NCBI RefSeq assembly: GCF_001652585.1
Contig: NZ_LWLG01000006.1
Location: 60,001-92,000, forward strand
Length of the DNA stretch: 32,000 bases
DNA from: Thermosulfurimonas dismutans
GTDB taxonomy: Bacteria; Desulfobacterota; Thermodesulfobacteria; Thermodesulfobacteriales; Thermodesulfobacteriaceae
Reading direction: 5' to 3'
Shown here: positions 1 to 32,000 of the stretch, piece after piece
How positions within the stretch are numbered: the first letter of the stretch is position 1
How the letters are laid out: each line of letters starts with the position of its first letter
The notes under the pieces: model-generated
What the model was told of the DNA's origin: nothing
What the model saw: the letters and a program-made list of their open reading frames with translations, nothing else
The model's database searches: none
Program-made: the position numbers and the translations under genes

Positions 1-1503
1 GAGCTTGAAAAAGAGCTCCAGGATCGGGGGTTGGTCCTACAAAAAGTTCAGGAAGAAAAAGCAGGTCTTCAGAAAACCCTTAAAGAAACGGAAGAAGCCT
101 TAAAAGGCCGAGTTAAGGCTTTAAAGAAACTTGAGGAAGAGAAGGGACGTCTGATTAGAGAGCTCAAAGGCATTGAACAGAGTCTTACGAGGTTGATGCA
201 GGAGGAGGCTTTTCTGGCGCGGGAAGGTTCGGCAGAGACGGCCAGGCAGGAGGCCCTGGCAGAGGAAAAAGAGAAGATTGAAGCGGAAATCCAGGGCTTA
301 ACCGCAGAACTCGAGGAGATCCTCCGGCAGGAAAAGGAACTCCGAGAGAGGAGACAAAGGTTAAAGAATGAAAGCTCTAAAGAGGAAAAGGCCTTTAAGG
401 AGAAGAATCTTCTCATCTCGGAACTCTCCGGAAGACTGAAGGCCCTTTCCAGGAGGAAGAACGAACTTAATGAAGAACTCCGCAGGACACGGGACAAGTT
501 GCGCAACACCTCCCAACAGGTCAGGCTCCTTGAGGAAGAGCTTCAATTTGTACGGGGAATGATTCGTAAGGAAAAGGAGACCCGGCGGGAAAAGGAAACT
601 GTTCGTGAGGGTTTGCTTCGGGAAAAGAAAGAAGTTGAGGCCGCCCTTTCGGAGGCTAGTAAAAGGCTTTCCGAATTAGAGAGAGAGGGTAAGTCCTTGG
701 AAAAAGATCGGGAGCGTCTAAAAGAGCGGTTACATCGCCTTGAGCTTGACCTGGTAGAGGCCGAAATGAGCCTGGAACATCTCTTGAGAGAGGCCCGTGA
801 GAACCATGAGACTGATCTTGAGGCCTTCGTGGCGGAGGAAAAACCGGCGCTCAAAGATACGAGCGGCATAGAGGAAGAAATCATTAAAGTACGGGAGGAA
901 CTTTCACAGTTTCCGCCGGTCAACCTGGCCGCCGGCGAGGAACTCGAAAAGGCCCGCGAAAGGTTTGAATTTCTTTCCTCTCAGAGAGAAGAGCTCTTGG
1001 CAGCCATAAAAGACCTTGAGGCCGCCTGTCGGCGTCTAGATGAAGAGAGCCGCCGAAAAATCCGCGAGGCCTTGGAGCTTGCCAACCAAAAGTTGAGCGA
1101 GGTCTTTCCCCTTCTTTTTGAAGGCGGACGGGCAGAACTCTATTTCACGGATTCAGATGATCCTCTCCAGGCCGGACTTGACCTCAAGGTAAAGCTTCCG
1201 GGAAAACCGGTAAGACACCTCTCCATGCTCTCCGGAGGCGAAAAGGCCCTCTGCGCCCTGGCGGTACTTTTCGCTTTTTATCTAGTCAAACCAGGACCCT
1301 TCTGCATCCTAGACGAGGTAGACGCCCCTCTGGACGAGGCCAACACCTTAAGGTTCAATGAGCTTCTCAAGCGCCTAAAGGAACACTCCCAGGTCATCCT
1401 GGTAACCCACAATCCCCGCGTCATGGAGATCGCAGACGCCCTTTTCGGAGTAACCATGGAGGAAAAAGGGGTGTCTAAAGTAGTAAGCGTTAAGCTTACC
1501 TAA
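1..1503 (+). CDS. smc: Chromosome segregation protein SMC, C-terminal part (5' end outside window)
   Basis: Frame is open from base 1 (no stop before the TTG at 31). Long E/K/R/L-rich coiled coil, then ABC signature LSGGEKALCALAVLFA, Walker B/D-loop FCILDEVDAPLD and THNPRVM. Stop TAA at 1501-1503. Confidence 0.95.
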   Translation, partial: ELEKELQDRGLVLQKVQEEKAGLQKTLKETEEALKGRVKALKKLEEEKGRLIRELKGIEQSLTRLMQEEAFLAREGSAETARQEALAEEKEKIEAEIQGLTAELEEILRQEKELRERRQRLKNESSKEEKAFKEKNLLISELSGRLKALSRRKNELNEELRRTRDKLRNTSQQVRLLEEELQFVRGMIRKEKETRREKETVREGLLREKKEVEAALSEASKRLSELEREGKSLEKDRERLKERLHRLELDLVEAEMSLEHLLREARENHETDLEAFVAEEKPALKDTSGIEEEIIKVREELSQFPPVNLAAGEELEKARERFEFLSSQREELLAAIKDLEAACRRLDEESRRKIREALELANQKLSEVFPLLFEGGRAELYFTDSDDPLQAGLDLKVKLPGKPVRHLSMLSGGEKALCALAVLFAFYLVKPGPFCILDEVDAPLDEANTLRFNELLKRLKEHSQVILVTHNPRVMEIADALFGVTMEEKGVSKVVSVKLT

Positions 1504-1904
1504 ATGCGAATGCTTCCGTAGCGGGACGAACGCCGGGAACGGAAAATCATAAAGAGCAAGATAAGGACAAAGACCCCTATAAGGGCCATTATGGCCTTGG
1601 CCAGAATCTGGACCTGGATCCTAAGTTCCTCTATTTGAGCGCTCATTTGATTAAGCCGAACTTCAAGAACACGATTAGGAGATAGTTTGTCATTGCTTTT
1701 TAGAAGAGAAAGGATTTCCTCGTTTTGTTGACGAAGGATAGAAACCTGGGAGGACAGCTCGTTGATACGGGAAGTATGTTCCAAAGAATTCTTTTGAAGT
1801 TCCTCGAGCCTCTGCAAAATTTTTTTAGAGGAAGGATCTTGGGCAGCCAACGAAGAGACAACCCCTAACTCCAACACCAAAAACAAACCTAATATCAGTT
1901 TCAT
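1500..1904 (-). CDS. Hypothetical bitopic coiled-coil protein (134 aa): N-terminal signal/TM, heptad-rich middle, C-terminal TM anchor
   Basis: The ATG at 1904 (MKLILGLFLVLELGVVSSLAAQD) begins a hydrophobic signal-like segment. The longer ORF-track start at 2033 would run through the upstream terminator hairpin. Leu-heptad region LQRLEELQKNSLEH...ILRQQNEEILSLL. C-terminal hydrophobic stretch AIMALIGVFVLILLFMIF followed by RSRRSS. No family recognised. Confidence 0.6.
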   Translation of the reverse strand: MKLILGLFLVLELGVVSSLAAQDPSSKKILQRLEELQKNSLEHTSRINELSSQVSILRQQNEEILSLLKSNDKLSPNRVLEVRLNQMSAQIEELRIQVQILAKAIMALIGVFVLILLFMIFRSRRSSRYGSIRI

Positions 1905-1974
1905 AACGGCTTCCCATCCCCGGCCCATATATCTGTTTTTATCAGATTTTCTCAACCATAGCAACAAATCTTTA

Positions 1975-2008
1975 AAAAACAAAAAAAGGGCGGGCTGGTC
2001 GCCCGCCC
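1975..2008 (-). terminator. Rho-independent terminator downstream of the barrel gene
   Basis: On the minus strand: GGGCGGGC-GACCA-GCCCGCCC (perfect 8-bp GC stem, 1988-1995 with 2001-2008), followed by TTTTTTTGTTTTTTAAA. It begins 36 nt after the stop at 2044. Confidence 0.85.
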
Positions 2009-2043
2009 CTGCGGGAGAAGGTGTGGGGTTCAAGCGCTGCGCG

Positions 2044-2463
2044 CTAGAAGCTCCAGGTTATGAACCCGGTAAGGGTATAGGCGTCGCCATCGAGGTCGCC
2101 GTACACATAGGGCTCGTCGTCGTCGAAGTCGGAGTACCAGTAATTAAGGGTAAACGATAGGTTATCCCTGATCTGGTAGGTTCCGGTGACCTCCAGCTCG
2201 AGCATGGAATAGTCGAGGTCGGAGTACTCGTCGGCGTTGTTCATAAGAATAGGATTGTAGGCCCCGTCAAAAGTGCCTCCACCATTGGTCACTGTCACCG
2301 AAGGCATACTGGGACTTTCCATCTCGGCCTCAGCTAGAGTGTAGCTAAGAGTGGCCGAAAGATCCAACTTCTCCATGGGTACGAAGAAAACATTGAGGTA
2401 AAAGACATGGGCCACATTTTCCCAATCGAGCTCATCGTTGGCGGACCGAACCTGGTCCGACAT
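2044..2463 (-). CDS. C-terminal segment of the outer-membrane beta-barrel (same reading frame as 2476-4428, separated by one in-frame TGA)
   Basis: Ends in TGFITWSF-stop, the aromatic-terminal beta-signal typical of outer-membrane barrels. Alternating hydrophobic/aromatic pattern (FTLNYWYSDFDDDEPYVYGD). No signal peptide of its own. 2463 and 4473 are both 0 mod 3, so it is in frame with the upstream ORF. Confidence 0.6.
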   Translation of the reverse strand: MSDQVRSANDELDWENVAHVFYLNVFFVPMEKLDLSATLSYTLAEAEMESPSMPSVTVTNGGGTFDGAYNPILMNNADEYSDLDYSMLELEVTGTYQIRDNLSFTLNYWYSDFDDDEPYVYGDLDGDAYTLTGFITWSF

Positions 2464-2478
2464 GACGTGGCCCCCTCA
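2409..2478 (-). promoter_or_regulatory. In-frame UGA plus immediately downstream nested RNA structure (candidate recoding signal; SECIS-like)
   Basis: UGA is at 2478-2476. An outer 7-bp helix pairs GGGCCAC (2473-2467) with GUGGCCC (2415-2409). An inner hairpin CGGACC-AGGUUC-GGUCCG spans 2459-2442; its apical loop contains GGU and begins 22 nt after the UGA. Confidence 0.3.
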
Positions 2479-4428
2479 CCCGTGGTACACGGCTGCACAG
2501 AGCATACTCGTGTACTCATCCCAGAAGAAGTTGTACCCCACGTTAACACCGAACTTTTCCATGGGGGTATAGGTCACGTTCACGCCACCCATAAAGGTAT
2601 TCTGCTCCCAATTGTAGCCGTCGGTATCGTCTTCGTTTTCTGCATAGCGGTATTTGAGATAGAAATTGGTGTTCAAATTGGCACTCAAGATGTAGTCCAC
2701 CTTAACCCCGAGATCGTGGGCCATCTCAGGCTGATTAGTGGTATCCGCATGCCGACGGCCATACACAGTGTAACTGTACCAGGAATAGTTCCAGGGATTA
2801 TCCGGGTTCGAGTTCACTGGCGTATAATCCGTTCCCCCTACACTAGTGCCTATAGCCTCCTCCGGGCAAGCCGCGTGCTTGAAGGCGTAAGGATCATCTA
2901 CGTAGAGGAAGTTATAGTCCGCCTTCACCTTTAGACCAGCCATAGGCTTCCAGGTGGCGCCCAATTTGAAGAGGTGTTCTGTAGTCTCATCGGTCACATG
3001 ATGTTCTTCGGCGTTCTTACGATCAATGTATTCCAACTCATAACCAAATCTGAAGGCCAACTCCCGGGAATAACGCCAGGAAAGATCTGCGGAGAAGATA
3101 TACTCGTCCTCGTCGTAGGCGGACTTACGATTAAAACTGAAATCCTTGCCATCAATGGTGGGATCAGCGGGGTTGTAGTAAGGGTCGAGCTGAATGTAAA
3201 CATCATCACCGTCCATGGTGTGATACTTGGCCTTGACCGTGAGGCTCATATCCTTGCGAAGACGCCAATGCCAGTTGCCGGAGAAAGCCAGGTAATCCAC
3301 CTCAAGCTCTTCACCGGCATCTCCGTAGAGAAGACCGGAGCCACCCTCAGCTTCATCAGAGGACTCATTGGTGGCCTCGGAGTAAACGAAACCAAGGTTA
3401 AGTATCTGGGAGGAAGAGATATCCCACTTGGCCTTCAGAGTGTGCTGCCACTTCTCGGATTCGGGCGTGCGCGCAAAGGGAAGCTCGCCGTCGCTGTAGT
3501 CGTAGTTCAAGCCCCCCTCTCCCGGAAACTCTCCCGGGGCCAAACCAAAATCAGGCTTGAGGGCCGCCGCAGGATCGGTGGTAGGGGCAGGCCCCTGGGC
3601 ATTGAGATAGAGGTGGCGGGGAACGTCGCTGGAGGTGTTAAAGCTGCGATACATGAGGCTGTAACGCACCGTCCACCGGCCAAGACGGGCTTCAATGTAC
3701 GGAATGTAATCATTGGTGTATTCCTCGATGTACTTGGAGTAAGCCGCTACGTGACAGCTAGAGCACTTGGAGACCGTACGGGCCTGATCCCAACCCTTGC
3801 GCTCCTCCATACGGTGAGTGAAGCCCAGCACCACACCGGGAACGGTAGGCAGACGCAAAATGGCGTCGTTTTTCCAGAGCGAGCGAGTTACCCCGTAATG
3901 GTGGACCTTCTCGTAGCTATCATGCCAAACCGCCGCCGAAGCTCCTTCCCAGACCCCATCATTATCAATATCTTTGACGTCTGGCATAGAAGACGGAGGA
4001 GTAAAGGTACTCGTATATTTTTCGGGATACCAAGTGCCACCCCGATATTCAGTAGCCGTGGCCTGGAGGTTCTCCATTAGGTCTCGGTCGAGCCTGTGAT
4101 AGAACCTATAGTAGTTGCTCTTGAAAGAGAAAAGACGCCGAAAATCGAGGCTTCCGGAATACTCCTGATCGTTGACTTCAATGTAACGACCCTCAAGATT
4201 CAGGAGAAAATCTTTCTCGGCCAGACTGAACTTACCTCCTATATACCAGGAAGAGTCCATGTCCACTTGGCTTTTGTACTCTGCAGCCCGGTTGGGTACA
4301 TCTCCGTAATCGTTTACCGAGGCCCCAAGGTTTACCTCTAGCTCGTAAGACTTCTCATCCTCGGCCCAGGCCTGGCTACATGTCAACACCAGACCTAGAG
4401 CCATCAACAATAAAATCAACCTCCTCAT
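2476..4428 (-). CDS. Outer-membrane beta-barrel protein, N-terminal 650 codons (porin partner of the decaheme cytochrome; MtrB/PioB-like by context), ending at an in-frame TGA
   Basis: AGGAGGAGG sits 7 nt before the ATG at 4428. Signal peptide MRRLILLLMALGLVLTCSQAWA-ED. Rich in Y/W/G/D/N with alternating beta-strand patterns. Lies 54 nt downstream of the cytochrome gene with no intervening terminator. The product ends ...CAAVYHG, without a barrel C-terminal signature, whereas the in-frame continuation supplies one. Confidence 0.75.
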   Translation of the reverse strand: MRRLILLLMALGLVLTCSQAWAEDEKSYELEVNLGASVNDYGDVPNRAAEYKSQVDMDSSWYIGGKFSLAEKDFLLNLEGRYIEVNDQEYSGSLDFRRLFSFKSNYYRFYHRLDRDLMENLQATATEYRGGTWYPEKYTSTFTPPSSMPDVKDIDNDGVWEGASAAVWHDSYEKVHHYGVTRSLWKNDAILRLPTVPGVVLGFTHRMEERKGWDQARTVSKCSSCHVAAYSKYIEEYTNDYIPYIEARLGRWTVRYSLMYRSFNTSSDVPRHLYLNAQGPAPTTDPAAALKPDFGLAPGEFPGEGGLNYDYSDGELPFARTPESEKWQHTLKAKWDISSSQILNLGFVYSEATNESSDEAEGGSGLLYGDAGEELEVDYLAFSGNWHWRLRKDMSLTVKAKYHTMDGDDVYIQLDPYYNPADPTIDGKDFSFNRKSAYDEDEYIFSADLSWRYSRELAFRFGYELEYIDRKNAEEHHVTDETTEHLFKLGATWKPMAGLKVKADYNFLYVDDPYAFKHAACPEEAIGTSVGGTDYTPVNSNPDNPWNYSWYSYTVYGRRHADTTNQPEMAHDLGVKVDYILSANLNTNFYLKYRYAENEDDTDGYNWEQNTFMGGVNVTYTPMEKFGVNVGYNFFWDEYTSMLCAAVYHG

Positions 4429-4482
4429 CCTAGCACCTCCTCCTATTTTTAAACTTTGGTTATTTCCCTGCATTTCAAACCC

Positions 4483-5541
4483 CTATCGGGTAAGCTTCTT
4501 ACCCTGACCAGGAATGGTCTGAGACGGAAAGTCCGAACCGTGCACAGAAGGATGGCACTGCGTACACTTGGTAAGAAAGCTCTTCTGCCACCCCTCAGCT
4601 GTAGAGTGAATGTTAGGCGCCGAAGGATAACGCCAATCCTGGCCCACCGGATAACCTGCAGGATTAAAAGGATGGACCGTATCCTTATCGTTATACCTAG
4701 TGGCATGGAAGTGGACCTCATGACACTGCATGCACAGGAAGGGCTCGTTCTGCTTCAGCAGGTTGTTGGCCACCGCACCGTGGGGATCGTGGCAGATGGT
4801 GCAGTCCTCCACCACGGGCTCGTGTTCGAACACAAAAGGCCCCTGGTAGCGGGTATGACAGGTAAGACAAAGATCGTTCAACCGTTCCTCCGTTCTAAGC
4901 ATGCCCGGGATGGGGTTACCCGTGCCATGAGGATTGTGACAGTCGGAACAGCCTAGGTGACCCTCCTTAACCGGGTGGTGAGAGGGGAAGAAGAGTTTGG
5001 ACTGCACATCCCGGTGACAGGAAGCGCAGAGTTCAAGCTCGGCTTTGGCCAGCAGAGCCTCCCGCTTGTTCCCGTGCACTTTATGACAGTCGGAACAGGC
5101 CACATCGTTTTCAAAGTGGGCAGAGAAGGCAAAGTGCATGGTCTCGCCGCCGGCGTGACAGGTCATGCAGACGGCACTGGCCTCCTCGCCTTCGAAGCCT
5201 TCCTCCCCGAAACGAATGATGGCTGAAAGTCCCTTTTCCGTATCGTCCTCCTGCATGGCCTCCACGTGCTTGGACCCCGGCCCATGACAGCCCTCACAAC
5301 CCTTGGCGTAGCCAGGAGCCTCATAATCCGCCAGTCTCAGGTGAACATTGGTCTTGGCATCCGCCGCGTAATCCTCGTGACATTCTAGACAGGTTTCCGC
5401 ACCCACATACTCTGCTCCCGGAGCCACTACCGGAGGTTTGAGGACCTGGGCCCGCTTCTCAGCTGCTTCCTTGGTACACGCTCCCAAAAAGAGAAGAAAT
5501 ACACCTAACAAGCCCGCCATCCATAGCTTTACCCTATCCAT
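4483..5541 (-). CDS. Decaheme c-type cytochrome, lipoprotein-type signal (MtrA/DmsE-like)
   Basis: Ten CXXCH motifs: CLECH, CEGCH, CMTCH, CSDCH, CASCH, CSDCH, CLTCH, CTICH, CMQCH, CTQCH. GPFVFEHEPV and a C-terminal CHPSVHGS resemble the MtrA/DmsE family. Start chosen at the ATG at 5541, which has GGAGGAGG upstream. Signal peptide ends in lipobox LGAC. Confidence 0.9.
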   Translation of the reverse strand: MDRVKLWMAGLLGVFLLFLGACTKEAAEKRAQVLKPPVVAPGAEYVGAETCLECHEDYAADAKTNVHLRLADYEAPGYAKGCEGCHGPGSKHVEAMQEDDTEKGLSAIIRFGEEGFEGEEASAVCMTCHAGGETMHFAFSAHFENDVACSDCHKVHGNKREALLAKAELELCASCHRDVQSKLFFPSHHPVKEGHLGCSDCHNPHGTGNPIPGMLRTEERLNDLCLTCHTRYQGPFVFEHEPVVEDCTICHDPHGAVANNLLKQNEPFLCMQCHEVHFHATRYNDKDTVHPFNPAGYPVGQDWRYPSAPNIHSTAEGWQKSFLTKCTQCHPSVHGSDFPSQTIPGQGKKLTR

Positions 5542-5572
5542 ACCAACCTCCTCCATAGATAATATCGCTAGA

Positions 5573-5601
5573 ATTTTGGCTAACACCAAGGCAAAGGTCA
5601 A
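5573..5601 (-). promoter_or_regulatory. Candidate sigma-70 promoter of the cytochrome/porin operon
   Basis: Minus strand: TTGACC (5601-5596), 17-nt spacer, CAAAAT (5578-5573). The predicted start gives a roughly 25-nt leader containing the GGAGGAGG SD. Confidence 0.35.
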
Positions 5602-6029
5602 ATCGTATTAACTGTAATTATCTCGTTTTTAACCTTTTTTTTACATTCTAATAGAAGCTTTCGCGCCGAGTCTCACCGGAGATTAAAATTTCCGATATTT
5701 ATAGCAAAAAATTTTTTCCGCCAGCTTTCCGCTAAAGCAGAGATCTGGATACCTAAACCCGTTGGCGTGTTTGAGATTGAAATTGATCCGAATAGCTGAT
5801 TTTAGCCAGTAGGTAAAAGGAAAATCGAAAAAACTAAAGCGCTGCAGGGAGTTTCAGGGGCGCAAGCTCCTCTGACGAAACGATTAAGTGGAAATCAGTC
5901 TTTAAGGGAGGGTTGCCATTTTTAAAAATCGCGTAAGGATGTAAATTTAAATTGAAAAGAAGCCATATGTTGGTGAGAAGCTATTCGATATAGACGATAA
6001 AAATAATAATGGAAGGAGGTTTTTAGAGA

Positions 6030-7139
6030 ATGATTGTCATCCTTAAACCGGAGGTTACCCCAGAAAGTCCGGAATTCCGAAAAATTTACGACTATTTTGC
6101 CCGTTTTGAAGGTATAAAGCTTCGTGTGGCCCAGTATGAAGGTGTAAGCCGGAAAGTAATCGAGATCCATCTCATAGGAGATACGCAAAAGGTGCCTTTA
6201 GAAGAAGTTCAGGCTTTACCGGGAGTAGAAAAGGCCATCCGGGTTTCGGCCAAGTATCGCCAGATCGGTCGACATGGAAGTCTTGAACCTTTTGGTTTTG
6301 AATATCAGGGACTGAAGTTCGATCAGGATTCTTTCCATGTTTTTGCCGGGCTCTGCGCGGTTGATTCCAAAGAAAATGCCGAGACCATCTTCAAAGCCCT
6401 TTCCGAAAACGGTGTAGTCACCGCCCGTATGGGGGCCTACAAACCCCGCACCTCCCCGTACGATTTTCAGGGATTTGGCAAAGAATGTCTCCCTTGGCTC
6501 TTTGAACTCGCTGGAAAATACGGCATAAAGGTCATCGCCATGGAGGTACTCTCCCCTCATCACATAGACGAAATCCGGGAAGCCTTGGAGAAAACTGGAC
6601 ATCCCACCGGAGTGATGCTACAGATCGGAACCCGCAACGCCCAGAATTTTGAACTCCTGCGGGCGGTTGGAAGCCAAACCGAGTTTCCGGTACTCTATAA
6701 GCGGGGCATGGGGCTTTCCATTGAAGAATCCCTCAATGCCTGCGAATACATTGCCAGTGAAGGCAACCACAAAATTATCTTCTGTCTGCGAGGCGTAAGG
6801 ACCCACTTGGGAGATCCCCACCGTAATCTAGTGGATTTCGGACATGTACCAGTGATTAAGCGTCAGACCAGGCTTCCGGTCTGCGTGGATCCATCGCATC
6901 CTATCGGTTCACGAGTAGCGGCTCCAGATGGTATTAAAGACATCTATCACGTGGCTGCCCAAGGTGTGATCGCAGGGGCCAACATGGTTTTGGTTGAGTT
7001 TCATCCCAAGCCAGAAGAAGCTCTCTGTGACGGTCCTCAGGCCCTTCAACTTGAAGAGCTCCCCTGGTTCTTAGAACACGTAAATCTAGCCCGCGAGGCT
7101 TATCTGAAGATGCGGGAGCTGGTGAGTAAATATAGCTAA
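6030..7139 (+). CDS. aroF: 3-deoxy-7-phosphoheptulonate (DAHP) synthase, type I-beta with an N-terminal regulatory-type extension of about 70 aa
   Basis: GGAAGGAGG SD. Core motifs FAGLCAVDS, GAYKPRTSPYDFQG, LQIGTRNAQNF and CVDPSH. The extra N-terminal domain (MIVILKPEV...AIRVS) resembles those of Thermotoga-type enzymes. Confidence 0.9.
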   Translation: MIVILKPEVTPESPEFRKIYDYFARFEGIKLRVAQYEGVSRKVIEIHLIGDTQKVPLEEVQALPGVEKAIRVSAKYRQIGRHGSLEPFGFEYQGLKFDQDSFHVFAGLCAVDSKENAETIFKALSENGVVTARMGAYKPRTSPYDFQGFGKECLPWLFELAGKYGIKVIAMEVLSPHHIDEIREALEKTGHPTGVMLQIGTRNAQNFELLRAVGSQTEFPVLYKRGMGLSIEESLNACEYIASEGNHKIIFCLRGVRTHLGDPHRNLVDFGHVPVIKRQTRLPVCVDPSHPIGSRVAAPDGIKDIYHVAAQGVIAGANMVLVEFHPKPEEALCDGPQALQLEELPWFLEHVNLAREAYLKMRELVSKYS

Positions 7140-8063
7140 ATGCCCATCTTCGGTCCGGTTAGATCGCGAAGGCTGGGGCTTTCCCTAGGGGTGGACCTTG
7201 TTCCGTCCAAGGTCTGTTCTATGGATTGTGTGTATTGCGAGGTGGGCCGCACCACGCGGTTAACCCTGGAGAGGGCGGAATATCGTCCGTTTTTCGAATT
7301 AAAAGCCAGTCTGAAGCGGGCTTTAAGAGAAAAAAATTATGATGTAGTGACCCTTACGGGTTCGGGTGAACCCACCCTGAATATCATTTTCCCGGAGGTA
7401 GTCAAACTCGTAAGGAAGCTTACGGATAGGCCCATCGCAGTCCTTACCAACAGTACCACTCTGGAGTCCCCGGAGGTCTTCTCTGCCCTTTGCGAAGTGG
7501 ATTATGTGCTGGCCTCTCTGGATGCCGCAAGGAGCGAGTCTTTCCGAAAGGTAAACCGTCCGGCGGCAGGCCTTGAGCCCGAGAGGATCGTGGAGGCCCT
7601 AGCGCGCTTGCGGGAGGCCATGTCCGGGGAGCTCTGGCTCGAGATCCTCCTGGTAAAAGGCCTGAATGATACCCCTGAGGATATAGAGGCCCTGAAGAAG
7701 GCGGTTTTACGGATAAAGCCCCACCGGGTGCAATTAAATACCGTGGTGAGGCCGCCGGCCGATCCCCGAGCAAAGCCCCTCTCTTATGCCGAGCTCCTGG
7801 CCCTGGCCAGAGAGTTCGGCCCGGAAGCGGAAGTCTTAACGCGTCCTCCGGAAAGAAGGGCCGGTGGAGGCAAAATTGGAGCAGAAGAAATCTTGGCCTA
7901 CCTCAGGCGCCGTCCGGCTCCAGCCGAAGAACTGGCCCGGGCCTTCGGAGTGAGCGCAGAAGAGATAAAAAGATTTCTGGAAAACTTGGTTAAAGATAGA
8001 AAGATAGAATCACTCCTATTTAACGGGGTGGAATTCTTCCGTTTTCTTTCGAAGGATTTGTAA
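7140..8063 (+). CDS. Radical SAM protein of unknown specificity with a C-terminal winged-helix-like tail
   Basis: CX3CX2C cluster motif CSMDCVYC after FGPVRSRRLGLSLGV. GSGEPTL SAM-binding-type motif. The start abuts the aroF stop (TAA-ATG). Confidence 0.85.
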   Translation: MPIFGPVRSRRLGLSLGVDLVPSKVCSMDCVYCEVGRTTRLTLERAEYRPFFELKASLKRALREKNYDVVTLTGSGEPTLNIIFPEVVKLVRKLTDRPIAVLTNSTTLESPEVFSALCEVDYVLASLDAARSESFRKVNRPAAGLEPERIVEALARLREAMSGELWLEILLVKGLNDTPEDIEALKKAVLRIKPHRVQLNTVVRPPADPRAKPLSYAELLALAREFGPEAEVLTRPPERRAGGGKIGAEEILAYLRRRPAPAEELARAFGVSAEEIKRFLENLVKDRKIESLLFNGVEFFRFLSKDL

Positions 8064-8113
8064 ATACCGACCTTTGAAGCCAGTTTAATTTGGAGTCGAT
8101 AAAAAGCTGGGTT

Positions 8114-9892
8114 TTATTCTGTGATCAAGATATAACGCACGTAACGAGGAGAGGGCGGGGACTCGGGATCGGCAAAAGCGTATTCCTCCTCGAAACGGGA
8201 GGCCACAAACCTTAGAAAACTCTCGGTGAGTTCCGGGGCGTAGTAAAAGGTCTGTTGGGCGAGGCGCCTGAAGTTATCCAGAAGTTCCCGGAAAAGCTCT
8301 TCGGAAAACCGGTTTCTTTCCGAGTTAGAACGAACCTCCAGAAACCTTTCCAGAACTTCAGGCCACCTTTTCGCTGGAATAGGAGCAAACTTAAACTCCT
8401 GGGAAAGGACCCAGTTGGCCAATCCCGTAAGGATTAAGGCCGACCAGGTAATGTCCGAAGGTTCAAGGAAGTTGGTTTTTTGGGTAGCCATTTCCGCCAC
8501 CCAAAGAGGCGGGATGCCAAAGGCCTTCTGAATAAGAACGGCCCAGTAACCGACTTCCTCAATGATCCTCTCCACCTGCCTTACCTCGGAAAGCTCACGG
8601 AACCAGCGGTATTCCTCTGCGGTTCCGGCCTTATCCGGCACAAAAAACTTGATGCGGTTGGCGTCCCGTACCGTAACTCCTTTGAGATAGGAGGCATAGG
8701 GTTCATCAAGGTGTCTCAGGACACGGACATCCAGGTCCTCCTGAGAGCTGATTTCGCGAGCCTTTTTGCGAAGGCTTACGATCAGGGTGTGTGCTAGCCG
8801 GAAGATGTCCTCTAGGAAGTAAGTTTCAAGAATTCGTCGCCCAGCCTCTGGATCTGGCCCAGCTAGATATTCCAAACCGATATTGAGATACCCCAAGACC
8901 TTATTTAAGGAATCCTCCACCTGGGCAATCTCGTCAATACTCACATGATCCACGATAAGGACCTTGTTGGTGATCCAGGCGAGCTCCCTTTTCAGGCGAT
9001 CGAGCTGATGGGGATCCGTAATCCGAGAAAGGGCCTCGGAAAACCTCTCGGCCCCAGGATAATAAAGCGCCGGCACAAAACCAGGCGGGCTCTCTCCGGT
9101 TTCTTCTACTCGTCCGGGGAGGTAGCGCGGATCTATCCGACGAAGATGATTCTTGACTATTGGAGCGTAAACGTCCAAGGCCTCAAAGTAATCCGGAATC
9201 CCATGATCGGCCAGCCGCCCCCGACGCCAACGATAGGCCATCTCCTCTACCTGGGAGGGAAGCTCCCAGATGATGGCCTCCATAAGGTTGTAGTAATAGT
9301 TCTCATCCATGTCCCGGATGATCTCAATGATGCGCCGGAAATAAAACTCAAGCTTTTGTTTTCTGAACTCCACGAAATAGACTTCATCTAAAGTATAGGG
9401 TGGGAGCCAGTCGCGGGCCTCGGTAAGATCTACATCGTCCGGGCGCTTCACTACCCGCACGAACCTTTGCATAATGGCTACCAGAAAATCGAAGTCCGCC
9501 ACCCGAAGCCACTCGGCCACTTTGTCCTCAGAGGTCTCAAAAAGGAGAACTAGCCAGGCGGTAAACCTTTCAGGAGCAAGGCGATCCTTCCGCCAGGCAT
9601 CTATATCAAAAAGGAACTGAATTTGGGGCCCTTTGGCGTAGCTCAGGAGATCCACCGCTTCTTCCGTAGAGACGGCTTTGAGAGTGAGGAAAAGCTCCTG
9701 GGGAGGTAGGTTTTTTACCAGCCCTTCGGCCAGAGGCGAAAGCGTGATGACTCGGGCCCGGAGTTCCCAGGGAGTAGCAAGCACAAGATCCATTTGCTCA
9801 CGAAAACTGAGCTCCGTAAGAAGCTTTTCGGCCTCCTCCGCCGGCCGGGAGAGCAGGTCCTGATAGGTAACCGGAAGTTTACGTTCCGCCAT
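8114..9892 (-). CDS. Conserved-looking hypothetical protein, 592 aa, probably all-helical and soluble
   Basis: Long uninterrupted ORF. Its start overlaps the yraN stop by 14 nt, suggesting translational coupling. No TM segment, signal peptide or catalytic motif that I can recognise. Confidence 0.8.
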   Translation of the reverse strand: MAERKLPVTYQDLLSRPAEEAEKLLTELSFREQMDLVLATPWELRARVITLSPLAEGLVKNLPPQELFLTLKAVSTEEAVDLLSYAKGPQIQFLFDIDAWRKDRLAPERFTAWLVLLFETSEDKVAEWLRVADFDFLVAIMQRFVRVVKRPDDVDLTEARDWLPPYTLDEVYFVEFRKQKLEFYFRRIIEIIRDMDENYYYNLMEAIIWELPSQVEEMAYRWRRGRLADHGIPDYFEALDVYAPIVKNHLRRIDPRYLPGRVEETGESPPGFVPALYYPGAERFSEALSRITDPHQLDRLKRELAWITNKVLIVDHVSIDEIAQVEDSLNKVLGYLNIGLEYLAGPDPEAGRRILETYFLEDIFRLAHTLIVSLRKKAREISSQEDLDVRVLRHLDEPYASYLKGVTVRDANRIKFFVPDKAGTAEEYRWFRELSEVRQVERIIEEVGYWAVLIQKAFGIPPLWVAEMATQKTNFLEPSDITWSALILTGLANWVLSQEFKFAPIPAKRWPEVLERFLEVRSNSERNRFSEELFRELLDNFRRLAQQTFYYAPELTESFLRFVASRFEEEYAFADPESPPSPRYVRYILITE

Positions 9893-10295
9893 CCTCTATC
9901 ACACCCTCAAGGTGTCTTATACAGGGTTTCTTTCCCGAAAAATCCAGGGCTATGACATCAAAGCGTACCCTTTTGGCCCTTCCTGCGTAAGAAGATAAGT
10001 AGGTTCTCGCTAGAGTTAAGAGCTTTTTCTGTTTAGCGGGATTTACGGCCTCCTCGGGAAGACCATGAGTAAGCTTACGACGGGCCTTAACTTCTATAAA
10101 GACCAGTGTATCCCCCCTTTCGGCGATGAGGTCTATCTCTCCGAGACGTGTCCGCCAGTTTCGGGCAAGAATTCGGTAACCTTTGAGTTTAAGATACCTT
10201 TCGGCCAGAGCCTCGGCCTCTTTACCGAGGCCCTGGCGGTCCGGTGAGGTCCGAAACCGGACGAAAAGTTCGGCGATGAATCGGGCAAGGGCCAT
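9879..10295 (-). CDS. YraN-family (UPF0102) predicted endonuclease
   Basis: AERYLKLKGYRILARNWRTRLGEIDLIAERGDTLVFIEVKARR, a PD-(D/E)xK-like core typical of YraN. The only in-frame start is the ATG at 10295, which overlaps the rnhB 3' end by 74 nt. Confidence 0.85.
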   Translation of the reverse strand: MALARFIAELFVRFRTSPDRQGLGKEAEALAERYLKLKGYRILARNWRTRLGEIDLIAERGDTLVFIEVKARRKLTHGLPEEAVNPAKQKKLLTLARTYLSSYAGRAKRVRFDVIALDFSGKKPCIRHLEGVIEDGGT

Positions 10296-10872
10296 AAAGT
10301 TTTAAGGCCTCGAGGTGTTCCTTAGTGCCGTACCCCTTATGGCGGGAAAATCCGTAAACCGGGTATGTAGGGCTTACGGACTCCATCAGACGATCCCGGG
10401 TAACCTTGGCCACGATGGAAGCCGCGGCCACAGAGGCACAGAGTGCGTCTCCGTCCACTACGGCCTTCTGCGGCCCGCTCCAGCCCGGAAGGCAAAAACG
10501 ACCGTCCACCAAAAGGAGTTCCGGAGTAGGGGTAAGCCTGGTAACCGCTCGGGACATAGCCAAAAGGCTCGCCTGAAGGATCCCAAGGGCATCCACTTCC
10601 TCATGGGAAGCCTCTCCCACTGCCCAAGAAATGGCCTCCCGAACGATGATTTCATAAAGGGTTGCCCGTTTTTCGGGAGTTAAGACCTTGGAGTCCGCAA
10701 GATCTTCATGATCGAAATCCTCCGGGAGAATAACCGCGGCCGCCACCACCGGCCCAGCCAGCGCCCCCCGTCCGACCTCGTCCACCCCGGCAATAAACCG
10801 ATAGCCGGCCTTGCGGAAAGATTTCTCCCGCGCCCAACGCTGAGAAGAAAAATATTCGGGAGGCCAGAGCAT
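10222..10872 (-). CDS. rnhB: Ribonuclease HII
   Basis: IAGVDEVGRGALAGPVVAAAV, DSKVLTPEKR, ASIVAKVTRD and CPIHRRTFRPV. Confidence 0.95.
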   Translation of the reverse strand: MLWPPEYFSSQRWAREKSFRKAGYRFIAGVDEVGRGALAGPVVAAAVILPEDFDHEDLADSKVLTPEKRATLYEIIVREAISWAVGEASHEEVDALGILQASLLAMSRAVTRLTPTPELLLVDGRFCLPGWSGPQKAVVDGDALCASVAAASIVAKVTRDRLMESVSPTYPVYGFSRHKGYGTKEHLEALKLYGPCPIHRRTFRPVSDLTGPPGPR

Positions 10873-10875
10873 ACC

Positions 10876-11223
10876 CTATAGACGCTCCTTGATGCGGGCA
10901 GCCTTTCCGTAACGGCCACGGAGATAGTAAAGCCTAGCCCTCCGAACCTTACCCCGTTTCACAACTTCGATTTTTTCGATTCGGGGGGAATGGAGGGGAA
11001 AAGTTCTCTCCACACCTATACCGAAAGAGATCTTCCTAACGGTAAAAGTGGCCCCGGTACCACCTCCGCGTTTACGAATGACCACACCCTCGAAGACCTG
11101 AACCCTTTCCTTTTCATCCCCTTCCTGAATCCGATAATGTACCCGAACAGTATCCCCCGGGCGGAAATCCGGTAGATCCTTTCGCAGATAACGTTTCTCT
11201 ACCTCTTGAATAAGCGGAAACAT
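10876..11223 (-). CDS. rplS: 50S ribosomal protein L19
   Basis: [30 protein letters not shown]...[15 protein letters not shown]. Confidence 0.97.
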
Positions 11224-11224
11224 C

Positions 11225-12523
11225 TTATCTTCCCTCCCCTAACAAGCGATCAATTATAATGCTAGCCGCTGATCTTACCGAAAGATGGTTATACTCGTCA
11301 AGTCTTCCGGAAATAGGTAAAAGGAAATAATGGCTCTTGTCAAGGACCTCATCGGCCAGTCCCCAGGCCGTGCCGAATAACACCAAAACCGGTTTCCCGG
11401 AGAAAATAAGACCTCGGGCCTCTTCATAAGAAAAGGTCTTTCGCAGGGGCCTGGCATCGGTGGCCAGGATGACGGGATCGTGGCCTTCGATCTTTCGGAT
11501 CTCTTCAATAACCTCATTCAAAGAATGAACCGGACGCACCAGGCTCAGGGCCTCGCGACGGTCGGGATTGTGCTTAGCCCCAGGACCTGAAAGCCAGAAC
11601 TCAAGCATCTCCTCCATGATAGCCCGCTGGTCAGATAGGGGCTGCACGATAAAATAAGCCTTAAGGCCGTAAGTTCTCGCCACCCGGGCAATGTCGTGGA
11701 GATCAAGATTGGTGAAGGAGGAGGCGATCTTGCGGCCTTCCTTGTTCAGAACCGGATAGTGAAGCAGAGCCGCGTAAACTTTGGCCTTACGAGCCTTCTC
11801 CCGTTTTAGCTTCTCTAAGAAGGCTCGGTCTTCATCGGTAAGCGAAGCCTTGGCCAAAAGATCAGGACGTTTCTCAAAGGTTATTCGCAGGGATTCCTCT
11901 CGTCTGAAACGCTCAATACGGGCGTGGTCGCCAGAGAGCAAAACCTCTGGAACCGTGTAGCCCATAAAATCCCGAGGTCGGGTGTACTGAGGATGTTTCA
12001 GGAGGCCCTCGGCAAAGGAATCTCGCTTTACGGAATCCTCACACCCTACCACCCCGGGCACAAGACGTGCGACGGTCTCGATCAAGACCAGAGCTGCCGC
12101 CTCACCGCCGAAAAGGACATAGTCTCCGATAGAAATCTCGTCATCTACGAAATACTGCCTTATGCGTTCATCTATCCCCTCGTAACGGCCACAGATTAAG
12201 ATTAAATGTTTCTTTGCAAGTAGCTCGCGGGCCACCTCCTGATTGAAAAGCCTTCCCTGAGGAGAGAGATAAACTACCCAGGGTTCGGGAGACTCTTTTT
12301 TCAAGGCTTCGATGGCACGATAGAGGGGTTCGGGTTTAAGCAGCATACCCTCCCCACCACCAAACGGCTTATCATCCACCGTGCGGTGCTTGTCGGTAGC
12401 AAAGTCCCGTAGATTATGGAGACGGACCTTGAGCAACCCTTTCTGGATAGCCTTTCCCAAGAGACCAACCTTCAGGGGAGACTCAAAATATTCCGGGAAA
12501 ATGGTTATGAGATCGAAAACCAT
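11225..12523 (-). CDS. trmD: tRNA (guanine37-N1)-methyltransferase TrmD fused to a C-terminal domain of about 185 aa resembling a second predicted SAM-dependent RNA methyltransferase
   Basis: Residues 1-240 are a complete TrmD ([36 protein letters not shown]). After the linker EKARKAK, a second domain follows ([30 protein letters not shown]...[10 protein letters not shown]...[17 protein letters not shown]). Confidence 0.9.
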
Positions 12524-12524
12524 C

Positions 12525-13061
12525 TCAAATCTGGCTCTCGATAAGTCCGGGGGTGGGACGAACTAGAACGTAGCCCTCATCAAGATTGATCTCCAGGATC
12601 ACCTCCTCCACCATGGGAAGGTAAAAACTTTGGCCCTCTTTGGTTTCCACCTCAAGGAGGTCGTAAGGCCCAACCGGCATCACGCCCTTAACCCGGCCCA
12701 GGATCTCTCCAGCTTCGGTCTTCACAGGAAGGTCTTCGATCTGAAAATAATAGAACTCTCCCTCTTCAAGTTCGGGAAAATCAGAAACTTCGGCATAGAG
12801 AACCCTTCCCCGCAACCCCTCAGCGATCTCAACATCCTCGATACCCTCAAAACGAAAAAGGAAGTCCCGCCCCCCTGGGGCCTCCCTTACTGAAATAGGT
12901 ATTAAGATCTCTTCGCCTTCTTTTTGAAGGAAAAATCGAGGAAGTTCCTTTAAAAGCTCTCGATTGGAAAGAAAGGGAAGGACTCGAACCTCGCCTTTTA
13001 GTCCATGAGGGCGGGTGATCTTACCTACTGCCACCCGCCCTCTTTTTTTCGGATTACTCAA
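12525..13061 (-). CDS. rimM: 16S rRNA processing protein RimM
   Basis: [16 protein letters not shown]-terminal motif and a PRC-barrel-like C-terminus. Position between the KH gene and trmD. Confidence 0.93.
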
Positions 13062-13293
13062 TAATCTCTAACACCGCCCGTTTACGAAGCTTGGTGGAAG
13101 CCGCACTCAGGATGGTCCGCATAGCCCGGGCCGTGCGTCCCTGTTTACCGATGACCTTACCCAGATCCTCCTTAGCCACCCGCAACTCGATTACTGAGGT
13201 CTGCTCGCCTTCAATCTCGTTTACCTGAACAGCATCCGGATTGTCCACCAAGGCCTTGGCCATCTGCTCCACCAGTTCCTTGAGCTTGCCCAT
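13054..13293 (-). CDS. KH-domain RNA-binding protein (YlqC/UPF0109 family)
   Basis: [19 protein letters not shown] (GXXG KH motif). Conserved position between rpsP and rimM. Confidence 0.9.
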
Positions 13294-13361
13294 CTTCTAC
13301 CTCCTCCACTGGGAATCTTTTAGCGAGAATTTTACTCTACAAAACCCACGGCCGTAAAGAC

Positions 13362-13631
13362 CTAAGCCGCTTTCTTTTGCTGAATCTCTTTGAGGATCCC
13401 GGTACGCTTGAGAAGGGCCCTTACGGTCTCCGTAGGCTCGGCCCCCCTATCGAGCCATTTCTTTACCTTTTCGGGATCCACCTTGAATTCAAAGGGTTCT
13501 TTAACAGGATCATAGTAGCCTAGGATCTCCAGAAACTTACCGTCTCGCGGCGCCGAGGCCTCCGCCGCCACCACCCGATAAAAAGGCCGATTGCGCCGCC
13601 CCATCCGCATGAGCCTAATCCTTACCGCCAC
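13362..13631 (-). CDS. rpsP: 30S ribosomal protein S16 (GTG start)
   Basis: [50 protein letters not shown] upstream of the GTG at 13631. Confidence 0.97.
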
Positions 13632-13718
13632 CTTTGTTCACCTCCTTTGCCCAAACTGTTTCGGCTCCTAATTTAAACCGAAATGCGCAAACATCAATAC
13701 TGATTTTAAAAAGGTGCC

Positions 13719-15050
13719 TCAAAAGGCCTGCAAAAGCCTCCGGGCTAAACGTTCTAGCCCCCGTGGACCTCGAGCTTTCTTGAGGAGCTTGCGCATCTCT
13801 TCGTAACTCTTGAGTAGTTTGTTCACCTCCTGAACAGTGGTTCCGCTTCCCCGGGCAATCCGACGCTTGCGGCTAGCGTTAATGATCCGGGGATTGAGAC
13901 GTTCTTGGCGGGTCATGGAGTTGATGATGGCCTCCATCCGCACCAGTTCTTTTTCATCGAAGGGCATCTCCTTGATCTTCTTACCGATTCCAGGAAGGAG
14001 CGAAAAGACTTCCTGCATGGAACCCAGCTTCCGCATCTGTTTTATCTGTTCCCGTAAATCCTCAAGGGTAAATTCCCGTCGGCGAAGTTTTTCCTGAAGT
14101 TCACGAGCCTTTTTAAGATCAAAGGCCTCCTGGGCCTTCTCGATCAGGGTCAGGACATCTCCCATTCCCAAAATACGGGAGGCCAACCGATCCGGATAAA
14201 AGACCTCCAGAGCCTCCAGTTTCTCGCCGGTTCCGATGAACTTGATAGGGCACCCCGTAACCTCGCGAATGGAAAGAGCGGCCCCCCCTCTAGCATCGCC
14301 CTCCACCTTGGTAAGGATCACCCCCGTAAGTCCCACCTTTTCGTGAAAGCTCTTGGCAATGTTTACAGCATCTTGGCCAGTCATGGCGTCGGCGACCAAG
14401 AGCACCTCACGGGGACTTACGGTTTCCTTGATGGCCGCGGCCTCGGTCATCATGGCCTCGTCGATATGGAGGCGGCCAGCGGTGTCAATGATGGCCACGT
14501 CTCGCCCCAAGGCCTTGGCCTCGGCTAGGGCCTTTTTAGCAATTTCAACCGGATTGTCTGTAGGATCAGTGTCGTAAACCGGGACCCCCACCCTTTCGGC
14601 AAGAGTCTTCAACTGATCAATAGCCGCCGGCCGATAAACGTCCGCCGGCACCAAATAGGGCCGATGCCCCTTCTTCCTAAGAAAGAGGGCCAGTTTGGCC
14701 GCCGTAGTGGTCTTACCTGACCCCTGAAGACCTACCAGAAGGATAGGAACCGGCCTTGATCCACCGAGATCCAGAGGCGCCGGAGTTTCTCCCAGAGTCC
14801 GAATGAGTTCTTCGTGAACGATCTTTATGAGTTGCTGAGCCGGAGTGAGGCTCTCGAGGACTTCCGCCCCCAGGGCCCTTTCCCGCACGCGATCGACAAA
14901 ATTTTTGACCACCCGGTAATTAACGTCGGCCTCAAGCAGGGCCAGACGTACCTCCCTGAGACCCCGCTCCACATCATCCTTGGTGAGTTTGCCCTTGCCC
15001 CGGAGCCTCTGAAAAACCCCTTCCAACCTTTCACTTAAATTTTCAAACAT
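13719..15050 (-). CDS. ffh: Signal recognition particle protein Ffh
   Basis: [16 protein letters not shown]-loop, [20 protein letters not shown] and a Met-rich M domain. Confidence 0.97.
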
Positions 15051-15110
15051 ACCTTGCCCTGTTTTTCTCTCTTTTCGTATTTTTCAATCATAATGAGCCG
15101 GTTAGGGGTG

Positions 15111-16097
15111 TCAATAAGCCAGGGTCATCACCTTCCAACCAAGATAGGCCAGATAGGCAACCAGGAAGAAGATACCATCCCGCCTCCTGATCTTGCCCGA
15201 AAAGGAAAAAAACCATAGACCCAAGGAGAGAAAGAACGTCATAAAAAGGTCGGGAAATCCCTGTTCGGGGACCGGAACCGGCCGAATAGTAGCGGTGACC
15301 CCCAAGATGAAAAGTAGATTAAAGATATTTGACCCCACGATATTTCCGATGAGAAGGTCCGTCTCGCCACGCCTTACAGCCATAATAGAGATAGCAATCT
15401 CTGGAAGGCTAGTCCCGAGAGCGATAAGGGTAAATCCGATAAAGGCCTTTGGAAGTCCCAAGGCCGTAGCCAAACTTACGGCGAACCTTACGGTGACCTC
15501 GGCCCCAAGAACCAGCCCGGCCACTCCCAAGACAAAAAGTCCTAAGGCCACCGGAATGGAAAGCGGCTTTTCGGGTAAGGTCTCGGAAGCCGCCTGAAGC
15601 GCCAGACCGTTTAAACGATCCTGAACGACTTCAACCAGGTTGTAGTAGATGAAAATAGCAAAAAAGAGAAGCAGGAGGAGACTCTCGGTGCGGGAGTAAA
15701 GGGCTGGACCGTTAGAGAGATAAGGATCAAGGACTGCGACCACCGCAGCTACGGTAGCAAGCATCATCATTGGGATTTCCCGCCTGACCACAATGCTCTC
15801 GACCGCCAGAGGAGCTATCAGGGCTGCCAGGCCTATTCCTAGACCGATATTGGCAAGATTAGAGCCTATGATATTTCCAAAGGAAATCTCTCCGGCCCGA
15901 AGGGCGGCGGCCACATTTACGGCCAACTCTGGGGCACTAGTCCCGAAGGCCACCACCGTAAGGCCGATGACCGTGGTAGAAATCCCCAAGCGCCGAGCCA
16001 AGGCCGCCGCCCCCCGTACCATGAGATCTCCCCCACCGAGGAGAATGGCAAGCCCTAAAAGAGTAAAAATGAGATCTAGAAAAATCGACATATTCAT
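15111..16097 (-). CDS. Ca2+/Na+ antiporter (CaCA / YrbG family)
   Basis: About 10 TM segments. Two alpha-repeats, GTSAPELAV and GTSLPEIAI. The start could instead be the second ATG at 16091. Confidence 0.9.
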   Translation of the reverse strand: MNMSIFLDLIFTLLGLAILLGGGDLMVRGAAALARRLGISTTVIGLTVVAFGTSAPELAVNVAAALRAGEISFGNIIGSNLANIGLGIGLAALIAPLAVESIVVRREIPMMMLATVAAVVAVLDPYLSNGPALYSRTESLLLLLFFAIFIYYNLVEVVQDRLNGLALQAASETLPEKPLSIPVALGLFVLGVAGLVLGAEVTVRFAVSLATALGLPKAFIGFTLIALGTSLPEIAISIMAVRRGETDLLIGNIVGSNIFNLLFILGVTATIRPVPVPEQGFPDLFMTFFLSLGLWFFSFSGKIRRRDGIFFLVAYLAYLGWKVMTLAY

Positions 16098-16126
16098 TAT
16101 TATAATGAAAGGATGAAGTTTCCCAA
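16077..16126. promoter_or_regulatory. Overlapping divergent promoter-like boxes in the 15-bp antiporter/nrdJ intergenic region
   Basis: Plus strand: TATAAT at 16101-16106, only 6 nt before the nrdJ ATG at 16113, with a weak -35 TAGAAA at 16077-16082. Minus strand: TATAAT at 16104-16099 with TTGGGA at 16126-16121 (16-nt spacer), 1 nt before ATG 16097 and 7 nt before ATG 16091. Confidence 0.35.
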
Positions 16127-17912
16127 GACGGACCTCCCTTTAAGGGAGCCTGCCCTTCTGGTCCTTGCCTACCGATACTTGGTAAAGGACGAAAACGGCG
16201 AAGTAGTGGAGACCCCTGAGGAGATGTTCTGGCGGGTGGCCCGGACAGTAGCCGAGGCCGAAAGTTTCTTCGGAGAAGATCCGGAACCCTGGGCCGAAAA
16301 ATTTTATCACCTCATGGCCTCTCTGGATTTCCTCCCCAACTCCCCTACCCTCATGAACGCCGGTCTTCCCCTAGGACAGCTCTCGGCCTGTTTCGTGCTA
16401 CCGATAGAGGATTCCCTGGCGTCCATTTTCGAAACTCTGAAAAACGCGGCCCTCATTCACAAATCCGGCGGTGGAACCGGCTTTTCTTTCTCTCGTATAA
16501 GACCCAAGGGCGATGTGGTTAGGAGCACTCAGGGAGTAGCCAGCGGGCCGGTTTCCTTCATGAGGGTCTTTAACGCCGCCACCGAGGCCATCAAACAGGG
16601 CGGCAAGCGCCGCGGGGCCAACATGGGCATCCTGCGGATAGATCATCCAGACATTGAGGATTTCATCCTGGTAAAGCGAGATTTTAAAGAACTCACCAAC
16701 TTCAACCTCTCCGTGGCCTTAACGGACGCCTTCATGGAAGCCCTTAGGAAAGACGATTACTTCTCTCTTATAAATCCCAGAACCCAAAAGGAAGTTCGCA
16801 GAGTTCGAGCGCGGAGGCTATTTGACCTCCTAGTAGAAAGTGCCTGGCTTACCGGAGATCCGGGGGTTATCTTCATCGACACCATCAATCGAGACAACCC
16901 TACCCCCCTGCTCAGCGAAATCGAAAGCACCAATCCGTGTAGCGAACAACCACTGCTTCCCTACGAATCTTGTAACCTCGGGTCTATCAATCTCTCCCGC
17001 TTCGTTAAAGAAGGACAGGTGGATTACGTACGTCTCAAAGAAGTCGTACACCTGGCCGTACGGTTTCTCGATAACGTCATCGAAGTGAATCGATTTCCCT
17101 TGCCTCAAATCGCCAGGATCACCCGGCTCAATCGCAAGATAGGCCTTGGAGTAATGGGCTTTGCGGACCTACTCATTAGGTTAGAAATCCCATACACTTC
17201 TAGAGAGGCCGTAAGGCTGGCGGAAGAAATCATGGCCTTTATCGAGCGGGAATCCGTAGCCGCAAGCATGGAGTTGGGCCAAAAACGGGGAAGCTTTCCC
17301 GCCTATGCCGGAAGCGTATGGGACAAACCCGAAACCCCTCACATGCGGAACGCCACCACCACTACCATCGCCCCTACCGGGACTCTCTCCCTCATCGCCG
17401 GGACCTCCTCGGGCATCGAACCCCTCTTTGCCCTGATCTACCGCCGAAGGGCCTTTGATGGAGCCGAGTGGACCGAAGTCCATGATCTCTTCTTGGAGGC
17501 CCTTGCCCATTACGGCCTTTCTTCCCAAGATATCGTTTCTGAAATCCTAGAAAAAGGGAGTCTGCGCAAGATTTCCGGCGTACCGGAAAAACTTAAGAAA
17601 CTCTTCGTAACAGCCTTAGAGATCCCGCCGGAGCAACACCTAGCCGTCCAGGCGGCCTTCCAGCGTCACACCCACAACGCAGTCTCGAAGACCATAAATC
17701 TTCCGGAAAACGCCACCAAGGAGGAAGTTGCACACATTTACCTCAAAGCTTACGAGATGGGACTTAAGGGGGTCACAGTATATCGCTATGGCTCTCGTCC
17801 AGAGCAGGTCCTGAGACTACCCAAGGATAAGTGTCCGGACTGTGGGAACACGCTTAAAAACCGAGAATATTGTCTCCTCTGTGAGAATTGCGGTTATTCC
17901 GAGTGCGGCTAG
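16113..17912 (+). CDS. nrdJ: Adenosylcobalamin-dependent (class II) ribonucleotide reductase
   Basis: TNPCSEQPLLPYESCNLGSINL active-site region, SGGGTGFSFS, and a C-terminal Cys-rich tail CPDCGNTLKNREYCLLCENCGYSECG. Confidence 0.95.
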   Translation: MKFPKTDLPLREPALLVLAYRYLVKDENGEVVETPEEMFWRVARTVAEAESFFGEDPEPWAEKFYHLMASLDFLPNSPTLMNAGLPLGQLSACFVLPIEDSLASIFETLKNAALIHKSGGGTGFSFSRIRPKGDVVRSTQGVASGPVSFMRVFNAATEAIKQGGKRRGANMGILRIDHPDIEDFILVKRDFKELTNFNLSVALTDAFMEALRKDDYFSLINPRTQKEVRRVRARRLFDLLVESAWLTGDPGVIFIDTINRDNPTPLLSEIESTNPCSEQPLLPYESCNLGSINLSRFVKEGQVDYVRLKEVVHLAVRFLDNVIEVNRFPLPQIARITRLNRKIGLGVMGFADLLIRLEIPYTSREAVRLAEEIMAFIERESVAASMELGQKRGSFPAYAGSVWDKPETPHMRNATTTTIAPTGTLSLIAGTSSGIEPLFALIYRRRAFDGAEWTEVHDLFLEALAHYGLSSQDIVSEILEKGSLRKISGVPEKLKKLFVTALEIPPEQHLAVQAAFQRHTHNAVSKTINLPENATKEEVAHIYLKAYEMGLKGVTVYRYGSRPEQVLRLPKDKCPDCGNTLKNREYCLLCENCGYSECG

Positions 17913-18664
17913 GCCTTCCGAAGATAGAGACACTCCCCGGCCAAAATTCTTATCATCCTTCCTTCTTCGGTCTTAAGGATAAGGGCTCCCTCTTCGTCCA
18001 CCTCGCAAGCCATCCCAATAAAGAGCCCCTCAGGAGAAGCCACCCGAACCTTTCGGCCCAGGGTATCCGAAAGTGTCCTCCACCTCGAAAGCACCTCCTC
18101 TGGCGAGAAATCCTCAAAGATAGTATAAAGTTCCTTTAAGATAGATCGCAGAAGCTCCTCTCGAGAGAGCCTCCTTCCCAAAATTTCACAAAGGGCCACC
18201 CCGGAAGACTCAAATTGCGAAACAGGATGATTCACATTTACCCCTATGCCAATGAGAGCATATTTGGGAACTTTCTCTCCGGGGGCCATTTCAAGGAGGA
18301 TGCCAGCCACTTTTCGCCCACCGTAAAGTACATCGTTCGGCCACTTAAGGGTTACCGAAAGGTCGTATTCTTTTTTAATGGCCCTGGCCACCGCCACTCC
18401 GGAAGCCAATGAGAGGAGATGGGCCTTTTTCGACGGAATTTCAGGACGCACGATGAGAGTAAAATAAAGCCCCCCTTCAGGCGAAAGCCAGTTTCGGCCG
18501 CGGCGGCCCCTTCCACGGTTCTGTTTTTCAGCCACCACCACCCCGATCTTGCCCTCCTCGGCAAGGATCCGGGCCACGTCCATAGTACTCTCTACTTCCG
18601 AATAAGAAAAAAGGGGGACCTTAACCCAAGACGAACTCTCCATATTGGCTAAGTTTATCATCAT
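17909..18664 (-). CDS. birA: Biotin--[acetyl-CoA-carboxylase] ligase, no N-terminal HTH (group I BirA)
   Basis: GRGRRGRNWLSPEGGLYFT, KWPNDVLYGGRKVAGIL. The exact start among M1/M2/M8 is uncertain because no SD is visible. Confidence 0.9.
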   Translation of the reverse strand: MMINLANMESSSWVKVPLFSYSEVESTMDVARILAEEGKIGVVVAEKQNRGRGRRGRNWLSPEGGLYFTLIVRPEIPSKKAHLLSLASGVAVARAIKKEYDLSVTLKWPNDVLYGGRKVAGILLEMAPGEKVPKYALIGIGVNVNHPVSQFESSGVALCEILGRRLSREELLRSILKELYTIFEDFSPEEVLSRWRTLSDTLGRKVRVASPEGLFIGMACEVDEEGALILKTEEGRMIRILAGECLYLRKA

Positions 18665-18680
18665 TGAGAGTGTTCCGAAA

Positions 18681-18709
18681 TTGCCTAAAAAGGCTTTATA
18701 TATTAATAT
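18681..18709 (+). promoter_or_regulatory. Candidate sigma-70 promoter for the small ORF/tyrA
   Basis: TTGCCT (18681-18686), 17-nt spacer, TAATAT (18704-18709). The ATG at 18721 is only 11 nt downstream and no SD is present. Confidence 0.4.
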
Positions 18710-18720
18710 TCAAAATTGTC

Positions 18721-19029
18721 ATGAAGGCTCTAGATAGAGGTCTAAAAAAAGGTTGGTTATGGTGTCTCTTGGGAGGGAGCCTGCTTATGGCCCTTCTCAT
18801 ACTTGGGGGAGAGCTCACCGGTAAGGCCAAGGTTATGGAGACCCCTGTCGCCGAATTGAATCTTAAAGAGATTCAACTCCTAAAAGAGTACCACGGTGCT
18901 AGGGCCGTAAAGTTTGAAAATGGCAAATGGTATTTCCTTGGCCCCCGAGGGCGTAAGTGGTATCCCCTCACCACTTCCATGGCCTGTCGGGAGCTCAGGC
19001 TTTCCTGCACGGAAACGGTCGCTAAATGA
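18721..19029 (+). CDS. Hypothetical small membrane-anchored protein (102 aa)
   Basis: One TM segment (WLWCLLGGSLLMALLILGG) then a short soluble domain. ATGA start/stop overlap with tyrA supports real translation. The upstream part of the ORF-track ORF (18664-18720) is covered by the promoter boxes. Confidence 0.55.
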   Translation: MKALDRGLKKGWLWCLLGGSLLMALLILGGELTGKAKVMETPVAELNLKEIQLLKEYHGARAVKFENGKWYFLGPRGRKWYPLTTSMACRELRLSCTETVAK

Positions 19030-19904
19030 AACCTTCCCTCATTGGTATTGTCGGCGGGCTGGGTAGAATGGGGGCCTGGTTCCGCCGAGTTTTTGAGGAA
19101 GCGGGATACACCGTTCTGGTCTCCGATCTCAATACCCCTTTGACCAACCGTGATCTTGCGGAAAGATGCGAAGTGGTAATTGTTTCCGTGCCCATGCCGG
19201 TCTTCCCGAAGGTCATTCGGGAAATAGGGCCTCATCTTCCTAAAAACGCCGGCCTCATAGACCTTTGTTCCTTAAAGGCCCGAGAAGTAAAACTCATGTT
19301 AGAGCACAGTACCTCTGAAGTGGTAGGGGCTCACCCTCTTTTCGGCCCATACGAAAAAGGTCTTCAAGGACAAACCGTAGCCCTTTGTCCGGCCCGGGGG
19401 CAAACCTGGTACCAATGGTTTAAGGACTTCCTAGAAGAAAAGGGCGCCCGTACGGTTACCGTATCTCCTGAAGAACACGACCGTATCATGAGCTTGGTCC
19501 AAGTCCTGAACCATTTTTGGCTCCTGGTACTCGGAAGGACCATTGAAAAAAGCAGGCTTTCTCTCGAAAAACTGGTGGCCCTTTCCACCCCTAGCTTCAA
19601 AAGACAGCTAGAAATCTTCTCTCGGCTGGCTCCTCAGGACCCCGAACTCTATGCCGCCATCCAGTTTGACAACCCTTTAGGAGACGAAACTCGAAAGCTT
19701 TTCTGGCAACTCTCCAAAGAACTTTCCGAAATCATTGCCCATCGAGACCGCAAGACCTATATAGAGTATTTTAAAGATATGCAGATCTTAGCCCGAAAGG
19801 TAGGGACCTTCCTTTCGACCTCGGCGAATCCAAAACAGAAGCCCCCCCAAAACGACCATCAGGACACAGAAGACCTGTCCACGGGTCATCCAGCCAAACA
19901 GTAA
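19026..19904 (+). CDS. tyrA: Prephenate dehydrogenase
   Basis: Rossmann motif IGIVGGLGRMGAWF, then VGAHPLFGP and SPEEHDRIMSLVQVLNHF. The last 39 codons lie antisense to the lgt 3' end. Confidence 0.85.
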   Translation: MKPSLIGIVGGLGRMGAWFRRVFEEAGYTVLVSDLNTPLTNRDLAERCEVVIVSVPMPVFPKVIREIGPHLPKNAGLIDLCSLKAREVKLMLEHSTSEVVGAHPLFGPYEKGLQGQTVALCPARGQTWYQWFKDFLEEKGARTVTVSPEEHDRIMSLVQVLNHFWLLVLGRTIEKSRLSLEKLVALSTPSFKRQLEIFSRLAPQDPELYAAIQFDNPLGDETRKLFWQLSKELSEIIAHRDRKTYIEYFKDMQILARKVGTFLSTSANPKQKPPQNDHQDTEDLSTGHPAKQ

Positions 19905-20603
19905 AGACACCCCTAGGTCTGGTTCTCGGAAAAATTCGATGAAGAAACGGATCAAACCATAAAGCACCATAAAAAGAGCCAGTTTTGTCCCCGAAGCCCA
20001 AGGTTTACGCCTTACGGACCAAAGCACAAGGAAGAGCACCAGGCCTTCCCCCAGAGCTTCGTAAAGCTGTGAAGGATGTCGCGGCACCGGGCCACCGGCC
20101 GGAAAGATCATGGCCCAGGGAACATCCGTAGGTCTGCCGAAAAGCTCTCCGTTTATAAAGTTTCCTAAGCGGCCGAGACCAAGACCTATGGGGACCGTGA
20201 CCACCAGAAGATCCGCCCACCAGAAGAAGGAAAGCCGATGTCGACGGGCATAAAGCCAGCCCGCTACCACCGCTCCGATAAGCCCTCCGTGAAAGGACAT
20301 CCCTCCGTGCCAGACGGCAAAGATCTCAAGCGGATTCTTGAGGTAATAACCAGGATAATACAAAAGGACATGGCCCAATCTGGCCCCGACAATGAGGCCC
20401 ACTCCTCCCCAAAAAAGGACGTTTTCGAGCACAGGATAGAGCTTCTTAAGCCCTCTTTCTCGGAGTTGATAACGGGCCAAAAAATAGGCCGCCAGGAACC
20501 CTAAAAGATACATCAGTCCGTACCAGCGAACGGCCAAAGGACCAACCCTAAAGATTTCAGGATCTATACGGGGATAAGGAAGCATGTCTCCATTATAAAA
20601 CAT
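19788..20603 (-). CDS. lgt: Prolipoprotein diacylglyceryl transferase
   Basis: VRWYGLMYLLGF, WHGGMSFHGGLIG, GRLGNFINGELFGRPT. The start is uncertain (TTG 20633, ATG 20603 or ATG 20585). ATG 20603 was chosen from the typical N-terminal length. Confidence 0.9.
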   Translation of the reverse strand: MFYNGDMLPYPRIDPEIFRVGPLAVRWYGLMYLLGFLAAYFLARYQLRERGLKKLYPVLENVLFWGGVGLIVGARLGHVLLYYPGYYLKNPLEIFAVWHGGMSFHGGLIGAVVAGWLYARRHRLSFFWWADLLVVTVPIGLGLGRLGNFINGELFGRPTDVPWAMIFPAGGPVPRHPSQLYEALGEGLVLFLVLWSVRRKPWASGTKLALFMVLYGLIRFFIEFFREPDLGVSLLFGWMTRGQVFCVLMVVLGGLLFWIRRGRKEGPYLSG

Positions 20604-20676
20604 GTTTTTTGGACGCAAAGCCTGGATCGTCAAATTTTTGGCTTTATCTTTTTAGAAAAAGGGGGAGGTAAGGACT

Positions 20677-21291
20677 ATGCCGATAATTATTGGAGAGTCA
20701 GAAATTCAGGAAAGAGATCTAGATGCCAGAGCCTTAAGAGTCTTTCTAAAGGCCCTGGAGTTGCTAGGAGGTCCTAGGAAACTCATCGAACTACGCAATC
20801 TAACCTGGGTCACTAGCCTGATGGAAGCTTCTTACGCTGTAATCCTTGCGGAAGAAGGCCTCAAAACCGAAGATGAGATCGCGGCTTTCCTGGGGCTTAC
20901 CCGCCAGACGGTTAGAAACATCCTGAGGGCTGATCCCGAACTCGTTATGATGAAGCTGGAAGGCGAACTTCGAGAAAAGACCCCCAAAGCCCATACCGCC
21001 GGAGGTCTTGCCAAATTGGCTTACCGAGAGATCAAAGAGGGTCGGGACGCCCTCATCTTTTTCTCGAGTCTGGTAGAAGAGGGGGCCCGACTACTCGGAG
21101 TGGGCTGGCCGGCGGAGGTCTTGGCCCGCCTAAAAGGTCTTCACTTTCCGGTTGCCGGAACCGAGATTGGACAAAGACTCAAAGGTCTAAAGGTTAAGGG
21201 AAAGGACCTCGGAGATATTGCGGCCACAAAAGATATTTATCATCATCCACGAGAAATCTTACAGGTACTTTCAGAAGCCTTGAAAGATTAA
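20677..21291 (+). CDS. Hypothetical helix-turn-helix protein (204 aa)
   Basis: Strong SD (GGGGGAGG). HTH-like segment EDEIAAFLGLTRQTVRNILR. No family recognised. Confidence 0.7.
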   Translation: MPIIIGESEIQERDLDARALRVFLKALELLGGPRKLIELRNLTWVTSLMEASYAVILAEEGLKTEDEIAAFLGLTRQTVRNILRADPELVMMKLEGELREKTPKAHTAGGLAKLAYREIKEGRDALIFFSSLVEEGARLLGVGWPAEVLARLKGLHFPVAGTEIGQRLKGLKVKGKDLGDIAATKDIYHHPREILQVLSEALKD

Positions 21292-22616
21292 TCCTTATAC
21301 TTGATGTTCTCCTTCTGGGTCATCTGGCGCAGACGGGCTAAGGCCTTTTTTTCAATCTGCCGAATCCGCTCTCTGGAGACCCCAAAACGCTTGCCGATTT
21401 CCTCCAAGGTATATTCGCCCTCTTCCCCGATACCGAAACGCAGCCGGATAATTTTCTCCTCTCGGGGAGAAAGGGTAGAAAGGAGACTTCGGATCTTCTC
21501 CGAAAGATCCCGGTCCTTTACCTCCTCGTAAGGAGAAGGACTGTCCTTGTTCTCTATGAAGTCCCCCAGGGTGCTATCCTCGTCTCCGATGGGAAGCTCA
21601 AGGGAAACCGGCTCCCGTGAGGCCTCGAAGATGGCCAGAATCTTTTCCCGAGGAAGACCCGTACGTTCCGAAAGCTCGGCCGGGGTAGGTTCCCGACCCA
21701 GCTCCTTTACCAACTCGTAAAAGGCCTTAAAGAACTGACTGCGGAGCTCCAGAAAGTGGACTGGAAGGCGTATGGTGCGGGTCTTGTCCAAGATGGCCCG
21801 GGTAATAGCCTGCCGTATCCACCAAGAAGCGTAGGTACTAAACTTATTGCCCTTTCGATAATCGAATCGGAAGACCGCCCGCATGAGACCCAGATTACCT
21901 TCCTGGATAAGATCTGCGAGAGGCAACCCTTGGCCGATATAGCGCTTGGCGATGGAAACCACCAAACGCAGATTGGCCCGCACCATCTCGTCCTTGGCGG
22001 CCTCAATCTCGGAGACCCGGACTTTAACCTCCTCATAGAGTTTCTGGAGGCTCTCATCTCCAGGATACCTCTCTTTCATCTCCTCAATGGAGTTGACCAG
22101 AAAGTTCAGGAGACTCTTCTTAGGCTTGAGACCCGGATCTCGCTTTCTCCAGAGGGCAATTTCAGCCCTTAGGGCCTCCATTTCGGGGACTTGGGAAGGA
22201 TGTTTTTCCACCGCCTCTATAATGGCATAAAACCCACCTCTAATAATTTTGGAGAGCTCGGCTTCCCGCTCCGGGGTAAGAAGAGGGTATTTGCCCATCT
22301 CCTTGAGATAAAGGCTGGTCACCTCTTCGGATTCGGAGGGCTCTTCTTCCTCGCCTGCCTCAAGCTCACTTTCCGAAAGGGTAGAAAGCTCCTGAATCTT
22401 CTTCTGAGCCTCTTTTTCTATCCAATCTTCTTTTTCGTAGAGTTGCTTCTCGTCTAGGATTTCAATATTGTTCTTGGAAAGAAAATCAAAAATTTCTTCA
22501 ATTTTATCGGGATCGTCGTAATTCTCAGGTAAAATCTCGTTCAAGGCTTCGTAAGTAATAGCTCCATTCTTGCCCATCTCCAGAAGCTTCTTTTCAAGCT
22601 CCTTCTTGGTACTCAT
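21288..22616 (-). CDS. rpoD: RNA polymerase primary sigma factor (sigma-70)
   Basis: Region 2 LIQEGNLGLMRAVFRFDYRKGNKFSTYASWWIRQAITRAI. Region 4.2 TLEEIGKRFGVSRERIRQIE. Acidic N-terminal linker. Confidence 0.95.
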   Translation of the reverse strand: MSTKKELEKKLLEMGKNGAITYEALNEILPENYDDPDKIEEIFDFLSKNNIEILDEKQLYEKEDWIEKEAQKKIQELSTLSESELEAGEEEEPSESEEVTSLYLKEMGKYPLLTPEREAELSKIIRGGFYAIIEAVEKHPSQVPEMEALRAEIALWRKRDPGLKPKKSLLNFLVNSIEEMKERYPGDESLQKLYEEVKVRVSEIEAAKDEMVRANLRLVVSIAKRYIGQGLPLADLIQEGNLGLMRAVFRFDYRKGNKFSTYASWWIRQAITRAILDKTRTIRLPVHFLELRSQFFKAFYELVKELGREPTPAELSERTGLPREKILAIFEASREPVSLELPIGDEDSTLGDFIENKDSPSPYEEVKDRDLSEKIRSLLSTLSPREEKIIRLRFGIGEEGEYTLEEIGKRFGVSRERIRQIEKKALARLRQMTQKENIKYKD

Positions 22617-22678
22617 TAGACTTCACCCACCCTTCACCAAAAGTTTGAACTTATAGTTTTTAACAAACAAAAACCCCT

Positions 22679-22706
22679 TTGACAAGTCCTCCTTTAATGT
22701 TAAACA
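22679..22706 (+). promoter_or_regulatory. Candidate sigma-70 promoter (extended -10) for the Tpt1-like gene
   Basis: Perfect -35 TTGACA (22679-22684), 16-nt spacer, then TGtTAAACA (-10 at 22701-22706). The ATG at 22726 is 19 nt downstream across an A-rich tract with no SD. Confidence 0.4.
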
Positions 22707-22725
22707 TCAAAATAAAAAAGTCAAA

Positions 22726-23442
22726 ATGGCGGATACAAAAAGGCTTATCAAGTTAGTCCATTATATGCTGGTCTACCGACCCGATGAGTTCGGTCTCATA
22801 CCCGATAATGAGGGTTTTGTAAAGATCAAAGACTTACATTTGGCTATCACCGAAACCGACGGCTTCCGAGGGGTTAGACGAAAAGAACTTGAAAGCCTCT
22901 TTGAAGTCTTTGCACGAGAACGGTTTGAGTATCGTCGAGATCTCGGTCTGGTAAGGACTAAAGATCAAGTCCAGTTTACTGGGGTGGAGTATACCGAAAA
23001 CCCTCCCGCTCGACTCTACCTTCCAGTCAAACCCAGAGCCTGGCTCCATATCTCCGAGAAGGGTTGGCAACGACCCGACCAAGCGATTATGACCCCAGAC
23101 AAGGATCTGGCAAAAAAACTCGCCCGGAGAAAGGGGGCCCTTTTGATCGAAGTGGATACCACTATCGCCCGAGAGGAGGGGGGCATCTTCTTTCGGTTCA
23201 TCGAAAAACTTTACCTTTCCCCCTGGCTTCCGGCCAAGGCCTTGCGCGGCCCGAAAGTAGACGAAAAATTTCGGGCCCGCTACGCCCCCAAACCAAAGGC
23301 AGAACCTGAGCCCGAACCCATTATCCCATTCCGACCCGATACTCAACTCCCAGAACTCCCCTACCGCAAGATCACTCGTGGAAAAAAGAAAAAAATCCCC
23401 TGGAAAACAGGACGAAAGGAAAAGAAAAAAGGAGATTGGTAA
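22726..23442 (+). CDS. Tpt1/KptA (RNA 2'-phosphotransferase)-like protein with substituted catalytic motifs and a Lys-rich C-terminal tail
   Basis: N-terminus KRLIKLVHYMLVYRPDEFGLIPDNEGFVKIKDL parallels the KptA pattern SKFLSxVLRHxPexxGLxLDxeGW. RERFEY...VRTKDQVQ parallels KqRFe...IRAxQGHS. PPARLYLPV parallels PPxxLYHGT. Tail is KITRGKKKKIPWKTGRKEKKKGDW. Confidence 0.7.
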   Translation: MADTKRLIKLVHYMLVYRPDEFGLIPDNEGFVKIKDLHLAITETDGFRGVRRKELESLFEVFARERFEYRRDLGLVRTKDQVQFTGVEYTENPPARLYLPVKPRAWLHISEKGWQRPDQAIMTPDKDLAKKLARRKGALLIEVDTTIAREEGGIFFRFIEKLYLSPWLPAKALRGPKVDEKFRARYAPKPKAEPEPEPIIPFRPDTQLPELPYRKITRGKKKKIPWKTGRKEKKKGDW

Positions 23443-23463
23443 AGATCGCAAATCAATTAAGGG

Positions 23464-23491
23464 TTGCTTTATAGGCGAAGGGGTTTATAGT
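23464..23491 (+). promoter_or_regulatory. Candidate sigma-70 promoter of the efflux operon
   Basis: TTGCTT (23464-23469), 16-nt spacer, TATAGT (23486-23491), 17 nt upstream of the tolC-like ATG. Confidence 0.35.
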
Positions 23492-23508
23492 TGAGGAAGG
23501 GGGAAAGG

Positions 23509-24846
23509 ATGAAAAAAGGCTTATGGTTGCTACTCTGGCTTTGTTTTTGGCCGGGCTTCCTTAAAGCCGAGACCTTAACTTTATCAAAGATTTATGAGTT
23601 GGCCTTAAGCAGGCACCCTTTGATCCGGGCGGCTGAGGCCGAGGTTGAGGCCGCTAGGGCCGGAGTGCGCGAAGCCAAGGGGGCCTTCTTGCCACAGATC
23701 GATCTCCGAGAGCTTTACGCTCGCACGGACAGCCCGCCCCAGGTCTTTTCTTACAAGCTCGCTCAAAAGAATTTTAAACCGGAGGACTTTTTAATCGATC
23801 GTTTGAACCATCCTACAGACTATTCCAACTGGAAGACACAGCTGGTAATCACCCAACCCATCTTCAATCAAGGCAGGGAAATCATAGGCTATCGCAAGGC
23901 CATGGTGGCCCTTTCGCAGGCGGAAGACTATCTTCAGGCGGTGCGGCATCGGGTCCTTTTCGAGGCCGAGTCTGCCTACCTCAGATTAAGATTGGCTCAG
24001 GAAAGAGTAGCCGTCTTGGAAGAGGCCGTACGGACTGCCAGGGAGAACCTTCGAGTGGTGGAGAGGCGATATGCCGCGGGCCAGGCCCTCAAGTCCGACC
24101 TTCTGGAAGCTCAGGTCTTCCTCTCCAGGCAGGAAAAGGATCTTGAGTCTGCCAGACACGAGCTCGAGGTGGCGGCCTCAGCCCTGAACTTGGCCTTAGG
24201 GCTTCCGCTCGACACTCGGTGGGAGATCCCAGAGGAGGCTATTCAAGTCCCCAAGGAGATTAAGTCACTCGAAAACTGGTTAACCCTTGCCCGTCAGAAT
24301 CGACCGGATCTCAGGATCATAAAACACCGAAAGCGTCTCTCTGAGCTCGATCTCAAGGAAGCCCGCTATCGGTTCCTGCCCTCGCTTAATCTCAAGGGTA
24401 TCTACGAGAAGAACTCCGAAGATCCTCTAGGGGGAGGCGCCGATGGCGAAGCTTACATCTTCTTGGCTGAGCTAAATTTCAATCTCTTCAAAGGTTTCCA
24501 AGACAAGGCTCGGTTGGCTAAAGCCAGGGCTAGGCTCCTCTCGGAAAAAGAGAAACTCCGACAATACCAGCGAGAGGTGGAACATCAGGTACGGGAAGCC
24601 TATAGTCGTCTCCTTACGGCCCGGAGAGAAGTAATGGTCACAGAGAAGGCCGTAGCTCGGGCCGAGGAGGGCTTAAGGATCATACGTAAACGGTACGAAG
24701 CCGGACTTTCGCTTCTGGTGGAACTCCAAGATGCCGAAACAGCCCTGAAACGGGCGCGACTTCTCCATCTGGAAGCTCTTTACGGTGAGAGGCAGGCCTT
24801 TAGCCGTCTGCGCTACGTCTCGGGAACTATAGGAGGCACACCATGA
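23509..24846 (+). CDS. TolC-family outer-membrane efflux protein
   Basis: Signal peptide MKKGLWLLLWLCFWPGFLKA. Two-repeat coiled-coil architecture with LSKIYELALSRHPLIRAAEAEVEAA typical of outer-membrane factor proteins. ATGA overlap with the next gene. Confidence 0.9.
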   Translation: MKKGLWLLLWLCFWPGFLKAETLTLSKIYELALSRHPLIRAAEAEVEAARAGVREAKGAFLPQIDLRELYARTDSPPQVFSYKLAQKNFKPEDFLIDRLNHPTDYSNWKTQLVITQPIFNQGREIIGYRKAMVALSQAEDYLQAVRHRVLFEAESAYLRLRLAQERVAVLEEAVRTARENLRVVERRYAAGQALKSDLLEAQVFLSRQEKDLESARHELEVAASALNLALGLPLDTRWEIPEEAIQVPKEIKSLENWLTLARQNRPDLRIIKHRKRLSELDLKEARYRFLPSLNLKGIYEKNSEDPLGGGADGEAYIFLAELNFNLFKGFQDKARLAKARARLLSEKEKLRQYQREVEHQVREAYSRLLTARREVMVTEKAVARAEEGLRIIRKRYEAGLSLLVELQDAETALKRARLLHLEALYGERQAFSRLRYVSGTIGGTP

Positions 24847-26003
24847 AAATTTTCAAATGGTTGGTTCCGATCTTTCTGGTGGTCTTTCTCTCGGCCTGTG
24901 GTCATCGGGAATCCGAAACCGAAAGACCCAAAGGCCGGACCATTAAAGCCGAGCTCTATACGACTTCCACGGTAGAAATCTCCCTCCTGCGCGAGCTTCC
25001 GGGAACGGTGGAGGCTAAGGTGCGGGCCAAACTCTCTTCCAAGGTGGCTGGATTCTTGAAAGAAATCCGCGTAGAAGAGGGCGACCGGGTCAAAAAAGGC
25101 GATCTCCTGCTAAGGATCGAGGATCGAGATATCAGAGATAAAATAAGGGCTTTGAGGGCGGGCATTTTAGCTGCCCAAAAGGATCTTGCGGAGGTTTCGG
25201 CCCGACTGGCTTTTGCCCGGGCAGAATTTGAGCGCTACCGCAAACTTTTTGAGGAAGAAGCTGTCACGGCTCAAGAGTTCGAAGCCAAAAAATCCGAATA
25301 CGAGGCCCTCTCGGCCAGAAAGGGAGCCCTTTCGGCTCGCATCAAAGAGCTTCGAGCCAGGCTTTCGGAAGCCGAAAGCCTTCTACCTTACACTACCATT
25401 CGGTCTCCCTTCGATGGCCAGGTCCTGCGCAAATGGGTAGATACCGGAAGTTTCGTTAATCCCGGCCAGCCTTTACTTGAAATCGAGGACACCACTTCGG
25501 GAAGGAGGGTGGTCTTCCATCCTGAGGAAACTTTATTTTCTACGATAAAACCAGGGCTCGAAGTCTTCGTACGATTTCCGGCAAAAGGTAAGGCCTTAAG
25601 GGTTTGGATAACGGAAGTGGTCCCGGAGGTAGATCCCCAGACCCGGACCTTCACCGCCAAGGCCGATCTTCCCAAGAATTACCAGGTATTGTCTGGAAAC
25701 TATGTGCAAGTGTTTGTCCCCACAGGCAAGACTTCAAGGATTCTGGTACCGAAAACGGCCCTAATCAATCGGGGAGGATTCTACGGCGTCTTCGTAGCCG
25801 ACAAAAGTGGCGTTCTTCACTTTCGGGTCATTCGCATCGGAAAAACCTTCTATCAGGAAGGTGCAAACTTTCTGCCGGTCTGTCTGAAGACCGATTGTAA
25901 GGCTTATGTAGAAGTCCTTTCCGGTCTCCATCCTGGGGAAAAAGTGGTGGTCAAGCCTCCGGAGGGCGTTCGCGAGGGAGATCGGATAGCCGAGGGAGCT
26001 TAG
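24843..26003 (+). CDS. Efflux RND periplasmic adaptor (membrane fusion protein), lipoprotein
   Basis: Lipobox FLSAC, lipoyl-like VKKGDLLLRIED, a long alpha-hairpin (AEFERYRKLFEE...), and a beta-barrel C-terminal part. Confidence 0.9.
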   Translation: MKIFKWLVPIFLVVFLSACGHRESETERPKGRTIKAELYTTSTVEISLLRELPGTVEAKVRAKLSSKVAGFLKEIRVEEGDRVKKGDLLLRIEDRDIRDKIRALRAGILAAQKDLAEVSARLAFARAEFERYRKLFEEEAVTAQEFEAKKSEYEALSARKGALSARIKELRARLSEAESLLPYTTIRSPFDGQVLRKWVDTGSFVNPGQPLLEIEDTTSGRRVVFHPEETLFSTIKPGLEVFVRFPAKGKALRVWITEVVPEVDPQTRTFTAKADLPKNYQVLSGNYVQVFVPTGKTSRILVPKTALINRGGFYGVFVADKSGVLHFRVIRIGKTFYQEGANFLPVCLKTDCKAYVEVLSGLHPGEKVVVKPPEGVREGDRIAEGA

Positions 26004-26006
26004 GAA

Positions 26007-29000
26007 ATGGTAGATCGCGGCGGTTTCATTGCTCGCATAACGGAATACTTCGTAGACTCCAAACTCACACCTCTTATCATCCTGGCCATGCTCTGCCTGG
26101 GAGTAATGGCCATCGTGAACACTCCCAGTGAAGAGGAACCCCAGATCGTAGTCCCCATGATCGACATTTTCGTGGAGATGCCGGGAGCCACAGCAGAAGA
26201 GGTGGAAAAGCGGGTCGTCACTCCTATGGAAAAGCTCCTCTGGGAAATACCGGGAGTGGAATACGTATATTCCACGGCCTACAATGGACGGGCGCTTACG
26301 GTAGTGCGTTTCTATGTGGGCGAAGACACCGAAGAGAGTCTAGTCAAGACCTATACCAAGCTCTATCAGCATTTGGACTGGATCCCTCCGGGTTGCTCCC
26401 ATCCCATTCTGAAACCACGTTCCATTGACGACGTCCCTATCGTGACCCTCACCTTTTGGGGAGAGGGTTATGACGCCTTCCGACTGCGCCAGATCGTAGC
26501 CCGGGTGGACGACGAGATCCGCAACATCCCGGGGATCTCAGAAACCTTCATCAAAGGGGGGCTGAGGCGCGAGGTCCGAATAGAACTTGAACCGGACCGA
26601 ATTTATGCCCTAGGGCTTGATCCCGTAGACGTAGCCCAGGCCATCTATACCCAAAACAAGGCCCGAGTACTGGGTGAGTTCCGTCAAAACTCGCAGAGTT
26701 TTCAGGTTCGCCTTGCCAATTTCTTTTCGGACATTCGGGATCTGGAAAACACGATCATAAAAACCGTAGCCGGCCGGCCGGTTTATCTCAGGGACGTTGC
26801 CCGGATCGTGGACGGACCCGAAGAGCCTGAAAACTATGTCTTCATGGTACCCGGGCCGGCGGCCAAAGCTAAAGAGATAGAAGGTGAGCTCGGGAAACTC
26901 TATCCTGCGGTAACGCTTGCCGTCGCCAAGCGCAAGGGTTGGAACGCCACTCGCCTGGCCGAAAAGATCCTCCAAAAAGTGGAAGCCCTTAAGGGGGATC
27001 TCATCCCCGAGGACCTCAAGATCACCGTCACCCGCAACTATGGAGAGACCGCCCGGGAAAAGACCAACGAGCTCCTAGAACACCTCCTCATCGCCACGGT
27101 TTCGGTAGCGGTCTTAATAGCCCTCTTCCTAGGGGTGCGGGCCAGCCTGGTAGTCTTGGTGGCCGTACCGGTAACCTTGGCCATTACCCTCTTTGTTTAC
27201 TGGTTCTATGGCTATACCCTGAACCGGGTCACCCTTTTTGCCCTAATATTCTGCATCGGTATTTTAGTAGATGACCCCATCGTGGACGTGGAAAACATCG
27301 TCCGCCATCTTCATCTCCCGGAAAATGCTGGGCGTCCTTTCCGGGAGGTCATCATTCGGGCGGTAAACGAAGTCCGGGCCCCCCTTATCCTGGCCACCTT
27401 TACAGTCATTGCGGCTATTGCTCCTATGGGATTCGTACGGGGACTTATGGGCCCCTATATGCGCCCCATGCCGGTAGGCGCTTCGGTGGCCATGCTCCTT
27501 TCTATGGTGGTGGCCTTTGTGATCACCCCTTGGACAGCCTACCACCTCCTTCCCCGGAACATTAAACACGAACACCGCGAGACCCTCCTCACCCGCTACT
27601 ATCGTTGGCTGATGGGGCACCTTATACGCAGTCCTCGCTGGCGCTGGACCTTTCTCTTCATGGTGGGAGGGCTCTTTTTCCTCTCTTGCTCCCTTATTTA
27701 TTTCAAACTGGTCTATGTGAAAATGTTACCCTTTGACAATAAGAGCGAATTTCAGGTGCTCATCGATATGCCGGAGGGGACCACCCTTGAAACTACGGCC
27801 AGGGTGGCCGAGGAGGTGGCCCGTGCGTTAATGGAGGAACCCTATATCACGGATATGGAACTCTACATTGGTACGGCGGCCCCCTTCAATTTCAACGGGC
27901 TTATCCGACATTACTATCTCCGGCAGGGAGATCACGTAGCCGACATTCAGGTAAACTTGATCCCCAAACATGAAAGAAAACTCCAGAGCCACGACATCGC
28001 CAAAAGGGTAAGGCCTCTGGTGGTAGAGGTAGCCCGCAGATACGGGGCCAGGATTACGGTGGCCGAAATACCCCCTGGGCCTCCCGTGCTTCAGTCGCTC
28101 GTGGCCGAGGTCTACGGGCCGGATTACAAAAAACAGATCGAGCTGGCCCGAAAGATACGAGAGATCTTTGAGAACACCCCCGGTGTAGTGGATGTGGACT
28201 GGTACATGACCGAACCGCAAATCGAATGGCGTCTGGTCATAGACCGTAAGAAAGCGGCCCTCTCCGGAATTACACCGGAAAGGGTACTTTCGGCTATGGA
28301 AATAGCTCTCCCAGGAAAGATCCTGGGCCTCTTCCATGATCCCAAAGCCAAAGAAGATGTCTTTCTCAAGCTCCGTTTCCCTCAAGCTGAAAGGTCAGCT
28401 TTACCAGACCTCTCTGAACTTAAGGTCAGGAGCTTTTCCGGAGAACTGGTCTCAGTCTCAGAGATAGCCCGTTGGGAGAAGACGGTGGTGCCCCATCCCA
28501 TTTACCACAAGAACCTCCACCGAGTGGTCTATGTGGTGGGAGATCTCGCCGGAAAAGAAGAGGCTCCGGTTTACGGTATATTCAAGATCAACCAGGCTCT
28601 GAAAGATCTCAAAGCCCCGGACGGAGGCCCCATCAAAATTTACTATACCCGCCTTCCCTTCTCAGAGAGGGAGTGGGCCATAAAATGGGACGGGGAGTGG
28701 CATGTAACCTATGAAGTTTTCCGGGATCTGGGGCTGGCTTTCGGGGCCTGTCTGATCCTCATCTATCTCCTGGTAGTGGCCTGGTTTAAATCCTACACCG
28801 TACCGCTGGTGATCTTGGCCCCTATTCCCCTTTCCTTGATTGGTATCCTTCCGGCCCATGCCCTCATGGGGGCCTTCTTTACGGCCACCTCCATGATCGG
28901 TTTCATTGCCGGGGCTGGTATTGTAGTGCGGAATTCCATCATTCTTGCGGACTTCATTGAACTTCGCCTTAAAGAGGGCTACAGCCTAGAGGAAGCCGTG

Positions 29001-29216
29001 ATCGACGCCGGAGCCATTCGTTTCCGCCCCATGCTCCTTACGGCCGCGGCGGTGGTGGTGGGAAGCTTCGTCATCCTCTTCGACCCTATCTTCAACGGCC
29101 TGGCCTTGTCGCTCATGTCCGGTGAGGTCGCCTCCACCCTCTTCTCCCGGATGGTAGTCCCCATCCTCTACTATCTGGATCACCGCATCAAAAAGGAACG
29201 TCGGCTGGTGCTCTAG
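26007..29216 (+). CDS. Efflux RND transporter permease (AcrB/AcrD/AcrF superfamily)
   Basis: 1068 aa with a 12-TM, two-large-loop layout. TM4-type motif GILVDDPIVDVENIVRHL. Confidence 0.95.
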   Translation: MVDRGGFIARITEYFVDSKLTPLIILAMLCLGVMAIVNTPSEEEPQIVVPMIDIFVEMPGATAEEVEKRVVTPMEKLLWEIPGVEYVYSTAYNGRALTVVRFYVGEDTEESLVKTYTKLYQHLDWIPPGCSHPILKPRSIDDVPIVTLTFWGEGYDAFRLRQIVARVDDEIRNIPGISETFIKGGLRREVRIELEPDRIYALGLDPVDVAQAIYTQNKARVLGEFRQNSQSFQVRLANFFSDIRDLENTIIKTVAGRPVYLRDVARIVDGPEEPENYVFMVPGPAAKAKEIEGELGKLYPAVTLAVAKRKGWNATRLAEKILQKVEALKGDLIPEDLKITVTRNYGETAREKTNELLEHLLIATVSVAVLIALFLGVRASLVVLVAVPVTLAITLFVYWFYGYTLNRVTLFALIFCIGILVDDPIVDVENIVRHLHLPENAGRPFREVIIRAVNEVRAPLILATFTVIAAIAPMGFVRGLMGPYMRPMPVGASVAMLLSMVVAFVITPWTAYHLLPRNIKHEHRETLLTRYYRWLMGHLIRSPRWRWTFLFMVGGLFFLSCSLIYFKLVYVKMLPFDNKSEFQVLIDMPEGTTLETTARVAEEVARALMEEPYITDMELYIGTAAPFNFNGLIRHYYLRQGDHVADIQVNLIPKHERKLQSHDIAKRVRPLVVEVARRYGARITVAEIPPGPPVLQSLVAEVYGPDYKKQIELARKIREIFENTPGVVDVDWYMTEPQIEWRLVIDRKKAALSGITPERVLSAMEIALPGKILGLFHDPKAKEDVFLKLRFPQAERSALPDLSELKVRSFSGELVSVSEIARWEKTVVPHPIYHKNLHRVVYVVGDLAGKEEAPVYGIFKINQALKDLKAPDGGPIKIYYTRLPFSEREWAIKWDGEWHVTYEVFRDLGLAFGACLILIYLLVVAWFKSYTVPLVILAPIPLSLIGILPAHALMGAFFTATSMIGFIAGAGIVVRNSIILADFIELRLKEGYSLEEAVIDAGAIRFRPMLLTAAAVVVGSFVILFDPIFNGLALSLMSGEVASTLFSRMVVPILYYLDHRIKKERRLVL

Positions 29217-29240
29217 GCCTTGGTATGGTAATAAACGAGT

Positions 29241-30071
29241 ATGATCGAGGAATTCTTCTTTAAACTGGCCTTCATCCTTTATCTAATTTCAACAGTGGGT
29301 TTCTTTATTTATTTCTATTCTCTAAAACCTGAAGCCTTGAAAGGGGCCAGGCTCGTCCTTCTAGGAGGATTTTTCTGTCACACCCTGAACATTGTTCTCC
29401 GGTTAAAGATCTTGAAAGCCCCTCCGGTAGCCTCTTTTCACGAAAGCAGTTCTTTTCTGGCCTGGGCGGTGGTAGGGGTCTATTTCTTTTTCGTCTATCG
29501 CGGTCCCAAAGTCTATACTCTGGGGACTTTTCTTCTCCCTTTAGTGCTTCTTCTCATGATAGCTTCAGCCATATCTCCTTCGGAGATCACACCTTTGCCC
29601 CCGGTACTCCAAAGTCTATGGCTCCCGATACACGCAATCATCTCCCTTTTTTCCTACGCCTTTTTCCTCACGGCTGCGGTAGCAGGCTTCATGTACCTTC
29701 TCCAAGAAAGGCAGGTCAAACACAAACATCTGGGAGGCATCTTCAGACGCCTGCCTCCGCTTGAGTCTCTCGACCGTATAAACGAGCTCTCTCTGAAATA
29801 CGGTTTCCCTCTTCTTACTCTAGGGATCATCACCGGAGCCCTCTGGGCGGAAAAGGCCTGGGGAACCTATTGGAGCTGGGACCCCAAGGAGACCTGGTCC
29901 CTCATCCTCTGGTTCATTTACGCGGCCCTGCTTCACGAGCGTCTCATCGTAGGCTGGCGGGGAAGAAGGGCCGCCATGATGGCCCTTTTGGGATTTTTTG
30001 TCTGGATAATCAGCTTTTTTGTGGTAAATCTTTTTTTACCGGGGCTTCACAGCTATGGAAAATGGTCCTAA
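29241..30071 (+). CDS. ccsA: Cytochrome c assembly protein family member (CcsA/ResC/HemX-like)
   Basis: Polytopic membrane protein with heme-handling WWD-type motif WGTYWSWDPKETWSLILW and flanking His residues. Confidence 0.85.
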   Translation: MIEEFFFKLAFILYLISTVGFFIYFYSLKPEALKGARLVLLGGFFCHTLNIVLRLKILKAPPVASFHESSSFLAWAVVGVYFFFVYRGPKVYTLGTFLLPLVLLLMIASAISPSEITPLPPVLQSLWLPIHAIISLFSYAFFLTAAVAGFMYLLQERQVKHKHLGGIFRRLPPLESLDRINELSLKYGFPLLTLGIITGALWAEKAWGTYWSWDPKETWSLILWFIYAALLHERLIVGWRGRRAAMMALLGFFVWIISFFVVNLFLPGLHSYGKWS

Positions 30072-31410
30072 GGAGAAAATACTCATTCTTGGCCTCAATC
30101 ACCGGACGGCTCCGGTGGAGGTCCGGGAGTGTTTCGCCCTCAAAAACGTTTCTGAACATCCTTTAGCCATTCTAAAACGGGAACTCCCCGAAGCTGAAGA
30201 GGTACTGTTTCTTTCAACCTGCAACCGGGTAGAGTTTATTTTAGTTTCAAAGACTTCGGACCAAACCCTAAAGAGCCTGAAAGAGATCCTCGTCAGGACC
30301 ACCGGGCTGGAGGTAGCCCGGTTTGAGGATCACCTTTACTTCTACGAGAACCGAGATGCGGTAAGGCATCTTTTCCGGGTAGCTTCAGGACTAGATTCTC
30401 TGGTTCTGGGAGAACCTCAGATCCTAGGCCAGGTAAAAGAAGCCTATCGGGAAGCAGTGGAATACCGCACCACGGGCCCCATTTTGAATCGGCTTCTACA
30501 CAAGACCTTTTCGGTAGCCAAACGGGTGCGTACCGAGACCGGCATCGGGTCCCATGCGGTCTCGGTAAGCTATGCGGCGGTGGAACTGGCCAAAAAGATC
30601 TTCGGTTCCCTCAAAGGGCGTACGGCGCTCTTGGTGGGAGCGGGCGAAATGGCCGAGCTTGCGGCTCAGCACCTTATCTCTGCGGGGGTCTCCCGGATGC
30701 TGGTGGCTAACCGTACCCTTTCCCGGGCCATTGAGCTTGCCGAACGTTTTCGCGGAAAGGCTTATGGCCTTGAGGAACTTCCGGAATGTCTCCTTGAAAC
30801 CGACATTGTAATCACTTCCACCGGAGCCCCGGGTTATGTGATCACCCGAGATATGGTGAAACCCCTTTTGCGCAAAAGGCGACTGCGGCCGCTCTTTTTC
30901 ATAGATATCGCCGTGCCCCGAGATGTAGAACCCGCAGTCAACGAGCTCGAAAACATCTACGTCTTTGACATCGACGATCTCAAACAGGTGGTAGAGGAAA
31001 ACCTAGGTCGGCGAAAGCAGGAAGCCCTGCGAGCCGAGAAGATCGTGGAGGAAGAGGTCCTCAAATTCGAAAGGTGGCTACGAGAACTTGCGGTCTATCC
31101 TACCATCAAGGCCCTGCGGGAGAAGGCCGAAGCCATCCGAAGACGGGAGCTTGAAAAGACCCTCGGCCGTCTGGACCTTTCACCGGAAGAGAAAGAAGCC
31201 ATCGAGACTTTGACGGAATCCTTAATCCAAAAGCTTCTTCACGATCCCATTTCCTACCTAAAGTCTGGCTATCACCGAGAAGGGCGTGAAGCCATTGTGA
31301 CCGTACGCCGGATCTTCAATCTGGATCAGGAAGAGCCGGGCTCCTCGCCTACCTTTGAGGAGCTCAGTGGGGCTGAGGAGGCCACGGAAATCCCTAAAAA
31401 ATGGCATTAA
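30055..31410 (+). CDS. hemA: Glutamyl-tRNA reductase
   Basis: [14 protein letters not shown], catalytic [14 protein letters not shown] site LVGAGEMAE. Overlaps the ccsA-like gene by 17 nt. Confidence 0.95.
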
Positions 31411-31826
31411 AAGGGGAGATCCTCGTCTGGCGGAGGTTCAGGTAAAGATTCTTCTCTAGGAGAGCCAAACGAATCCGAAGGGCCGCTCTCCATAGTGTCC
31501 CGGCGACCGTCAAGCATACGCATATCGTTGGCCACGATTTCGGTAACATAGCGTCGGTTGCCGTCACGATCCTCAAAAGAGCGGGTACGTATCCGACCTT
31601 CAATATAAACCTGACGTCCCTTGGAGAGATACTCCCCGCAGATTTCGGCCAGGCGCCCGAAGGCTACGATACGATGCCACTCGGTATGTTCCTGCCGTTC
31701 CCCGTTTTTCACCCAAACCTCATTGGTGGCAATACGAAAAGTGGCTACCGGCTGGCCGTCGGCGGTATAGCGGATCTCAGGATCCGCACCGAGTCGCCCG
31801 ATAAGGATCACTTTGTTTACACTCAT
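31407..31826 (-). CDS. ssb: Single-stranded DNA-binding protein
   Basis: [23 protein letters not shown]-fold N-terminus, WHRIVAFG, and an acidic C-terminal tip DEDLPF. Confidence 0.95.
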
Positions 31827-31829
31827 AAG

Positions 31830-32000
31830 TTAACCCTCCAGAACTTTGAGATAGACCTTACGGGTACGGGGGCCATCGTATTCCGCAAAGAAAATTCTTT
31901 GCCAGGTGCCAAGAACAAGTCTTCCGTCCTCGATAAGGACCGACATACAGGGCCCGGTAAGACTAGCCTTCACGTGCGCCGGTGAATTGCCTTCCAGATG
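31830..32000 (-). CDS. YjbQ/UPF0047-family protein, C-terminal part (5' end outside window)
   Basis: Not in the ORF track because no start lies in the window. Manual translation of the minus strand gives ...HLEGNSPAHVKASLTGPCMSVLIEDGRLVLGTWQRIFFAEYDGPRTRKVYLKVLEG-stop (TAA at 31832-31830), which matches the YjbQ C-terminal pattern. The stop is 3 nt before the ssb ATG. Confidence 0.75.
   Translation of the reverse strand, partial: HLEGNSPAHVKASLTGPCMSVLIEDGRLVLGTWQRIFFAEYDGPRTRKVYLKVLEG

What the first reader, a model, noticed from the sequence alone, without database searches (positions are those of the whole stretch)
2409..2478. Single in-frame TGA splits the barrel gene just 5' of a nested RNA structure: recoding (selenocysteine or readthrough) versus fresh pseudogene
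ORFs 2476-4428 and 2044-2463 are in the same frame and separated only by TGA (2478-2476) plus four sense codons (reads ...CAAVYHG-TGA-GGHVMSDQ...). Only the downstream piece carries the aromatic C-terminal beta-signal (FITWSF) needed for barrel assembly, and it has no signal peptide, so neither piece looks functional alone. Two nt after the UGA, GGGCCAC pairs with GUGGCCC 52 nt downstream. Inside that helix sits a 6-bp hairpin CGGACC/GGUCCG whose loop AGGUUC contains GGU, starting 22 nt after the UGA. That geometry is reminiscent of bacterial SECIS elements such as E. coli fdhF, which has a GGUC apical loop. TGA is a genuine stop elsewhere in the window (the tolC-like gene and ffh), so wholesale codon reassignment is excluded. 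A selenocysteine or conditionally read-through outer-membrane electron conduit would be new. A sequencing error or recent nonsense mutation is the dull alternative.
Basis: partly seen in the sequence, partly recalled or inferred. Interest (0 to 1): 0.7.

Follow-up and report, generated by a model that had tools for sequence, protein, structure and literature searches.

The report
Selenocysteine codon in outer-membrane barrel gene
The in-frame TGA is very probably a selenocysteine codon with its own mRNA hairpin, in a Thermosulfurimonas dismutans outer-membrane barrel gene; NCBI already curates this family as a selenoprotein, so the finding is real but not new.

Summary
One minus-strand reading frame runs from ATG 4428 to TAG 2044 and is interrupted only by TGA 2478-2476.

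It is not a pseudogene. The aligned codon is TGA in 18 related loci, Cys (TGT/TGC) in 13 distant ones and Gly in two. The 137-153 codons after it stay open everywhere. Of the 150 best family representatives, 117 end exactly at this residue.

A 6-bp hairpin (2459-2442, loop AGGUUC) meets all four published bacterial SECIS criteria. It is conserved with compensatory changes (99% paired against 69% in shuffles). It is absent from the Cys forms and decayed in both Gly forms.

The protein matches NCBIfam NF041027, "GSU2204 family CXXCH-containing (seleno)protein", with the model ending at the residue before the TGA. A GSU2203-type decaheme cytochrome gene lies directly upstream in nearly every locus with enough upstream DNA. 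A homologue model is a 26-strand MtrB-like barrel with five strands after the Sec site.

So the selenocysteine reading is supported, but the family is already listed as a selenoprotein. The selA/B/C/D genes of this genome and selenium incorporation could not be tested. GenBank still splits the gene in two.

The parts
2044..4428 (-). Complete coding sequence of the GSU2204-family barrel (seleno)protein. It has 794 sense codons including the UGA, and ends at TAG 2046-2044. GenBank annotates it as two genes: OAQ20822.1 (650 aa) and OAQ20821.1/TDIS_1110 (139 aa).
   Evidence: frame. (NF041027, 520.3 bits, cutoff 350, model 2-580/580 ending at residue 650). (Pfam MtrB_PioB match 314-772 spans the TGA). 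(100% identity to the T. dismutans entries).
2476..2478 (-). UGA read as selenocysteine (residue 651).
   Evidence: the aligned codon is TGA in 18 loci, TGT/TGC in 13 and GGA in 1. GGT in L035; 117 of the 150 best cluster representatives end at exactly this position.
2442..2459 (-). SECIS core hairpin. The 5' arm CGGACC is at 2459-2454, the apical loop AGGUUC at 2453-2448 and the 3' arm GGUCCG at 2447-2442. RNAfold adds two more pairs, U-A and G-C, across single-base bulges, giving 2462-2439.
   Evidence: fold. (published bSECIS criteria, all met). (99% paired, 5 of 6 pairs compensatory). (a model built only from L014-L019 finds this site at 28.5 bits as the only significant hit in the window).
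2497..2499 (-). Cys644 codon (TGT), seven residues before Sec, giving a C-x6-U motif.
   Evidence: Cys is present at this position in 16 of 18 TGA loci and in the window. It is Ala in all 13 Cys-form loci.
3751..3765 (-). The family's invariant CXXCH motif (C222-S-S-C225-H226), a putative covalent haem c attachment site.
   Evidence: C222, C225 and H226 are invariant across 19 and 80 sequences. Haem binding itself was not tested.
4363..4428 (-). Signal peptide MRRLILLLMALGLVLTCSQAWA, with a likely cleavage site after AWA.
   Evidence: Read from the sequence. It aligns with the N-terminal hydrophobic leaders of the homologues. This is an inference; no predictor was run.
4436..4444 (-). Shine-Dalgarno-like AGGAGGAGG, 7 nt before ATG 4428. 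It favours 4428 over the upstream ATG 4473 as the start.
   Evidence: sequence; the database protein P0001 also starts at this ATG.
4483..5601 (-). Partner gene directly upstream: a GSU2203-family decahaem c-type cytochrome (DmsE/MtrA-like) with ten CXXCH motifs.
   Evidence: NF041028, 490.3 bits, cutoff 325; ten CXXCH motifs; a homologue lies directly upstream of the barrel gene, same strand, in nearly every locus with enough upstream DNA, in both Sec and Cys forms (L030, a weak partial barrel match, is the exception).
1986..2010 (-). Intrinsic terminator: a 10-bp stem with 8 G-C pairs, then a T-run, 34 nt after the TAG stop. No terminator-like site lies between the TGA and the TAG on this strand.

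Best explanation
The window comes from Thermosulfurimonas dismutans. Positions 4428-2044 (minus strand) are one gene for a GSU2204-family outer-membrane beta-barrel selenoprotein.

Proposed decoding (inferred from the known bacterial mechanism): when the ribosome reaches UGA 2478-2476, the hairpin 2459-2442 is bound by SelB carrying Sec-tRNA(Sec). Its loop AGGUUC starts 22 nt after the UGA. Selenocysteine is inserted as residue 651, and translation continues for 143 more codons to TAG 2044.

The product is a precursor of about 794 residues with a signal peptide. It folds into a 26-strand MtrB-like barrel. The last five strands, including the C-terminal aromatic signal FITWSF, exist only if the UGA is decoded.

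Together with the decahaem cytochrome encoded directly upstream, it would form a two-gene porin-cytochrome module.

The family's invariant CXXCH (residues 222-226) and the C644-x6-U651 motif sit at the tips of the two longest beta-hairpins, strands 7/8 and 21/22. They lie on the same face of the barrel, the face that carries all the long loops. By the usual outer-membrane-protein rule that face is extracellular.

Shown here: one frame, conserved TGA with Cys alternation, a conserved covarying hairpin, family membership, the conserved partner gene, and the fold of a homologue. Inferred: SelB-dependent Sec insertion in this organism, haem attachment, orientation, and any redox or catalytic role of Sec.
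For: 1. One frame interrupted by a single TGA. A terminator follows only the second stop.
2. NF041027 'GSU2204 family CXXCH-containing (seleno)protein' scores 520.3 bits (cutoff 350), and the model ends at the residue before the TGA. Pfam MtrB_PioB spans the TGA.
3. The aligned codon is TGA in 18 loci from Thermodesulfobacteriota, Deltaproteobacteria and Nitrospirae MAGs, and Cys in 13 loci, most labelled Aminicenantes or Acidobacteriota.
4. The downstream frame stays open for 137-153 codons in all 32 loci, most ending in an aromatic residue. It is 32-78% identical to the window, about as conserved as the upstream part.
5. 15 of the 16 database homologues that reach the site stop there. In a search of 1.84 billion representatives, 117 of the best 150 end exactly there.
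6. The hairpin meets the four bSECIS criteria quoted in PMC13188914. The loop is 6 nt (allowed 3-9) and the stem 6 bp (4-16). G is at loop position 2, followed by G. The spacing is 22 nt (16-37) and the MFE is -11.6 kcal/mol (limit -7.5).
7. Hairpin conservation: the stem is 5-8 bp in 17 of 18 TGA loci and 1-4 bp in the Cys forms (Mann-Whitney p = 1.6e-6). Each sequence's own arms give a median of 6 bp, swapped arms a median of 3 bp. 99% of cells pair against 69% in shuffles (0/500), and 5 of 6 pairs carry compensatory changes. A model trained only on L014-L019 finds the window site at E about 1e-5 and nothing at the Cys-form sites.
8. In two separate lineages the codon is Gly (L012 GGA, L035 GGT), and both have lost the hairpin.
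9. Use of Sec in this lineage. The contig of the closest orthologue (L001) carries a tRNA-Sec gene 370 nt upstream of the operon (ARAGORN; Rfam RF01852, 82.9 bits). PMC13510729 uses a T. dismutans gene (TDIS_RS01570) as a Sec-type MccSep representative with a SECIS-like element.
10. An AlphaFold model of the Cys-form homologue P0020 (pLDDT 87.6, pTM 0.80) has 26 strands, and its best PDB match is MtrB, 6r2q_B (E = 8.5e-21, TM 0.70/0.77). The Sec-equivalent Cys578 lies between strands 21 and 22.
Against: - No selA, selB, selC or selD lies in the 32-kb window. The rest of the T. dismutans genome could not be searched with these tools.
- There is no experimental evidence of selenium in this protein, or in any member of the family, in the papers I could find.
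- On this sequence alone the hairpin is no more stable than shuffles.
- Rfam reports no SECIS family at the site.
- The Sec-versus-Cys statistics are not phylogenetically independent, and the covariation alignment was fitted to the structure.
- The structural statements rest on a model of a homologue only about 25% identical. The two hairpins are 14 strands apart, roughly on opposite walls of the barrel.
Confidence: 0.93

Rival explanations
1. Recent nonsense mutation, pseudogene or sequencing error: the TGA simply ends a broken gene.
For: GenBank annotates two separate genes, of 650 aa and 139 aa. The hairpin on this sequence alone is not significant.
Against: The same TGA is found in 18 independent assemblies. 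117 of the 150 best cluster representatives end at this residue. The downstream frame is intact and conserved in all 32 loci. The RNA hairpin covaries.
Confidence: 0.01
2. Sec-independent read-through or programmed termination. The UGA would be suppressed by a near-cognate tRNA (Trp, Cys or Arg), or would mostly terminate, so that a truncated 650-residue protein is the main functional product.
For: UGA is the leakiest stop codon (general knowledge). Sec machinery was not shown for this genome. Gly substitutes at the site in two lineages, so some members tolerate a non-Cys, non-Sec residue.
Against: The Cys/TGA alternation at one column is the standard selenoprotein signature. A hairpin meeting all the bSECIS criteria is kept by compensatory changes and is lost when the TGA is lost. 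A 21-strand fragment without the C-terminal aromatic signal could not close a barrel. The orthologue contig carries a tRNA-Sec gene.
Confidence: 0.04
3. Split gene: the two pieces are translated separately, with the second starting at ATG 2463, and they assemble into one barrel.
For: An ATG lies five codons after the TGA in the window and in its closest relatives, in the motif GGHVMS.
Against: That Met is not conserved: L005 has AGHVFS and L006-L013 have AGAVGS. The second piece has no signal peptide. The full-length Cys forms are single polypeptides.
Confidence: 0.01

Closest known systems
NCBIfam NF041027, GSU2204 family CXXCH-containing (seleno)protein (with its partner NF041028, GSU2203 family decahaem cytochrome)
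   Same: The score is well above the curated cutoff, and the model ends at the residue before the UGA. The invariant CXXCH is present. The family has Sec or Cys at this site. The decahaem gene is adjacent. NCBI gives the same name to homologues from Thermodesulfatator, Aminicenantes and Acidobacteriota.
   Different: Nothing structural differs. GenBank's T. dismutans record predates or ignores the model and splits the gene. No experimental work on any member turned up. The only data found were that GSU2203 and GSU2204 are induced about 2.4-2.7-fold by haematite in Geobacter (PMC4070692).
MtrB of the Shewanella MtrCAB complex (PDB 6R2Q chain B); Pfam PF11854 MtrB_PioB
   Same: A 26-strand barrel fold (Foldseek E = 8.5e-21, TM 0.70/0.77 for the homologue model). 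Pfam PF11854 scores above its gathering threshold. The partner is a periplasmic decahaem cytochrome of the DmsE/MtrA kind.
   Different: TIGR03509 (the MtrB/PioB subfamily) scores far below its cutoff, 36 against 240 bits. Sequence identity to MtrB is about 11%. No MtrC-like surface cytochrome gene is adjacent. This family has its own CXXCH and a Sec/Cys site. From my own knowledge, not tested here, MtrB is not known to have these.
Bacterial SECIS elements (consensus model of Zhang and Gladyshev 2005, as summarised in PMC13188914; archetype E. coli fdhF)
   Same: The element lies inside the coding region immediately 3' of the UGA. It has a small apical loop with G at position 2 followed by G or U, 22-nt spacing and a stable upper stem.
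   Different: There is no sequence similarity to fdhF beyond the loop GGU. SelB binding was not tested. Rfam has no model that detects it.
MccSep / ExtKL (GSU2937-2936), the pentahaem selenoenzyme for polysulfide reduction (PMC13510729)
   Same: It is a c-type haem protein with one Sec and a functionally paired Cys, found in the same organisms. T. dismutans carries a Sec-type homologue.
   Different: MccSep is a soluble periplasmic tetramer unrelated in fold. Its Sec/Cys/haem active site is shown by crystallography, whereas here any proximity of Sec to a haem is conjecture.

Membership tests
GSU2204 family CXXCH-containing (seleno)protein (NCBIfam NF041027) | HMM score above the curated cutoff over the full model | tested here: met
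   520.3 bits against a cutoff of 350, E = 7.5e-156, model positions 2-580 of 580 on residues 10-650.
GSU2204 family CXXCH-containing (seleno)protein (NCBIfam NF041027) | Conserved CXXCH motif | tested here: met
   C222, C225 and H226 are invariant in alignments of 19 and 80 sequences.
GSU2204 family CXXCH-containing (seleno)protein (NCBIfam NF041027) | Sec (UGA) or Cys at the position just after the end of the 'part 1' model, followed by a conserved C-terminal region | tested here: met
   TGA in the window and 18 loci, Cys in 13. The C-terminal 137-153 residues are conserved in all of them.
GSU2204 family CXXCH-containing (seleno)protein (NCBIfam NF041027) | Adjacent GSU2203-family decahaem cytochrome gene | tested here: met
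   NF041028 scores 490.3 bits against a cutoff of 325. A homologue lies directly upstream of the barrel gene, same strand, in nearly every locus with enough upstream DNA; L030, a weak partial barrel match, is the exception.
Bacterial selenoprotein gene (SelB/SECIS-dependent UGA recoding) | In-frame UGA aligned with Cys in homologues, and conserved as UGA in orthologues | tested here: met
Bacterial selenoprotein gene (SelB/SECIS-dependent UGA recoding) | bSECIS hairpin: loop of 3-9 nt, stem of 4-16 bp, G in the first two loop positions, 16-37 nt from the UGA to the loop, MFE of -7.5 kcal/mol or lower | tested here: met
   Loop 6 nt (AGGUUC), stem 6 bp, G at position 2, spacing 22 nt, MFE -11.6 kcal/mol. 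The criteria are taken from PMC13188914.
Bacterial selenoprotein gene (SelB/SECIS-dependent UGA recoding) | Hairpin conserved by compensatory change and tied to the presence of the UGA | tested here: met
   (99% paired, 5 of 6 pairs compensatory, 0 of 500 shuffles reach the observed value). (absent in the Cys forms, decayed in both Gly forms)..
Bacterial selenoprotein gene (SelB/SECIS-dependent UGA recoding) | selA, selB, selC (tRNA-Sec) and selD present in the same genome | not testable with these tools
   None is in the 32-kb window. Only indirect evidence is available. There is a tRNA-Sec gene on the contig of the closest orthologue. There is also a published Sec-type MccSep gene in T. dismutans (PMC13510729).
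Bacterial selenoprotein gene (SelB/SECIS-dependent UGA recoding) | Selenium demonstrated in the polypeptide | not testable with these tools
   No experimental paper on this family was found.
MtrB/PioB decahaem-associated outer membrane protein (TIGR03509 subfamily) | HMM score above the curated cutoff | tested here: not met
   36.3 bits against a cutoff of 240. Only the broader Pfam PF11854 is met, at 58.5 bits against 23. It shares the MtrB fold and works like MtrB, but it is not a member of that subfamily.
MtrB/PioB decahaem-associated outer membrane protein (TIGR03509 subfamily) | 26-strand barrel fold | tested here: met
   Tested on the Cys-form homologue P0020, not on the window protein itself: 26 strands, best PDB match 6r2q_B with TM 0.70/0.77.

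The most novel reading that the evidence does not exclude
The barrel itself may be a selenoenzyme rather than a passive sheath. A haem c would be attached to the invariant CXXCH at the tip of hairpin 7/8. The C644-x6-U651 motif sits at the tip of hairpin 21/22. Together they would form a haem/Cys/Sec redox site on the outer face, analogous to the site shown in periplasmic MccSep. The two-gene module would then reduce an extracellular or insoluble substrate directly, without an MtrC-type surface cytochrome. Candidate substrates in this sulfur disproportionator are elemental sulfur, polysulfide and Fe(III) minerals. The evidence does not exclude this. Both motifs lie on the same, long-loop face, and the upstream Cys tracks with Sec (present in 16 of 18 Sec-form loci and in none of the 13 Cys forms). 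The hairpins start on roughly opposite barrel walls, and no distance could be measured.
Probability: 0.2. Interest if true: 0.8.

Novelty: already known. Interest (0 to 1): 0.3.

Why it matters
For annotation, the GenBank record of T. dismutans splits this gene into a 650-aa "MtrB" and a 139-aa hypothetical protein. These should be merged into one selenoprotein. Most database entries of the family are truncated in the same way: 117 of the best 150 cluster representatives.

For biology, the family is known only from computation. It would place selenocysteine in an outer-membrane barrel, paired with a decahaem cytochrome. The organisms that carry it live on sulfur and metal redox chemistry. The role of Sec there is an open and testable question, made more pointed by the recent demonstration of a haem/Cys/Sec polysulfide reductase (MccSep) in the same organisms. 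None of this is a discovery of the present scan.

Tried and rejected
- Rfam, at both gathering and permissive thresholds, found no SECIS or other family at the site.
- Folding this sequence alone gives z-scores of -0.74 and -0.15. I therefore did not use thermodynamic stability as evidence.
I modelled the Cys-form homologue P0020 instead. Coordinates are not exposed, so no Sec-to-CXXCH distance could be measured.
- The look-up of encoding contigs had no record for P0001, so I could not read beyond the window in this genome.
- The review cites Zhang and Gladyshev 2008 for the family. I found no mention of a cytochrome or outer-membrane family in that paper's main text, so I cannot say who first described it.
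- The T. dismutans genome papers do not mention selenium or this gene. The 2016 paper lists TDIS_1112 among 'periplasmic multiheme cytochromes', and by locus-tag order this is probably the decahaem gene here (an inference).
- A search for papers naming Thermosulfurimonas together with selenophosphate found nothing.
- The covariance model missed L004, whose stem is only 5 bp with a different loop.

Full report
**What is in the sequence.** On the minus strand one reading frame runs from ATG 4428 to TAG 2046-2044. An AGGAGGAGG Shine-Dalgarno-like sequence precedes the ATG. The only interruption is TGA at 2478-2476, where the translation reads ...SMLCAAVYHG*GGHVMSDQ...GFITWSF*. A strong intrinsic terminator follows the TAG at 2010-1986: 10 bp with 8 G-C pairs, then a T-run. 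No terminator-like site lies between the TGA and the TAG on that strand. TGA is a normal stop for rimM, ffh, a Ca/Na antiporter gene and the tolC-like gene in the same window.

**What the gene is.** With a placeholder at the TGA, the protein matches NCBIfam NF041027, "GSU2204 family CXXCH-containing (seleno)protein". The score is 520.3 bits against a cutoff of 350. The model is named "Se_pt_1", and its last position falls on the residue just before the TGA. Pfam MtrB_PioB matches residues 314-772, across the TGA. The gene directly upstream (5601-4483) matches NF041028, the GSU2203-family decahaem cytochrome, and has ten CXXCH motifs.

The N-terminal 650 residues are 100% identical to a Thermosulfurimonas dismutans protein that GenBank calls "Cytochrome c family protein MtrB" (OAQ20822.1). 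The 139-residue ORF after the TGA is TDIS_1110, a "hypothetical protein". So the source is T. dismutans, and its GenBank record splits the gene.

**Comparative test of the TGA.** A scan of one genome per species returned 34 loci. I mapped the codon aligned to the window's TGA in each.
- It is TGA in 18 loci, from Thermodesulfobacteriota, "Deltaproteobacteria" and Nitrospirae MAGs, at 30-73% identity.
- It is TGT or TGC (Cys) in 13 distant loci, most labelled Aminicenantes or Acidobacteriota.
- It is GGA (Gly) in one locus, L012. A further full-length homologue, P0009/L035, has GGT (Gly).

In all 32 loci that could be mapped, the frame after the site stays open for 137-153 codons, most ending in an aromatic residue. 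The downstream part is about as conserved as the upstream part. Among database homologues, 15 of the 16 that reach the site end precisely there. A profile search of 1.84 billion cluster representatives gave 1299 hits. Of the best 150, 117 end exactly at the profile position before the site, at their own last residue, and 15 span it.

This is the standard Sec/Cys signature. It excludes a strain-specific nonsense mutation or a sequencing error. The Met five codons after the TGA is not conserved (AGHVFS, AGAVGS), which argues against separate translation of the second piece.

**The RNA element.** On this sequence alone the region is no more stable than dinucleotide shuffles (z = -0.74 for 91 nt, -0.15 for 44 nt). 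The case rests on comparison.

In 17 of 18 TGA loci and in the window, an uninterrupted 5-8-bp stem has its 5' arm fixed at nucleotides 20-25, counted from the U of UGA. The loop begins A-G-(G/U)-U. The 13 Cys forms manage only 1-4 bp at that position (Mann-Whitney p = 1.6e-6 for stem length and 4.6e-6 for local MFE; the samples are not phylogenetically independent).

The stems differ between lineages (CGGACC/GGUCCG, CCUCCC/GGGAGG, GCUCCC/GGGAGC, CGGACGA/UCGUCCG) and encode different peptides (SDQVRS, SSQLGG, and so on). When the 3' arm is swapped between sequences with different 5' arms, the median stem drops from 6 to 3 bp.

I built a covariance model from the six most distant TGA loci only (L014-L019) and searched 383 kb with it. 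It finds the window site (2434-2478, 28.5 bits, E about 1e-5) as the only significant hit in the window. It also finds the TGA site in 17 loci, and nothing at the Cys-form sites. On the resulting alignment, 99% of cells pair, against 69.2 +/- 3.8% in shuffles (0/500). Five of six pairs carry compensatory changes (5/500). The covariation score is 0.672 against 0.154 (0/500), and the slid controls pair at 35-64%. That alignment is fitted to the structure, which inflates the pairing somewhat.

Both lineages in which the codon is Gly have lost the hairpin.

The window hairpin meets all four constraints of the published bacterial SECIS model: loop 3-9 nt, stem 4-16 bp, G in the first two loop positions, 16-37 nt spacing, and MFE of -7.5 kcal/mol or lower (PMC13188914; values). 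It pairs in 63% of cells, 90 of 500 shuffles do as well, and there is no covariation. Rfam has no family that detects the element.

**Sec machinery.** The window holds no tRNA gene and no selA, selB or selD. I could not read the rest of the genome. Two pieces of indirect evidence exist. First, the contig of the closest orthologue (L001, 73-78% identical) carries a tRNA-Sec gene 370 nt upstream of the decahaem gene (ARAGORN; Rfam RF01852, 82.9 bits against 47). Second, a 2026 paper on the pentahaem selenoenzyme MccSep uses T. dismutans TDIS_RS01570 as a Sec-type representative with a SECIS-like element (PMC13510729). This remains the main untested defining feature.

**Structure and likely mode of action.** The tool would not accept the window protein with a placeholder at the Sec position. 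I therefore modelled the Cys-form homologue P0020 with an 81-sequence alignment that includes both window pieces. The model has pLDDT 87.6, pTM 0.80 and 26 strands. Its best PDB match is MtrB of the Mtr complex (6r2q_B, E = 8.5e-21, TM 0.70/0.77).

The Sec-equivalent Cys578 sits in the turn between strands 21 and 22, so five strands follow it. A protein terminated at the TGA could not close the barrel, and it would lack the C-terminal aromatic signal.

The invariant CXXCH sits in the turn between strands 7 and 8. These four strands are the longest in the model, at 22-26 residues. Fourteen strands separate the two turns, so they lie on the same face. All the long loops (13-44 residues) are on that face, and the turns on the opposite face are 6 residues or fewer. 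By the usual outer-membrane-protein rule that face is extracellular; this is my inference. Being 14 strands apart, the two hairpins start on roughly opposite walls of the barrel. Whether their tips meet could not be measured.

A Cys seven residues before Sec is present in 16 of 18 Sec-form loci and in none of the 13 Cys-form loci. This hints at a Cys-Sec pair.

The decahaem gene lies directly upstream of the barrel gene, on the same strand, in nearly every locus with enough upstream DNA, in both Sec and Cys forms. No MtrC-like gene is adjacent in the window. The best-supported picture is a two-component porin-cytochrome module whose barrel carries its own putative haem site and a Sec/Cys redox residue. 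In Geobacter, GSU2203 and GSU2204 are induced about 2.4-2.7-fold by haematite (PMC4070692).

**Comparison with what is known, and novelty.** The gene is a member of an already curated selenoprotein family. It meets every defining feature of NF041027 that I could test. [quoted passage not shown] NCBI already gives that name to homologues.

It has the MtrB fold but is not in the MtrB/PioB TIGR03509 subfamily (36 bits against 240).

I found no experimental study of any member. So the selenocysteine reading is very probably right (0.93), but it is not new.

What remains open is what Sec does in an outer-membrane barrel. The most novel reading not excluded is a surface-exposed haem/Cys/Sec catalytic site analogous to that of MccSep. 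I put that at about 0.2.

Noticed in passing
window 2044-2463 and 2476-4428 (minus strand): GenBank annotates the selenoprotein gene as two separate proteins: OAQ20822.1, 'Cytochrome c family protein MtrB' (650 aa), and OAQ20821.1/TDIS_1110, 'hypothetical protein' (139 aa). Most database entries of the family are truncated in the same way: 117 of the best 150 cluster representatives.
   Followed up: yes
L001:1393-1878: In the closest orthologue's contig, a cluster of tRNA-Ser, tRNA-Ser, small SRP RNA and tRNA-Sec lies immediately upstream of the decahaem-barrel operon, with tRNA-Sec 370 nt from the decahaem gene. The window has no tRNA gene near its copy.
   Followed up: partly
window 2497-2499 (Cys644) relative to 2476-2478: A Cys seven residues before the site (C-x6-U) is present in 16 of 18 Sec-form loci and in the window. 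It is Ala in all 13 Cys-form loci. L016 and L017 have Tyr there. This suggests a Cys-Sec pair found in most Sec forms.
   Followed up: partly
window 11225-12523 (minus strand): The trmD ORF is 432 aa. TrmD covers only residues 1-232, and the C-terminal 200 residues match Pfam PF09936, SAM-dependent RNA methyltransferase (242 bits). It therefore looks like a fusion of two RNA methyltransferases.
   Followed up: partly
window 16113-17912 (plus strand): The B12-dependent ribonucleotide reductase ORF is 599 aa and matches only positions 8-577 of the 759-position model NF006417. birA starts on the other strand right after it. It is a short form lacking the model's C-terminal part.
   Followed up: no
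window 29241-31410 (plus strand): ccsB (system II cytochrome c biogenesis) and hemA (glutamyl-tRNA reductase) overlap end to end, about 25 kb from the decahaem-barrel operon. They are relevant to haem attachment for both proteins, but linkage was not examined.
   Followed up: no
window 8114-9892 (minus strand): A 592-aa protein matches DUF6178 over its full length (559 bits) and has no NCBIfam hit. Its function is unknown.
   Followed up: no
window 1500-2033 (minus strand): A 177-aa ORF directly downstream of the barrel gene overlaps the terminator at its listed TTG start. Its C-terminal half has homologues downstream of the barrel gene in L003 and L018 only (45-47% identity). It gives only weak coiled-coil or lipoprotein-like matches.
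   Followed up: partly
P0120, P0125, P0162, P0177, P0191, P0207, P0225, P0231 (family-wide): More distant full-length family members carry neither Sec nor Cys at the site. P0120 and P0009 have Gly, and others have diverged in the loop. P0167 and P0182 have Cys in a different context (VGCFSE). The redox residue is therefore not universal in the wider MtrB_PioB-like family.
   Followed up: partly
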